NCBI GenBank assembly: GCA_963813025.1
Contig: CAWEXO010000011.1
Span: 384,001 to 448,000, forward strand
From: an uncultured Verrucomicrobiae bacterium
GTDB taxonomy: Bacteria; Verrucomicrobiota; Verrucomicrobiia; Chthoniobacterales; JAFAMB01
Reading direction: 5' to 3'
Length of the DNA stretch: 64,000 nt
The position numbers and the translations under genes are program-made. Below the pieces are notes generated by a model. That model ran no database searches. It was not told the DNA's origin and saw only the letters and a list, made by a program, of their open reading frames with translations. Shown here in pieces: positions 1 through 64,000 of this stretch; position 1 is the first letter of the stretch, and each line of letters opens with the position of its first letter.

Positions 1-276
1 GAGCGAAAGCGGTTTCTCAAAGTACTCGACCAACTCAACTCGAGGGACCTCGTGCTCTCTTCCGATGAGGATGCCCTCAAGAGGGTTCCTCGCGGTTTCG
101 AGGAGTTTGCCGAATCCGACATCGCCTGGCTGTTGAAACACCGTTCGTTTGTTGTCAGGCAGACTCTGCCCGAAACCCTGATCGAGTCTTCCGATCTGCC
201 AAAAGCGTTGGTCGAGTTTACCCTGGCGGGACTTCCGTTTCTGAAATTTGGCTGGGAAGCACTCGACGGACGCTGA
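1..276 (+). CDS. DUF2461 (TIGR02453)-like protein, C-terminal part (truncated by window edge)
   Basis: LKRVPRGF...LLKHRSFVV motif typical of the DUF2461 C-terminus; stop at 276. Confidence 0.65.
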   Translation, partial: ERKRFLKVLDQLNSRDLVLSSDEDALKRVPRGFEEFAESDIAWLLKHRSFVVRQTLPETLIESSDLPKALVEFTLAGLPFLKFGWEALDGR

Positions 277-473
277 CGGCGATCGCTGTTTGAACTCCCG
301 GAATCTGACACCCCTTCACCTCCAACCCGCCGCGCGGGTGTTTTTCGTAGTGGGCATTGGAGACCGTTGCGGCGATCACCGCAAGAGAACAAAGTCCGAC
401 AAAACCAACCGCAGCATCTTCCTGCACCGTCTTCTCGTTTGACAGTTAAATGTTGTGCGTCATCCTGTTAGAC

Positions 474-722
474 ATGAAAATGGCGTCGGTCCGTGAGGTA
501 CAGCATCACTTGCGCAAAGTGCTTGCCTGGGTGGAAAAAGGAGAAGAGGTCCAGATCACCCGCCGAAATAAACCGATCGCCAGGATCGTTCCCGCCGAAG
601 TTCATAGCTCACCTGTTCTTTTCCCTGATTTCGAGGCTCGAGCACGGAAAATTTGGGGTAACACACCAGCGGGAAAGAGTTTGAGCGAAGCTGTGTTGGA
701 TCACCGGGATGAACGCGCGTGA
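474..722 (+). CDS. Phd/YefM-family type II antitoxin
   Basis: ASVREVQHHLRKVLAWVEKGEEVQITRRNKPIARIVP; overlaps the toxin start; TTGACA at 439-444 upstream. Confidence 0.9.
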   Translation: MKMASVREVQHHLRKVLAWVEKGEEVQITRRNKPIARIVPAEVHSSPVLFPDFEARARKIWGNTPAGKSLSEAVLDHRDERA

Positions 723-1156
723 CCTACCTGGACACCAGTTCCCTCGTCGCTCTCTACTATCCCGAAGCAAACACGGCTCGACTGGAAGCTTACCTTCGAC
801 GACGACGAACCAGTCTACCGATCACTTGGCTCCACGAGCTTGAGTTCACCAATAGCCTTCACCTGAAAATCTTCCGCCGCGACGGTACCAGTGATGCCGT
901 GGAAAATACTCTCGCGTTATTGCTCGCGGACACCCGCGCCGGAATTCTCTTCCGCGCCTCGCTCTCCTGGCCTTCGGTATTTGAACGCGCCGTGCGACTG
1001 GCTAACACCTATTCCGCACGCCGCGGAACACGAACCCTTGATTTGTTGCATATATCGGCTGCCGGTCTTTTGAACGCCACAGAGTTCGTTACCAGCGATC
1101 GACGGCAATCGGAGGTCGCCAGGCAAGAAGGTTTGAAAGTAGTCCTACTGACGTAA
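719..1156 (+). CDS. vapC: VapC-family PIN-domain toxin
   Basis: YLDTS N-terminus, RTLDLLHISAA and FVTSDRRQ PIN motifs. Confidence 0.9.
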   Translation: MTYLDTSSLVALYYPEANTARLEAYLRRRRTSLPITWLHELEFTNSLHLKIFRRDGTSDAVENTLALLLADTRAGILFRASLSWPSVFERAVRLANTYSARRGTRTLDLLHISAAGLLNATEFVTSDRRQSEVARQEGLKVVLLT

Positions 1157-1327
1157 GTCCGCGCTTCGCGAATCGCAAATTGCAGCCCAGCGTAGCCACA
1201 AAATGGTACGGGGTTAGCGGACTGGCTGTCGCCAAATCAACATTCCTCTGCTTGCCGCAGGTAAACTAACACAAGAACGCTCGGGCGCTCGGGCGACCTA
1301 GCCCGACTCCTGACTCCCATCCCTCTC

Positions 1328-3211
1328 CTACTCCCCCAACATTTCCTCGACTGCGCCAACCACCTCCTCGATCGTTACTGCCTTCATGCAGCGAAAATCC
1401 AAAGGGCATTCCCGCAGAAAACAAGGACTGCAAACCACATGGTGCCGCAAGACTCGATGACCGTCACCCAGTGGACCGGTCAGGCGTGGCTCGGTGGAAC
1501 CGAAAATCGCGACCGTTGGTACCTCCAGAAAGGCAGCCAGGTGCATCGTCCCGGTGTCATTGGTCAGGAGTAGCCGGCAACGCCGAAGATGCTCCATCAG
1601 TTCGCCTAAATCGGTCTGTCCCGTCAGATCGTGGGCCGAGGCGCCAATGGATTCAGCGATCTCGGCACCAAGCCGTTTCTCCCGTGCTGTTCCAAAAATG
1701 AGCCATTGAACATCGTTTCTCCTGCTCAGAGCGGCGGCGGCCTCGGCAAAATGGATCCAGCGCTTGGCGGGGCCATACTCTGCGCCCGGACATAGCCCCA
1801 GATAATTTCCTCTCGGCCTTGGCGGAAAGATCGGCGGAAGGACCTCGGTCATGTCGGCTCCCAACCGCCCGGCGATCCGCAGGTAGTGGTGGACCTGATG
1901 CTCAAGGGGCCGGGCACCGACCGGTTCCGGCACAAACTGGTTCAGGAAAATGTTCCGCCAAGGCCGGCGAAAACCGACCCGTCGAGGCACTCTCCCCAGA
2001 TACGCCTCCAATGCCGTACGCGGCGAGTTGGGAAAGATGATTGCGGCATCGAATCGTCCCCGGATCTTCCTCGCTGTTGCGAGCAGTGATTCACCTTCTT
2101 CAATGGCAATGACTTCATCGACCTCCGGCACTCTTTTCCAGAGGTCGGCCAGTCTGGCCCGAGACAATACCGCTACACGCGCATCAGGTCGGCCCCGCTT
2201 GATCCGCCGGACTGCGGGAATGCTCATCACCGCGTCGCCCAGCCAGTTGCTGGAACGGATCAAAACACTGAACGGCTTCAGGATTTCGCCGGTTTCCGGC
2301 ACGTAGACTCCTCGTTTATAGTTGCGCAGAAGAAATTGTGGCGACGGCGTTTTCCAACGGTCATGAACCCAGAACCAGGCGGCTGGATCTGCCGCTATCC
2401 GGTCCTCGGCTTGTCGATTGATTCGCGCGGTGATCTCTTCACTGCCGGCGCCCGCGGTCGGAATGAAATCGTCCACCTCAACCCGCCACCGCCCGACTCC
2501 CGCGTTCACAATTCTTAATGGAAGAAGCCGGGCTCCAGTTTTTCGCGCCAGGATTGCCGCGAATGGCGAGGTTGAAGCGAGGCGGCCGAAGAACGGTGTC
2601 CAGATCCCTTTGTCTCCGGCGTGCTGGTCCACCAGAATTCCGAGCACCCCACCCTGCTTCAGAAGCGAGGCGCCTGGACTGAGCCCTTCGCTGCGATCGA
2701 GCAGCTTGGCGCCGGCGCTTTCCCGCGCTCGCCGCACGTCCGCATCGATGAACCGGTTGCGCAACTTCTGGTAAAAAGCGGCGGCCGGTCCTGATTGAAT
2801 CCAGTGGACCCCAAAGATCATCAGCTCCCAGTTCCCGATATGGTTGAGGACCCAAATGACGCTTTTCGCCTCGTTGATCCTCTCCGCGTTGGCCTGGAAC
2901 GCTGAGATATCGATGTACCGGGCAACTTCCGGCCAACGGCGCTGGGTGAGCACAAATCCACACAGCAAATTGGCCGTCAGCAGTTGAAAATGTTTCTTGA
3001 CGCAATTGATTCGGGCGTCGTTCGACCATTCCGGGAAAGCGATTCGAAGATTTGCCAGAGCGAGTCGCCGGTATCCCGGCAAGAGCCAATAGCCGATCCA
3101 GCCAAGCGCTTGCCCCAGGCGGAAGGTCACGGCGATCGGCAACAAACCCAGCACAAAGCCGATCGCGCGGTAAACCAGGTAAACTAAGTAATCACTGACC
3201 GGAAGGCTCAC
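1328..3211 (-). CDS. Fused lipid A acyltransferase (LpxL/HtrB-like) + LPS heptosyltransferase II (WaaF, GT9)
   Basis: N-half HIGNWE, ILVDQH, WFWVHDRWK; C-half NWLGDAVMS, CPGAEYGPAKRW, TNDTGTMHLAA. Confidence 0.9.
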   Translation of the reverse strand: MSLPVSDYLVYLVYRAIGFVLGLLPIAVTFRLGQALGWIGYWLLPGYRRLALANLRIAFPEWSNDARINCVKKHFQLLTANLLCGFVLTQRRWPEVARYIDISAFQANAERINEAKSVIWVLNHIGNWELMIFGVHWIQSGPAAAFYQKLRNRFIDADVRRARESAGAKLLDRSEGLSPGASLLKQGGVLGILVDQHAGDKGIWTPFFGRLASTSPFAAILARKTGARLLPLRIVNAGVGRWRVEVDDFIPTAGAGSEEITARINRQAEDRIAADPAAWFWVHDRWKTPSPQFLLRNYKRGVYVPETGEILKPFSVLIRSSNWLGDAVMSIPAVRRIKRGRPDARVAVLSRARLADLWKRVPEVDEVIAIEEGESLLATARKIRGRFDAAIIFPNSPRTALEAYLGRVPRRVGFRRPWRNIFLNQFVPEPVGARPLEHQVHHYLRIAGRLGADMTEVLPPIFPPRPRGNYLGLCPGAEYGPAKRWIHFAEAAAALSRRNDVQWLIFGTAREKRLGAEIAESIGASAHDLTGQTDLGELMEHLRRCRLLLTNDTGTMHLAAFLEVPTVAIFGSTEPRLTGPLGDGHRVLRHHVVCSPCFLRECPLDFRCMKAVTIEEVVGAVEEMLGE

Positions 3212-3222
3212 CGATTCGCCCC

Positions 3223-4122
3223 CTAAGCACGCGGGTGAAATTTTTTATGAATCGACTTCAATCGGCTCTGGTCCACATGCGTGTAGATCTGAGTAGTCGA
3301 GATGTCCGCGTGACCGAGCAGTTCCTGAATCACGCGCAAATCCGCGCCGTTGCTGAGGAGATGGGTAGCAAACGAGTGCCGGAGCAGATGGGGATAGATG
3401 TTCAAATCCAAGCCCGCACCCGAAGCCACTTCTTTCAGGATTTGCCAGACCCGGGCCGGTGTTAGCTTTCGCCCGAGCCGCGAGAGAAAAATCTCGCTCC
3501 GCGTCGTCCGGTTTACCAGCCTCGGCCTTTCGCCGGCCAAGTACTTTTGGAGCGCCTCGACCGCTGTCCTCCCGATAGGGACCAGCCGGGTCTTGTTCCC
3601 CTTACCCGTTACGCGCAGGATGCGCTGTTCCAGATCGAGGTTTTCCAAGCGGGCGTTGGTCAATTCGCTAATCCGCAAACCGCACGCGTAGAGCACCTCC
3701 AGGATCGCTCGATCGCGTTCCGCAAAAACCCGCTCCGACAGATCGATGGCGAGAAATTGTTCGATCTGTCTCTCATTTAAGGCGTCCGGTAAATAGCGGG
3801 TCAAGCGGGGAAGCGCCAGAGCCTCCGCTGGATCCGACTTTATCTGACCTCGGGCGGCCAGAAACCGAAAGAAAATCTTCAAAGCAACGACGATTAATTT
3901 CATGGAGGCTGGAGCAAGCCCGCTCGCTTTGCGATAAGCCAGGAACGCATTCAGATCCTCGATCTTCACCCCGTGCGGACCGCTTCCGGATTGGTGCTGA
4001 TACCAAATCGCAAACTCCTCCAGTGATCGGCGAGTCGAAACCTGGTAATTCTCGGAAAGACCGCGCTCGGTCGCTAGATACAAAATAAAACCATCGATTG
4101 CCTCAACAAACTCAGGGTGCAA
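3223..4122 (-). CDS. xerD: Site-specific tyrosine recombinase XerD
   Basis: LYACGLRISEL, GKGNKTRLVP, HLLRHSFATHLL, LGHADISTTQIYTHV, HPRA C-terminus. Confidence 0.85.
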   Translation of the reverse strand: MHPEFVEAIDGFILYLATERGLSENYQVSTRRSLEEFAIWYQHQSGSGPHGVKIEDLNAFLAYRKASGLAPASMKLIVVALKIFFRFLAARGQIKSDPAEALALPRLTRYLPDALNERQIEQFLAIDLSERVFAERDRAILEVLYACGLRISELTNARLENLDLEQRILRVTGKGNKTRLVPIGRTAVEALQKYLAGERPRLVNRTTRSEIFLSRLGRKLTPARVWQILKEVASGAGLDLNIYPHLLRHSFATHLLSNGADLRVIQELLGHADISTTQIYTHVDQSRLKSIHKKFHPRA

Positions 4123-4224
4123 GCTCTCGCAGAGTAAGTTTGGCCACGCTTTCAGGAAAGAAAAACCTTGATCGCGTTGTCGCGAACCGCCGGAGAAGTG
4201 TAAACATAGGACCTCATCAATTAG

Positions 4225-4298
<74 letters not shown>

Positions 4299-4540
4299 AG
4301 CCCTTAAATACCAGCGAGTGAGGCTTTAAGACACATCGGTAAGATACCGAAGTCGGAACAGATAGTCGGAACAAGGCCACCGTTGGTTTGTATTGTTTAT
4401 ATTTGTCTTTGGATATCCTGGAGCACCGTAGTGCACACAAAATAGCGACTCCCGGCGGCAGCACAGGAACACAAACAGGCCGATTCGCGATTGTCCCACC
4501 CGGCTGAAAGGGAGGTCTGCCCACCGGGGCCAGGTGGAAT

Positions 4541-4606
4541 CGCGGTTCGATTTCCCGCCCCCCCGCCTCCATGGTTGATAATGAAGTACTTACGTCTTAT
4601 CCCGCT
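4541..4606 (+). repeat. Degenerate copy of tRNA-Cys 3' end plus downstream flank (att-like relic)
   Basis: cgcggttcgatttcccgcccccccgcctccatggttgataatgaagtacttacgtc aligns to 54505-54560 cgcgggttcgattcccgcccccgcctccatggcttaaaaaatgaggcacttacgtc. Confidence 0.8.
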
Positions 4607-5028
4607 GGGTAGATAGCGAAGTAAGATAGGAAAGTAAGACAACGTCCATTCGCGTACAAGCCCGGCCACCACCCAACATAACCCCTCAGCGGCGTCGACA
4701 ATTTGCCGTTTCGTTTCGGAACGATTGTACAATGACCCCGTGCAGTCTCACTTAATTAAATCCGATGCGCGGAGCGTCGGTTAGGTCCGGAGAATTTTTC
4801 CCGGGTTCATAATTTGCGGGGCTCAATCGTGCCAAGAGCTGCGCCGTTGATTTTCCCATCCACAGACGAGAGCATGTGACAAATGATATAAGGTCTCACT
4901 GCGGTCCTTTTTGTTGTCAATCACGCGGCTATTGTTCATTGCTGATTTTCTCCATCGAGCCGACACCTTCCCGTCGAGCGGGCGGGGTTTGCTGTCGGCG
5001 TTTGCTGTCGGCCTACCGCGCGCTTCGC

Positions 5029-5742
<714 letters not shown>

Positions 5743-6330
5743 TTATATGGCGCTGCGGATCCCTGTGGGCGTCACGCCAACCACACGTCGGAAGAGACGA
5801 GCGAAATGGCTCGGGCTCGTGTATCCGACTTCGAGCGCAATCTCGATGAGGCTGCGAGAGGTTTCGCGGATGAGTTGCTGTGCGCGGGCGATCCGTTCCC
5901 GGGTGACGAACTGCAGCGGAGACATCCCGGTTGTCTGTTTGAACACACGGGAAAAGTGGAATGAACTCAGTTCCACCAACTCAGCCAATGCCTCGACGGG
6001 AATGTCCTCAGCGAGCCGTTCGTGCACATAGTCCTCCACTTTGCGGAGCTGGCGAATCGGCAGACCGCCATGGAAGCTGGGCTTTTCCGAAGCGGCGTTC
6101 GTGTATTTCTCAACAAGATACGCCGCGAAAAGCTGCGTGAGAGCAGCGACGCGTTTCGACTTGCCGGGCACCCGAGCCGAAAGCATCTCGGCGCACGCGA
6201 AGCACAAAAGCGCAAGCGTTTCATCGCGCCCGAAAAAATCGACTACTTCCAACTCCTCGGTCTTTCCGGGATACACAGCCTCCAAAGCCGCAAGGAATTG
6301 ATCCACTTCAAGATGGATCAGGATGAAATC
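5743..6330 (-). pseudogene. AraC-family transcriptional regulator, 5' end truncated at the IS630 remnant
   Basis: Double HTH (FHFSRVFKQTTG...IALEVGYTSPSHFARLFRR); upstream part of the ORF runs into IS sequence. Confidence 0.8.
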
Positions 6331-7189
6331 GAGGCTCCCATTGTCTCGGCTCTCGGTTGAGGAAACCCGCCAGCACGTTATTTCGCAAGGCCTGGTCGCT
6401 GAGATCAGCGGCGCTACTTTGTGGCGCTGGTTAGAGCAGCGATGCCCTTCGCCCCTGGAAACATCGAAGCTGGATCTTCCCCCGCGATCCGAACTTTGCC
6501 GGAAAAGCCGGACCCATCCTCGATCTTTACCAACGTGTCTGGGAGGGCGCTCCACTGGGTGCCGATGATTACGTCATCTGCGCAGACGAAAAGACCAGTA
6601 TTCAATCCCGCCGCCGAAAACAACCGACGCTGCCGCCGGCGCCCAATCGCCCGAGGCACGTCGAGCATGAGTACTTCCGCATGGGTGCCTGGACCTATCT
6701 GGCAGCCTGGGATGTCCATCGAGCAAGAGTCTTCGGCCGCTGTGAAGTCAAAAGTGGAATTGCTCCCGTCAATCGGCTGGTGGGCGAAGTCATGGGGCAA
6801 GAGCCTTATAAATCTGCTCGCCGCGTCTTTTGGATCATGGACAACTGCTCTGCTCATCGAGGGCAGAAGGCCGCCAACCGGTTACGTGACAGATGGCCCA
6901 ACCTAATCCTCATTCATACACCGATCCACGCCAGCTGGCTCAACCAGGTCGAAATCTATTTCTCGATCGTTCAGAGAAAGGTCCTCACGCCCAACGACTT
7001 CTCATCTCTGCAGGAACTCGAAGAGCGCCTGCTTGCCTTTCAGTCCCATTACGAGCGCTCGGCATCGCCCTTCAATTGGACCTTCACCCGCCGCGATCTC
7101 AATGTCTTCTGGCCAAGATCGCCGTCAAACGGCTGGCTCGCAGCAGCCTGACGGAATACGTCACCGTAATTCCGAACGTGAGTACTTAG
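6330..7189 (+). mobile_element. IS630-family transposase remnant (5' truncated, frameshifted)
   Basis: ADEK, EHEY, WIMDNCSAH, HTPIHASWLNQVEIYFS DDE motifs spread over several frames; ends ...gtgagtacttag. Confidence 0.85.
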
Positions 7190-7320
7190 CTAGCTAAAGG
7201 CTGTTGCGAAATGGTTTTTCCCCTCGGCGTGGCGCGGCGGAGGGCGAACGAGTAGTTCTTCAAAGAAATTTTGATTTGGTTGTTGTCGGGAGTTACCTAA
7301 TCGACTATATCGATTAGGTA

Positions 7321-8749
7321 GTGATCGGTAAGACCGTTCGGCCAGCTTCTCTATTTGCTTTCGCTTTCTTCAAGGAAGTAGCCACCATTACTGACCCGGT
7401 GCTCGATTCGGTTGATGGGCTGCTTGACGACCCGGGCTTATTGGCTTTGAGCACTCGGGCTTTGACGAGCCGCTCGCCAGGCTCAGGCAAAGTTGGCCGC
7501 GAAGGAATTGCGCCGGATCGGCTGCTGCGCTGTGCGGTGCTTAAGCACATCAAAGGTTGGTCCTACCGTGAACTGCACCACGAACTGCGAGTCAGCCTTC
7601 TCTATCGACGCTTCACGCGCTTTTATGAGGATCCGATTCCAGATTTTAGCAATCTGTGTCGGGCTTTTGCGCTCTTTGGCAAGGAAGGCACTGAGCAGAT
7701 TCACCAGCAGATCGTACAGCAGGCCAAAGAGGCGACCATCATTGCCGGAAAGAAGCTGCGCACCGATACCACCGCGGTCGAAACGAATATTCACCACCCA
7801 ACCGACAGCTCGTTGCTGGCCGATTCAGTGCGGGTCATGAGCCGGTCTTTGCAACGTATCGCCGGAGGTTGTCAGGAATCGGAGCTTCGCATTGTCCATC
7901 ATGCTCGGGCGGTCAAACATCGAGTGTTGGAGATTGGCCGAGCGGCCCGGACTTGTACGCAAGCAGGCCAGGAGCAGTTAAAGCAAAGCTATAAAAAGCT
8001 CATCGGACTGACCCAAGGAGTAAGGACTCAGGGCCTATCGGTGCTTACGGCTCTCAAAAATGGCCAATTAGTGGCCCGGCAGGAGACTTCTTTGAAGGTC
8101 CTTGCAGCAGAAGCTTCTCTCAAACATTACCTGCCCTTGGTTGAGAAAGTTATCGCTCAGAGTCGGGCGCGAATTTTCCAGGCACAGACGCGCCATCCGG
8201 AGAAAATCTTGAGCCTCTTTGAGCCCCACAGTGTGGTCATTCGCAAGGGTAAAGCTCACAAACCCAATGAATTTGGTCGCTTGGTCCGGATCGACGAAGT
8301 CGAAAACGGGCTGGTCAGCAATTATGCTGTGGCCCCGGGCAACCTTTGCGATCGGCAACAGTGGATGCCGGCGCTGGAAACACATCTGGAGCGATTCGGT
8401 CGAGCACCAGAATTGGCTGCGGCTGACCGAGGCTTCTGGAGTAGTGCCAACGAAAAGGCTGCGCTTGGAGCTGGGAGTCAAGCAAGTAGTGCTGCCCAGC
8501 TGCGGTCGCTTAAGCGCCGCCCGAGCTGCGCGACAGAAACAGCGCTGGTTTCGGCGTGGCCAAGGCTGGAGAACAGGCATTGAAGCGCGGCTGAGCACGC
8601 TCAAACACTGTTTCGGCATGCGGCGGGCCTTTTACAAGGGTGAGATTGGATTTGAAAGACACGTTGGCTGGTGCATCATCGCCCACAATCTTGTGGCGAT
8701 GAGTCGAGCCCGTGTGAAGAACGGCAATGAGCGCTGTCGTAGTGGGTGA
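7321..8749 (+). CDS. IS5/ISNCY-family DDE transposase (frameshift near 8465)
   Basis: DTTAVETNIHHPTDSSLL, RKGKAHKPNEFG, ADRGF; C-terminus WRTGIEARLSTLKH continues in another frame. Confidence 0.85.
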
Positions 8750-9095
8750 AGCGATGCCAACGACCAAAAACCAAGCTTCCGCTGCCCGGCTGCAACTGCT
8801 CAGGCAGATTAGGCAATTGGCACAGGCGGCCATTTACGGATCGTTATCTGAGACTTATCGCCGATGTGGAAATCCAGACTGCCGCTGCCACCATGGCGGC
8901 CCTAAACACGGTCCACATTTATATATCAGCTATCGCGGAAAGACCGAAAAAACCACCGGCTACTATGTTCCCCACCATCTAGAGGCTCAAATCCGGCTGG
9001 GAGTCGACGCTTGGTCTCAACTTCAGGATCGTTTGCGCGAACTTGCCTCCTTAAACAAGGAGCGACTCATCGCGACCAAGGCGAAAAAAATTTAA
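8727..9095 (+). CDS. DUF6788-like small Cys/His protein carried inside the IS
   Basis: GSLSETYRRCGNPDCRCHHGGPKHGPHLYISY motif; lies inside the terminal IRs. Confidence 0.75.
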   Translation: MSAVVVGEAMPTTKNQASAARLQLLRQIRQLAQAAIYGSLSETYRRCGNPDCRCHHGGPKHGPHLYISYRGKTEKTTGYYVPHHLEAQIRLGVDAWSQLQDRLRELASLNKERLIATKAKKI

Positions 9096-9194
9096 CCATT
9101 TCGCAACAGGCTTTAGCTAGCCGCCGATGTTCGGGTTCCTCCGGAAACATAGAACTGCTATTCGTCAGATTCTTAAATTGCGCTAGAATCGTTT

Positions 9195-10400
9195 ATGGGA
9201 AAACCGTTTATTCCAATCATGGCAATCGCAGCCATGGCAATGATGGGCGGTTGCGCCAGAAATACTATCCCTACCTCGAATCCAAGGCCGGGTTGGACCA
9301 AGGCACGATTGAATCGGGCATTAGTCGGCAGGCTCGCCCGGGCAAACGCTGAACAGCACCCGCTGATTAGCCCGCTAGGATCTGTTCCAAGCGCTCGGTT
9401 TCGAACCGACGCCCAGGTCCGCCAAGCCTTCATGCGCGGAATCGCCGAAGAACTCGAAGGAGGCAAATACGGCGAACTCGAGACCCAGTTTACCCGGTTT
9501 CATAAGCCCGGAGAAGAACTCAAGGACGGCAGCCGCAAAATCTGGCTTTACTTTGCGGCCTTCGAGCACAGAACTGCTTTCGCGCCGTCTCTGGAGGACG
9601 CCAAAACTTTCGTCCGAACAGCCGAAGACTGGACTAGAGCCAAGCCGACGGCAGTCGCAGCCCATCTCGCCCTTTGCAAGGCTTTGTTGGGAGAGATGAC
9701 CCAAATTCTTGAGCTCGCCCGAAAAGGAGCCTTGGACGCTAATGATCCCAAAGTCACCCGAGAGCTCACAGACCTTTTCGAGGAGTGTAAAGGCCAAGTT
9801 AACAGCCCGTTCGTCCTTCCGGCCTTCTACGCCGAGCCCGAATTTTATAACATTGGCCTTCAGCTCCTCGGCTGGACCGATGCTGACTTTGCCCAGATCG
9901 AAGCCGCGTTCAAAGAGGCATACATAGTCGATCCATCTTACGTACCGACATACCTGTGGGTAAGCAGCTGGCTTAACGGCAAAGGTCCCCGGCAGGAAGA
10001 CGCCCCCAAAGCTGCGGCGTGGCTCACCGAAACCCTCAAGCTTGATCCGACTGATCCAGAGGCGGTTCGGCAAAAGAAAATAATTGCTTACGCTCAAACG
10101 GTTGGCCTTTTGTCGGCCCATCATCAACTCGATCCTCAAGACCTCGATTGGTCGACTCTTAAAGTCGGCCTGTCCCAACTGGCCCAGACCCACAAAGGTT
10201 CGCTCGACTGGCCGAGCCGGTACCTCGAATTTGCCTACGGCTTCCAGGACGCCGAAGCGGCGAAGGAAGCATTGGAACTGACTCAAGGGAGCTACAGCTC
10301 TGACGTTTTTCAGGATCCCGTCGCCTTCCGCGACGTCAGCCGCTGGGCCGAGGAAGCTTCGAAGGAGAAATCCAAGCCCAATCCGAAAGCCAATCCCTAA
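9195..10400 (+). CDS. Putative lipoprotein, DUF4034-like helical domain
   Basis: Signal with lipobox-like MGGC; helical 401-aa ORF; W...KP....AHLA pattern. Confidence 0.55.
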   Translation: MGKPFIPIMAIAAMAMMGGCARNTIPTSNPRPGWTKARLNRALVGRLARANAEQHPLISPLGSVPSARFRTDAQVRQAFMRGIAEELEGGKYGELETQFTRFHKPGEELKDGSRKIWLYFAAFEHRTAFAPSLEDAKTFVRTAEDWTRAKPTAVAAHLALCKALLGEMTQILELARKGALDANDPKVTRELTDLFEECKGQVNSPFVLPAFYAEPEFYNIGLQLLGWTDADFAQIEAAFKEAYIVDPSYVPTYLWVSSWLNGKGPRQEDAPKAAAWLTETLKLDPTDPEAVRQKKIIAYAQTVGLLSAHHQLDPQDLDWSTLKVGLSQLAQTHKGSLDWPSRYLEFAYGFQDAEAAKEALELTQGSYSSDVFQDPVAFRDVSRWAEEASKEKSKPNPKANP

Positions 10401-10742
10401 ACCGCCTTGCCAACTGGATCTGCAAAACTCGAGGCCGCAACCAGTCGAACCACGAAAAGGGAGCAGCTCGCGCGAGATACAAGATCCGGATCCCGGGTTC
10501 GCTACCGCATGCCGCGTGCTTTAATCGAAAGCGACACTGAAGCTCTTTGTTACTTTCTACTTTTCCTACCACGGCAGGGAGCAGACACTCTCAGCATGAA
10601 GAAGTTGGAGAGCCCCAACAGAGGCAGCAACTAGCGACTGAATGTGCTTCCCCGCACTCTTGTTTATCTATGCGCAGTCGCTGGTTAAGCTAGAGGGAAG
10701 TTGCGAACTGCGTGGGAGCCATGCCCACGACGTTCGTGTATT

Positions 10743-11138
10743 TCACGGCTGATATTGTTCGTCGGCGACCTTCTCCATCCAGTCGACAGCCTTGCCGTTG
10801 AGCTGTTCTTGAATGGCGATGTGCGTCATGGCCGTGGTCGGTGCAGCGCCGTGCCAATGCTTCTCGCCCGGCGGGAACCAGATCACGTCGCCCGGCCGAA
10901 TTTCCTCAATCGACCCTTCCCAGCGCTGAACTCGGCCGCAGCCGGCCGTCACGATCAGGATCTGGCCCAGTGGATGCGCGTGCCAAGCTGTCCGAGCGCC
11001 GGGCTCGAATGTAACGCTGTTGCCAGCCGCGCGCGCCGGATCCGTTGCCTGGAACAGCGGGTCAATGCGCACGGTGCCGCTAAACCACTCGGCCGATCCC
11101 TTGCTGGAAGGTTGTGATCCATTTCTCTTGAGGTCCAT
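10743..11138 (-). CDS. Cupin-domain protein
   Basis: [16 protein letters not shown] and [10 protein letters not shown] cupin motifs. Confidence 0.9.
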
Positions 11139-11145
11139 TTTCCTC

Positions 11146-12254
11146 CTATATCAGCATTTCCGTCTCCGGATCGAACAGACAAGCCTTAGTCATATCTACC
11201 GCGAGCGTCACCGTCTCACCGACCGCAGGCGCTACGTTCGGTTCGAAGCGGGCGATAACCTCGCGGCCGTCGATGCGCACGATCACCATGGTCTCGGCGC
11301 CGGTTGGCTCGACTACTTCCACCGGGGCTTCGATCGTTCCGACAAAGGGATTTTCTCCTATTCGGCCGCGATCGTAGCGGACCAGGTTTTCCGGCCTTAA
11401 TCCCAGCACCACCGGACGGCCGTCACCAGCCGATGTGGCAGCTCCATCGGGAAGCGGCAGGCGCGTCGCTCTTCCTTCGCTTTCCGCCAACGTCACGGCC
11501 GCCGAACCCGAAACGGCATCTGGGCGGGCAGAAAGTTCATTGACGGCGAGCCCATGAAGCCGGCAACAAACATGTTGGCAGGCCGCTCGTAGACCGTCCG
11601 TGGCTCGGCAAATTGCTGCAGCTTGCCCTGATGCATGACAGCAATGCGGGAGGCGAGCGTCATCGCCTCGACCTGGTCGTGGGTGACGTAGATCGTGGTC
11701 TTCCCGAGCCGCTGATAAAGCTTCTTGATCTCGGTGCGCATCTCGACTCTCAGCTTGGCGTCGAGGTTGGATAGGGGCTCGTCGAACAGGAACAGCGCAG
11801 GGTCGCGCACGAGCGCCCTGCCCATCGCGACGCGCTGACGTTGACCACCGGAGAGTTGGGCGGGCTTGCGCCCGAGCAGGCTTTCGATCCGCAGCAGCCC
11901 CGCTACGCGTGCGAGGGCCTGCGCCTGTGCCTGCTTGGGCACGCCACGGCTCTCCATGCCGAAGGTGATGTTGCCCCGAACCGTCATCGTTGGATATAGC
12001 GCGTAGGACTGGAACACCATCGCGATGTCGCGATCCTTCGGCGGCACGTCGTTGACAACACGCTCGCCGATCCTGATCTCGCCGGCCGTGACGCTTTCGA
12101 GGCCTGCGATCAGGGCAAGTAAAGTCGACTTACCGCAACCTGAAGGCCCGACCAGCACCACAAATTCGCCCGCCTTCACCTCGAGATCGATGCCCTTCAG
12201 CACGGCGACGGAACCAAAGGATTTGTTGAGGTCGCGAATCGTCAGTGAAGCCAT
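11146..12254 (-). CDS. Carbohydrate ABC transporter ATP-binding protein (MalK/UgpC-like), frameshift near 11510
   Basis: [26 protein letters not shown]-terminal LGLRPE...VVEPTGAE is in the separate ORF 11146-11496. Confidence 0.85.
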
Positions 12255-12263
12255 TTCTAGCTG

Positions 12264-13157
12264 CTATTTGAGCGCACCCTGCGTCAGCCCGCGCAGAAAA
12301 TACCGGCCACCGAAGAAATAGACGAGCAGGGGCGGCAACGCGGCGATCAGCACGGCGGCGCTTTCCACATTGTATTGATGCACCGACGTTCCACCAGCGC
12401 TGAGGGCGATCAGCGCCGCGGTGATCGGCTGGTGGGTGCCTGAGGAAAAGATGACTGCGAAGAGGAATTCGTTCCAGATGTTGGTGAATTGCCAAATCAC
12501 GGTGACGATCAAGATGGACGGCGAAAGGGGTAGCACAATTTTCCGAAAAATCCGCCAGAAGCCGGCGCCGTCGATCCGCGCCGCCTTAATGAGATCATCA
12601 GGAATGTTAACGTAATAGTTGCGGCAGAACAGGGTCGTAAAGCTCAATCCCTGGACACAATGGATTAGCACCAGCCCGGCAGTGGTATTAGTCAGGCCGA
12701 GCCAACCCAGCACGCGCGCCCAAGGGAGAAGAACCATTTGGCCAGGCATGAAGACGCCAAGCGTGATGAGACCGAACAGAATTTCCGAGCCGGTGAAGCG
12801 CCACTTCGACAAGATGTAGCCGTTTACGGCGCCGATCGCAGTCGAGATGATGGTTGCCGGCACGACCATGGCAATCGAATTCCAGAAGAAAGGCTCGATC
12901 CCTTTACAGGTGCCGCCGACGCAGAATCTGTTCCAGGCCAGAGACCAGTAGTTCAGCGAGAAGCTGCGCGGCAGGCCGATCAAGCCGTTTCGGCTGATAT
13001 CGTTCAGATCGCGGAACGAGTTAAGTATCACGACGACGAGCGGCAGCAGATAATAGAGTGCAAACAGGCCGAGCAGCAGATAAACGACGAGTTTCGCCCG
13101 GTTGCGCTGCCAGGTGCCCGCCGCTCCGAGCGGATCATAGGAAACAACGTCAGGCAC
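12264..13157 (-). CDS. Carbohydrate ABC transporter permease
   Basis: EAA-loop DLIKAARIDGA; multiple TM segments. Confidence 0.9.
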   Translation of the reverse strand: MPDVVSYDPLGAAGTWQRNRAKLVVYLLLGLFALYYLLPLVVVILNSFRDLNDISRNGLIGLPRSFSLNYWSLAWNRFCVGGTCKGIEPFFWNSIAMVVPATIISTAIGAVNGYILSKWRFTGSEILFGLITLGVFMPGQMVLLPWARVLGWLGLTNTTAGLVLIHCVQGLSFTTLFCRNYYVNIPDDLIKAARIDGAGFWRIFRKIVLPLSPSILIVTVIWQFTNIWNEFLFAVIFSSGTHQPITAALIALSAGGTSVHQYNVESAAVLIAALPPLLVYFFGGRYFLRGLTQGALK

Positions 13158-14097
13158 GGCCGGCCTCCCGGCGCTGAAGCCAATTGGACCAGATCGTATA
13201 GGGCACGAGCACGAGCGACAAAGCGAGAAGGATCATGATCGCCGCAGCGGCTCCCTCGGCCATCTGGCCCCGCTGAAACATGAGATCATAGACATAGATT
13301 GCCGGCACCGTCGTGGCGATGCCGGGTCCGCCTCCGGTCAACGCAAGGACCAGATCGAAGGTCTTGATGGCGAATTGTAGAAGTACCACCAGCACGGCAA
13401 CGAAGATAGGTCCGATCGCCGGCAGGATGATGCGCCGATAGATCCGCGGCATGCTGGCACCATCCACTTGTGCCGCCTTGATGAGGTCTGGATCGATCGA
13501 GCGCAGGCCGGCCAGAAACAGCGCCATCACGAAGCCGGACGCCTGCCAGATACCAGTGATCACCACGGTGTAAATCGCCAGCTCGCGCTGCACGATCCAA
13601 TCGAACCGGAAGCTCGCCCAGCCCAGATGACGGATCACGCTCTCGATCCCGGTCGACGGGCTGAGCAGCCAGCGCCAGACCGTGCCCGTTACGACGAACG
13701 ACACCGCCAGTGGATATAGATAGGTCGTACGCCACAGGGCCTCGGCGCGAACGCGCTGATCGATCAGGATCGCGAGGGTGAGCCCGAGCGCCGTCGCGCC
13801 GACCACATAGAGCGAGCTGAACAGAAAGAGGTTTGTATATGCGATGCTCCAGATCCGGTTGCTCCATAATTCGGCGTAATGATGGAAGCCGACCCAGGAA
13901 TAATCGGGCAGCAGGGTGGAGTTCGATAGCGAGATCCAGATCGTCCAGCCGCAAAAGACGAACACATAGACAAATGTGGCTAGCAGCGATGGCGCAAGAA
14001 CGAGTTGCGGCAAGATCGCCGTTAACCGGTCGCGGAGCCGGCGCTTCTGATCCGGTTCGGCTCTAACCGACCTCACTGTCACAGGCTCTACGACCAA
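13150..14097 (-). CDS. Carbohydrate ABC transporter permease
   Basis: DLIKAAQVDGA loop, LTGGGPG. Confidence 0.9.
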   Translation of the reverse strand: MVVEPVTVRSVRAEPDQKRRLRDRLTAILPQLVLAPSLLATFVYVFVFCGWTIWISLSNSTLLPDYSWVGFHHYAELWSNRIWSIAYTNLFLFSSLYVVGATALGLTLAILIDQRVRAEALWRTTYLYPLAVSFVVTGTVWRWLLSPSTGIESVIRHLGWASFRFDWIVQRELAIYTVVITGIWQASGFVMALFLAGLRSIDPDLIKAAQVDGASMPRIYRRIILPAIGPIFVAVLVVLLQFAIKTFDLVLALTGGGPGIATTVPAIYVYDLMFQRGQMAEGAAAAIMILLALSLVLVPYTIWSNWLQRREAGRA

Positions 14098-14145
14098 TCG
14101 TTTGCCCTTTCTCCGGCTTACGGGTACGGCTTGGCTCCTGCAGCG

Positions 14146-15423
14146 TTATTGCTGCGCCTCGACGGCATCGGCCAATCGCTTGGCCGCATCAGTAGCCGAC
14201 AGACTGGGGGTGTTGACGAATTCGGTGATCACTTCCATCGCCGCGCCCCGGTACTTCTGCAGGATGGTCATGTTGTGAGCAAAGCTGCGCACCAACGTGC
14301 CTGCCTTGATGGCGGCTTCCAGGTCCTTCTCCGACTTTTGCTGGCAAGGATTGAATCCATTACTTAGATCGACGTCGAGCCTGGCCGGAATCGAGCCCTT
14401 TGCCTGGTTAAAGATCGTCTGGAACTCTTTCGTCATGATGAGATGAGCGAGAAGCTTCGAGCCGGCCAGATATTCGGGGTCCTTCTGCTGGAAAAAGACG
14501 ACAGAATCGCTGTTGAGAATGAAGCCCGGTTTGCCATTTTCGACCGGAGCCTGACCGCAGAGATAGTCGACACCCTCCTTGAACCCGCCCGCATTAAATG
14601 TGCCGATCGACCAGTCGCCCATGAAGAAGAAGGCAGCCTTGCCGGTGAGCATCATGTTGGCCGCCGCGTCCCAGGTGCGCCCGGCAATGCCCGGATCCAT
14701 CCAGTTAATCATTTTCCGGTATTGCTCAAATGCCGCAACCATGCCCGGGCTGCGCATCGCGTCCGTGTTGCCTTCGACGAAAGCCTTGCGGAAGAGGTCC
14801 AGATCCGTGCCGTAGACGACGATCTCGAAGGTCGTGGCATCGGTCCAATCGGCGCTGCCATGCGCGATCGGAATAATGCCCGCAGCTTTCACCTTCTCGG
14901 CATCGGCATTGAACTCAGCCCAGGTCTTGGGCATTTCCGTGATGCCTGCTTTGTCTAAAGCCTTCTTGCTGGCCCACAGCCAATCGATGCGGTGGATATT
15001 CATCGGTACGGCGACCCAGTGACCCTTCGGTTTCATCACCGGCAGAAGCTCGGGGGCAACGACTGCGTCCCAATTTTCCTTTTTGGCGATTTCGTCGAGA
15101 TCGAGCGTCTTGCCAGTGGCATTCCACTCGGCAATCTCGGGGCCTTTCAGCTGCACTGCAGGCGGTGGATTACCGGCAACGACGTCGGCACGAAGCTTAG
15201 CGAGCGTGTTGGCGGTGTGGCCGGCAATGGATGTCGATTCCCATTTGCCGCCCGCCGCAGTGAACATCTCACCGAGCTTAGCGATCGCCGCCGCATCGGA
15301 ACCATTGTCCCATTGCGAAAGCAGGTTGGTCTTAGGTACGGCGTACAACGGCCCGGCCGACAGCAGCCCAAATGTCAACGAAACAACGGCCACCGTAGCA
15401 GTGGCGTAACGTGTAATACACAT
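14146..15423 (-). CDS. Sugar ABC transporter substrate-binding protein (glucose/mannose-binding type)
   Basis: Signal peptide; VPMNIHR, FMGDW, FNQAKGSIPAR motifs. Confidence 0.85.
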   Translation of the reverse strand: MCITRYATATVAVVSLTFGLLSAGPLYAVPKTNLLSQWDNGSDAAAIAKLGEMFTAAGGKWESTSIAGHTANTLAKLRADVVAGNPPPAVQLKGPEIAEWNATGKTLDLDEIAKKENWDAVVAPELLPVMKPKGHWVAVPMNIHRIDWLWASKKALDKAGITEMPKTWAEFNADAEKVKAAGIIPIAHGSADWTDATTFEIVVYGTDLDLFRKAFVEGNTDAMRSPGMVAAFEQYRKMINWMDPGIAGRTWDAAANMMLTGKAAFFFMGDWSIGTFNAGGFKEGVDYLCGQAPVENGKPGFILNSDSVVFFQQKDPEYLAGSKLLAHLIMTKEFQTIFNQAKGSIPARLDVDLSNGFNPCQQKSEKDLEAAIKAGTLVRSFAHNMTILQKYRGAAMEVITEFVNTPSLSATDAAKRLADAVEAQQ

Positions 15424-15726
15424 CGCTTTCTTTCTATGGAGCAGCCCGATTTTCTCGGGCGCGGGGTTAATTTATTCCGGGGGTGGTAAACAACGGGTTA
15501 TCAGTTAAGGGTGCAGATCAGGAAAAGCAATACTTAATCGGGCGAGTCTTGATTGAAGCGCGATACGAAGGGTATCGCGCACCGTGTAGGCCGTTTCCAG
15601 GAGGATGATTGCTCCCGGTTCCTAATCGCCGCGACAACGTGCCCTCAGCAACAGCGCCTGAGTCCCGAGAATGTCTGGTCACAGCGCTTTTTGCTCTTCC
15701 GCGGCCAATTCAGGCAAGGAGCGTCA

Positions 15727-15950
15727 TGGAGTGCGTGCGACTTGTCGCCGCTTTGAGACCGCGTGAAGCCCGGCCACTAACTAGGCGGGTTCTTTTCGCC
15801 GGGGGAGAACGCACCCTACCCGGACGGAGGCGAGAACGCGAGCACCAGTCGCGGTTCGCCATCAACCGGAATAATTCTGTTGGGATCAATGGCAACATTG
15901 CTGATAGAAGCGTGCCTTGGGCAGAGCGGCGACAAGTCGGCCGCACGCCA
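15727..15950. repeat. REP-like inverted repeat pair
   Basis: tggagtgcgtgcgacttgtcgccgctttg (15727-15755) and cagagcggcgacaagtcggccgcacgcca (15922-15950). Confidence 0.7.
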
Positions 15951-16009
15951 AAATTTACCAGTCGCAATTGCCGTTGCGAATGCCTTCCCACGCGGCTATC
16001 TCTTCAATC

Positions 16010-17050
16010 ATGGAGGTCCTGCAAACCCTGGCGGTCGGCTTAGGCTTGGCTGCCCTGTCCGGTTACAGCCTCTATCTGACCGTCTTTGCGACCGGGATGG
16101 CGATCCATTTTCACTGGATCACGCTGGCCCCGCAGTTTTCTTCGTTGTCCGTTCTCAGCCATCCACCGATCCTGGTGATTTCCGGTATCCTGTTTTTCCT
16201 GGAGTTCTTCGCGGATAAGATCCCCTGGATCGATTCGATCTGGGATGCGGTTCACACCCTTATTCGTCCGATCGGAGGAGCTCTCCTGGCGATTCAAGCG
16301 CTCGGCCATCCTTCGCCGGAATTTGATGTCGTCGTTGGTCTTCTGGCCGGTTCGGTGACATTCGCCGCCCACAGTCTCAAGGCCGGGACTCGTTTGATCG
16401 TCAATCAGTCTCCTGAACCGTTTTCCAATATCGGGGTCAGCCTCGGCGAGAATTTGATGGTTTTCGGAGGGCTCGCCCTTTTGTGGACTCATCCGGTGAT
16501 CGCTTTTGTGGCGCTGGTGATCTGCTTCACGCTCGCTCTCTTCCTGCTGCCCAAACTCTGGCGGGCGGTCCACACCAAGGTCTTTTTTATTGTGCGCAAA
16601 CTGAGCCAACCGGCCGGAATCAGCTCACCGTACCACCTAGCCAATCATCTGCCCGGCCGTTATGAGCAAGTTTTTCGAAGACTGACCCGATCAAAATCGA
16701 CGATCGTCTGGGCCGAGTATTGCGTCTCGGCCAAAGGGAAGCATCTCCCGCCTGATCGATTCGGTTATCTGGCCGCCACAGTCGAGGAACCGGGCAAGCT
16801 CTACTTCATCAGGCGCACCTGGCTTCCGGGTTCGGGCAGGCTGTTCGAGATCGAGGACTTTCACGCGACCGCGGAGCCGCGTTTTCTTTTCGATGAACTG
16901 GTGCTGGCCAGCAGTGCCAGCCCAATCCGGTACATCTTCCAATTTGACCGGAGCAGGCCGGGTATCGCCGAGAAAATTGTCTCTGATCTGCAAAACCGGA
17001 CATCGGTGCCCCTCGAGCCCTCACCGCAGCTAACCGATAGTCGCGGATAA
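16010..17050 (+). CDS. DUF4126-domain membrane protein
   Basis: LEFFADKIPWIDSIWDAVHTLIRP and SPEPFSN motifs. Confidence 0.85.
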   Translation: MEVLQTLAVGLGLAALSGYSLYLTVFATGMAIHFHWITLAPQFSSLSVLSHPPILVISGILFFLEFFADKIPWIDSIWDAVHTLIRPIGGALLAIQALGHPSPEFDVVVGLLAGSVTFAAHSLKAGTRLIVNQSPEPFSNIGVSLGENLMVFGGLALLWTHPVIAFVALVICFTLALFLLPKLWRAVHTKVFFIVRKLSQPAGISSPYHLANHLPGRYEQVFRRLTRSKSTIVWAEYCVSAKGKHLPPDRFGYLAATVEEPGKLYFIRRTWLPGSGRLFEIEDFHATAEPRFLFDELVLASSASPIRYIFQFDRSRPGIAEKIVSDLQNRTSVPLEPSPQLTDSRG

Positions 17051-17076
17051 CCGATAGCCGATAGCCAATAATTGAT

Positions 17077-17193
17077 GACACTGGCACTCGCACTGACACT
17101 GGCACTCGCACTGACACTGGCACTCGCACTGACACTGGCACCGGCATTCGCACTGGACTAGCACTGGACTAGCACTGGACTAGCACTGGACTA
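17077..17193. repeat. Tandem repeats: 3x18 bp (GACACTGGCACTCGCACT) then 4x11 bp (GCACTGGACTA)
   Basis: Directly visible at 17077-17130 and 17150-17193. Confidence 0.95.
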
Positions 17194-18319
17194 GTGCCTA
17201 ATTGCGTAAGTTAGTTATATGTATGGCGACTTTCCCCTGATGTACCTGGGATTTGGTCCATTCGAAGGGAGCCGCATTGTTATTGTAGTTCTTGATGAAG
17301 GTGTCGATGGCGTTGCGCAGCTCTGCCACGCTGGTGAAGTTTGCCCCCTGGAGGGCTTGGCGGCTCAAGATACTAAACCAGATCTCAATCTGGTTGAGCC
17401 AAGAAGCGTGGGTTGGAGTGAAATGAAAATGCACATTGGGGTGAGCCTTCAACCAGCGATCTTGCTTTGGCTTATGGGTCGCAAGGTTGTCTAAGACCAC
17501 ATGAATTTCTTTGTCGAGATTTCCGGCAACTACCTGGTTCATAAACTCCAGGAATTCCCGTCGGCGCTGGCGCCGGTAATGACCAGCCTGCACTTGGCCG
17601 CTGGCAATGTTGAGGGCGGCAAAGAGAGTGGAGGTGCCATGGCGCTTGTACTCGTGGCTAAAACCCGTCAGCGCCCTGCCATTGGGCAAGCGAATCCAAC
17701 CTTGGGCTCTTTCCAGGGCTTGAATGGCTGGTTTTTCATCAATGGCCAAGATGAGCGCATTCTGGGGCGGATTGAGATAAAGACCGACAATGTCAGCGGC
17801 CTTGCGCACAAACTCCGGATCGGTGGAAATGCACCAGCTGCGGCGCCGTTCCAATTCAATGCCTTGTTGGCGCAAAATGCGCCAGACTTGATCGGAGGAA
17901 ACATCGGCCAGACTCTGCGCCAGCAGTCGCCCATTCCAGCGCCCGTAGCCCGCCGGTGGATCTTCATCCAGCAGCGCCAAGACCCGCTTGACCGTCATTT
18001 GATCATACTTGGCCGGCTTTCCACTGCGTGGCGCGTCTTCCAAGCCAGCCAGGCCTTGGCGCACAAAGCGCCGCCGCCATTTACTCACCGTCACCTCGGG
18101 AATGCGCAGGCTCTTGGCAATCGCACGTCCACTCAAGCCCGCTGCCGCCTTCAAGATAATCTGACTCCTGACCTTGAGCCGGTGTTCGACCCGTTGCGCT
18201 CGACTCCAACCCTCCAAGAGCTTGCGGTTTTCCACAGAAAGTTTGATGCGACCCGTTGCCATCCATCCAACAAATCATAATTTTTCATAAATATAAAGAA
18301 CTAAAGCAACTAAGTACTA
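17192..18319 (-). mobile_element. IS630-family element, copy 1 (transposase 17198-18262)
   Basis: HTH + DEK/DN/WLNQIE DDE; imperfect IRs; CTAG at both ends (TA target). Confidence 0.95.
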
Positions 18320-18419
18320 GCACTGCCACTGGCCCCTGACTCCGGCGCGTCCCCCACGAGCGGAAGTAAAATAGGGAGTTGCGAAAAACAGGGGGTCGCG
18401 ACTATCTAATCCCCCTCAA

Positions 18420-19405
18420 ATGCATAGATCCTGTCTTTTGCCCCTTCTCGCGTTCGTCCTCTCGCCGTTTTTCGTTCTGCCGCAAGCACGCGCCAACGCC
18501 CATACCAAAGGCAGGCCGGTCGCTCCATTGACGTCCGATCTTCGGACTGGCGATTACGTTTGGCACCCTGAAGTCTCTCCAGCCGGGCCCGTGGTGCTGC
18601 TCGTAAGTCTGCCGGACCAAGTTTTGTCTGTCTATCGAAACGGCGTGCGGATCGGACGCTCGACCGTCAGCACAGGGAAAGCGGACAAAGCCACGCCAAC
18701 CGGTGTCTTCACGATCTTGCAGAAAAAGGTCGATCATACCTCCAGTATCTACAAAGGAGCCAAGATGCCGCACATGCAGAGACTCACTTGGAGCGGTGTC
18801 GCGCTGCATGCCGGGCATCTGCCGGGTTACCCCGCCTCAGCCGGATGTGTGCGTATGCCGGTTGATTTCGCGGCAAAGCTCTATTCGGTTACGACCAACG
18901 GAACCACCGTCATTATCACTGACGATAAGTCCGCTCCCCGCGACACTCTGCGACCTGGAGTGCTTTTTTCGAGCAAAGCTGGAAGGCCCGGAAAACCCTT
19001 GGCAGCTGGCAATTTCATCTGGCAGCCCGAGAGGCGCCAAAGGGACCGGTTTCGATTATCGTGAGTGGCTCTGACCGCGAGGTTTACGTTTATCGGAATG
19101 CCACGGAGATAGGCCGGGCGGCTTTCGGCCAACTGCGATCGAACAGGATCCCGGGCAGCCATGTTTACACGGCACTGGCAACGGTCGACCGGAGCGGGCG
19201 CCCCGGTTGGATGTCTACCGCCAGCGTAGGCGGAAAAGCGCCCGACCTCAAAAAGTTGGCCGACAGTCTCTCGCTGGCGCCAGCGTTCCTCGCTAACGTG
19301 CGAGGGCTAATCAGACCGGGCACGACGCTCGTTCTCACGAGTGCGCCGGTCAGCAGTAAGACGCAAAGCTCTGCCGGTTTCAACGTCCTCACTGCGAGAG
19401 GATAA
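18420..19405 (+). CDS. L,D-transpeptidase (YkuD) family protein, frameshift near 19032
   Basis: TPTGVFTILQK, ALHAGHLPGYPASAGCVRMP; continues in ORF 19061-19405. Confidence 0.8.
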
Positions 19406-19430
19406 CCAAATAGCCAATAGCCGGTCGGGA

Positions 19431-19493
19431 CATCGGTCATCGGCCATTGATCATTGATCATTGATCATTGATCATTGATCATCGATCATCGGT
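19431..19493. repeat. Heptamer tandem repeat (CATTGAT/CATCGGT x9)
   Basis: Five perfect CATTGAT at 19445-19479 plus variant units. Confidence 0.9.
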
Positions 19494-20490
19494 GTCCCCC
19501 AGGCGGCGCCGTCGAACAACGAACGATTAATTCGGGAGCAAACATCCGAGTCTGGGCCTGGCCCCCGCTCCGCAGCCGGGCGAGCAAAAGCTCCATCGCG
19601 CATTGACCCATCTCCTGCACGGGCTGCGCGACCACCGTCAGTGGCGGATCAATGTAACGGGTCCAGAACGCGTCATCGAAACTGACGACGGAGAGCTCTT
19701 TGGGTATCGCGAGACCCGCTTCTTTCACATATGCAGTAAGTCCGGCAGTCATCTCGATGTTGGCGGAAAAGACCGCCGTAGGTGGATTACGCCGAGAGAG
19801 CAGCTTCTTTGCTCCGTCATAACCCGATTCCGCCTTAAAATTTCCGAAATACACGAAGCCTTTTTCCACCGGGAATCCATAACCCCGAAGGGTCATACGA
19901 AATCCGGCCAGCCGTCCACGCGCATTCGACAAATGCTGCGGCCCGGCGATGGTGGCAATCTTTCGATGATTGAGCGCGGCGAGATGCTGAATGGCCAGCG
20001 CCGCGCCGCGCTCGTTATCGACAACGACAGTATCCACCTGCTGAAGCCCGGATTCACGATCGAAATCGACCAGGACTGCCCCACTGTCCTGAAACAGGCG
20101 AAGCAAGTTACGGTTTGCTCCAGTCGAGCAATTGATTACCCCGGACACCTTGCGATCGAGGAGGAGCTGGAGGGCAGCCTCCTCTTTGGTGCTGTCTTCG
20201 TCGGCATTGCAGATCAGAACAGTGTAGCCGTTTGCTCGAGCGACATCCTCGACCGCTTTTACGGCCGAGGCGAAGAACGTATTTCGGATGTCCGATACCA
20301 CGATGCCGATGGTCCGAGTCTGATGGGTGCGCAGAGCGCGCTTTGTGCCATTTGGGGTATAGCCATGCCGATGGACCGCGGCGAGAACTCGCTGGCGCGT
20401 ATGCGCCGCGACGTCGGCCGGGCGGCTGAGCGATCGCGAGATGGTGGCAATACTGACGTTGAGTTCTCGGGCGAGCTGTTGCAGCGTCAT
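19486..20490 (-). CDS. LacI-family transcriptional regulator
   Basis: TLQQLARELNVSIATISR HTH; VVSFDD...PPLTVV. Confidence 0.92.
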   Translation of the reverse strand: MTLQQLARELNVSIATISRSLSRPADVAAHTRQRVLAAVHRHGYTPNGTKRALRTHQTRTIGIVVSDIRNTFFASAVKAVEDVARANGYTVLICNADEDSTKEEAALQLLLDRKVSGVINCSTGANRNLLRLFQDSGAVLVDFDRESGLQQVDTVVVDNERGAALAIQHLAALNHRKIATIAGPQHLSNARGRLAGFRMTLRGYGFPVEKGFVYFGNFKAESGYDGAKKLLSRRNPPTAVFSANIEMTAGLTAYVKEAGLAIPKELSVVSFDDAFWTRYIDPPLTVVAQPVQEMGQCAMELLLARLRSGGQAQTRMFAPELIVRCSTAPPGGHR

Positions 20491-20596
20491 AATGATAAAC
20501 GAAACGTTGGCCGCCTGGATCGCTGCACAAAATATTTAAGGATATGTGAGCGACGCAGGCTAAGGCTTGACTTTCAGTTGCCGGAACGATAACCGA

Positions 20597-20612
20597 ATGT
20601 AAAGTTTTACAT
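20597..20612. promoter_or_regulatory. Candidate LacI-type operator ATGTAAA-GT-TTTACAT
   Basis: Palindrome with 7-bp arms between the divergent lacI-family gene and the ABC operon. Confidence 0.6.
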
Positions 20613-20742
20613 CGCCTTTCCTCAAGCACTAAAATTAAACACCGGTTATACCCCCGCCCGTGTGGGAAATTTATTCCAGAACGGCCCTTCCCCCAAGCCC
20701 GCACTGTACCGCCCGGGTAGCGCCGCGATGATTGGCTCCTGA

Positions 20743-22335
20743 ATGTCTCCTCCCGACATACCGCCAAACATTGCCGAGTTCCCCGCCCTCCAAATGCGCC
20801 GGATCTCCAAATCGTTCGGACCGACCCGCGTTCTTCTCGACGTCGATTTCGACCTCGAGCATGGAGAAATCCACGCCCTCATGGGAGAGAACGGCGCCGG
20901 AAAATCGACCCTCATGAAGATCGCGGCCGGCCTTATCGACGAGTACGACGGTGAAATCCTTGTCCGGGGCCAGCACGTGAGGTTTGCTTCACCCCGCGAA
21001 GCTTCCCGCACCGGGATCGCCATGATCCATCAGGAACTCAACCTCGTCCCCGAATTGCAGGTTGATGAGAACATTTTCCTGGGTCAAGAGAAGCTTGCGG
21101 GCGCATTCCTGGTCGATCGCCGCCGCCAGATCAAGGCGGCCCAGGAGATCCTCAAAAATCTTGATTTCCACGCGCCGATCGACGTACCGGTCTCCAAGCT
21201 CCGGGTCGGCGAGCAACAGCTGGTCGAAATCGCGAAGGCGCTGGCAGCAGATGCCCGGATTCTGATTATGGACGAACCAACGTCCGCGCTCTCAATCCAT
21301 GAATCGGAAAGACTTTTTCAGGTAATCCGCCGCCTTTCCGCCGAAGGAGTCGCTATTGTCTACATCTCGCATCGCATGGAGGAAGTCTTCGCCTTGGCGC
21401 ATCGGGTCACCGTACTGCGGGACGGCAAAAAAATCGGAACGTTGCCAGGCTACAACGCCAATCGCCGTGCACTCATCCGCATGATGGTCGGACGGGAACT
21501 GCAGGAAATGCTGGCAACGGGAAAATCCGCGACCAGTGATGGCGCAACTCCGGCCTTGGAGGTTCGACATCTCTGGATGGAACATCCGCGGCCCACGCCG
21601 AGCCGCCCAATGCTACTGAGCGATGTCAATTTCTCTGTCGCCGTGGGCGAAGTCTTTGGCATCGCCGGTCTTCTCGGGGCAGGGAGAACCGAGCTTCTCG
21701 AAGTACTTTTCGGTCTGCATCCGCAGACTTCCGGAGGCGAGGTCCGCGTCTTCGGAGCGCGGGTCTCGCTCAAGAATTCTGTCCAGGCAAAAGCAGTTGG
21801 ACTGGCGTTCGTCACCGAAGACCGCAAACGAGACGGTCTGATCCTTGAAACAGGAATCGATCGCAATGTTCAGCTCCCCGTGATGCGCACTGTTTCCCGG
21901 TCCGGCGTCCTTCTTCCCGCAAAAGAAGCGGCTTTGGCCGAGCACGCAATCAGAAGCCTTGCTATCCAGGCATCGGGACCAAAACAATCAGCCGGTACAT
22001 TGAGCGGGGGAAATCAACAAAAGGTAGTGGTCGCGAAGTGGCTGCAGACCAAGCCAAAGATTCTTCTACTGGATGAGCCAACCCGAGGGATTGATGTGGG
22101 AGCCAAAGCTGAAATCTATCGTTTGATTGACGAATTGGCGCAGCAAGGCCTGGCGATTGTTCTGGTCACCTCGGAGCTCCCTGAGTTGACGCTGCTCAGC
22201 GATCGAATTCTCGTTTTGCGGGAAGGGCGGCCAACTGCGCTCTTGCGCCGCGGGGAGTTCACCCATGAAAGCATTCTGGAGTTCATGTCTCCAGGAGGGG
22301 CCGTTCAGGGTGACCCGAAATTGGTGAACGCATGA
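20743..22335 (+). CDS. Monosaccharide ABC transporter ATP-binding protein (RbsA-like)
   Basis: GENGAGKST, two ABC domains, LSGGNQQK, DEPTRGIDVGAK. Confidence 0.92.
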   Translation: MSPPDIPPNIAEFPALQMRRISKSFGPTRVLLDVDFDLEHGEIHALMGENGAGKSTLMKIAAGLIDEYDGEILVRGQHVRFASPREASRTGIAMIHQELNLVPELQVDENIFLGQEKLAGAFLVDRRRQIKAAQEILKNLDFHAPIDVPVSKLRVGEQQLVEIAKALAADARILIMDEPTSALSIHESERLFQVIRRLSAEGVAIVYISHRMEEVFALAHRVTVLRDGKKIGTLPGYNANRRALIRMMVGRELQEMLATGKSATSDGATPALEVRHLWMEHPRPTPSRPMLLSDVNFSVAVGEVFGIAGLLGAGRTELLEVLFGLHPQTSGGEVRVFGARVSLKNSVQAKAVGLAFVTEDRKRDGLILETGIDRNVQLPVMRTVSRSGVLLPAKEAALAEHAIRSLAIQASGPKQSAGTLSGGNQQKVVVAKWLQTKPKILLLDEPTRGIDVGAKAEIYRLIDELAQQGLAIVLVTSELPELTLLSDRILVLREGRPTALLRRGEFTHESILEFMSPGGAVQGDPKLVNA

Positions 22336-23621
22336 AACAGTTCCTCGCCCAAGTCTGGAAATTCTTGCTGAAGACGAAGCTCTTCTGGGGTTTGGCCGTT
22401 CTCTACGGAGCAGGAATCGCTTTATCCCCGATCAATCGACATGGGGCGAATATATTTCTCTCGCCCGGCAACCAGTCAGACGTCCTCCGGCAGGTATCCA
22501 ACAACGGCGTGATCGCGGTCGGGATGACCATCGTCATCATCAGCGGGGGGATCGATTTATCGGTCGGGTCAATCATGGGGTTTGGATCGCTCCTGACCGC
22601 GATGCTTCTCTCGAAGCAAGGGTGGTCACCGGCTTCGGTAATCGCCGTGCCAATTCTGTCCTTAACCTGCCTTTTTCTGACCGTCTACCTCGCACCGCTG
22701 GTTTCCGCCGGCTTGAACCGCGACTCCGCCAAGGCAGTGGAAAAATCGGGTTCAGTCAGCCGGGTGGTCGGTTGGGTGGTCGGGTTAGCCCTGGCTGGGA
22801 CAGCCTTCTACTGTGCCGCTAGTCAGGTGCAACATAAATTCGGAGTTCTGGGAGTTCTGATCGCTGTGCCCGCCGTTGGTCTAGCCGTCGGCGCGTTAAA
22901 CGGGCTCATCATCTCCAAGTGCCGGATGCAACCTTTCATCGTGACGCTGGCCATGATGGTGGCAGTCTTGGGTATCGGCCGTTTGGTCGCCGGTCCGGAT
23001 CAAGCGATTTATCCCCTGGACTCGGTGAATTCCACGCCAAATTTCACGGTTCTCCGTGAATTGGTTCTGCAGGTTGTGCCTGTACCCGGGATTTTCTTTC
23101 TCGTCGCGGTTCTGGTCTTCGGGTTCATGCTGAAATCAACCACGTTCGGCCGATATATTTACGCTTTAGGCGGCAACGAACAAGCGGCCCGCCTGGCCGG
23201 GGTTCGGGTCGATCAGGTCAAAATCGCGACTTATGCAATTTCCGGAATGCTCGCAGCCTTGGCCGGTGTCATTTACGCCGCGCAATATCGCCAAGGATTG
23301 GCCGACGCCGGCAGCGGCGCCGAACTGAATGCCATCGCGGCCGTAGTGATTGGAGGAACCAATCTCATGGGCGGCAAGGGCTCGATGACGGGCACACTGG
23401 TCGGGGTGCTGATCTTTGGCTTTCTTGGAAATATTCTGCTGCTGAAAAATATCGATAGCAACACTCAACTGGTTCTCAAGGGAGCCATTATCATCGTCGC
23501 GGTGTTGCTCCAGGAAAGCCAGGGAGGACACTTCTTTAGGCGTTGGAAAACCAAAATGCGCCCGGAACCGGAGCAGAAAACAGAGAAAGCAATAGAAATG
23601 TCAACGACCTCGCGCCGATAG
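22332..23621 (+). CDS. Monosaccharide ABC permease (RbsC-like, with extra TM insert)
   Basis: GGIDLSVGS, GGNEQAARLAG, IAAVVIGGT. Confidence 0.9.
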   Translation: MKQFLAQVWKFLLKTKLFWGLAVLYGAGIALSPINRHGANIFLSPGNQSDVLRQVSNNGVIAVGMTIVIISGGIDLSVGSIMGFGSLLTAMLLSKQGWSPASVIAVPILSLTCLFLTVYLAPLVSAGLNRDSAKAVEKSGSVSRVVGWVVGLALAGTAFYCAASQVQHKFGVLGVLIAVPAVGLAVGALNGLIISKCRMQPFIVTLAMMVAVLGIGRLVAGPDQAIYPLDSVNSTPNFTVLRELVLQVVPVPGIFFLVAVLVFGFMLKSTTFGRYIYALGGNEQAARLAGVRVDQVKIATYAISGMLAALAGVIYAAQYRQGLADAGSGAELNAIAAVVIGGTNLMGGKGSMTGTLVGVLIFGFLGNILLLKNIDSNTQLVLKGAIIIVAVLLQESQGGHFFRRWKTKMRPEPEQKTEKAIEMSTTSRR

Positions 23622-23685
23622 ACCGGTGGAAAAAGTTTAGTTAGCCCACAACAACCCCACACCCAAAACCGAATCCCCCGAAAAA

Positions 23686-24651
23686 ATGAAAAGAAGAACG
23701 TTCGTCAAAACAAGCGCGGCCGCGCTGGCCTCGAGTCTGTTAGTCAAGCCGTTTACAGGAAAAGCTGCCGAGAACAAACAATATGTGTTCGGCTTTTCTC
23801 AGGTTACCACCGTCGAGCCCTGGCGCGTGCAATTCAACAAAGACATGGAAAAGGAAGCCGCCAAGCATTCGAACCTGAAGCTGATCATCTCCGATGGCCA
23901 GGATAAGACGGAAAAACAAGTTTCGGACGTCGAAAGTTTCATTCAGCAGGGCGTGGATGTCCTGCTGGTCAGCCCGAAGGAATCGGCGGGCTTGACCGGG
24001 GCCGTGCTGAAAGCCATCGACGCGAAAATCCCCGTCATCGTGCTGGATCGCAATGTAAACACCGACAAGTACACCGTCTTCATCGGCGGCGACAACGTGG
24101 TCATCGGGAAACAGGCCGGCGCTTACGCGCTCGATCTGCTGGGCGGACAAGGCAAGGCGAAGGGAAATGTCGTCGAGCTCTGGGGCGGTATGGGCACGCA
24201 GCCGGCTCACGATCGGCACGACGGATTCTGGGCCGGTATGGGCAAGGAACCGGATGTGAAATCGCTGATGCAGCCGGTCGACTGCGATTGGAAACAGCAG
24301 AAAGGTTACGACGCGATGACCACCGCGCTGAAATCTTTTGAAAAGATCGACTTGGTTTACGGCCACAATGATCCGATCGCCTATGGCGCCTTTCTAGCCG
24401 CGAAAGATGCCGGCCGCGAGAAGGAGATAAAAATTCTCGGAATCGATGGCTTACCCGATCTCGGCGTCAGCTGGGTGGCCAAGGGTGAACTGACCGCAAC
24501 GTTCCTGTATCCCACGCCCGGAGCGGAGGGCGTCCGTCAAGGACTCAAGATCATGGCGGGAGAGAAAGTTCCTCATACCATCACCCTCCCGACGATGACG
24601 ATTGATCATACTAATGCGGAACAGATTCTAAAGGAAAACGGGTTAGCCTGA
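23686..24651 (+). CDS. Monosaccharide ABC substrate-binding protein (RbsB-like), Tat-type signal
   Basis: MKRRTFVK twin-arginine motif; IPVIVLDR, HND, GIDG. Confidence 0.88.
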   Translation: MKRRTFVKTSAAALASSLLVKPFTGKAAENKQYVFGFSQVTTVEPWRVQFNKDMEKEAAKHSNLKLIISDGQDKTEKQVSDVESFIQQGVDVLLVSPKESAGLTGAVLKAIDAKIPVIVLDRNVNTDKYTVFIGGDNVVIGKQAGAYALDLLGGQGKAKGNVVELWGGMGTQPAHDRHDGFWAGMGKEPDVKSLMQPVDCDWKQQKGYDAMTTALKSFEKIDLVYGHNDPIAYGAFLAAKDAGREKEIKILGIDGLPDLGVSWVAKGELTATFLYPTPGAEGVRQGLKIMAGEKVPHTITLPTMTIDHTNAEQILKENGLA

Positions 24652-24812
24652 CTGTTAAGCTGAACAATTCAACAGGTAACAGCCGATCGAGCGGAGGACG
24701 CGGCGGGGGCGGCTTCAGCGGAGGGAGATAACTGAACAATTGGTCAGTTCCACAGCTCACTGACGAAGCGCTCTCCAGAATAGTTGGAGAGCACGGACCA
24801 CTCGCCCGTGAC

Positions 24813-24833
24813 GTACCGCGGACGGCCTCGTCC
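24813..24833 (+). repeat. GTAG-type REP-like unit (degenerate)
   Basis: gtaccgcggacggcctcgtcc matches the units at 25987 and 56608. Confidence 0.65.
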
Positions 24834-24932
24834 AGACGCTTCTGGCCGACGCGTCCGGCCGCTGGTCCGCTGTGAGCTATGGCCCCGTTCGTACCGATCC
24901 TGTAGGCCGACACGAGACGCTGTAAGAGTTAG

Positions 24933-25895
24933 CTAGGCAGGTGGGGGACTCTTCTGAGCGCTGGCCGCCCGGCGGCGTCGGCCGCTCAGAAGATAAATAG
25001 CCGACCGGACCTCGAGCAAGGGATCTCCGGATGGGTCGATCCCGTCGATCCGGGGGATGGGGTCAAAAATAATACGTCGATTCTCCGGATTATCATCGGC
25101 ACGCGCAGTCAAGGTAATCGTGCCTAAGGTGAGCTGAGGCCGATCTTCCGGCCAGTGAACCGTCGCATCATCAACCTGATCGTCCGGATCAGCCAGCTGC
25201 ACCAGCACTCTGAACGCCACCGGTTCGCGAGTGATCCGCGTAGTCAACTCGTCGAAGAGAAAATTCGGGTCTTTCGCTTCTGCCGAGGTTGCCTCGAGAT
25301 ATTCATTCCCAGCAGTCGGCAGGATTCGGAACCGACCGAATCGACTGGCGCCGCTGGCGTTGGTAAACCGAAGGGCAGTGACGCCAAAGAATGATTCCCG
25401 GGCGAAGCTGGTAGGGATCGGTTTCGGGACCTGCACATACCACAGGGCGCTCGGATGAGTCGCCAGGAATTCCTCGATCGGCGTTGGTTTCGGCGCGCCG
25501 GGCCCGCTCGCGGCGACCGCCCGAAGGAAAGCGAGAAACTCTTCGGGATTCCGAGTTGGAAACCCGTTCGTCGAATGCGCAATAATATCGGTGTGGACGT
25601 GTTCACCAAGTTGGAACCGGACGGCAAACCCTCGTGGACTGGCACCTGCCGGATCGTTGTCCGGAACGGTTGGAATACCGGCAGCATCCGAAAAACGGAC
25701 AAGCACGGGCATCGATTCTTTTTGGAAGTGCGGCGCTCGCGTTAGGCTGGCCGCCTCAGGCGTTGGTCTGAAAGTACCGACATACATCGCCCCTTTGGCG
25801 TGCACGGGTCGATAACCTGGATGCAGGCCCGACAATTGGTCGAGCGCTGCTAAAAGTTCCTGACTGAGGGCCTCAATTTTCGCATCACTACTCAT
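24933..25895 (-). CDS. Catalase-related peroxidase (SrpA-like small catalase)
   Basis: RPVHAKG, VRFS, PRGFAVRF, DPLLEVRSAIY. Confidence 0.9.
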   Translation of the reverse strand: MSSDAKIEALSQELLAALDQLSGLHPGYRPVHAKGAMYVGTFRPTPEAASLTRAPHFQKESMPVLVRFSDAAGIPTVPDNDPAGASPRGFAVRFQLGEHVHTDIIAHSTNGFPTRNPEEFLAFLRAVAASGPGAPKPTPIEEFLATHPSALWYVQVPKPIPTSFARESFFGVTALRFTNASGASRFGRFRILPTAGNEYLEATSAEAKDPNFLFDELTTRITREPVAFRVLVQLADPDDQVDDATVHWPEDRPQLTLGTITLTARADDNPENRRIIFDPIPRIDGIDPSGDPLLEVRSAIYLLSGRRRRAASAQKSPPPA

Positions 25896-25983
25896 GGTAT
25901 CAGCCTTAGCCGGGTTCTTCTGTCGAGGCCAGATCGAATTGTCGGTTGAGCAGTTCTCAGGGACAGGCCCCTGATGATGCTCT

Positions 25984-26045
25984 CCCGTAGCGCGGACGGC
26001 CTCGTCCGTATCCGGAAGGCCACCCCAGGCAGCTCGCGCTACGGG
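25984..26045. repeat. GTAG-type REP-like element
   Basis: cccgtagcgcggacggcctcgtccgta ... cgcgctacggg. Confidence 0.7.
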
Positions 26046-26051
26046 TTTTGC

Positions 26052-27035
26052 TCAGGACCCGAGGTCATCAGCCTGACGCCTGCTCTCCAATACAGCGCCC
26101 GGCCGCAACCTGAACCCGTGAGCAAACTCACTGGCTGACATCCGTCTTTTGGCTTCCAACTGGACGTCGAGCAAGAGAAGGGCGCCGCTGCCGCAGCCAA
26201 CTTTGATCCCGCGCTCCGATATGCCGACCACCACCCCGGGAACCGCTTGGCCACGGTGCAAGGGAAGGGCTCGATGAATCTTTAACCGACGCGGCGCGCC
26301 AGCGAGATCGCCGATGACAGTGTAGGCTCCCGGCCACGGATTCAGTGCGCGCACCAGGCGGTCAAGAACCCAGCAATCTTTTTGCCAGTCGATCCGCCCG
26401 GAAGCTCGATCCAGCTTTGGTGCATAAGTGGCGGCCGCATCGTCCTGTGGTATCCGCGGAGCGAAACCGGTCAGAAGGAGCTTGAGCGACTCCGCCAGTA
26501 CCTCGGGTGCCAATTGAGCCAGTCGATCATGGAGCGAGCCTCCGGTCTCGCGTCGACGGATCGGGAGCGGGCGAGCCAACAGTATGTCGCCCGTGTCGAG
26601 GCCTTCCGCCATGTACATTGCCGTAACTCCGGTCAGCCGGTCGCCAGCGAGAAGAGCCGCCTGGACGGGCGCCGCTCCACGATGCCTCGGCAGAAGTGAA
26701 GCGTGGAGATTAAGGCAAGCGAGGGCTGGCATTGCCAGAAGTGCTTTTGGCAAAATCTGGCCGTAAGCCATGACAATGATCAAGTCCGGTGCGAGCGACG
26801 CAATTTCGGCTAAGGCCTCCTGCCGGCGGATCTTCTCGGGCTGCAGCACGGGTAGCCCAAGTTGCCGCCCAATCCGCTTCGGCACAGGTTCCACCAGTTG
26901 CTGATGCCGGCCGGCTGGCCGATCCGGCTGGGTGACAAGCCCAACCAGTTGAACGTTTTCGGACCGGGCCAGCCAGTCGAGGGAAGGTGCCCCAATGTGA
27001 CCGGTACTAACAAACAGTACTCGCGGTTTTTCCAC
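26052..27035 (-). CDS. fmt: Methionyl-tRNA formyltransferase
   Basis: VTQPDRPAGR, AYGQILP, NLHASLLPRHRGAAP, GLDTGD. Confidence 0.93.
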   Translation of the reverse strand: MEKPRVLFVSTGHIGAPSLDWLARSENVQLVGLVTQPDRPAGRHQQLVEPVPKRIGRQLGLPVLQPEKIRRQEALAEIASLAPDLIIVMAYGQILPKALLAMPALACLNLHASLLPRHRGAAPVQAALLAGDRLTGVTAMYMAEGLDTGDILLARPLPIRRRETGGSLHDRLAQLAPEVLAESLKLLLTGFAPRIPQDDAAATYAPKLDRASGRIDWQKDCWVLDRLVRALNPWPGAYTVIGDLAGAPRRLKIHRALPLHRGQAVPGVVVGISERGIKVGCGSGALLLLDVQLEAKRRMSASEFAHGFRLRPGAVLESRRQADDLGS

Positions 27036-27095
27036 TAAATCTCGTCGCTCTGAAGCGCGGTCTCGCTAGGTGAACGAATACAACAGCGCTTGCGA

Positions 27096-27704
27096 TCACG
27101 CGCGGAAGGCGAGGGAACCGTTCCGAGTTTCCCAAATAACCTCGACGATATCATGCAACACTTTTACCGGAGGTTGCATCGCGTCGATGCTCGTTACCCG
27201 GTCGTGATAGAATTCCAGGACCGGTTTTGTTTCGGCCTCATAAGTCGTTAGCCGGTTGGTAATGACCGTTTCGCTGGCATCGTCGAGCCGGTTGTCTTTG
27301 AGCGCGCGTTTGCGGAGCCGGCGCACCAGTTCCTGCCGATCGGGACACGAGAGGTGAAAAACCTGTTTCACGTCGATCAGCTCTTCCATTAACTTCGCTT
27401 GATTGTAGTTTCGCGGAATTCCGTCGAGCACCAGAGCGTCAATGTCCGGCTTAAAATGACCGGATTCGACCTGTCCTTCGATGCTGTAGCACCAGAGTTC
27501 CACCGTCAATTCATCCGGTACCAGCATACCCTTGCTGGAGTACTCAATGAACCTTTGTCCTAACGCGGTTCGCGTATCCAGCGCGCGAAAAACATCGCCA
27601 CAGGCACAATGAAAAAATCGCGGGACAGCGCCGAGAGCCTTGCCTTGAGTACCTTTACCGCCGCCTGGCGGTCCCATGATGAGATAGGTTATGTAGCGGT
27701 TCAT
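27096..27704 (-). CDS. adk: Adenylate kinase (short LID type)
   Basis: GPPGGGKGTQG, GMLVPDE, LDGIPR, RLDD. Confidence 0.85.
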   Translation of the reverse strand: MNRYITYLIMGPPGGGKGTQGKALGAVPRFFHCACGDVFRALDTRTALGQRFIEYSSKGMLVPDELTVELWCYSIEGQVESGHFKPDIDALVLDGIPRNYNQAKLMEELIDVKQVFHLSCPDRQELVRRLRKRALKDNRLDDASETVITNRLTTYEAETKPVLEFYHDRVTSIDAMQPPVKVLHDIVEVIWETRNGSLAFRA

Positions 27705-27768
27705 TCTGGTTCGTAGAAGAGAATTCGCAAGATCGGAACGAACCCGGACAAGAGCAAGCAAATTCTTA

Positions 27769-28239
27769 CTACCGCGAGAGATCGCTCTGGCTCAGGATTT
27801 TAAACCCTTCCCCGGTCAGAACGGACCAACCGCATTCGGAGTCATCCAAATGGAGCGCCATGGCGGAACGTCCATGTGGACGCACCAGGATCGGATAGCA
27901 AACCTGAATATTCACTTCGGCCATTAAAAGGCTGTAAAGCATCCGTTTGAGATCGACCGCGACCTCTTTCATTTCCACGACCAGGATCTCGGAAATGCTG
28001 TAAGCGACCTCATGAAGGTCAAACACATCCTCCACCATTTCGGGATCACTCGTTACAATGCGCACGATCGCTGAATCGGTCGAGTCCTGGGCATTGAGCG
28101 CGAGCACATGAACGTTGGCATCGTTCAGGAGCTTCACTACCTCCAGTAAAGCGCCCACCTTGTTCAGTAGAAAGATCGAGAACTGCTTTACTGTCGGTCC
28201 CGAGGTCTTTTCTTTAACCCTGGGCGATTCCGTCGGCAT
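27769..28239 (-). CDS. ACT-domain protein
   Basis: VKQFSIFLLNKVGAL ACT start; tandem ACT length. Confidence 0.8.
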   Translation of the reverse strand: MPTESPRVKEKTSGPTVKQFSIFLLNKVGALLEVVKLLNDANVHVLALNAQDSTDSAIVRIVTSDPEMVEDVFDLHEVAYSISEILVVEMKEVAVDLKRMLYSLLMAEVNIQVCYPILVRPHGRSAMALHLDDSECGWSVLTGEGFKILSQSDLSR

Positions 28240-28256
28240 GAGTTAGCCAGAGAATT

Positions 28257-28691
28257 TCATTTATAAGAGTAAATCAAACAAAAGGTCGAAGGTTGACCCT
28301 CCCGCAACGCCACCTTTACATAATAAACGCCGCTGGCGTCGGGACTAAATCCAGCCGCTGCTCGACTGTCGGATTCAAAAGGCTCGTAGTTGACCGGTTT
28401 GCCCTGTTCGTCGAAGACCGACACGCTGAGTTTCCCCCCGTTCACCGCGGCCGCGCTAAACCAGTACGCATTGCCCCCGTAGAGGCTGACCGAAATGATT
28501 TCCGGGTGATCGCGCGAAACTTTGCCGAACCAATCGCCGTCCCGGATTTTAAAGCCATCATTTTCGAACGCTCCAGCGAGATCGATCACCGCGCTGCGGG
28601 CATTGACTTGGTCATCCGACGCCGGAGCACCCCAAACGGTCGGGAAACACGTGCCGGCCAGAAAAACCATGACCAATACCAGACGCTTCAT
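28257..28691 (-). CDS. Hypothetical secreted protein
   Basis: Signal peptide; overlaps the stop of the upstream gene. Confidence 0.7.
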   Translation of the reverse strand: MKRLVLVMVFLAGTCFPTVWGAPASDDQVNARSAVIDLAGAFENDGFKIRDGDWFGKVSRDHPEIISVSLYGGNAYWFSAAAVNGGKLSVSVFDEQGKPVNYEPFESDSRAAAGFSPDASGVYYVKVALREGQPSTFCLIYSYK

Positions 28692-29527
28692 TCCTGGGTG
28701 GATATCTCTTTCGTCAGCTCACCGGCCGCTTGGTTCAGCATCTTTACTTCATCGAGTGTCGGAACATGGTCCGCCGGGAAAGAGACCATCTGCTGGATAC
28801 TCTGCAGCTTCTGATCGACTTGAGCAACCAGCTTGTCATCGCGCAATTTGCTGGGCAAAGCATTGAGCTTGCTCCGCAGAAATGCGACCAGCCAGGGCTG
28901 CCGGAGCAACCGCGCGTCAGCGGGATTGAAATTCTGTAAGAGAAGCCCGGTAACAACCTGTGTGCCGCGGATCCAGCCGCCCAAACTTACCAGGACAATC
29001 AAATTGTTGTCCCGATTATCTTTGAGCGACTTCTTCACCTCATTCTGGGTCGCTTCGAGTTCTTCGTGGAGCTGATCCCAAAGCCCGTTCTCGGCAAATT
29101 CAGTGATGCTCTTACTCCGGGAAAGAACGCCTTCCGAAACGCTGAGCTTCTTCGCCAGCGACAGCACGTCTTTGCCAACATTTTTGACTTGCTGACCGTC
29201 CTGGGCCTCAACAGCGATGTAACCGTCGGCGATTAGCGTGCCCAGATTTAACGCCATCTGGGCGCGGCTGGTCGAATCGATGGAAGTCGGCGGCCGATAC
29301 TGCGACGCCCAGTTCGGCTTACCTGATTTCTCGATTGCCGCGAAAAACTCGCCGGGCGTAGGAACCGTGACTGCATCGACCTTTGCCGCATTCTCCATCT
29401 CATTGGGGGTCAAGGGAGTATCGGCGGGAACAGAAGCCCGGTAATCCACATTGTCCTTGGCCAACCCGGCGCTCAGGAAGCTAAAAGCAATCGCGCCCGG
29501 CAAGAGCCATTTCCGCAGGAGGGCCAT
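28688..29527 (-). CDS. Hypothetical secreted helical protein
   Basis: Likely start MALLRKWLL with signal peptide; operon with the downstream gene. Confidence 0.7.
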   Translation of the reverse strand: MALLRKWLLPGAIAFSFLSAGLAKDNVDYRASVPADTPLTPNEMENAAKVDAVTVPTPGEFFAAIEKSGKPNWASQYRPPTSIDSTSRAQMALNLGTLIADGYIAVEAQDGQQVKNVGKDVLSLAKKLSVSEGVLSRSKSITEFAENGLWDQLHEELEATQNEVKKSLKDNRDNNLIVLVSLGGWIRGTQVVTGLLLQNFNPADARLLRQPWLVAFLRSKLNALPSKLRDDKLVAQVDQKLQSIQQMVSFPADHVPTLDEVKMLNQAAGELTKEISTQE

Positions 29528-29699
29528 ACCGCGAGAGTCTAGCAACTGGCACCTTGGTGTCCAGCGAGGAACGACGCGTTTGCGCGTCAGTTCATGGCCC
29601 GGGCACGGTCCCGCTTGAATATGAAACGCCGGTCTCTGCTGCATCGCCGGCCAAATCGCGAGACAATCTCTTTTTTCGAGCGGCCTTCGGCGAAGACTC

Positions 29700-29819
29700 A
29701 TTCAAGCCAGACGCTGGAGTTGCCGACTTCGCAAGGACGGTTCCGCCTTCGCCAAGGCTATGGCGGACACGTCAAACAAGTTCTCGCTACGCTCGTCCGC
29801 CAAGGCGGATCGCCCTACC
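29700..29819 (-). repeat. ~120-bp dispersed repeat (inverted copy at 53995-54116)
   Basis: ccgccttcgccaaggctatggcggacacgtcaaacaagttctcgc...gatcgccctacc is the reverse complement of the 54-kb copy. Confidence 0.85.
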
Positions 29820-29896
29820 AGCACAAGGCTACGGAAGTCTGAGGCAATGTTGCGACCCGATTATCTTTGGTTGGATCCGTTTTATTTTTTTGACTC

Positions 29897-31870
29897 TTAC
29901 GCAGATCGCAAATGCTCGTCACGCGGAAAGTCGAGCAGCGTCGATTGATCCCCGAGCCCATTGTCGGCTCCCGTATCGAACTCCTCCTGACGCAACCCTA
30001 TCCGATGATCCCGATAGAGAGTAATGGCTACGTCGCGATTTATCCGGATGCACTGCTTGATCGCTTCCGCCTCCTTTTCGCAGAAAAGAACCGTTTTCCA
30101 GGAAAAGATATGCTTTGGTTTATGGAAGTCGCTGTTCGCGATGAATGGCAGAGGTTTTAGCCCGATCGGATTGAAAATATCGTCGCGATTGGCCACCTCC
30201 CAGGCGTCCAGCAACGGTGCAAACTGCGCAATGTTGTCCCAGAAATACAGGGTGTTTTTGCCCCAGTGCGTTTTGAACTCGTGCGGATGAGAAGCAACGG
30301 CCAGCGCGCCTTGAGCATGAATTTCGGCAATGGTTTGCGTTATCCCCAGCCCGGGATCGATCGGTTTTTTCAGATCAATCGCCAGAAGGTGCGCCGAGCT
30401 TTTCCTAGTCAGACCATCTTTGTTAAACTCAAGGCCCGTCATCACCAGTAGATTGTATTTCTCCCAGGCACGTTTTTTCTCGCGCTCGATCGCTTCGAAA
30501 TATTCCTCGACCTGATCGCGATGAAGGACCAGTCCCGTCAGATTGGTGACGCGTCCGATCAGCTTGGTGTAGTCGCAAATGTGGTCAGTGATACAGAGCG
30601 CGTCAAAGCCCCGCTGTCCATAAAAATCGACCAACTCCCGCACCGTCAATTTGCCGTCGGAAAAGACGCTATGCGTATGCAAATCGCAAAGAAGAATCGC
30701 TTGTTTCTGCCGTTGGTTCGACCGCTGTTTGAACTGGTGAAGATCCCGCGGAGGAGCATTCTCCGCAGTCGCTAATTCCAGGATGAACCGCGCGATCTGA
30801 AGCGAGGCATCCGGCCGGCTGATGCGTTGCAGGTTTGCATTCCATTTCTTCAGCAGGCGATCTTCATGGCGGAAGGCCTCGTCCAGTGTTTCCAGTATCG
30901 CAGCTCCATTGGGTGCCAGTTGGCCGCACTCATTTTCGACAATCAAACGAGCGTTGCCCTCCTCCTGACCAGGAACAACCTGACTGATAATTACCGGGGT
31001 GCGCGCGGCAATCGACTCCTGGATGGTTGCGCCGCCGGCTTTTGTGATGATCAGGTGATGGCTCGTTAGCAACTCGGGCATTTTCGTGGTCCAGCCCAGG
31101 ATGCGGACTGGGTGCGCGGGCGCTTTCACGCTGTCCTCCAGTTGAGCGCGCAACGCGGAGTCCCGGCCCACCGTCACGGTCAATTCGATGTCCGAACGCC
31201 GCGCCAATCTTCGCACAAGAGCCGGAGCTTCTTTCTTGCCCGAACTGATCATGTAGAGGACGCGCTTCACATCGCCGTGTCCCGCCGAATAACGTTCATC
31301 CTTGATCTCGGCAAACCGATAGGTGACTGGAAAACCGAATATCCTGATCCGATCGTCGGGGATACCGCCCCCGCGGAGCACAGCGGCCGTTTCCTCATTG
31401 GGAACTACAAAATAGTCGCTCGAACAACGATACCAAACAGAATTCACCGTGATCGAGTCCGTCACGACGGTAATCTGCGAAAACGGTCGTACCCGACCTG
31501 CGGGGTAGAGGTCGTCAATGAAGTAGTTATAAATCGGGTAAGTGGAGACGACCGCATCGGGCTCCAGCTGATCGAGAACCGTCGACACTGCTCGCTTCAT
31601 CTTGGTCAGGACAAGCATGTTGGTCTCCACAAACTGCGTCCCATCAATTACGTTGTAGATTTTGCCCCATACTCTGGGGGTGCGATTGATCGCCGCGATG
31701 TACGCTTTGCGAAAAAAATCGTTTAGTTTGCCGTAGCAGGCATCGAACAGATCAAGCACTTCCACACGGGCATCGTGCGGCGCCACAAACTCCAACGCGT
31801 CACGAAGGTTGCGGGCCGCCGTGTTGTGGCCTTCGCCGAAGCCAGCTGTGAAAATCACGATTTTCTTCAT
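29897..31870 (-). CDS. Fused MGDG-synthase/UgtP-like glycosyltransferase (GT28) + PHP domain
   Basis: TAGFGEGH, ITKAGG, PGQEEGN; C-terminal DLHTHSVFSDG, ITDH, NSDFH. Confidence 0.85.
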   Translation of the reverse strand: MKKIVIFTAGFGEGHNTAARNLRDALEFVAPHDARVEVLDLFDACYGKLNDFFRKAYIAAINRTPRVWGKIYNVIDGTQFVETNMLVLTKMKRAVSTVLDQLEPDAVVSTYPIYNYFIDDLYPAGRVRPFSQITVVTDSITVNSVWYRCSSDYFVVPNEETAAVLRGGGIPDDRIRIFGFPVTYRFAEIKDERYSAGHGDVKRVLYMISSGKKEAPALVRRLARRSDIELTVTVGRDSALRAQLEDSVKAPAHPVRILGWTTKMPELLTSHHLIITKAGGATIQESIAARTPVIISQVVPGQEEGNARLIVENECGQLAPNGAAILETLDEAFRHEDRLLKKWNANLQRISRPDASLQIARFILELATAENAPPRDLHQFKQRSNQRQKQAILLCDLHTHSVFSDGKLTVRELVDFYGQRGFDALCITDHICDYTKLIGRVTNLTGLVLHRDQVEEYFEAIEREKKRAWEKYNLLVMTGLEFNKDGLTRKSSAHLLAIDLKKPIDPGLGITQTIAEIHAQGALAVASHPHEFKTHWGKNTLYFWDNIAQFAPLLDAWEVANRDDIFNPIGLKPLPFIANSDFHKPKHIFSWKTVLFCEKEAEAIKQCIRINRDVAITLYRDHRIGLRQEEFDTGADNGLGDQSTLLDFPRDEHLRSA

Positions 31871-32015
31871 CTCTGATCGGAAATTTCTTGCGGTGCCGTT
31901 TGCACTTCGTCGACGGATTTTGATACTACGTTGCGAGCCGGGGAGGTTAACTGATGGATCGAACTCCTGCCAGCGATTTTAAAAAGCCGTACTCCAGGCG
32001 TGGAACCAAATCCTG

Positions 32016-33059
32016 ATGCCAGCAAAATCCGTCCGAGCCATCGAGCGCAGATCGCGATTCGTGGCGCTCGGCACCGGCCTCTATCGCTGCTGGCTCCCGT
32101 TCATCATTGTCTGTATTTGCTTACTGGCCTCCGCCGGACCGCGTGTGGCCGGCCAGTCCAGTGACGAAGAAAAGCGGTTGCGCGATCTCTTCCTGAAAAG
32201 CCGCCAGGAAATGCAAGTGCTCCCGAGCCCGTCCGCCAGCCCCAGCCCCAAGCCTACGCCTGCCCCTTCGCCCAAGCGCAGCATTACTCCGGCAGTTCCT
32301 GCGAAAAGAACACCGGAAGAAGAAACCAGCCCTACTCCCGAGGCCACACCGGCACAACGGGCCACCTCCGCGGTGAAGACACCGCCTCCTGCCCCCTCCC
32401 CGGCGCAACCCCCCCCTCCGTCCACGGCGACGCCCGCCAAGAAACGTGGGTGGTGGATTTTTGGACATCAGAACAAACCGATAGTCATCCAGAAGTCCGG
32501 CGCCGAGCAAGAGAGTGAGCAGGTGCCGGTTGACCATCCGACAGGGGACGGGGGCTGGCATTATTTAACCCCAGCAGTGCGCAAGGCGATCGACGACGCC
32601 CGAGTAGGCCGCAACCGGTGGAAATATATCATTGTTCACAATAGCGGGACCCGACAGGGCAACGCGCGAATCTTCGACTATTATCACCGTCACGTCCGCC
32701 ATATGCCGAACGGTCTCGCATATCATTTTGTGATCGGCAATGGTGGCTCCTCCGGCGACGGTCAGATCGAGATCGGCAATCGCTGGGTTTACCAGATTGC
32801 CGGGGGTCATGTGCATAGCGACTACCTCAACTACATCTCGATTGGCATCTGTCTGGTTGGTGATTTCAATCGCGACCTGCCCACCCGCGCGCAATATGAA
32901 GCTCTTGACGAGCTGATCCGTTATCTGCGGCAGCGGGTCGGTAAGATCGACGGACGTTACTCCACCATCCGGGGTCACAAGGAAATCAACCCGGTGCCGA
33001 CCGACTGTCCGGGAAACCGTTTCCCGCTTAATTGGCTTCATCATACCTTTCCGGACTAG
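32016..33059 (+). CDS. N-acetylmuramoyl-L-alanine amidase (Amidase_2) with Pro-rich linker
   Basis: IIVHNS, AYHFVIGNG, IGICLVGDF, GHKE...TDCPG. Confidence 0.88.
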   Translation: MPAKSVRAIERRSRFVALGTGLYRCWLPFIIVCICLLASAGPRVAGQSSDEEKRLRDLFLKSRQEMQVLPSPSASPSPKPTPAPSPKRSITPAVPAKRTPEEETSPTPEATPAQRATSAVKTPPPAPSPAQPPPPSTATPAKKRGWWIFGHQNKPIVIQKSGAEQESEQVPVDHPTGDGGWHYLTPAVRKAIDDARVGRNRWKYIIVHNSGTRQGNARIFDYYHRHVRHMPNGLAYHFVIGNGGSSGDGQIEIGNRWVYQIAGGHVHSDYLNYISIGICLVGDFNRDLPTRAQYEALDELIRYLRQRVGKIDGRYSTIRGHKEINPVPTDCPGNRFPLNWLHHTFPD

Positions 33060-33220
33060 CCCAGCTAGTGCACCGTGGCGAAGCTCTGCTTCGGACTCGC
33101 ATCAAACGCTTCATCAGCGGCTGGGTCACCCTCCGTGTGCTCCGTGACCTCCGTGCGCGACTCGATCGATAACAATGCTGGATAGTTTGACGTTCGCCGC
33201 TCTTCGTTGAGTTTGAGCGC

Positions 33221-34120
33221 ATGCACATCGGTGTGACCGGAGCATCTGGATTTATTGGACGCGAGATTATCATCCAGGCCAACAGTGCCCGAGATCAGGT
33301 CATTGCTTTCTCACGCACTCCGGACCGCAAAGTACCCGGAACGCTCGAAACACGACCCTGTCTCGATCCTGACCTGAGCGACCTCGAGGTCGTGATTCAG
33401 CTGGCGGGCGAATCTATCCTGGGACTTTGGACGGCCCGAAAAAAAATACGGATCATGCAGAGCCGGGTTCACGCCATCCGGGCGATCGTTGAGTCCATCA
33501 AAAAAAGCAAGACGCGTCCGCGCGCTCTCATAGTCGCTTCGGGTGCGAGCATCTATGGCGATCGCGGCGATGAACACCTGCCCGAATCAGCCCGCGTCGG
33601 CGATCATGGCTTTCTGCGAGACGTCGCCCTCGCCTTGGAACGCGAAGCCGCGATTGCCGCGGCTCTCGGAGTCCGCATAGTAAATTTGCGAATCGCGATG
33701 GTTCTCGGGCCCCGGGGCGGGGCTGTCGGAGCGATGCGTCCTCTCTTTCGTCTCGGTCTCGGTGGACAGCTTGGCTCAGGCAAACAGTGGATGTCATGGA
33801 TCCATGTCTCCGATGTCGCAGGCCTCTTCCTGGAGGCAGCGCGAAATCCGCAGTGGTCCGGGCCAATCAACGGATCCGCGCCAAACCCGGTACAAAATCA
33901 TGAATTCACCCACACCTTCGCTTCGCTGGTCCACAAACCTGCCCTCATCCCTGTCCCGACCCTCTTGCTGAAACCGCTGCTCCGGGAGGAGTCGAGCTTG
34001 TTGCTGGATAGTCAACGTGTTATTCCTGAGAAAGCTCTGCAGGCCGGCTTTGTATTCCGCTATCCCTTTGTACGGGAAGCACTGGAGAACGCGCTCGAAT
34101 TGAGCGACGACGACCGGTAG
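33221..34120 (+). CDS. TIGR01777-family NAD-dependent epimerase/oxidoreductase
   Basis: GVTGASGFIG, LGSGKQWMSWIH, SQRVIP. Confidence 0.9.
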   Translation: MHIGVTGASGFIGREIIIQANSARDQVIAFSRTPDRKVPGTLETRPCLDPDLSDLEVVIQLAGESILGLWTARKKIRIMQSRVHAIRAIVESIKKSKTRPRALIVASGASIYGDRGDEHLPESARVGDHGFLRDVALALEREAAIAAALGVRIVNLRIAMVLGPRGGAVGAMRPLFRLGLGGQLGSGKQWMSWIHVSDVAGLFLEAARNPQWSGPINGSAPNPVQNHEFTHTFASLVHKPALIPVPTLLLKPLLREESSLLLDSQRVIPEKALQAGFVFRYPFVREALENALELSDDDR

Positions 34121-34366
34121 GGATGAGCTTCTGCTCGTCCAATCGAGACCTGATCCAACACCAAGGAGGTCAAGCCGGAGCTTGCCCTTGCTGATCTTGG
34201 GCTGGTGCGAGACATTCCCTTCATTTGAGCCTTCGACTGACACGCCGGCCCGCTCCGGCGCTGTCCGCCGAAGCTTTAGCGAAGGAGGGAGGAGCAAAAA
34301 GAAAACAGGCCGCTCGATCAGGCCACGGAGGACCGCGGAAGCTGCTGGACACCCTCGTGCCCCAAC

Positions 34367-35146
34367 CTATGCCGCGCGTTTCTTCGTTTTCTTCAGGCTT
34401 TCCTGCAAAGCCGCCATTAGGTCCACTACTTTGCCCTGTGCCGGTTTTTTTGGTGCTGCCTTTACCTTCTGACCCTTGGATTTAGCTTCGATCAGCTTCT
34501 TCAGATCCTCAGAGTAAGTGTCTTTGTACTGCTCGGGTTTGAAATCCTCAGACAGCTCTTCGATCAGTCGTTCGGCCAGAGCGATTTCTTTGGGGCTGAC
34601 TGCCTGCTCTTTGGGTACGACCAGATCCGTCGTGGCGCGTATCTCGCCGGCGAATCGCAGAGAATTGAGGACCAGCACGCCGTTGTGCGTCTTTAGGGCG
34701 GACAAGTGTTCCTTGTCGCGCAAAACAAATTGACAGATGCCTACCTTGCCGCTCTTGGATAGCGCTTCGCGCAAAAGCGCATAAGGTTTTACTGCCGACT
34801 TTTCCGGTTCCAGATAATAGGGCCGATCAAAATAGAGACTCTCAATCTGGCCTTCGGGTACGAAGGCCTGGATGTCGAGCGTGGCCGATTTGTCAGGACT
34901 AGCCTGCTCAAGTTCCTCATCACTAATGGTGACATACCGATCGCCCTCCAAAGGAAAGCCTCGAACGATCTGATCAAACTGCACTTCCTCCCCGGTGGAC
35001 TCGGCCACCCGCTTGTAACGAATGCGGGAGAGGTCTTTTTTATACAGGAGATGAAATCCGGGCCGCTCATTCTCCACTGCCGAGTAGAGGCGCACAGGAA
35101 TGTTCACCAGTCCGAAACTAATCGCGCCTTTCCAGATTGCCTTCAT
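34367..35146 (-). CDS. ku: Non-homologous end-joining protein Ku
   Basis: MKAIWKGAISFGLVNIPV, YFDRPYYL, VVDLMAALQES. Confidence 0.95.
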   Translation of the reverse strand: MKAIWKGAISFGLVNIPVRLYSAVENERPGFHLLYKKDLSRIRYKRVAESTGEEVQFDQIVRGFPLEGDRYVTISDEELEQASPDKSATLDIQAFVPEGQIESLYFDRPYYLEPEKSAVKPYALLREALSKSGKVGICQFVLRDKEHLSALKTHNGVLVLNSLRFAGEIRATTDLVVPKEQAVSPKEIALAERLIEELSEDFKPEQYKDTYSEDLKKLIEAKSKGQKVKAAPKKPAQGKVVDLMAALQESLKKTKKRAA

Positions 35147-35148
35147 CG

Positions 35149-35745
35149 CTACAGCTCCGTCGGACTCCGCCTTTGTCGATCCCATACCCGGCGCAAGTCA
35201 GGATTAATCGATGCAAAAGTGTCTGCCTCATCATCGACGCGAGGAACATTTTCCTCCCTCTCGACCGCTCCCGCCGCCAGTTTCTGAATGGAGGCCGGCG
35301 CCGCTATGCGTCGCAAAGTTCGTTGAGGCGCATCGGCTGGTTTGCTTCCAATCTCCCCTTCGGCCTTGGACACAGATCGTTGCGGTGAGACCTCCAGCGG
35401 TTTTGTCGAATCCCCCTCTTCTACTCCGAAATGCTCGCTGAGCCGCTGCTCGAGTGCCCTATCCAATTCCCCGTCCGGACGAATACTCGGAGCTGATTGA
35501 ATCAAGCTGAAGGGAAAGCTTAGCCGCACGATCCTGCTATAATCGTCAAATCTGCTGTTTCCCACCGGAACAAGCTGGACTTCTGACGACTCAGGGCTGG
35601 CTGCTATCTCCATGTATCTCACTCTGGAATCCGCTATATCCGACCAGACAGCCGCCAATACCCCGATTGGCGCCTCGTCCTGATCTTCAACGTCCGCGCC
35701 CAGCAAGGATTCGAACTCGGCAGTCATGGAGGCGATCTTCTTCAT
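35149..35745 (-). CDS. PRC-barrel-like protein
   Basis: LLGADVEDQDEAPIG...VW.D...LVPV...APS pattern resembles a PRC barrel. Confidence 0.55.
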   Translation of the reverse strand: MKKIASMTAEFESLLGADVEDQDEAPIGVLAAVWSDIADSRVRYMEIAASPESSEVQLVPVGNSRFDDYSRIVRLSFPFSLIQSAPSIRPDGELDRALEQRLSEHFGVEEGDSTKPLEVSPQRSVSKAEGEIGSKPADAPQRTLRRIAAPASIQKLAAGAVEREENVPRVDDEADTFASINPDLRRVWDRQRRSPTEL

Positions 35746-35849
35746 AAAATTGTCTCTTCAAAAGCATTGATCCGGTTTTGGCAGGGCTTGGCCGACAATG
35801 GCCGCCCATTAAACCGAACCCGACTTGTTCGCACCGAGAAGACAAAAGA

Positions 35850-36476
35850 TCAACCCACGGGAATCTCCGGACCCATCTGGACACGTACTGCATCTTTCGC
35901 CTGTCGATTGAACAGTGCGGCTTGGTAAAGCACGGATTTTCGACCGCTGCCCTCGGTTATCGTGAAGCGAAAAATGCGCAGCGTTGGATGATAATCAAAA
36001 AGCCAGGGCGCATCTGCGGGAGTTGCCCGGGTTAATTCGGAATGCTTCGTCCATTGGACCCCGTCAATCACCGGACGCCGGTCATCCACCAGCAGCACCG
36101 GCGCGTTGTCGCTCACGTCTTCCACCTGAATCCGCCGAAGAGTGCTTGGCTGTTTCGTTCGAAAGGTAAACTGCCAGCGCAGGAAATTTCGCCCGGATTG
36201 CCGATAAGGATTTAACCCGGATTCGGTAATGGCGAATCGGTCGTTTTCGCCACCGACAAAGCTCGTTCCCACTTTCTGGAACGTGATCGTCTGGCCTCCG
36301 GCGATCGGCACCGAAACCGTCCGAACCGGGTGTGTGCAACCAAACATCAACCCCATAAGCAGACCGGCTCCAACGCTCCGTACGGTCAGCCTTGTCAATC
36401 GAAAGCCCCCGCGTCGCACTCGAAGGCAACTTACCTGTCGTTGTTTGCGGATCACCGAGCCACCAATTACTCCCAC
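35850..36476 (-). CDS. Hypothetical lipoprotein (start uncertain)
   Basis: Hydrophobic stretch ending MFGC. Confidence 0.55.
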   Translation of the reverse strand: MGVIGGSVIRKQRQVSCLRVRRGGFRLTRLTVRSVGAGLLMGLMFGCTHPVRTVSVPIAGGQTITFQKVGTSFVGGENDRFAITESGLNPYRQSGRNFLRWQFTFRTKQPSTLRRIQVEDVSDNAPVLLVDDRRPVIDGVQWTKHSELTRATPADAPWLFDYHPTLRIFRFTITEGSGRKSVLYQAALFNRQAKDAVRVQMGPEIPVG

Positions 36477-36618
36477 TCAACAAGATCTCTCCAGCAAAAA
36501 ACGTATATGTCGCTTTGTCACGGCCCGGCAAGGTAGGTGCCGAGTCCCGGGTCCCGAGTATGACGCGCCTCGGGACTCGGAACCCGGGCTCGGAACGCGC
36601 GACTGAAGCGTGGCCTCG

Positions 36619-37560
36619 CTACTTCATCCGATCAAATGTTTGCTGCAGAAGCTCCAGATCGCTTGCTTCGCCGTGTTTAGACCGGGCTCTCTCGATCCAT
36701 TTTTGTTCAAGCGCGTTCTTCGTCGGACGATCCACTTCATAGAAAACACCAAATAGCCCAGGAAACGGAAGATCGGCCAGTTTATACGCCGCGACTTCAT
36801 CCGTTACATCGTGGCGCGCCTCGTCTTCCGGAGTATCATCCCACTTTTTTTCGTCGATCAGGCTGAACACCCCACCCTTGCGTGGATTACCCGCATCAAA
36901 TGCGCCTGGATAAAACTCCACGCACTCGGATAGACACTCGATGACCGAAAATCCGTCGTGATCCATGGCACGCTCGATCATCTGGATCATATGGTTTACC
37001 TGGGTGGCATGCGTTCTGGCGACAAAAGTCGCGCCTGCGGCAATCAACTTTTTGATTGGATTCACTGGCTGATCAATCGCTCCAGTCGGATCCGTTTTGG
37101 AACGATACCCGATCGGCGAAGTCGGCGATGTTTGCTTTTTAGTCAGCCCATAAACGAAATTATCCATGATGACGTACGTCAGCCGCGGGTTTTTGCGAGC
37201 GCCATGCTCCAGATGGTTCCCGCCGATGGAGAAACCATCGCCATCACCTCCGAAAAGAAAGACGTGAAGATCAGGCCGGGCCAGGCTGATCGCCGTCGCC
37301 AAAGGTACCGCCCGGCCATGAATGTAATGGGCGCCGTACCCGTTGACAAAGTAGGGAAATCGTGATGAACAACCGATTCCAGCCAAGGTCACAATGTTCT
37401 CCTGCGGCAATTGCCTTTTTTCCAGCACCTTGTAGTACGCGGCCAGGACCGCGAAATCGCCACACCCCGGACACCAGGTCGGGTGATCTGCCGTGATTGC
37501 CTTCTTCGTGAGCTTTTCTCGAGAGGCAACCGGTTCCGGTGCTAACTCTAGTGGATTCAT
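36619..37560 (-). CDS. 2-oxoacid:ferredoxin oxidoreductase beta subunit
   Basis: WCPGCGD, GIGCSSR, GGDGDG TPP motif, YGLTKKQTSPT. Confidence 0.93.
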   Translation of the reverse strand: MNPLELAPEPVASREKLTKKAITADHPTWCPGCGDFAVLAAYYKVLEKRQLPQENIVTLAGIGCSSRFPYFVNGYGAHYIHGRAVPLATAISLARPDLHVFLFGGDGDGFSIGGNHLEHGARKNPRLTYVIMDNFVYGLTKKQTSPTSPIGYRSKTDPTGAIDQPVNPIKKLIAAGATFVARTHATQVNHMIQMIERAMDHDGFSVIECLSECVEFYPGAFDAGNPRKGGVFSLIDEKKWDDTPEDEARHDVTDEVAAYKLADLPFPGLFGVFYEVDRPTKNALEQKWIERARSKHGEASDLELLQQTFDRMK

Positions 37561-39422
37561 TTTAACACTCCTTCAAGGATCTCTTTCACGCGGAACGTCA
37601 GCCCATCGGTCTTTGTGAAACTTGTAATCCGCGGGTCGCAATACCGCGCTCGCAGGATCGTCGCAAGCTGTCCATAACCGTAGAGACTGCCATCGTTCAT
37701 TTCCACAACGACGATCCGTGAAAAACGTCGAAAAATCGTCTCGAGCCCATTCGGCAATGGATTCAGGTGGCGCAGGTGCAGTGCCGAGATCCGGATTCCG
37801 CCGTCACGCGCGCGGTTGACCGCCTCAAGAATTGGACCGTAAGTCGAGCCCCATCCAACCAAGAGCAAATCGCCGCTCTCTTCGCCGTGGATGGCTGGAA
37901 CCGGAATTTCGTTCGCCAGCCTTTGCAGTTTCGCCCGCCTTTTTGCTGTCATCCCGGCATGGAGTCGGGGATGCGCGGTCGGATGGCCCATCTCGTCGTG
38001 CTCAAGCCCGGTGACAACCGGATATTTGCCGTCCAGCATACGCGTCCCGGGCGCGGCATGTCGCGTAATGCGGTCCAGCGCGTAAGGCTTAAATCCGGGT
38101 TCTCGCGGCGTTAGATCCGGCTTTGGGTTCTGCAGCAACGACTTCAGATCCGGTTCATTAAATGCTTCGATCCGGGTAGCCAGCGAGCTATCGCTGAGCA
38201 GAATGACAGGCGTGCTGTATTGGCGAGCGATTCGCGCGGCCTCCAGAGCCATGTAGAAACAGTCTTCGACTGTGGCGGCGGCGAGGACCACCCGTGGACT
38301 ATCTCCGTGCCCCCCATAAACCGCCTGAAAAAGATCGCTCTGTTCGACATTGGTCGGCAACCCAGTGCTCGGGCCGCCCCTCTGAACGTTAATCACGATG
38401 AGCGGCATCTCGGCCATCGACGCCCAACCGATCGCTTCCGATTTCAGCGAAATGCCGGGACCAGCACTCCCGGTGACCGCGAGAAACCCGGAAAAAGAAA
38501 ATCCCAAGGCCAACGAAACCGCGGCGAGTTCATCCTCAGCCTGCACAAAAATGCCTCCATACTTCGGAAATTCCGACCGCAAAGTTTCCATGATCGATGA
38601 CCACGGAGTAATTGGATAACCGGCTCCGAAGCGAACCCCGGCGGCGATCAGCCCGTAGGCCAGCGCCTGGTTGCCGTCCATAGTCACCTGGGCGCGGGCG
38701 CTCGGGTTCGGATTCGGCTCAAATTCGTAACGCCGGGACAGAAGGTTTCCGACCGGGTAAGCGTATCCCGCCTGGAAAGCGATGAGCGCAGTATTGACCA
38801 CGCTTTCGTCTTTACCGCGGAAACGTTCCACGATCAGCGCCTTGAGTTTCTCGATGTTCAGACGAAAGACGCTCGCCAACAAACCCAGAACGAAAATGTT
38901 TTTCCCTTTGTCCTTGGCCGTGCCGCCAAGCGCCTCGATCGTCAGACCGGTAATTGGCACCCCGACATTGACAAAGCGCTTATCCTCGAGGTTTGGCTGC
39001 ACATTATCGGAATCATAGAGCAGGATCCCTCCTTCGCGGAGAAAACCGATATGCTCGTCATAGCTGTGCTGGTAAAACGCGACCAGAAAATCTGCCTCAT
39101 CACCGGCCGAGAGCACTTCTCCAGTTCCGATGCGCACCTGGAAAATGGAAGGTCCACCGGAGATGGTCGACGGGATGGTCATGTAGGTGATGACCTCTTG
39201 CGCGCTACGCCCGGCCAGCCGCGCCAGAAACGCGCCCGCGGTCTGGATACCATCCTGAGAATTGCCGGCCAGCCGAATGACCGCATCGCGGATATGCTCT
39301 GGTCGCAGATCGGCGCGCCCGCTGCCGGCAACGAGGGGGTTTGCCGCTTCAGATGAAACAGGTGGAGAACTCACGGATAAAGTCTCACCCAAACCGTTAC
39401 GGAATCTTGACTGATTTGTCAA
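37557..39422 (-). CDS. 2-oxoacid:ferredoxin oxidoreductase alpha subunit (start uncertain)
   Basis: GYPITP, QAEDE, QRGGPSTGLPT, GWGST. Confidence 0.93.
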   Translation of the reverse strand: MTNQSRFRNGLGETLSVSSPPVSSEAANPLVAGSGRADLRPEHIRDAVIRLAGNSQDGIQTAGAFLARLAGRSAQEVITYMTIPSTISGGPSIFQVRIGTGEVLSAGDEADFLVAFYQHSYDEHIGFLREGGILLYDSDNVQPNLEDKRFVNVGVPITGLTIEALGGTAKDKGKNIFVLGLLASVFRLNIEKLKALIVERFRGKDESVVNTALIAFQAGYAYPVGNLLSRRYEFEPNPNPSARAQVTMDGNQALAYGLIAAGVRFGAGYPITPWSSIMETLRSEFPKYGGIFVQAEDELAAVSLALGFSFSGFLAVTGSAGPGISLKSEAIGWASMAEMPLIVINVQRGGPSTGLPTNVEQSDLFQAVYGGHGDSPRVVLAAATVEDCFYMALEAARIARQYSTPVILLSDSSLATRIEAFNEPDLKSLLQNPKPDLTPREPGFKPYALDRITRHAAPGTRMLDGKYPVVTGLEHDEMGHPTAHPRLHAGMTAKRRAKLQRLANEIPVPAIHGEESGDLLLVGWGSTYGPILEAVNRARDGGIRISALHLRHLNPLPNGLETIFRRFSRIVVVEMNDGSLYGYGQLATILRARYCDPRITSFTKTDGLTFRVKEILEGVLK

Positions 39423-39515
39423 CGAGGAGGCGCGTCACATCGCGCGGACGGCCGCGGGTCTGTCGGACCTTGGTCTCTTGTTCTATTCCGCTTTCTCCGC
39501 CTGCTGCATCGCTGT

Positions 39516-39923
39516 TCAGCCGCCCTGGGCTTTGCCATGTTCAGCCTCACCAATTTGTTTGTAATCGTAGGTTGGATAGAACTCTGTCCGATATGCGCCC
39601 CAAGCCGTCTCCTCGAGCGCGCGGTTAACATCCCTCAACCGGTTAGGCGGTACGCGTAACGTGATGACTTGGCCGACTCCCATCATTATATACCAGGAAA
39701 CCACCTCGATCCCGGCCGGCGGGAACGCTTTGTAGTAACCTTGACGTTTGAGTTGGTCGTTGATCTCCGGCAGAGTTTTCGATTGATCATGCTTTAAAAA
39801 AACGGTGAGAAGAATCGCCCCCGATCCGGCGCCGTCAGTTGGCGGCGTCGAGGGTTCCTGAGCGTTGATAGATCCAATTGCCAGAAAACAACATGCCAGT
39901 GCCGCAACGCGCATGATTCTCAT
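39516..39923 (-). CDS. Hypothetical secreted protein
   Basis: Signal peptide MRIMRVAALACC; compact domain. Confidence 0.65.
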   Translation of the reverse strand: MRIMRVAALACCFLAIGSINAQEPSTPPTDGAGSGAILLTVFLKHDQSKTLPEINDQLKRQGYYKAFPPAGIEVVSWYIMMGVGQVITLRVPPNRLRDVNRALEETAWGAYRTEFYPTYDYKQIGEAEHGKAQGG

Positions 39924-40099
39924 AGTACTCCAGCAATCGGCCGTGTGCTGATCTTGTCTAATTTTTGAATGTTTCACGTTCCTGGTTCGCTTTTCGCGTC
40001 TTGCGGGATTCTTTTCTGGATCGATCGGCGCTCTTGACAGCGCTGAGCGGCTTATCATCGGAATGACCGGCGCGGCGGTGGCAACTCGGGACTCCCTCC

Positions 40100-41470
40100 T
40101 CACGCGTCGTGCACCGCCTGGGTCAACAGCGTCAACGAGTTCTTTGCATCACCGTATAACATTCGGCAATTCGGTTTGTAGAAGAGCGGGTTCAGCAGCC
40201 CGGAAAACCCTTTGCCCTGGCCACGCTTGAGCACCACGACCAATTTCGCCCGGTCAACTTCCAGAATCGGCATTCCGGCAATAACGCTCTTTGGATTGTC
40301 GCGCGCATCCGGATTCACCACGTCATTTGCTCCCACCACAACCGCGACATCCGTGGTGGGGAATTCGGGGTTGATATGGTCCAATTCATAAAGCTGAGAA
40401 TAGGGCACGTTTGCTTCGGCCAGGAGAACGTTCATGTGTCCGGGCATCCGACCCGCCACCGGATGAATTGCATACTTGACCGTAACGCCGCGCGCCTCGA
40501 GCGCGTCGGCCAGCTCGCGCAGAACATGCTGCGCTTGCGCCGTTGCCATGCCATAGCCTGGAACGAAGATCGCCTGCCGCGCATAAGCCAATTGGACTGC
40601 CGCATCTTCCAGGTTTACCTCACTCATTTCTCCGGCCGTGTTCGCGACGGCTTCCGAGACCTTGCCGAATGCGCCGAATAACACGTTCGTGATGGATCGA
40701 TTCATGGCTTTGCACATCACCATGGAAAGAATGAAACCCGAACCGCCATCGAGGGTCCCCGCAATGATCAGCACGTTATTGTTGATCACTATTCCCGTCG
40801 CCGCTGAAGCCAGACCCGCGTACGAATTCAGCAAAGCGATCACTACCGGCATATCGGCAGCTCCGATCGGCAATACGAGCAGCACGCCGAAAACGAACGA
40901 CAGGAGAAGCATCAAACAAAAAATGGGCGCGGCTTCCGGGCGAACTTGCAAAACCAGAAAACAAATTACTGTGACGCTGAAAAGTACAATGTTCAGGACA
41001 TTCTGTTTCCGGTAGGTAATCGGCCGGCCCGGCACGAGCCCTTGAAGCTTGGCAAAAGCAAGCAGACTTCCGGTGGTTGTGAGCGAACCGAGCAGCACTT
41101 CAAACCCGAGTGCTCCAATTTTGAAGCCGCCGAGCTGCCCGCCGCGCAGATAATATTCGGAGATACCAACCAGAGCGGCAGCAAACGCTCCGAAAGCGTG
41201 CGATAGAGCCGTCCGCTGCGGCATGGCGGTCATCGGAACCCATACGCCCATCGCCAGGCCGATAGTCGAACCGATCAACAATCCGGCAATGATCCATTCG
41301 AATTGGACAATCTCCCGGCTGATTAACGTTCCAACAATCGCCAGCAGCATCCCGATCTCGGCCAGGCGCATCCCGCGGCGAGCGGTCTCGGGCCCGCTCA
41401 TGCCCCGCAAACCCAGAATGAAGAGCACCGACGCGACTAGGTAAGTGAGCTCAGTGAAAACTACGCGCAT
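40100..41470 (-). CDS. pntB: NAD(P) transhydrogenase beta subunit
   Basis: ADMPVVIALLNSY, HPVAGRMPGHMNVLLAEA, GANDVVNP. Confidence 0.95.
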   Translation of the reverse strand: MRVVFTELTYLVASVLFILGLRGMSGPETARRGMRLAEIGMLLAIVGTLISREIVQFEWIIAGLLIGSTIGLAMGVWVPMTAMPQRTALSHAFGAFAAALVGISEYYLRGGQLGGFKIGALGFEVLLGSLTTTGSLLAFAKLQGLVPGRPITYRKQNVLNIVLFSVTVICFLVLQVRPEAAPIFCLMLLLSFVFGVLLVLPIGAADMPVVIALLNSYAGLASAATGIVINNNVLIIAGTLDGGSGFILSMVMCKAMNRSITNVLFGAFGKVSEAVANTAGEMSEVNLEDAAVQLAYARQAIFVPGYGMATAQAQHVLRELADALEARGVTVKYAIHPVAGRMPGHMNVLLAEANVPYSQLYELDHINPEFPTTDVAVVVGANDVVNPDARDNPKSVIAGMPILEVDRAKLVVVLKRGQGKGFSGLLNPLFYKPNCRMLYGDAKNSLTLLTQAVHDA

Positions 41471-41483
41471 GGCAGCGGCTCGG

Positions 41484-41789
41484 CTACTTTTTCTCCTCGG
41501 GCGCGCGCCGACGTTTAAACATCTTGAGCATGCGTTCGGTAATCACGAAACCACCTACGACATTGGTCGTAGAACACACCACCGCGATGAAACCCAGGAC
41601 CGTGGAAAAAGTCGAAAGATGAGCTCCAGCCGTCACCAGTGAACCGACCAGCGAGATACCCGAAATCGCGTTGGTCGCCGACATCAGTGGCGTGTGCAGG
41701 AGTGGTGGAACCCGCGATATAACCTGGTACCCGAGAAATGCGGCCAGCAGGAAAATGTAGATGATCGGGAGCAGCGATTCAAAACTCAT
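41484..41789 (-). CDS. pntA: NAD(P) transhydrogenase alpha subunit, membrane part
   Basis: LHTPLMSATNAISG, NVVGGF. Confidence 0.93.
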   Translation of the reverse strand: MSFESLLPIIYIFLLAAFLGYQVISRVPPLLHTPLMSATNAISGISLVGSLVTAGAHLSTFSTVLGFIAVVCSTTNVVGGFVITERMLKMFKRRRAPEEKK

Positions 41790-42931
41790 GGCTTTTCTTG
41801 CGCGTACGCCTGGCGCAGCAGTTCATTGCAAATCTCACCACGACACGTAACGACACACGCCTTCAGGATTGGGTCGGAAAGGTCGATCCGCAGACCATTG
41901 ACTTCTTTATCCCAGAAATGCTCCACAAACGCGCTGACATTCGTCGAAAAAGTGTCACTGGCGTTTCCGGCTACCCGGCTAGCGATGTTGCCCGGCCCGA
42001 GAATCCGTACTCCGTTGACCTCGACTTGTTCCTCCAAGAGCGCGCCCTCGACGTTCCCGCCGGTCTCTACCGCGAGATCCACTACCACGCTGCCTGGCCG
42101 CATCCGCTGCACCATTTCGGTGGTGAGAATCAGCGGAGCCCTTTTTCCGAAAACCTGGGCGGCCGTGATCACGATATCGGCTTGGGCTACGTGCTCAGCC
42201 ATCACTTCCCGTTGCTTCAGCAGCTGTTCGGACGTCAGCGCCTTCGCGTAACCGCCCGCGGTTTCACCGGTTGCTCCAATGTCAGCTTTGACAAATTTGG
42301 CGCCCAGCGATCGCACTTGTTCTTCAACGACCGGCCGGGTATCGAATGCCTCAACCGTCGCACCCAATCTTCGCGCCGTCGCGATGGCCTGTAACCCGGC
42401 GACACCAACGCCGATAACAAACATCCGCAACGGTTTGATCGTACCCGCGGCGGTCATCATCATCGGAAAAACCCGGTCAATCGTGGCCGCGGCCAGCACC
42501 ACGGCAGCATATCCAGCCAGATTCGCCTGCGAACTCAATGCATCCATTTTCTGGGCAACTGCGATACGCGGGATGAGTTCCATGCTTACTGTCACGGCTC
42601 CGGCTCGCGCCAGTTGATCGACGAGCTTTCGTTCGTTGAAGGGGTCAAGTAGGCTGATGTGCACCGCTCCTTCTTTCAGAAAAGCAACTTCCTCCGGCGC
42701 CGGTTTGCGCACCCGCAGGATGACATCCGCGGTGCCGAAGGCGGCCCCGCGATCGGTCGCAACTGTTGCGCCCGCGGCTCGATAAATGGCATCCGCGATT
42801 TTGAGGGGCTCGCCGACTCCGGCCTCGACCGACAGCTCGGCTCCCAGTTTTGCCAGCCGCGCGGCCGATGACGGTACGACCGCGACTCGCCGTTCGCCGG
42901 GATAGGTCTCCTTCGGCACAAAAATTCGCAT
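41786..42931 (-). CDS. pntA: NAD(P) transhydrogenase alpha subunit, soluble part
   Basis: MRIFVPKE...ERRVA, GVGVAGLQA, DLAVETGGN. Confidence 0.93.
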   Translation of the reverse strand: MRIFVPKETYPGERRVAVVPSSAARLAKLGAELSVEAGVGEPLKIADAIYRAAGATVATDRGAAFGTADVILRVRKPAPEEVAFLKEGAVHISLLDPFNERKLVDQLARAGAVTVSMELIPRIAVAQKMDALSSQANLAGYAAVVLAAATIDRVFPMMMTAAGTIKPLRMFVIGVGVAGLQAIATARRLGATVEAFDTRPVVEEQVRSLGAKFVKADIGATGETAGGYAKALTSEQLLKQREVMAEHVAQADIVITAAQVFGKRAPLILTTEMVQRMRPGSVVVDLAVETGGNVEGALLEEQVEVNGVRILGPGNIASRVAGNASDTFSTNVSAFVEHFWDKEVNGLRIDLSDPILKACVVTCRGEICNELLRQAYAQEKP

Positions 42932-43182
42932 AGTCGGCGCAGATACATCGATCGCCGCCAGGTTGGCGGCGAATATCGGGCGGGATCTTGAGAAAAATAT
43001 CGGAGGACTGCAATGGCGAAAACTGGCCGGCTCCGTGCAAGTCCTGCTAGTCCAGGCACGAAAGGTGGTTCGCGCGCTGCCGGGGAAGCGGAAGCTTGCC
43101 CCTGCCAGAGTGGGCGCTGTGAAAGAATCTCTAAATTCTCGCACGCCGGATGTCGGCCCAGGCCGCGTTCCGAGACAGTAGC

Positions 43183-44013
43183 CTAATTCTTGTCCGAGCG
43201 GCTCTCGCGCACAGCTCCCCCGTGATCACCTGCCCGCTTCGATGTGAATAAAATGCAGCCGCAGATGAAAACCGCGATAATCAATGAGGAACTGATGCGG
43301 CTGAGGTTGAACCCACCGTGCGCTGTCGGCTTCGTGAGAAGATCTCCCAGAGTCGCGCCGAGCGGACGCGTGAGGATGAACGCAGACCAAAACAACCATG
43401 TACGCGAGACGTTCGTTAGAAAATAGATAGCGGCGAGAACGCCTAGCGCCCCAAGGAAAACAATCGCTGAGCCTTCGTATCCCAACCCTGAATCATCAGC
43501 AAAAAAGTCTCCCAGGGCGGTTCCGAGGGTATTCGAAAAGAGAATCGTCGTCCAATAGAAGAGCTCCGCCTTGCGCGAGGTGATTTTGTTGACTGACACC
43601 GAACCCAGAGAAATCCTCCAGATTCCGAGGACACTCATCAGCATCACAAACAGCAGAATTGATCCTCCGATGTAGCCGATCCCCAGCGAACGATCGGCAA
43701 AATCGGCCATCGTCGTGCCGGCCGTAGTCGTGGCGACGATCACAGTCCAATACAGGAAAGGATGATAGGATTTGGCACCGATCTGGGCGGCAGCCGCAAC
43801 GATGAAAATCCCAAAGAAAATTACCGTACTGACGGCGTAGCCCAATTGCATGGTCATCGAAAGGGCATCTCCGCCGGTTTCGCCAAGCGTTGTCGCACAA
43901 ATCTTGATGATCCAAAAAAACAGTGTGACTTCAGGAATCTTGCTCAGGACAATTTCAGAAGCCCGTGCGCCGACGCTGGTTTTGGATTGAGGTGTTGTAT
44001 ATAACAAATTCAC
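43183..44013 (-). CDS. COG4705/DUF347 repeat membrane protein
   Basis: SKIPEVTLFFWIIKICATTLGETGGD, FILTRPLGATLGD; start approximate. Confidence 0.85.
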   Translation of the reverse strand: MNLLYTTPQSKTSVGARASEIVLSKIPEVTLFFWIIKICATTLGETGGDALSMTMQLGYAVSTVIFFGIFIVAAAAQIGAKSYHPFLYWTVIVATTTAGTTMADFADRSLGIGYIGGSILLFVMLMSVLGIWRISLGSVSVNKITSRKAELFYWTTILFSNTLGTALGDFFADDSGLGYEGSAIVFLGALGVLAAIYFLTNVSRTWLFWSAFILTRPLGATLGDLLTKPTAHGGFNLSRISSSLIIAVFICGCILFTSKRAGDHGGAVRESRSDKN

Positions 44014-44111
44014 AATGAATTTTCTTTTTTGTTTGTTGATCCGCGGAGACCGCCGCATCCCGCAGCTGACGCCCCATTGCAGTCAAGAGAACAGGTTTCG
44101 CTTAAGCGACG

Positions 44112-44138
44112 ATGAAACGGGAATGAAATCTTTTTCAT
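44112..44138. promoter_or_regulatory. CusR/CopR-box-like site
   Basis: ATGA at 44112 and 44123 (11-bp period); palindrome ATGAAA-TCTT-TTTCAT. Confidence 0.55.
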
Positions 44139-44210
44139 TTTCTCGGTGATAAGGTGATCGTCCGGCTTGTGCCGAGCCGGCGCCGGATAAACCCATATGG
44201 TCAACGGCGC

Positions 44211-45452
44211 TCAAATAAACAGAGCTTCGTAGTTGGAAAAGTTCTTGAGCACCGGTATACTCGGTACGGGATTCAGGGTGCGACCAGCCACCAAGCGCAA
44301 CCACCAATTCCCCCGAACGTAACGATCCTGCGGAACCAACTCAAAGCCCAGCTGCAGCTTCGGATTGTAGTTAAATGGCCCGTTCTGATAAGTCCGGATG
44401 CCCCTGCGCGCACACCATTCATGAAGATCTCGCAACACCAAAAAATAGAGCTGCGAGTCCAGTGCGTTTTCATGGTCAAAGGCGGTATCAAGATCGTAGA
44501 GGACGTCGCCATGCACCAGACAAAACTTGAACGCGACCATCTCGCCCCCCTGACGCCAAACGAAGCAGCGGACCTTCTCGGTCAACCTTTCGGCCAGAGC
44601 GAGTAGATACTCCCGCGAGAGCGCATTGAATGAAAGCTTCGCGTGAGCGCATAGCCGCTCGTGCAGGCGGAAGATCTCGTCGACGACACCGCCTATCTCT
44701 TCGGGCATCTCCATTGTCACGGGAGCCTTTAGCGAGATCGCCCGCCACGCTCGCCATAGGTTTCTCCGGTGCATTTTGCTCAACTGTTGAGCAACTAAGT
44801 CGTCAAATGTTCTCAGTCCGATTGCGAGACGAGTCGACGGCAACGCCGGTAGGCGGACAAAACCGCGACTGGTAAAGGTGGTGAGCATGGAACGGTCCTC
44901 GGCCGGGAAATTCCCCAGTAATATCAGGTTAATGCTCGCATCGCGGCTGAATTGCATCAGGGCGTCGTATAAAGCGCGCGGTACCCAGGTTTGCTTTCGA
45001 TCGATTCGGCTCTCCCCTGCAGGATTTCCGACTGTCAGGATGCGTGCAGTGAGAAAATGCGGCCATCGCTGTCGGAAGGACCCAAGGAGCCGGCGCAACC
45101 GCCGGGACCATCCTACGGTCAGATCGTGGCGCGAAATAACGAAAGGTTGAACGGCAAAAGACACGAGATGGCGGTTCTCGAGAACAAAATATCGCTGATT
45201 TAGCCGGCTCCCCTTGGTTTCTTCGGTCACCTCAAAAAATCGATGGTCATGCGGAGCGTTGTTGAAGGCCGAATGCCAAATGTTGGGCAGAATATCGCGC
45301 CAGGATTCGACTACCCAAGTGCGACCGCACGCGGTGAAGGCGGACCAAACGGCCTTGGTTACTCCAGTGTCGGAAATACACGTGCGAGCGCGAGTTGAGG
45401 TGACGCTGGGAATGGCCTCGGGAATGCCTCTTTCACGGTAAAAGTCCATCAT
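44211..45452 (-). CDS. GNAT/FemAB-like acyltransferase (start uncertain; ORF open to 45551)
   Basis: RRNLWR...VAFKFCL...LYF...YNPKLQLGF pattern of tandem GNAT proteins. Confidence 0.7.
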   Translation of the reverse strand: MMDFYRERGIPEAIPSVTSTRARTCISDTGVTKAVWSAFTACGRTWVVESWRDILPNIWHSAFNNAPHDHRFFEVTEETKGSRLNQRYFVLENRHLVSFAVQPFVISRHDLTVGWSRRLRRLLGSFRQRWPHFLTARILTVGNPAGESRIDRKQTWVPRALYDALMQFSRDASINLILLGNFPAEDRSMLTTFTSRGFVRLPALPSTRLAIGLRTFDDLVAQQLSKMHRRNLWRAWRAISLKAPVTMEMPEEIGGVVDEIFRLHERLCAHAKLSFNALSREYLLALAERLTEKVRCFVWRQGGEMVAFKFCLVHGDVLYDLDTAFDHENALDSQLYFLVLRDLHEWCARRGIRTYQNGPFNYNPKLQLGFELVPQDRYVRGNWWLRLVAGRTLNPVPSIPVLKNFSNYEALFI

Positions 45453-45544
45453 GGCCGGCGCAGACCTTCCTGGAGAGGTGGCCGGATCATTAACTGAAAC
45501 CGGAGAACCAACGACTCTCACACGTTCTCCGCTAGGCGCCGAGC

Positions 45545-45583
45545 ATGACACAACGATGAACGCTAGATGAAAAGATTGTCATC
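45545..45583. promoter_or_regulatory. CusR/CopR-box-like site
   Basis: ATGA at 45545, 45556 and 45567; GATGAAAAGATTGTCATC resembles ATGACAA-NN-TTGTCAT. Confidence 0.65.
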
Positions 45584-45641
45584 TTGCCATGAGTGTGAAG
45601 ATGGATTGGCGCGCTCCCAGTCCCTGGAGGTATTGTGAGGG

Positions 45642-46316
45642 GTGCGCGTGCTTGTTGTAGAGGATGATCTCCGCGTAGCGCAGTTTCTCCGGAAGGCTCT
45701 GGCCGAAGAGAATTTTAATGTCACTGTTTCCCAACACGGCGATGAGGCGGACGCGCTGCTGCGCGAGCAGCTATTCGATGCCGTCGTCCTTGACGTTATG
45801 CTCCCGGGCCGGGACGGACTAAGTATCGTTCGCAGGTTACGGCAGGGCTTGAACGCAGTGCCCGTGCTACTTCTTACTGCGCGATCGTCGGTCGCAGAGC
45901 GGGTGGACGGGTTGAACGCTGGCGCTGACGATTACCTGGTCAAGCCGTTTTCGTCCGACGAGCTGGTTGCGCGAGTCCGTGCCCTGATCCGGCGCTCCAG
46001 TGGAGAAACCTTCAGCTTTTTTAAGGTGGCCGATCTTGTGATACGGCCGGCTGAACGGATCGTAGAGCGAAGCGGCGCCCGGCTTGAACTGACGGCGCGC
46101 GAATTCGGTTTGCTCGAACTTCTGGTCAGGCACCCGGGACGGGTATTCACCCGGACACAGATTTGCGAACGAGTCTGGGATTACAGCTTCGATCCGGGCT
46201 CAAATCTCGTTGATGTGTATGTCCAGCGACTGCGACGAAAGGTAGATAACGGTTTCAGCCCCAAACTCATCCACACCGTGCGTGGCACGGGTTACAAGGT
46301 GTCGGAACAACCATGA
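45642..46316 (+). CDS. OmpR-family response regulator (CusR/CopR-like)
   Basis: LVVEDD, LDVMLP, GADDYLVKPF, NLVDVYVQRLRRK, LIHTVRG. Confidence 0.92.
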   Translation: MRVLVVEDDLRVAQFLRKALAEENFNVTVSQHGDEADALLREQLFDAVVLDVMLPGRDGLSIVRRLRQGLNAVPVLLLTARSSVAERVDGLNAGADDYLVKPFSSDELVARVRALIRRSSGETFSFFKVADLVIRPAERIVERSGARLELTAREFGLLELLVRHPGRVFTRTQICERVWDYSFDPGSNLVDVYVQRLRRKVDNGFSPKLIHTVRGTGYKVSEQP

Positions 46317-47473
46317 AGCCTCGTTCATTAAGGTCACGGTTTGCTATTTTCTGCGCATTGCTGGTGGCCGGTACCCTGGTTGTGTTCGCCGGGTTATCGG
46401 CGGCCCTCTTCTACCACGAACAGCTAGAGGCATTTTCGGAGGACCACACCGTCGTGCCTTCGGCGGATGACCGAAGCGAAGCGTGGGAAGGTGGGCTCAC
46501 GTTAGTTTCCTCGTACGCCCTTCTGTTGCCCGCCGCTGCCTTGGGTTCGGCGGCAATCGGGTGGTTTTTTGCAACGCGGTTCCTGCGCCATCTGACACAA
46601 CTGGCGGACTCCGCAGATCGAATCTCCATACACAATCTGCAAGATCGGTTAGAGGTGCCGGCAACGCTGGACGAAGTCTCGCGACTGACTAAGGCCATGA
46701 ATGAGCTGTTGGGGCGTTTGGAGGCAAGTATCACTCAAATTAAACGCTTTACTGCCGACGCTTCGCACGAACTGCGGATGCCGCTCACTGTAATGAAGTG
46801 CGAAGTGGAGGCCTTGCTGCGCGACGGTACGAGTGGTTTCTCGCCAGATGCCGGCGAACGACTTTTGCTCGAGATCAACCGGCTGACGCGCTTGTGCGAG
46901 TCGCTGCTATTCCTGGCGCGGGCCGATGCCGACGAGGTTGACTTTGACCCGCGCGGGGTAAATCTCTCTGCACTCGGGCTGGAACTACTCGAAGATGCGC
47001 AGGCATTGGCCGAGTCGTGGCAGATCAAAGTCGACGCGCTCATCGAACCGGATGTTCAAATAACTGGCGACCTGCAACTCGTCCGTCGCCTTCTGCAGAA
47101 TCTTTTGGATAACGCGGTGAAACACAACGTGAACCATGGCTGGATTCGTTTCTCAATTGGCGTGCGGGAGAAATATGGCAGCCTCGTCATTGCGAACTCC
47201 GGAACGCCAATACCCCCGGGCGAACAAACACGACTATTCCAGCGCTTTCATCGTGTCGATCCCGTGCGTGCAACGAACGGTTCCGGCGCAGGCCTTGGCC
47301 TGAGTATCTGCCGAGAGATCGTAGCCTTGCACGGCGGCAGCATCAGCTTGATCTCGTCCAACGCGAATGAGACTTCGTTCCAGGTGCTCCTGCCGTTGCA
47401 GGGACGGGAGATCGACGGGATCAGCGACTTGGATGAGACCGCTGAGCTCGAGCGTGCGGGAACGGTGACCTAG
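46313..47473 (+). CDS. Sensor histidine kinase (HAMP-HisKA-HATPase)
   Basis: FTADASHELRMPL, NLLDNAVK, GAGLGLSI. Confidence 0.92.
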   Translation: MKPRSLRSRFAIFCALLVAGTLVVFAGLSAALFYHEQLEAFSEDHTVVPSADDRSEAWEGGLTLVSSYALLLPAAALGSAAIGWFFATRFLRHLTQLADSADRISIHNLQDRLEVPATLDEVSRLTKAMNELLGRLEASITQIKRFTADASHELRMPLTVMKCEVEALLRDGTSGFSPDAGERLLLEINRLTRLCESLLFLARADADEVDFDPRGVNLSALGLELLEDAQALAESWQIKVDALIEPDVQITGDLQLVRRLLQNLLDNAVKHNVNHGWIRFSIGVREKYGSLVIANSGTPIPPGEQTRLFQRFHRVDPVRATNGSGAGLGLSICREIVALHGGSISLISSNANETSFQVLLPLQGREIDGISDLDETAELERAGTVT

Positions 47474-48598
47474 TGCCTAATTGCGTAAGTTAGTTATATG
47501 TATGGCGACTTTCCCCTGATGTACCTGGGATTTGGTCCATTCGAAGGGAGCCGCATTGTTATTGTAGTTCTTGATGAAGGTGTCGATGGCGTTGCGCAGC
47601 TCTGCCACGCTGGTGAAGTTTGCCCCCTGGAGGGCTTGGCGGCTCAAGATACTAAACCAGATCTCAATCTGGTTGAGCCAAGAAGCGTGGGTTGGAGTGA
47701 AATGAAAATGCACATTGGGGTGAGCCTTCAACCAGCGATCTTGCTTTGGCTTATGGGTCGCAAGGTTGTCTAAGACCACATGAATTTCTTTGTCGAGATT
47801 TCCGGCAACTACCTGGTTCATAAACTCCAGGAATTCCCGTCGGCGCTGGCGCCGGTAATGACCAGCCTGCACTTGGCCGCTGGCAATGTTGAGGGCGGCA
47901 AAGAGAGTGGAGGTGCCATGGCGCTTGTACTCGTGGCTAAAACCCGTCAGCGCCCTGCCATTGGGCAAGCGAATCCAACCTTGGGCTCTTTCCAGGGCTT
48001 GAATGGCTGGTTTTTCATCAATGGCCAAGATGAGCGCATTCTGGGGCGGATTGAGATAAAGACCGACAATGTCAGCGGCCTTGCGCACAAACTCCGGATC
48101 GGTGGAAATGCACCAGCTGCGGCGCCGTTCCAATTCAATGCCTTGTTGGCGCAAAATGCGCCAGACTTGATCGGAGGAAACATCGGCCAGACTCTGCGCC
48201 AGCAGTCGCCCATTCCAGCGCCCGTAGCCCGCCGGTGGATCTTCATCCAGCAGCGCCAAGACCCGCTTGACCGTCATTTGATCATACTTGGCCGGCTTTC
48301 CACTGCGTGGCGCGTCTTCCAAGCCAGCCAGGCCTTGGCGCACAAAGCGCCGCCGCCATTTACTCACCGTCACCTCGGGAATGCGCAGGCTCTTGGCAAT
48401 CGCACGTCCACTCAAGCCCGCTGCCGCCTTCAAGATAATCTGACTCCTGACCTTGAGCCGGTGTTCGACCCGTTGCGCTCGACTCCAACCCTCCAAGAGC
48501 TTGCGGTTTTCCACAGAAAGTTTGATGCAACCCATTGCCATCCATCCAACAAATCATAATTTTTCATAAATATAAAGAACTAAAGCAACTAAGTACTA
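47471..48598 (-). mobile_element. IS630-family element, copy 2 (transposase 47477-48541)
   Basis: Near-identical to 17192-18319; CTAG at both ends. Confidence 0.95.
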
Positions 48599-48814
48599 GT
48601 GCACCATCTCTCATCTAGTGATGCCATCGTTGCGTTTCAAAATGGGCCGCCGGCAAGGCGGTCCGGGCCGGACTGGCAATAGGAGGGCGCATATCTGATT
48701 CGATCCGTAACCGAGGAGCAACGCAGCCGCCGGCCTATTTTCTTTCAGCTCTTCGGAGCGGCCGGCGGGTCCGCCGAAACTTCGCCAGCAGCGTACCGCA
48801 AAAAAGATCCCCCG

Positions 48815-49933
48815 TTAGCCCAGCAACAAAATCGGCCGGTTCGTCGATCGCAAGTAAAGCAGTACCAGACCGAGCAGCAGGAAGGTCGCGGCCGGCGTCC
48901 AGGCCGAGACGAACGGATCGATCCTGGCACCCTGACCAAGCGCCAGGAACACGTTTGTACTGGCGAATAGGCCAATAAACAGAAAGAGGCCACCCGCCAC
49001 TCCACCAAGAGCGCCTCGACGCGAAAAGGCGACACACATTGGGGCCGCCACCAGAATTACCGCGACCGCGTTCCAGGGAAGGGCAAACCTGTACCAGAGC
49101 TGCGTGCGGTACTCGGCCAAACTCGCTTCCGGAAAATCGGAATTCACCCGCAGATACTCCATCAATTGCGGGACAGTCATCATCTTCCCTTTCAACGCTG
49201 AGCTGCCGAGCTGCCAGATGGTTTCAGGCCAGCCGCTGAGTTCTTTGCGCTCGAAGTATTCCTCTCCGGTCACCTCCCCGCTTGGATCCACCCGGGTAAT
49301 CTTACCGTTAAAAAAGACCCAGAGATTGCGCACCGTGTCGTGCGCGGCACGCTCGGCGTAGATCTTGTAGAGTATGGTGCCTGAACTGTCTTCCTGGGTG
49401 ACCTGAACGCCGCGCACCTCTCCGAGCTTGGTGTTCAGATGCTGGATAAACCACATCCGGTGGTCGGTCCGGTTTCGGAAAAGATGGCCGTCAAGCTGCG
49501 TCGTCTTCGATCGTCCCTTGGCCACCTCATCGATCATATAGTTTTCCGCGTATTGACCACGTGGCGCCAGCTCATAGTTCAAATAGGTACAAGCAGCGGT
49601 CGCCAAAATGCCAAACCCGATCAGTGGCAGGAGAACGCGGGATACACTCACTCCGGCAGTCATCATCGAGACGATCTCGTTCCGGCGCGACATCCGCGTG
49701 AGCACATACAAGAGCCCGAGTAAGATCGCTAAGGGCAGCCAGGTCACCACGACGTAAGGCAGTTGGGTCAGATAATACAGTGCGATGAATCCGATCTTCA
49801 GGTGATTATCTTGAAAGTTCGCCGTGTTTTCGCCCAGATCATAGATGAGCCAGATCGCGATCATCCCGAACAAGGCAAGAAAAAACGGCACCAGAAAATT
49901 CTTCAGCAGGTAACGGTCAAAAATCCGAAACAC
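48815..49933 (-). CDS. LptF/LptG-family LPS export permease
   Basis: IFDRYLLKNF, RRNEIVSMMTAGVS, SAWTP. Confidence 0.88.
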   Translation of the reverse strand: MFRIFDRYLLKNFLVPFFLALFGMIAIWLIYDLGENTANFQDNHLKIGFIALYYLTQLPYVVVTWLPLAILLGLLYVLTRMSRRNEIVSMMTAGVSVSRVLLPLIGFGILATAACTYLNYELAPRGQYAENYMIDEVAKGRSKTTQLDGHLFRNRTDHRMWFIQHLNTKLGEVRGVQVTQEDSSGTILYKIYAERAAHDTVRNLWVFFNGKITRVDPSGEVTGEEYFERKELSGWPETIWQLGSSALKGKMMTVPQLMEYLRVNSDFPEASLAEYRTQLWYRFALPWNAVAVILVAAPMCVAFSRRGALGGVAGGLFLFIGLFASTNVFLALGQGARIDPFVSAWTPAATFLLLGLVLLYLRSTNRPILLLG

Positions 49934-49964
49934 TCCGGGACCTTACTCAACTCTGATTGCCCCG

Positions 49965-50081
49965 CAATCAAAGCGGCGGGAGCGGTGGGAGCGGAGGTAC
50001 ATGCCCCCTGCTCGAATCCGACAGCTGATCAGCTACCTCCCCCCGCTGAACCCGCTCCCACCGCTCCCGCCGCTTTGGTTG
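49965..50081. repeat. 30-bp inverted repeat element between divergent genes
   Basis: caatcaaagcggcgggagcggtgggagcgg / ccgctcccaccgctcccgccgctttggttg. Confidence 0.85.
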
Positions 50082-50118
50082 ACTGACCACTGCTCAGCTG
50101 CTTACCTGCCTTCTCCGC

Positions 50119-52095
50119 GTGATCGCCTTTCGCCAAGACTCCGAACCAGAGTTCAGGTGCCAAGTCCAGGCTCTGTTCGGTCCCAAAGGCGCGCTTTCGG
50201 GTCAGGCCCGTTTTGAGTACCGGCCGCAACAACAAAAAATGGCGGTATCGATCGCGCAAACCCTGGAACGCCAAGAGCATCTGGTCATCGAAGCCGGTAC
50301 CGGCGTTGGCAAGTCATTAGCCTATCTGGTTCCTTCCGTACTTCTAGCTCTCGAGGACAACCGCAAAGCGATTATCTCGACCCACACGATCAACCTTCAG
50401 GAACAGCTTTTGCAGAAAGATATTCCCGCAGTGCGAAAGTTGATCAAACAGCCTTTCCAGGCTGCGCTGCTGAAGGGCAGGCAGAATTACCTTTGCCCGA
50501 ATCGTCTCGATCGTGCGCTGCAGCTGCAGGCGGACCTTTTCGACGGATCGCAGCAAAAAGAGTTGCTTCGCCTGAAGGAGTGGAGCCAACGAACCACTGA
50601 AGGCACCTTAAGTGATCTCGATATTGAGCCTGATCCAAACGTTTGGGGCCAGGTTTGCAGCGAACCCCACATCTGCACTCCGAACAGTTGCGGCACCGAT
50701 GACCGTTGCTTTTACCAAAAGGCTCGTAAAAAGCTTTTGACCGCCGATCTCATCGTCCTAAACCACACCCTCCTTCTGCTGGCGATGCAGGCAGCGGCGG
50801 ACAACGAGCATCGGTCAGGTTATTTGTTTCCGCGAGATTTTCTTATCCTGGATGAAGCGCACACGATCGAATCAGTGGCCGCTCGGCAGATCGGTCTGGG
50901 TATCTCACAGTACGGCTTAAGGCAAACTCTCTACCGGCTCTACAACCCGAAGACGCAGAAAGGATTGTTTCAACTTTTGCGCGCGGCGGATTCGGTGCGC
51001 GAAACCACGCAAACCTGTGAATTGCTGGACCAGTTCTTCGCTTCGCTGGATCAGGCGGCCGACTTTCGCAAAGGTCGTGAGTTTCGGGTTCGCCGACCCG
51101 ACCTGGTTCCGGACAACGCCACCGTTGCCCTGGCCCGGGTACAAGCAGCCGTGGTTGCGGCCGTCAAGGGAGTGGACGACGAGAAACTGCGGGCTGAATT
51201 ACAGGACCTGGGCAGGCGCATTCGCGATGCTCGAGCCGGGATCTCTGACTTTTTGCGGCAAGCAGCCGAGAACCACGTCTACTGGATTGAGCGAACCGGC
51301 AAGGTCCGGCAACAGCTCTCTCTTCACGCTGTACCCGTCGATATCGCGCCAGTTCTGAAACACCTTTTCTTTTCAGAAGGGCAAAGCTGTGTGATGACCA
51401 GTGCAACTCTGGCCGTGGCCGCCGGTTCGCTTGATTACTTCCGCAAACGCGTAGGGGCTTCGGAGGTCACCGGGTGCCAGATCGGCAGTCCCTTCGACTT
51501 TGGGAAACAAATGAAGCTGTATGTGGTGAGCAAGATGCCCGAGCCGCGCGAGAGCGACTATGAAGCCGCTTTGCAGCATTGGATTTGGCATTTTCTCGAA
51601 AAAACACAGGGTCGCGCCTTTGTCCTCTTTACCAGCTATAAGACGATGACCAGCCTGACCCAGCGAATGGCGCCGAAACTGGAGAAGAAGTTCACCTTTC
51701 TGGTTCAAGGTCAAGGCGTTCCGCGCAGCCGGATGCTCGCCCGGTTCCGGGAAGCAAAGAACGGCGTCCTCTTCGGGACGGACAGCTTTTGGACCGGGGT
51801 GGATGTGCCTGGTGACGCGCTCTCCAACGTGATGATTACCCGTTTGCCCTTCGCCGTGCCCGATCATCCGCTCATCGAGGCGAAACTGGAATTGATCGCG
51901 GCCGCGGGTGGCGATCCTTTCACTGAGTTCTCGCTTCCCGAAGCGATTCTCAAGATGCGCCAAGGGGTTGGCCGGCTGATTCGGTCCACCAAGGATCGCG
52001 GTATCGTGGTGATTCTGGATAACCGCATTCTGAACAAGCCGTACGGGCGCGCCTTTCTCGAGGCTTTGCCAAAGTGCCCGCTTGAGATTGTCTGA
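50119..52095 (+). CDS. DinG/YoaA-family ATP-dependent helicase
   Basis: EAGTGVGKS, KGRQNYLC and Fe-S cysteines, DEAH, QGVGRLIRS. Confidence 0.92.
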   Translation: MIAFRQDSEPEFRCQVQALFGPKGALSGQARFEYRPQQQKMAVSIAQTLERQEHLVIEAGTGVGKSLAYLVPSVLLALEDNRKAIISTHTINLQEQLLQKDIPAVRKLIKQPFQAALLKGRQNYLCPNRLDRALQLQADLFDGSQQKELLRLKEWSQRTTEGTLSDLDIEPDPNVWGQVCSEPHICTPNSCGTDDRCFYQKARKKLLTADLIVLNHTLLLLAMQAAADNEHRSGYLFPRDFLILDEAHTIESVAARQIGLGISQYGLRQTLYRLYNPKTQKGLFQLLRAADSVRETTQTCELLDQFFASLDQAADFRKGREFRVRRPDLVPDNATVALARVQAAVVAAVKGVDDEKLRAELQDLGRRIRDARAGISDFLRQAAENHVYWIERTGKVRQQLSLHAVPVDIAPVLKHLFFSEGQSCVMTSATLAVAAGSLDYFRKRVGASEVTGCQIGSPFDFGKQMKLYVVSKMPEPRESDYEAALQHWIWHFLEKTQGRAFVLFTSYKTMTSLTQRMAPKLEKKFTFLVQGQGVPRSRMLARFREAKNGVLFGTDSFWTGVDVPGDALSNVMITRLPFAVPDHPLIEAKLELIAAAGGDPFTEFSLPEAILKMRQGVGRLIRSTKDRGIVVILDNRILNKPYGRAFLEALPKCPLEIV

Positions 52096-52379
52096 TAATT
52101 ACCAGGAGCAAAACCTGACGCACGAGGCGGCACGCCTTACGTAACGCGGAACTTGTCGCGCCGTAGTGCCGCGAAGCGGGCACGTAGGGGGACGGCCCTC
52201 GGGAGTGTCGGACCTTGGGTAATGTGTAGCGCGCGCAATCGAGCTTTCGTTCTGAAAGCAGGTTAGTGAGTTGTCCCAACGCGTCTTTGGTCCTCTAGCT
52301 AGTTCCCCAGAACTCTGCGCGTTCTTTTTGCGGCAAGAAACACTGGATTGATTGCCTTGGGCATCTCGACGTAGAAAGT

Positions 52380-52590
52380 AGGCAGCAGTGGGTCGGCAGT
52401 TAAGACCGGTGTGGCATTGGAGCTTTATGCCCGATAGCTAGTTTGGTTCCGAGCGTTTTGGTTGTTGCATTAGCGAAGCTCCAGATCGGGTTGTTTGCCG
52501 ATCTGGAGCTATCCTGTTTAGGAGATTTCTCTCTATCTACCAACTCGGGCCGATGCGCTGCAGTGTGAAAGCAAGAACAACATCTAACCC
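52380..52590 (+). ncRNA. Candidate IS110 bridge RNA
   Basis: Non-coding, strong hairpin agctccagatcgg/ccgatctggagct, short matches to both junctions; inferred from position. Confidence 0.45.
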
Positions 52591-52599
52591 AAGAGAGGT

Positions 52600-53990
52600 A
52601 TGGCAAAGAAAACCACGACCAAGCGAAAGAACAAATCAAAAACTCACCGGAGTGTTCTGGAACGGATCAATCTCAAGGCCGCAGGAATCGATATCGGGGC
52701 GAATTTTCACCTGGTGGCCATTCCCGAAGACCGCGGCTCAGAAACGGTGCGCAAGTTTGGCCCTTTTACGAGCGATCTGCAGCGGATGGCTGACTGGCTG
52801 AGCGAACACCACATTGAGACCGTAGTGATGGAATCAACGGGGGTTTATTGGATACCGGTGTTCCAGATTCTGGAGCAGAGAGGGTTGGAGGTAAAATTGG
52901 TCAACGCAGCTCATGTCAAGAATCTGCCTGGACGCAAAAGCGACGTCTCGGACTGCCAATGGCTTCAACAACTCCACACCTTTGGTCTTTTAAACGGCTC
53001 GTTCCGACCCAAGGACGAGGTCTGCGTCTTGCGCAGCTTCCTGCGCCTGCGCGACACCTTGGTTAAGGACTGCAGCAGCCATGTGTTACGCATGCAGAAG
53101 GCCTTAACCGAAATGAATATCCAAGTGCACCGCGTGTTGAGCGACATCACCGGTTATAGTGGCATGGCGATGATTCGGGCGATTTTGGCCGGAGAACGCA
53201 ATCCGCTCAAGCTTGCCCAGATGAAACACCCCCAAGTGAAAGCATCCACTGATCAGATCGTCAAAGCCTTACAGGGAGATTACCGAGCCGAGCATCTCTT
53301 CGCCTTGCAAACGGCCCTGGAACTCTATGACACCTACCAGCTCAAGATCACCGCCTGCGAAAGCAAGATTGAGCAACAACTTGAGCAATTCGACACTAAA
53401 CTAGATTTGGAGCAAGCCCTCGAGCAAAGCGGGGCGGCCCAAGCACGGTCGGCCCAAGTTCGCCTAGCCCTGCAGCGCCGAGCGCATCTGGCCAGCGTTT
53501 GTGGTGTCGATCTGAGTCAGTTGCCTGGCTTGAGCACCTTGGCGGTGGAAGTCATCATTTCGGAAACGGGTTTAGACATGACCTGTTGGAAAAGCGAAAA
53601 ACACTTTTGCTCCTGGCTTAAACTCTGTCCGGACAATCGCATCAGCGGCGGCAAACTGCTCAGTTCCAGCCCCAGAAAAACCAAGAATCGCGCGGCGGCC
53701 ATGTTCCGGCTGGCGGCCCAAGGAGCCATGCAAAGTAAGACGGCCATCGGCGCTTTTATCCGCCGCATCAAAGCCCGATTGGGGGCACCCACCGCCATCA
53801 ACGCCGGAGCTCATAAACTGGCACGCTTGTTCTATCGCATGCTCAAGTTCGGAGCTGCCTATGTCGAGCAAGGCAACTCTACTACGAGAAAAAATACAAA
53901 GACCGCCTACTTCACAATCTCAGCCGACGAGCCAAAGAATTCGGACTCCAACTCACGCCTCTAGACCCAGCCACGGATTTAGTTTCTTAG
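52600..53990 (+). CDS. IS110-family recombinase (DEDD), frameshift near 53875
   Basis: AAGIDIG, VMESTGVYW, RKSDVSDCQW, LCPDNRISGG; native C-terminus appears to continue in another frame to TAG at 53988-53990. Confidence 0.92.
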
Positions 53991-53994
53991 GAGC

Positions 53995-54116
53995 GGTAGG
54001 GCGATCCACCTTCGCGGACGAGCGCCAAGCGAGAACTTGTTTGACGTGTCCGCCATAGCCTTGGCGAAGGCGGAGCCGTCTGGAGTGGGTGGCTCATCCC
54101 AATGTCAGGCTTGAAT
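53995..54116 (+). repeat. ~120-bp dispersed GTAG-starting repeat (inverted copy at 29700-29819)
   Basis: ggtagggcgatc...gagaacttgtttgacgtgtccgccatagccttggcgaaggcgg. Confidence 0.85.
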
Positions 54117-54458
54117 AAGGAGATTGTCTCACAACACCCAAGCTCGGTAGAGCAAGCTCCTGCTTGACCTCCTTAGTGCCGGATCACGTCTCGATCCGGA
54201 CAAGTAGGCCGCCTGCGCAAGGCTACTACGGCGCGCCCTCCGCTCAATCGTTTGTGTCATTCCATATCCGGGCAGCGACGAAGGCTTGTCCCTCGTCGGT
54301 GAATTCATCCCTACCGCCAATCGCTTGATGGCGTACTACAGATTACCCAAAGCCCGATAAACCCGGCCTTGTCCGTATTCTGCGGCGATAATGGTTTGCC
54401 CATCCATCGCTGAAGTTGACACTAGTACGCGCCAAACCGATGATACGGCTTTTCGTTT

Positions 54459-54533
54459 GGCGGGGTAGCCAAGTGGTAAGGCCGAGGTCTGCAAAACCTC
54501 TATTCGCGGGTTCGATTCCCGCCCCCGCCTCCA
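54459..54533 (+). tRNA. tRNA-Cys(GCA)
   Basis: GGCGGGG/CCCCGCC acceptor, GAGGT-CTGCAAA-ACCTC, GGTTCGA, CCA; TTGACA at 54416-54421 upstream. Confidence 0.95.
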
Positions 54534-54574
54534 TGGCTTAAAAAATGAGGCACTTACGTCTCACCTTGCTAACT

Positions 54575-55015
54575 TCAGTTGATCCCATTGTCCGTGTGAG
54601 AAGCTTTGTCAGCCTTTACGTAAGAATCGGTCTCTGCTGTGCTTGAAATAGCGTGGGCGCCCGCTTCTTTGAAGATATCTTTTACGCGGTTAGTCTCATT
54701 GCGGCTTTCGGAATGAACCGCAAGAAGGATACCACCCTCCTTCACTCTTCTTTCATAGGACTTGGCTATGTACCCCGGGATACCTAAACCAACCACGGCT
54801 CCTGTCAGTCCGCCGCCAAATGCACCAATCGCGCTCTCGGTGAGCGCTACCTTTATCGGTCCGGCAGCAATGAACGGCGCCAAGCCAGGCATAGCCAATG
54901 CACCGATACCCGCTAAAGAAATATCGTTGTCCGAGAAGCCTGCGCTTCTAAGCTTTCTGACGAGCGCGTAGGCCTGATCTTCTGTGTCAACGAGACATAG
55001 TGCGGAACGTTTCAT
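54575..55015 (-). CDS. General-stress/glycine-zipper protein, apparently internally deleted
   Basis: GFSDNDIS is joined directly to LAGIGALAMPGLAPFIAAGP; GLGIP...YE..VKEGGILLAVH. Confidence 0.6.
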   Translation of the reverse strand: MKRSALCLVDTEDQAYALVRKLRSAGFSDNDISLAGIGALAMPGLAPFIAAGPIKVALTESAIGAFGGGLTGAVVGLGIPGYIAKSYERRVKEGGILLAVHSESRNETNRVKDIFKEAGAHAISSTAETDSYVKADKASHTDNGIN

Positions 55016-55630
55016 GTCAGTTGGATTGTCCCGTGTGAAAAGGAAGGCCATGTCCCTCAGTTTTCCGCTTTGACCTCAAAACCGTCGACCGCCTTTCATT
55101 TAGGTTGTGTTCCAAAGAGCGCGCATAACTTTGGCAAAGCTAAAGAACGCAGTGGCATTTTGGTCGCGCGTAAAGATATAGAACAGCGGGATTCCGAGCA
55201 CGGACGCTTGGATCACATGAAGGTCGCCTTTTGTAGCGATGATCGCTGTTTTCATCGAGTGTCCCGCTCTTTTCGGCAAATCCCCAAAAAAGAACAGCGA
55301 AAAAACGGAGATTTACAAAACTGTAACGCAAACGTAAGGCTGTCCTCTCGGAAACCTTTCAATCCAGAACGGACAAACGATGGCAAACGTTTAGGGCTCC
55401 TGCAAGTCCTCCTTGCGCGCGTTCCGATGGCCAGCCGATTGCAGCGTTTCTATTATCAGCGGCGCAGTGCAGCTCGCAGCGATTTTCCCCGGCTTGGGTC
55501 AAGTCGGCCGCCTAGACGGCGCACTAATAAGCGGCTTCACCGCCATTAGTTATACCGATCTTTGGCCAATTGCCCATTTTTAGATCCCATTGGTTCTTGG
55601 CCCGGGATCATGCAACTATAACGCTCCCTC

Positions 55631-56594
55631 ATGGAAATAGCCTTCTGGGTTCATCACCTGAACCCGTTTGTCGTTCGATTTAATGAACAACTTGGCATTC
55701 GCTGGTATGGACTGGCCTACCTGGCAGGTTTCGTCGCTGCTTTTTATCTGATCAAGTGGCTCGCCCGGAAAGGCTATGGCGCGCTCCGCGAAAGCGAAGT
55801 CGCCGATTTCATCTTTTACGCAGCCCTTTTTGGAGTGCTCGCCGGCGGCCGGATCGGTTACGTACTTTTCTACCGCCCCAACATGATCTTTGAAGATCCG
55901 TTGGGGATCTTTCGTGTTTGGGACGGCGGAATGGCCAGCCACGGCGGTATTCTGGGACTCATCATTTTCAGCTGGATTTACGCCCGGCGTCAGCCACATT
56001 TCCTGGACCGGAGTCGGGGACAACCTCGTCACCGCCGCCCCAATTGGATTGTTCTTTGGCCGATTGGCCAACTTCATCAACGGAGAACTCTACGGACGGA
56101 TCAGCCACGTGCCTTGGGCGATGCAGTTCCCGGCCGAACTTCTCGATCATCCAACCGAAGCAGCGGCGGCGATCGAACAGACAACCCGCCTTGATCCTGC
56201 TCTGAACTCGCCTGCGGCCATCATTGACGCCTCGCGCACCAATCCGCAGCTGCGCGAAATTCTGAGTCACATCTTGTCACCGCGCCATCCTAGCCAACTT
56301 TACGAAGCGGCCTTGGAAGGTGTCGTCCTTTTCGTTTGCCTGTTAACCATTCGGTTGCGTTTTCGTACCCCGAATGGGATAACGACTGCCGCTTTCTTTT
56401 TCCTGTACCCGTTGATGCGGATCACCGGCGAGTTCTTTCGCGAACCGGACGCTCCGCTGACCGGACCATTCACCCGTGGTCAGTTTCTTTCTCTATTCAT
56501 GTTTGTGGTCGGGATGCTCTTCCTCATCTCGGCCCTGCGACAAAAGAAGTCATCTTCGGGCGAAAGTCATTTCTCTGCCCGTTCCCAGCGTTAG
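55631..56594 (+). CDS. lgt: Prolipoprotein diacylglyceryl transferase, frameshift near 55990
   Basis: IRWYGLAY, GGMASHGG in the first frame; GRLANFINGELYGR, RHPSQLYE, EFFREPD in the second. Confidence 0.92.
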
Positions 56595-56607
56595 CCAGGA
56601 AGTTTTC

Positions 56608-56686
56608 GTAGCGCGAACGGCCTCGTCCGTACACCCTGGACGACTGGCTTATCCACGCATAGTACGGACGAGGCCGTCCGCGCCAC
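56608..56686. repeat. GTAG-type REP doublet (inverted pair)
   Basis: gtagcgcgaacggcctcgtccgtac (56608-56632) / gtacggacgaggccgtccgcgccac (56662-56686). Confidence 0.8.
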
Positions 56687-56733
56687 GCTTTTGACATTGG
56701 TGCTCCTAGCCGTCGCCAGTCCGGCTCGGATAT

Positions 56734-57135
56734 TCACCGAGGCGTTAATCGCAAAAACTGGTTTTCGGCCGTCTTGACCAGCACGATCCGCTTTTCCGAT
56801 TGCTGGCGAGTCTGATAAAGCGGGATTTTGCCAGAATCATCGACTCCGATCCGCCGCGCGTCGGCTTCCGGCAATTCCAGGGGCGCGTTGGTCTGCAGGA
56901 AATAGCTTTCCTTTTTCCAACGCAGAATCTCCTGGCCCGGATTACTCCGCGGATCGTACTCGACAGCGACAGAGTCGCCCACCGCCGTGGGCTGCCGCAC
57001 CACTTCCAGTTCGTTCCGGTGCCGGGCATCGAGAAAAATCAGCAGAGCAACAATCGCCAGCCCGGCCGGGAATCCTGCCAAAATACCATAAGCCCACTTC
57101 TGTCCCGGCAAACGTGCGTCGACGTCGTCTGTCAT
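56734..57135 (-). CDS. Hypothetical single-TM protein
   Basis: One hydrophobic segment; the upstream ORF extension is repeat-derived. Confidence 0.6.
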   Translation of the reverse strand: MTDDVDARLPGQKWAYGILAGFPAGLAIVALLIFLDARHRNELEVVRQPTAVGDSVAVEYDPRSNPGQEILRWKKESYFLQTNAPLELPEADARRIGVDDSGKIPLYQTRQQSEKRIVLVKTAENQFLRLTPR

Positions 57136-57253
57136 TAGTATTCCGCAACCGCCACTATGGACATCGGGAGCAGGACAGTCAATGAGCTGGCAAGGCAGAC
57201 GACCAACTCCTGACTCCTGATTACCGGACTCCTGCAACTCCTGCGACTCCAAT

Positions 57254-59776
57254 TTACGAAGCGATAACTGACGCCCGATGGCGCCCCTGATACCTCGTTT
57301 GTTGCGCCGGCAATAATGGCGGACACGCGGTTTTTGATGGGCTGACCGTTTGCTCGATATAGCTCCAAGCTACTCTCTGGAGATGCTGCCACCGATTCCA
57401 AGGGTAAACCGGCGCTTGGGCAACCTGGCGCAGCAGACTTCTCCATTCAATGATCGCTCGATCGATGTCGCCCGGTTGAAGCGCTTCGCCAGTCAATTTT
57501 TGCTTCGGTATGCCGTGTGCCACGATGTCGCGAATCACTTCGGAAGCGCCCGCCCCGTAACCTGGCGGGACACCGCTCTCGAGAAGACCGGAAGAATCGG
57601 TTCGAGCGTATACCTGCTGGCTTGCCAATCCTAACCGTCCGCTCACCCGGGTATCATTAAGACAGAAACGGTGTCCGGCTCGCAAGTTTGCCAGGTCGAA
57701 CACCAGATCTTTAATCGCGTAATCCTCCTGCTCAAGAGCGGCCGCTATAGCCAACCCTTCGCCTTGGTTAAAGAAGCTGGCGATTACGCCACGCCGAGTC
57801 GGTTCACCGGATTTTTTGACCAAGCCAAGCTGACGCCAAAGGAGCGCCGGAGTCACAGCCAAATCGAGGGATTCGCATTGCACACGGTAGAGGCAATTCC
57901 GACAAATCGCCGGGAATTCGCGGCGGATCTCCGGAGCCTTCAGACAACGGCCGGCCACGTCCAGATACCCTTCGGCCGGTAGATGCCCAAAGCTGAATCG
58001 AGCAGAAACAATATTTCGCAGCACGGCCTGAGAGACAAAGAGTCCGCCAGTCGCTTTTTCTAATATTGGCCGAAGGAGTTTTACGTATTCGTTCACGGAG
58101 ACGCCTGGAGAAAACACGAAGGCCGGATATTCCTTGTGCAGCAGCTTTCTCAGCCACTTTACAGGGCGCCACTGATCGCCCGTACGAGTCAAAACGGGAA
58201 TTTCCCGTCCATACACCCGCTCTTTTTTCTTCGCCGGCAGGCGGCAGAGCAACCCGATGCCAAGGCCTTCCAATGTGGTAGGTACACTAAGCGCCGGATG
58301 CCATCGGTCCGTACCGGCTCGGATCCAGAGCTTTTCCAGCGCGATCCCTGTCTTTTCCGGACAGAGTTCCCACTGCCCAAAGGAATTTTTCATTTCTAAC
58401 TGGTGACTGCGGACGAGGCGCGCTCGCTCTCCATCGACTTTCAATCCACAGGGCCGATCCACTCGTTCGTCTGAATGTTCGACCAACGGCATCTCTGCAG
58501 TCTGCTGCCCTAGTCCCGGCGAACCGGCTAGGGCCTTGCCGTCCCAGTAATAGACTTCAACTCCAAGCGGTACCCTGCCTTTTGAGAATAACCGGTGAGA
58601 GAGTTTCAAGGCTGCCGCAAAAGGATCAAGGTTCCTCTGGGCGGCGGCGTCCATCACGGCCAACAGCGAAGGCCAATCAAGCGCGTCCGGACGCCGAAGC
58701 TTCTGTGGGACAGCTTCGTGAATCCGGGGCACGTCCGGGGTCACGAGAACGTAACCGGCGTCATCCAGACCTCGTCGACCAGCTCGGCCAAACATTTGGA
58801 GGAGTTCATCGGGGCGTACCTGGCGCTGAAAATTGCCGGCCTGGTACTTGGTATCAGTCACCAGCACAGATCGGGTGGAAAAATTTATTCCTGCGGCCAA
58901 TCCCATGGTCGCAACCACCACTCGCAGCTGACCTTTCTTGGCGAGAGGCTCGATCAATCCAGCCCGCACGGCATAGCTCAGCCCGCTGTGATGGAAAGCC
59001 ACCCGATTCTTCAGAAGACGCGCGAGGGTGCGACCAGCCATCATCTTCTGCTCCGGGCTAAGAACCAGCGGATCGATCGGGGGCAAAGCCCCGGCCAGGT
59101 TTTGCGTCAGTTCCTCCGCGGCATTCCGGCGCGGCGCAAAGACCAGAACAGGCCCGAGATCAGAGAGCAGCGCGCGACTGATCAGCGTTGGCCAATAGCC
59201 GCGGACCCCATTCGGCGTACGCGCTGGCAAATCGTTGAGCATCACTTCATCCAACCGGATCGGCCGTTCTCGATTCTGGACCAACTCGGCGTCCCGTCCG
59301 ATCCGGCGGAGCCAGGCCACAATGTCTTCCGGGTTTGCCACACTGCCGCTCAATAACAACAGCTGGGTATGCGGGGGAGCTAAGGCGAGGATCAGTTCGT
59401 AGTTGGTTCCCCGAACCGGGTCGGCCAGCAATTGATATTCATCGACCACGAGGAGACGGGGACCTTGTCCTTGCAAGAATCCCCTCTTTTGTGTCTCCAG
59501 CGTGGCGACGACGACCCTGGCATCGAGGCGTTCGGTGATATCGCCTGTAGCGATTCCAACGTCCCAGCCCCGGGCCAGCCATTCTCTCAGCTTGTCATTG
59601 GCTAGCGCCCGGGTGGGAACAGTATAGATCGCCTGTCCTCGCAGGGTTTCGTAAAGCAACTCGAAGACATAGGTCTTTCCCGCACCCGTCGGCGCATCGA
59701 TTACCACATCTTTACCCGACCGCAGCAGATTGACGGCATCCTGCTGCCACTTGTCCGGGATGATCAGATTGACCAT
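57254..59776 (-). CDS. Ski2/HelY-like DEAD/DEAH-box helicase
   Basis: APTGAGKT, VVDEYQ, FHHSGL, LLQMFGRAGRRGLD. Confidence 0.88.
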   Translation of the reverse strand: MVNLIIPDKWQQDAVNLLRSGKDVVIDAPTGAGKTYVFELLYETLRGQAIYTVPTRALANDKLREWLARGWDVGIATGDITERLDARVVVATLETQKRGFLQGQGPRLLVVDEYQLLADPVRGTNYELILALAPPHTQLLLLSGSVANPEDIVAWLRRIGRDAELVQNRERPIRLDEVMLNDLPARTPNGVRGYWPTLISRALLSDLGPVLVFAPRRNAAEELTQNLAGALPPIDPLVLSPEQKMMAGRTLARLLKNRVAFHHSGLSYAVRAGLIEPLAKKGQLRVVVATMGLAAGINFSTRSVLVTDTKYQAGNFQRQVRPDELLQMFGRAGRRGLDDAGYVLVTPDVPRIHEAVPQKLRRPDALDWPSLLAVMDAAAQRNLDPFAAALKLSHRLFSKGRVPLGVEVYYWDGKALAGSPGLGQQTAEMPLVEHSDERVDRPCGLKVDGERARLVRSHQLEMKNSFGQWELCPEKTGIALEKLWIRAGTDRWHPALSVPTTLEGLGIGLLCRLPAKKKERVYGREIPVLTRTGDQWRPVKWLRKLLHKEYPAFVFSPGVSVNEYVKLLRPILEKATGGLFVSQAVLRNIVSARFSFGHLPAEGYLDVAGRCLKAPEIRREFPAICRNCLYRVQCESLDLAVTPALLWRQLGLVKKSGEPTRRGVIASFFNQGEGLAIAAALEQEDYAIKDLVFDLANLRAGHRFCLNDTRVSGRLGLASQQVYARTDSSGLLESGVPPGYGAGASEVIRDIVAHGIPKQKLTGEALQPGDIDRAIIEWRSLLRQVAQAPVYPWNRWQHLQRVAWSYIEQTVSPSKTACPPLLPAQQTRYQGRHRASVIAS

Positions 59777-59873
59777 CGCGCTTTACCTTCGGTAAAGCGA
59801 TCGCAAATAGCAAATTACCGATGATCGATGGCCGATGGCCTGAATTGCACCGTCATCGGGCATTGGTAATTGG

Positions 59874-60821
59874 TCATCGGCCATCGCACGTTGGCACCGG
59901 CCTCAAATTGAGACTCCGAAGCAGCGCCAGATCCTCTGCCGCGGCTGGATTTCCCGCCGTCAAAAGCTTGTCCCCGTAAAAGATCGAGTTGGCCCCGGCA
60001 AAAAAACAAAGCGCTTGCGCCTCGCGCGACAGTCGGGTCCGGCCTGCGGAGAGCCGCACTCTGGCCCGAGGCAGCGCGAGCCGGACAGTCGCAACCAGAC
60101 GTACCAACTCAAAGACATCGACCGGCGGTTGATCTTCTAAAGGTGTGCCGCTCATCGGCACCAGACAATTGATCGGAACACTTTCCGGCGCGGGATCAAA
60201 CCCGGTTAACACTTCCAGCATTTTCAAGCGGTCGATTTCCGTTTCCCCCATGCCGATAATACCGCCACAGCAGACCGACATTCCCGCGTCTTGGACCGCG
60301 CGAATCGTCCTTAGCCGATCGCTATAGGAATGAGTCGTGACAATCTGCGGATAAAAATCCTCTGATGTGTCCAGGTTGTGGTTGTAGGCAGTGACCCCCG
60401 CATCTTTCAGAGCCTGCGCTTCAGCCTGAGATATCTGGCCCAAGGTTACGCAAACTTCCATTCCGAGTGTGCTGACCGACCGAATGATGTCCAGGACCTG
60501 GGTAAAGCGCATGTCGCCCGCCCGAACGCCTTTCCACGCCGCGCCCATGCAGAACCGGGTTGATCCGTTTCGGCGCGCTCGCCACGCCGCCTCCAGAATG
60601 GTTTCCTTGCTCAATAGCCGCGTGGCGGCCACGCCCGTCGAATACCGGGCGCTTTGCGCGCAATAGGCACAATCCTCGCTGCAACCCCCGGTCTTGATAC
60701 TTAACAAGGTGCAAAGCTGCACTTCGTCCTTCGTCCAGATTACTCGATGACGGGCGCGCGCGGCCGTCAGGAGATCAAAAAAGGGCTGTCGATAAAGCGC
60801 CTCGAGCTCAGTTAAGGTCAT
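59874..60821 (-). CDS. bioB: Biotin synthase
   Basis: CSEDCAYC radical-SAM motif, YNHNLDTS, ESVPIN, GANSIFYGDKLLT. Confidence 0.95.
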   Translation of the reverse strand: MTLTELEALYRQPFFDLLTAARARHRVIWTKDEVQLCTLLSIKTGGCSEDCAYCAQSARYSTGVAATRLLSKETILEAAWRARRNGSTRFCMGAAWKGVRAGDMRFTQVLDIIRSVSTLGMEVCVTLGQISQAEAQALKDAGVTAYNHNLDTSEDFYPQIVTTHSYSDRLRTIRAVQDAGMSVCCGGIIGMGETEIDRLKMLEVLTGFDPAPESVPINCLVPMSGTPLEDQPPVDVFELVRLVATVRLALPRARVRLSAGRTRLSREAQALCFFAGANSIFYGDKLLTAGNPAAAEDLALLRSLNLRPVPTCDGR

Positions 60822-60851
60822 GGCGTGCGTTCCGCGGAGCACTTCGGGCGG

Positions 60852-61589
60852 TCAGAGCCCAGTGCTCCATCTCCCTTGGGGCGTACTCAAGACCGGAAGC
60901 TCGTTCGTCATGTACTGCGTCTTTCCGACTGCGCCGATCATCTTGGCTCCGGTCGCGTCATACCAAAGCTTTGACATGCTCTCGGCCGTGTAACAACCCC
61001 ACGCTTTCACCTCGGCATTCCTCACAAAAATACCGCGTCTCAACTTTTGTTTGAGTTCCGTTTCGTGCAGCCAAGCCTTCGAAGCGCTCCCGATCTGGTT
61101 GCTGTAATCGAACATGAAGCATGCTTTGTTCGAGTGCCCAAAATAGTCGAAGGACGCAATCTTGTAACGCGAACGATCCAGGCCGCCATCCAGATATCCA
61201 CAGACCTGATCCGTGTTCGTGAAGTAGATCAGGTTTACGTGGTACTTGTCCCGCACAGAGTTGATAATACCAAAAAGATTCTCCTTCTCCTGACGCTGTC
61301 TCCTCTGGTAGCTGGGCGCATAGACGAGCCACGTGATTCGCGCTTCCGGTCCATATTCTTCCCGGAGCTGCTCAATCCGGATCCGGCTGGCCCGAACAAA
61401 ATTCATCCACCAGTTGTCGTGCGGCTCGGCCTTGTATTTCTCCCATTCAGCCAACGACGGACCGCCCGTCAGGACGATGTGTTCGCCTCGATCAGGTTGC
61501 CGGGCCGGAGGAGCCGGAGCTGGTTGTTGGCCCATCGCCGGCAAACCGATTAAGCAAGTCGCTAGTAGACAGGAGAAAAACCGCGTCAT
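60852..61589 (-). CDS. Hypothetical secreted protein (possible His/Cys peptidase fold)
   Basis: Signal peptide; YFGHS and AWGC motifs. Confidence 0.7.
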   Translation of the reverse strand: MTRFFSCLLATCLIGLPAMGQQPAPAPPARQPDRGEHIVLTGGPSLAEWEKYKAEPHDNWWMNFVRASRIRIEQLREEYGPEARITWLVYAPSYQRRQRQEKENLFGIINSVRDKYHVNLIYFTNTDQVCGYLDGGLDRSRYKIASFDYFGHSNKACFMFDYSNQIGSASKAWLHETELKQKLRRGIFVRNAEVKAWGCYTAESMSKLWYDATGAKMIGAVGKTQYMTNELPVLSTPQGRWSTGL

Positions 61590-61718
61590 GCCAGCCTTTT
61601 TAACTCGGCCTCCGGCAACTTTCCAGCGTCATTCGGCTAGAGATCAGGAGTCGCAGGAGTTCAGTCGCTCATCGGCTATTGACTATTGGCCGTCGGCTAT
61701 TGCCGTCGGCCATCGGAC

Positions 61719-62735
61719 TCAGCGCAGAAAATCGCTCACCGCCTGAAAAAACTGTTCAGGCGCTTCCAGATGCGGAATATGTCCGACATTAGGAATTTCG
61801 ACGAGGCGCGCTCCCGGAATCTGCGCCACCGCCTTTTTCGCCAGTTCCGCTACATTCCCAAGATTGCGCTGGAGATCGATCGGAGCGCGATCGCGACCCA
61901 CGGCGGTGTGATCTTCCTGACCAACAATGAGCAGCGTCGGCACTTTGATCTCGGAAAGTTCATAGCACACCGGCTGCTGGTAAATCATCATAGTCGTGAG
62001 CGCCGCCGAGAGTGCCCACCGGGGAAAGTCCCCGCTGAGACTGACGCGCATCCGAGGCTCCACGAAGACTTCGGCCCGATACGCCGGAAAATTGACGAAA
62101 TAGCTTTGCACATACTTGCGAAAATTCTCCAGGGTCATCGTGAGCTCCTGTTGATAGAGCTGCTCCAGCGGGGCAGGCGGCACCGTCAAACGATAATCCT
62201 CCAGTCCAATCGGATCTTCCAGAATCAGGGATTCGGTTCGGCCGGGATAAAGCCGGGCAAAGCGGATCGCCAGCATTCCGCCCATGGAATGTCCCAGGAT
62301 TGTTGCTTTAGGCACCTGCAAAAGATCGAGCAAACCAGCCGTATTTTCGGCCAGCAAATCGAAGCTGTAATGAATGTTCGGCTTCGAGGATTTGCCGAAT
62401 CCGATCTGATCAGGGACGATAACTCGGAAGCCGCGATCGACCAGGAACTTGATCGTATCGGCCCAATACGCTCCCCAGAAATTCTTACCATGGAGCAGCA
62501 CCACCGTGCGTCCGTTCGCGTTCTTCGCCGGATGAACGTCCATGAAACACATCCGAAGATCCTGACCCTCGATATTGAGATTCAGAAACGCCGTGGGATA
62601 CGGATACTGCAGTTCTTCGAAGCATGTTCCCAGAGCTTCTTCGTACTTCTCCGGTAAGGGTTGCTCCTGCGCGATGAGATTCGCCGGGAGCAACATTGTT
62701 AATCCAAGCCAGCCTAGAAACCGGAGTGTTCTCAC
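61719..62735 (-). CDS. Secreted alpha/beta hydrolase
   Basis: LLHGKNF, DQIGFGKS, GHSMGG nucleophile, GHIPH. Confidence 0.9.
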   Translation of the reverse strand: MRTLRFLGWLGLTMLLPANLIAQEQPLPEKYEEALGTCFEELQYPYPTAFLNLNIEGQDLRMCFMDVHPAKNANGRTVVLLHGKNFWGAYWADTIKFLVDRGFRVIVPDQIGFGKSSKPNIHYSFDLLAENTAGLLDLLQVPKATILGHSMGGMLAIRFARLYPGRTESLILEDPIGLEDYRLTVPPAPLEQLYQQELTMTLENFRKYVQSYFVNFPAYRAEVFVEPRMRVSLSGDFPRWALSAALTTMMIYQQPVCYELSEIKVPTLLIVGQEDHTAVGRDRAPIDLQRNLGNVAELAKKAVAQIPGARLVEIPNVGHIPHLEAPEQFFQAVSDFLR

Positions 62736-62860
62736 GTCCGTATTTAGTCGGCAGTATTCCAGCCGCGCAACGGAAAACGGATTGAAAATCGCTTGAGCAA
62801 GCCGAATCCAGCGTTGTGGGCTTGCCGCAGGTGATCAAAGAAGCCTCCTGATTCAAGCAG

Positions 62861-63649
62861 TCAGCGGAATTTTCTCAGCGCGACGGAGATGATCTTGCGC
62901 CCTCTCTCTTTTTGCGGCGCTCCGACCCAAACGTAAAAAACGGTGACGACCGACGCTGCGAAAAAAACACGCGTAATCCACCGATGACCATTCGGCGCAT
63001 CCCACGACGCGGTGGCATCAGGCAGTTGGCGCAGAACGGCGGCACGGAGCTTCCGCTCGTCCAGCGGATCGAGATGAGCGTCACTCTTCAGCAACGGCAT
63101 GGCCGGATCGCCAACCCTCATCCCAAAACCCATGGCCCGGGCCGTCGGGCTATCGGCAAAAAGCCGACGTCCGCCAAACGCTCGCTCAACCAGCGAAGTG
63201 CAATCTTCCCCAAAGAACGGTCTTCCTTTGATGCCGTTGAGAAAGTCCACTACCTCCGCGACCACCGCGTCATCGATCCCGCGAAAATCAGCGGCCGGTA
63301 TCGTTACATCCCAGCCGCCGTTGTCACGAGCCTGGAACGTCTCAAGCGGTGTCCAATTCAGACCATCCACAAAATTCTCCCGCGGAGTTCCGAAGAGCTG
63401 TTCGACGACAAATTCGCGGCCGTCCTCCAAAATGACGTGCAGACCGGCATGCATGGCAATGGGCGGACCTCCCGGGTCCCGGCCAATGCCAATCAAACGT
63501 CGATCCAGCATTTCTACGGGCCGGATGATCCAGGATCCCAGCACACTCCTATTATCGCTTTGCAAAATCACACCACGCAGACCGGTGACCGGCGCGGGGC
63601 GGTCCGGCACCGATGGCGGTAATCTCTGCGCATCAAGGAAAGATTCCAT
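62861..63649 (-). CDS. Hypothetical protein with C-terminal TM segment
   Basis: Long ORF; HAGL...EDCTS motifs. Confidence 0.65.
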   Translation of the reverse strand: MESFLDAQRLPPSVPDRPAPVTGLRGVILQSDNRSVLGSWIIRPVEMLDRRLIGIGRDPGGPPIAMHAGLHVILEDGREFVVEQLFGTPRENFVDGLNWTPLETFQARDNGGWDVTIPAADFRGIDDAVVAEVVDFLNGIKGRPFFGEDCTSLVERAFGGRRLFADSPTARAMGFGMRVGDPAMPLLKSDAHLDPLDERKLRAAVLRQLPDATASWDAPNGHRWITRVFFAASVVTVFYVWVGAPQKERGRKIISVALRKFR

Positions 63650-63791
63650 GCTCGCCGACAGATAGACAGAAAACCGGGAAGGTAAAATACGCCACCTTTT
63701 AGAGTACGTTTCTTCGTCGGCGTTTTCACGGATCAGCAACGCCGTTCTCGCGCCAGGCCCATTGGTCATCGGTCATCGATCATCCGCTCTT

Positions 63792-64000
63792 CTATCTCGG
63801 CAGAACGAACTGCAGCACGAACACGACGACCGCGGCAAACAGACAATAGTAGCCAAACCACTGCCAGCGGCCGCGTTCCAACCAGCGAGACAACCAGCGG
63901 AGTGCCACCAAGCCGGCTAGAAAACTCGCGACCATCCCGATAATCGACGGAATGAGTTGAGGCCCAAGTCCACCGGGAGATCCGTTATCGGACAACACGT
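63792..64000 (-). CDS. uppP: Undecaprenyl-diphosphate phosphatase (BacA/UppP), C-terminal part
   Basis: GMVASFLAGLVALRWL...FGYYC C-terminal pattern. Confidence 0.7.
   Translation of the reverse strand, partial: VLSDNGSPGGLGPQLIPSIIGMVASFLAGLVALRWLSRWLERGRWQWFGYYCLFAAVVVFVLQFVLPR

Follow-up and report, generated by a model that had tools for sequence, protein, structure and literature searches.

An IS110-family element of an uncultured Verrucomicrobiae bacterium, its bridge RNA, and a donor guide that may read a folded DNA strand

Introduction

Elements of the IS110 family are mobilized by recombinases that combine a DEDD RuvC-like domain with a C-terminal domain carrying a catalytic serine; they insert at a short shared core without target duplication, and their head-to-tail junctions lie at that core. 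In the IS621 and ISCro4 systems, as far as the accessible text goes (PMC11208160, PMC11208158, PMC13626964), a bridge RNA encoded upstream of the gene has two loops with CCG...UGG motifs, in each loop the second guide finishes with AG and two handshake bases, and a CT core lies on the guide-bound strand. The text on IS621 gives its second target guide track as five bases, two core bases, and two handshake bases (PMC11208160). The IS1111-group seekRNA elements (ISEc11, ISKpn4, and ISPa11), in the accessible part of their description, have the RNA downstream, subterminal inverted repeats of 7 to 17 bp, and proteins of 330 to 350 aa (PMC11187229).

The closest studied relative of the element described here is ISPpu9, which, like MITEPpu9, belongs to Pseudomonas putida KT2440 (PMC12288879, PMC8450116) and forms one cluster with ISPsy35 and ISWpi13 in Table S1 of Durrant 2024. 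A palindrome mutant of ISPpu9 still gave circle-junction PCR products, in a nonquantitative assay concerned with circle formation only, and the authors proposed in the text that the palindrome may act in integration (PMC12288879). The stem-loop of ISPpu10, by the available text, lies in the target and not in the donor. Single-strand excision is reported in the accessible text on IS621 and CazIS110-1, and the literature covered here currently disputes whether the inserting IS110 circles are single or double stranded.

Here we analyze an IS110-family element in a 64,000-nucleotide stretch (the window) from an uncultured Verrucomicrobiae bacterium. A preliminary description of this DNA proposed that two short string matches in the noncoding region upstream of the recombinase mark guide segments of a bridge RNA. 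The matches alone have probabilities of 0.016 (9 nt; 1,500 base shuffles, either strand) and 0.42 (7 nt; chance level), so that other copies and homologues were required to settle the question.

Results

The open reading frame at 52600..53964 (+ strand), correctly assigned earlier to the IS110 family and placed downstream of the noncoding region, encodes a DEDD/serine recombinase with both family domains (Pfam PF01548 and PF02371) and scores 247 bits against NCBIfam NF033542 (cutoff, 140). Its catalytic residues are D31, E78, D115, D118, and S349, and it contains the motif PDNRISG. The predicted fold of an intact copy resembles IS621 (Foldseek E value, 1.6e-10), with which it shares the DEDD and serine recombinase architecture; the two proteins differ in length (463 versus 326 aa) and are 16 to 18% identical. 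The window copy is one base short at 53871, and the resulting frameshift yields 454 aa with an aberrant tail instead of 463 aa and removes the conserved last helix (residues 426 to 447 in the model of the intact copy). This loss is unique to the window copy among ten full-length near-identical copies compared; since the base is present at a depth of 4.5 of 7 in contigs of one run, the loss may be an assembly error.

The genome contains 13 copies, 12 at 98.8 to 100% identity (two of them broken up by other DNA) and one at 87.7%. All 13 right ends read TTTCTTAGGAG and diverge beyond it, left junctions mostly read (C)TAGCTAG followed by TTCCCC, and three natural head-to-tail junctions read TTAGG-AG-TT(C/G)CC. 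These tandem junctions and the ends shared by copies and mini-elements set the core as AG and the element as 52303..53991 (+), 1,689 bp between two AG cores; aligning genomic copies, as had been suggested, helped to fix both. TAGTT, offered earlier as the string common to both junctions, does occur at 52300, 52439, and 53980, but as a core it gives way to the AG of the tandem junctions. On the left, the host-side target arm TAGCT and core AG (52296..52302, +) are followed by the element's first 6 nt, TTCCCC (52303..52308, +), of which the first two are handshake bases. The right end (53982..53993, +) consists of the subterminal arm GTTTCT, the donor arm TTAGG, and the core AG, is invariant in the 13 copies and five mini-elements, and, where the gene is intact, overlaps its stop codon (53988-90). 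The genome has 40 IS110-domain matches in all, with at least three other families among them, and an RNA of the type described below accompanies only these 13 copies.

The right host flank (53994..54100, +) belongs to a family of intergenic repeats that the element interrupts here; 28 unoccupied members of this family span the insertion site. Compared with unoccupied repeat copies, the window (52295-52302) and three other repeat-family sites have an extra CTAG at the left junction, 4 bp that form an exception to the family's insertion without duplication. The filled site reads CTAGCTAG at all four testable sites; at the corresponding place, 208 of 256 family members have a stretch of 4 nt and 1 has a stretch of 8 nt. 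A C precedes 7 of 10 occupied TAGCTAG sites versus 10 of 82 free ones (P = 0.0002) and is not encoded in the guide; slippage to an outer AG in circle formation would take CTAG along. For two more sites there were no family members under the anchors used, and their paralogues have the full target. We rejected the general rule that CTAG is always element borne, as tandem junctions lack it and unoccupied paralogues have the full 7- to 8-mer. Some right junctions have an extra GAG (contig C13, position 39753, of this genome; loci L054 to L056), and target 7-mers stand in tandem left of the copies in L064 and L068. Palindromic intergenic repeat families are abundant on both sides of the element (52100-52295 and 53994-54200), which lies between a DinG-like helicase gene (50119-52095) and a tRNA-Cys gene (54459-54533). 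A DDE_3 (IS630-type) transposase gene (47477-48541, −) is inserted directly after a two-component system pair. Neither a circle nor a tandem joint appeared in the contigs of one DNA run, a negative that does not speak against their existence.

For comparison, 157 loci at 49 to 90% identity were collected, with the best matches in Verrucomicrobiae records. The RNA region was complete in 151 of 158 sequences (window included); 117 were distinct, and clustering left 72 representatives at <90% identity. For 65 of these, a motif behind the gene located the right end, and for 64, AGAAAC set a left search window. Because homologues share kinship, the shuffle tests below overstate significance. Mutual information revealed an RNA (52386..52560, +) with an outer stem (52389-97/52549-57), a three-way junction from which the target loop extends, and a stem (52450-53/52544-47) that carries the donor loop; IS621 and ISCro4, in the published text, have separate hairpins rather than one outer stem and a three-way junction. 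The 13-bp perfect hairpin noted previously (52477..52510, +; arms 52477-52489/52498-52510) exists, but a connection with the guides does not hold up: it forms the inner stem of the donor loop, is highly variable in length among homologues, and contains no guide. Two-sided changes occur in 26 of 31 RNA pairs, and 87% of cells pair (48 sequences); the covariation score is 0.443, versus 0.185 when shuffled and 0.08 to 0.16 when slid, for a structure derived from overlapping data. A model built from homologues, a check proposed at the outset, recovered the RNA in five of eight distant plasmid loci, in one of them weakly, and Rfam had no family match over the RNA region. Single-sequence folding, which placed guides in stems (z = −2.2), was replaced by the comparative structure. 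The identification as a bridge RNA we regard as practically certain: it is structured, noncoding, and located upstream of the gene, its target and donor loops carry CCG...UGG motifs as in IS621 and ISCro4, and its guides covary with DNA.

The bridge RNA would be made from the 5′ noncoding end, where an internal promoter would probably produce it as the 5′ leader of the mRNA for the recombinase. We infer this from a TAnnnT motif located 21 to 25 nt upstream of 52398 in 30 of 72 representatives (2.0 in other windows) and from the mapped start of ISPpu9 about 85 nt inside that element, which matches 52386. The weak candidate in the window, TTGATT...TAGAAA (52348..52377, +), has a −10-like TAGAAA without the final T, and a promoter scan of the left end found nothing. 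IS621 and ISCro4 may differ in this respect: the IS621-type promoter lies across the circle junction, and the motif enriched here is the internal −10-like one.

Both strings of the preliminary description are present, TAGCTAGTT at 52296-52304 and 52435-52443 and TTAGGAG at 52518-52524 and 53987-53993. The warning that such short matches could be chance applies to the second taken alone; covariation in homologues makes both decisive and bears out their interpretation as bridge RNA guides. Guide b, TAGCT-AG with handshake TT (52435..52443, +), occupies the register of the IS621 right target guide (RRRRR CC HH), and TAGCT-AG-TT has exactly the layout published for IS621's second target guide. Its first seven bases (52435-41) match the own left flank at 6 to 7 of 7 nt in 52 of the 64 left-window representatives (5.1 with shuffled guides) and at 7 of 7 in 35 (shuffled, 1.4). 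Since the left junction was placed by the best match of guide b, this test was controlled by shuffling guides; in multicopy genomes, boundaries are independent of guide b. At 15 independent sites of this genome, guide b matches its left target at 7/7 (10 sites), 6/7 (3 sites), or 3-4/7 (2 sites). In 45 of 52 representatives, versus 9.9 in shuffles, the handshake bases 52442-43 repeat the two bases with which the element begins; they equal the right-target bases in only 3 of 55 (shuffled, 2.5). As in IS621, the bases after the core-pairing guide match the noncognate substrate, here on the target loop; a donor-loop handshake had no significant match to the target. Guide d, TTAGG-AG (52518..52524, +; position of the IS621 right donor guide), equals the own right end in 59 of 65 representatives (shuffled, 16.7) and in 33 of 38 with nonmodal ends.

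Guide map and wiring extend beyond these two segments, the part of the map that had been recognized, to guides at 52410-14 and 52462-67, the handshake TT at 52442-43, an inverted wiring, and a left-end hairpin, all of which had been missed. All four guides covary with DNA across the 72 representatives, the comparison that had been called for. Guide a, TGTGG-CA (52410..52416, +; position of the IS621 left target guide), is complementary to the right target's top strand at 133 of 235 bases +1 to +5 (64 ± 7 shuffled) and shows no enrichment at this genome's own 15 sites (P = 0.48). Among nearest-neighbor pairs, changed positions track in 10 of 13 cases for the handshake, 11 of 14 for guide d, and 14 of 69 for guide a, and none change in the opposite direction. 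AACT at 52542-45 was rejected as a right-donor guide, as it pairs within the RNA. To judge from the sequence, the CT core of IS621 sits on the bottom strand here, the AG core being its complement, so that RNA and gene form a cassette inverted relative to the recombination sites; IS621 and ISCro4, as published, differ in this orientation and from the first guides of 5 to 6 nt found here. Instead of the IS621 order, with the bottom-strand (left) guide before the top-strand (right) guide, the order is reversed; the published IS1111-group elements likewise have the top-strand target match 5′ of the bottom-strand match. In loci L151 and L152, the core is AC in both guides and both junctions. Guide b is TTAGGAG, the clade's commonest right-end sequence, in five loci (L004, L015, L024, L100, and L142), which suggests that these elements may be aimed at the ends of relatives. 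The cyanobacterial members (L044 to L052, L031, and L032) have a longer left flank in common (GGTGCAAGAT...); their target was probably the end of another element.

Guide c, TTGTTG-CA (52462..52469, +), occupies the position of the IS621 left donor guide. In place of the IS621 arrangement, in which donor guides address opposite strands flanking the core, we found no complementarity of guide c to core-adjacent bases (56 of 240 versus 57) and a same-strand match to a distal site: 52462-67 copies the left end 23 to 28 nt inside, past a conserved DNA hairpin. This site (52325..52330, −) would be read on the bottom strand and covaries in the same sense with 52462-67. Identity amounts to 185 of 260 positions, versus 96 ± 6.7 in shuffles. 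When an unbiased scan took AGAAAC as its anchor, the four strongest signals were identities of 52463-66 with left-end positions −10 to −7, which overturned our reading of guide c as degenerate. Per-position identity is 24 to 47 of 51 to 52, the signal is stable at 80% and 72% clustering (at 72%, 88 of 120 versus 45), slid registers give 76 to 100 versus 190 of 265 at the true register, and guide c is unique among RNA 5-mers, the best other one reaching a quarter of the excess. Between relatives (44 disjoint pairs), 12 of 38 changed positions track and 1 opposes. The CA after guide c has no match to DNA (15 and 10 of 52). Agreement of the distal site with guide c is 4/5 in the window copy and, by eye, 5/5 in the mini-elements and the 88% copy. 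In eight elements outside the discovery set (about five independent), agreement is 16 of 40 at the exact register, and two of the eight reach 5/5 after a post hoc shift of 1 nt.

The hairpin between core and distal site (52309..52325, −; arms AGAAC/GTTCT) starts at +7 and ends 10 nt before the left subterminal arm AGAAAC (52336..52341, +). Its sequence and length vary, and its register is fixed at +7/−11, where 81% of pairs are Watson-Crick versus 25 to 36% off register (52 representatives). Among non-Watson-Crick pairs in the top sense, A.C outnumbers G.T by 17 to 2 (33 representatives), which places the wobbles in the bottom strand. Guides c and d use this strand, as do the handshake bases and the CT core. 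Because guide c copies the distal left end, both donor guides pair with this same strand, by way of the hairpin, which sets the element apart from IS621 and ISCro4 as published. The 6-bp subterminal arms of the two ends covary in eight of nine noncanonical cases (four motif types), as does the pair next to them (41 of 43 versus 29 expected). Stem mismatches and covarying arms favor a bottom strand that would fold back as a pseudo-duplex donor. The natural tandem junction adopts the modeled shape on the bottom and not on the top strand, no better than shuffles (z = −1.05). The fold is thus weak in this lineage; the window left-end fold has a z of −0.16, and the minimum-energy fold of the window junction differs from the modeled one. 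By whole-junction energy, no more than 29 of 52 representatives favor the bottom strand. The layout recurs at 47 to 48% protein identity with an AA core in L217, L219, and L224 (by eye; distal site offset by 0 to 2 nt). These and L218, at the same identity and with the same core, are enterobacterial or alphaproteobacterial plasmid members inserted after a six-A run in what appear to be other IS genes; these runs may be frameshift motifs.

Five noncoding mini-elements of 122 bp share both ends with the full element. They lie at C14:104508-104751, C14:36986-37220, and C13:343107-343228 of this genome, with the element's ends and target, as two tandem pairs, one immediately behind a full copy, and a single copy, and they have neither RNA nor gene. 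Their similarity to the left end covers the first 40 nt only and stops at AGAAAC; exactly the hairpin, distal site, and arm are retained. In relatives, mini-elements are as short as about 56 bp; others of ~56 to 60 and ~130 to 140 bp occur in L196, L198, and L201 (one genome, G024) and L187 to L189 (another, G002), some with compensated subterminal arms. Mini-elements, which keep only 40 nt from the left end and ~13 nt from the right, would move in trans.

Discussion

The anatomy of the ends is already known from ISPpu9; for the guide map and the fold-back reading, no precedent turned up in the literature text searched. Compared by eye with published tables, the element shows the traits of the ISPpu9 clade: an AG core, an A-box palindrome, a short B box, a candidate internal promoter, and mini-elements. 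The published ISPpu9 has AG at both ends and AG-core circles (PMC12288879); its left "A box" consists of AG, 6 nt, a palindrome, a linker, and a short arm complementary to the right "B box," likewise found here, and its transcription starts at an internal promoter, ~85 nt into the element, with no junction promoter. It also has tandem mini-elements and inserts into repeats, a primer reads CCCG-N followed by the left-target 7-mer as in our element (PMC8450116), and the protein representing its cluster is, by eye, closely similar to our recombinase. Two differences are apparent in the text: the ISPpu9 linker is ~2 nt longer, and its mini-element bears a small RNA, whereas ours bear none. Primers published for this RNA, Ssr9, show target-loop-like motifs (PMC8450116), hinting that the mini-borne Ssr9 may be a bridge RNA derivative. 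The published text on ISPpu9 (PMC12288879, PMC8450116) contained neither a guide map nor an explanation of the palindrome. For a fold-back donor read by a bridge RNA, no literature text was found; figures, bioRxiv supplements (for example, Fig. S12 of 10.64898/2026.10.21.760802, 86 RNA models), and subscription papers were outside this scope and could contain it. Subterminal inverted repeats are shared with the IS1111 group as published; here, the arms are 6 to 7 bp and enclose a hairpin, the RNA lies upstream, and the protein has 463 aa.

The best explanation of our combined results is probably an active IS110 element of the ISPpu9 clade whose bridge RNA reads a fold-back donor in single-strand copy-out and insertion. 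At both junctions, the recombinase would cleave the bottom strand behind CT and join it into a single-stranded circle. In the circle strand, the subterminal arms would pair and the hairpin form, and the distal left-end arm would take the place of the absent complement. The resulting pseudo-duplex would have an open loop (about 12 by 10 nt), with guides c and d bound to its two sides. The handshake bases would drive one strand transfer that inserts the circle at TAGCT-AG, and replication would finish the copy; only one transfer is expected, since in a second exchange the stand-in strand would be cut within the element. That a folded bottom strand, in one form or another, lets guide c read the distal left-end site appears likely; that its folded substrate is a single-stranded circle seems reasonably probable. 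The covariation fits such a circle and a cruciform alike.

The same guide contacts might be made on double-stranded DNA, with the imperfect palindrome extruding a cruciform arm, either within a supercoiled circle or, while excision proceeds, at the left junction of the integrated element; guide c would read the arm, and the circle would be double stranded, as in the IS621 model. We consider this unlikely, although all covariation results would fit equally, binding of one arm would suffice and would also yield the strand bias, and CazIS110-1 is reported, in the text available, to favor a double-stranded donor ~20-fold at one junction. Being short and weak (mean of −5 kcal/mol for the inner hairpin), the stems would extrude poorly against a perfect duplex, and the covarying subterminal arms of the two ends become relevant only after joining on one strand. 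Less probable still is that guide c is no DNA guide, its identity with the left end arising from duplication or gene conversion or from RNA-level regulation (antisense or read-through transcripts), with guide d and the protein alone recognizing the donor (a half-match) and the hairpin accessory. Published text is compatible with this to a degree: ISPpu9 with a mutated hairpin still circularizes (PMC12288879), abundant ISPpu9 antisense RNA runs across the corresponding region, and half-donor recognition is enough for IS621 excision; in our data, the guide c match is weaker in held-out elements. However, the identity is limited to six positions, at the loop site of IS621's first donor guide and flanked by the motifs of guide a, and ends at the stem (−12 and −13 are at chance); guide c changes track between relatives, the left-end site lies upstream of the inferred RNA start, and mini-elements without the RNA retain the site. 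The geometry first described, with TAGTT as core and a donor junction TAGCTAGTTT read by 52435-52444, is virtually untenable: its 10-nt string match at 52435 exists but is an artefact of joining at TAGTT, as the right end runs 9 nt past TAGTT (53980-53984) and is invariant to 53993 in 13 copies and five mini-elements, natural tandem junctions read TTAGG-AG-TTCCCC and join at AG, and homologues have no common TAGTT, their core shifting to AC or AA along with the guides.

A single strand that folds into a recombination substrate is familiar from integron attC sites and the ends of IS200/IS605 elements, where one strand is exchanged and replication resolves the product; these are read by unrelated tyrosine or HUH enzymes without a guide RNA. 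We lean toward a wider view, in which a widespread IS110 clade including ISPpu9 would use a fold-back donor, the single-stranded excision circle would itself be the integration substrate, and ~55 nt in cis would mobilize single-stranded cargo. The clade would then hold a sequence record bearing on the disputed state of the circle, a guide that reaches its site only if one strand folds back, and the left-end palindrome of ISPpu9 would be explained. Pipelines that, as described in the accessible text, test covariation only ~25 nt around the core would score guide c as absent. If true, this would be a bridge recombinase that suits single-stranded donors and whose minimal ends are given by natural mini-elements of 56 to 122 bp, and, by analogy, an RNA-programmable counterpart of integron attC recombination, in which a single-stranded copy could insert directly, one of its ends recognized as a self-folded DNA strand.
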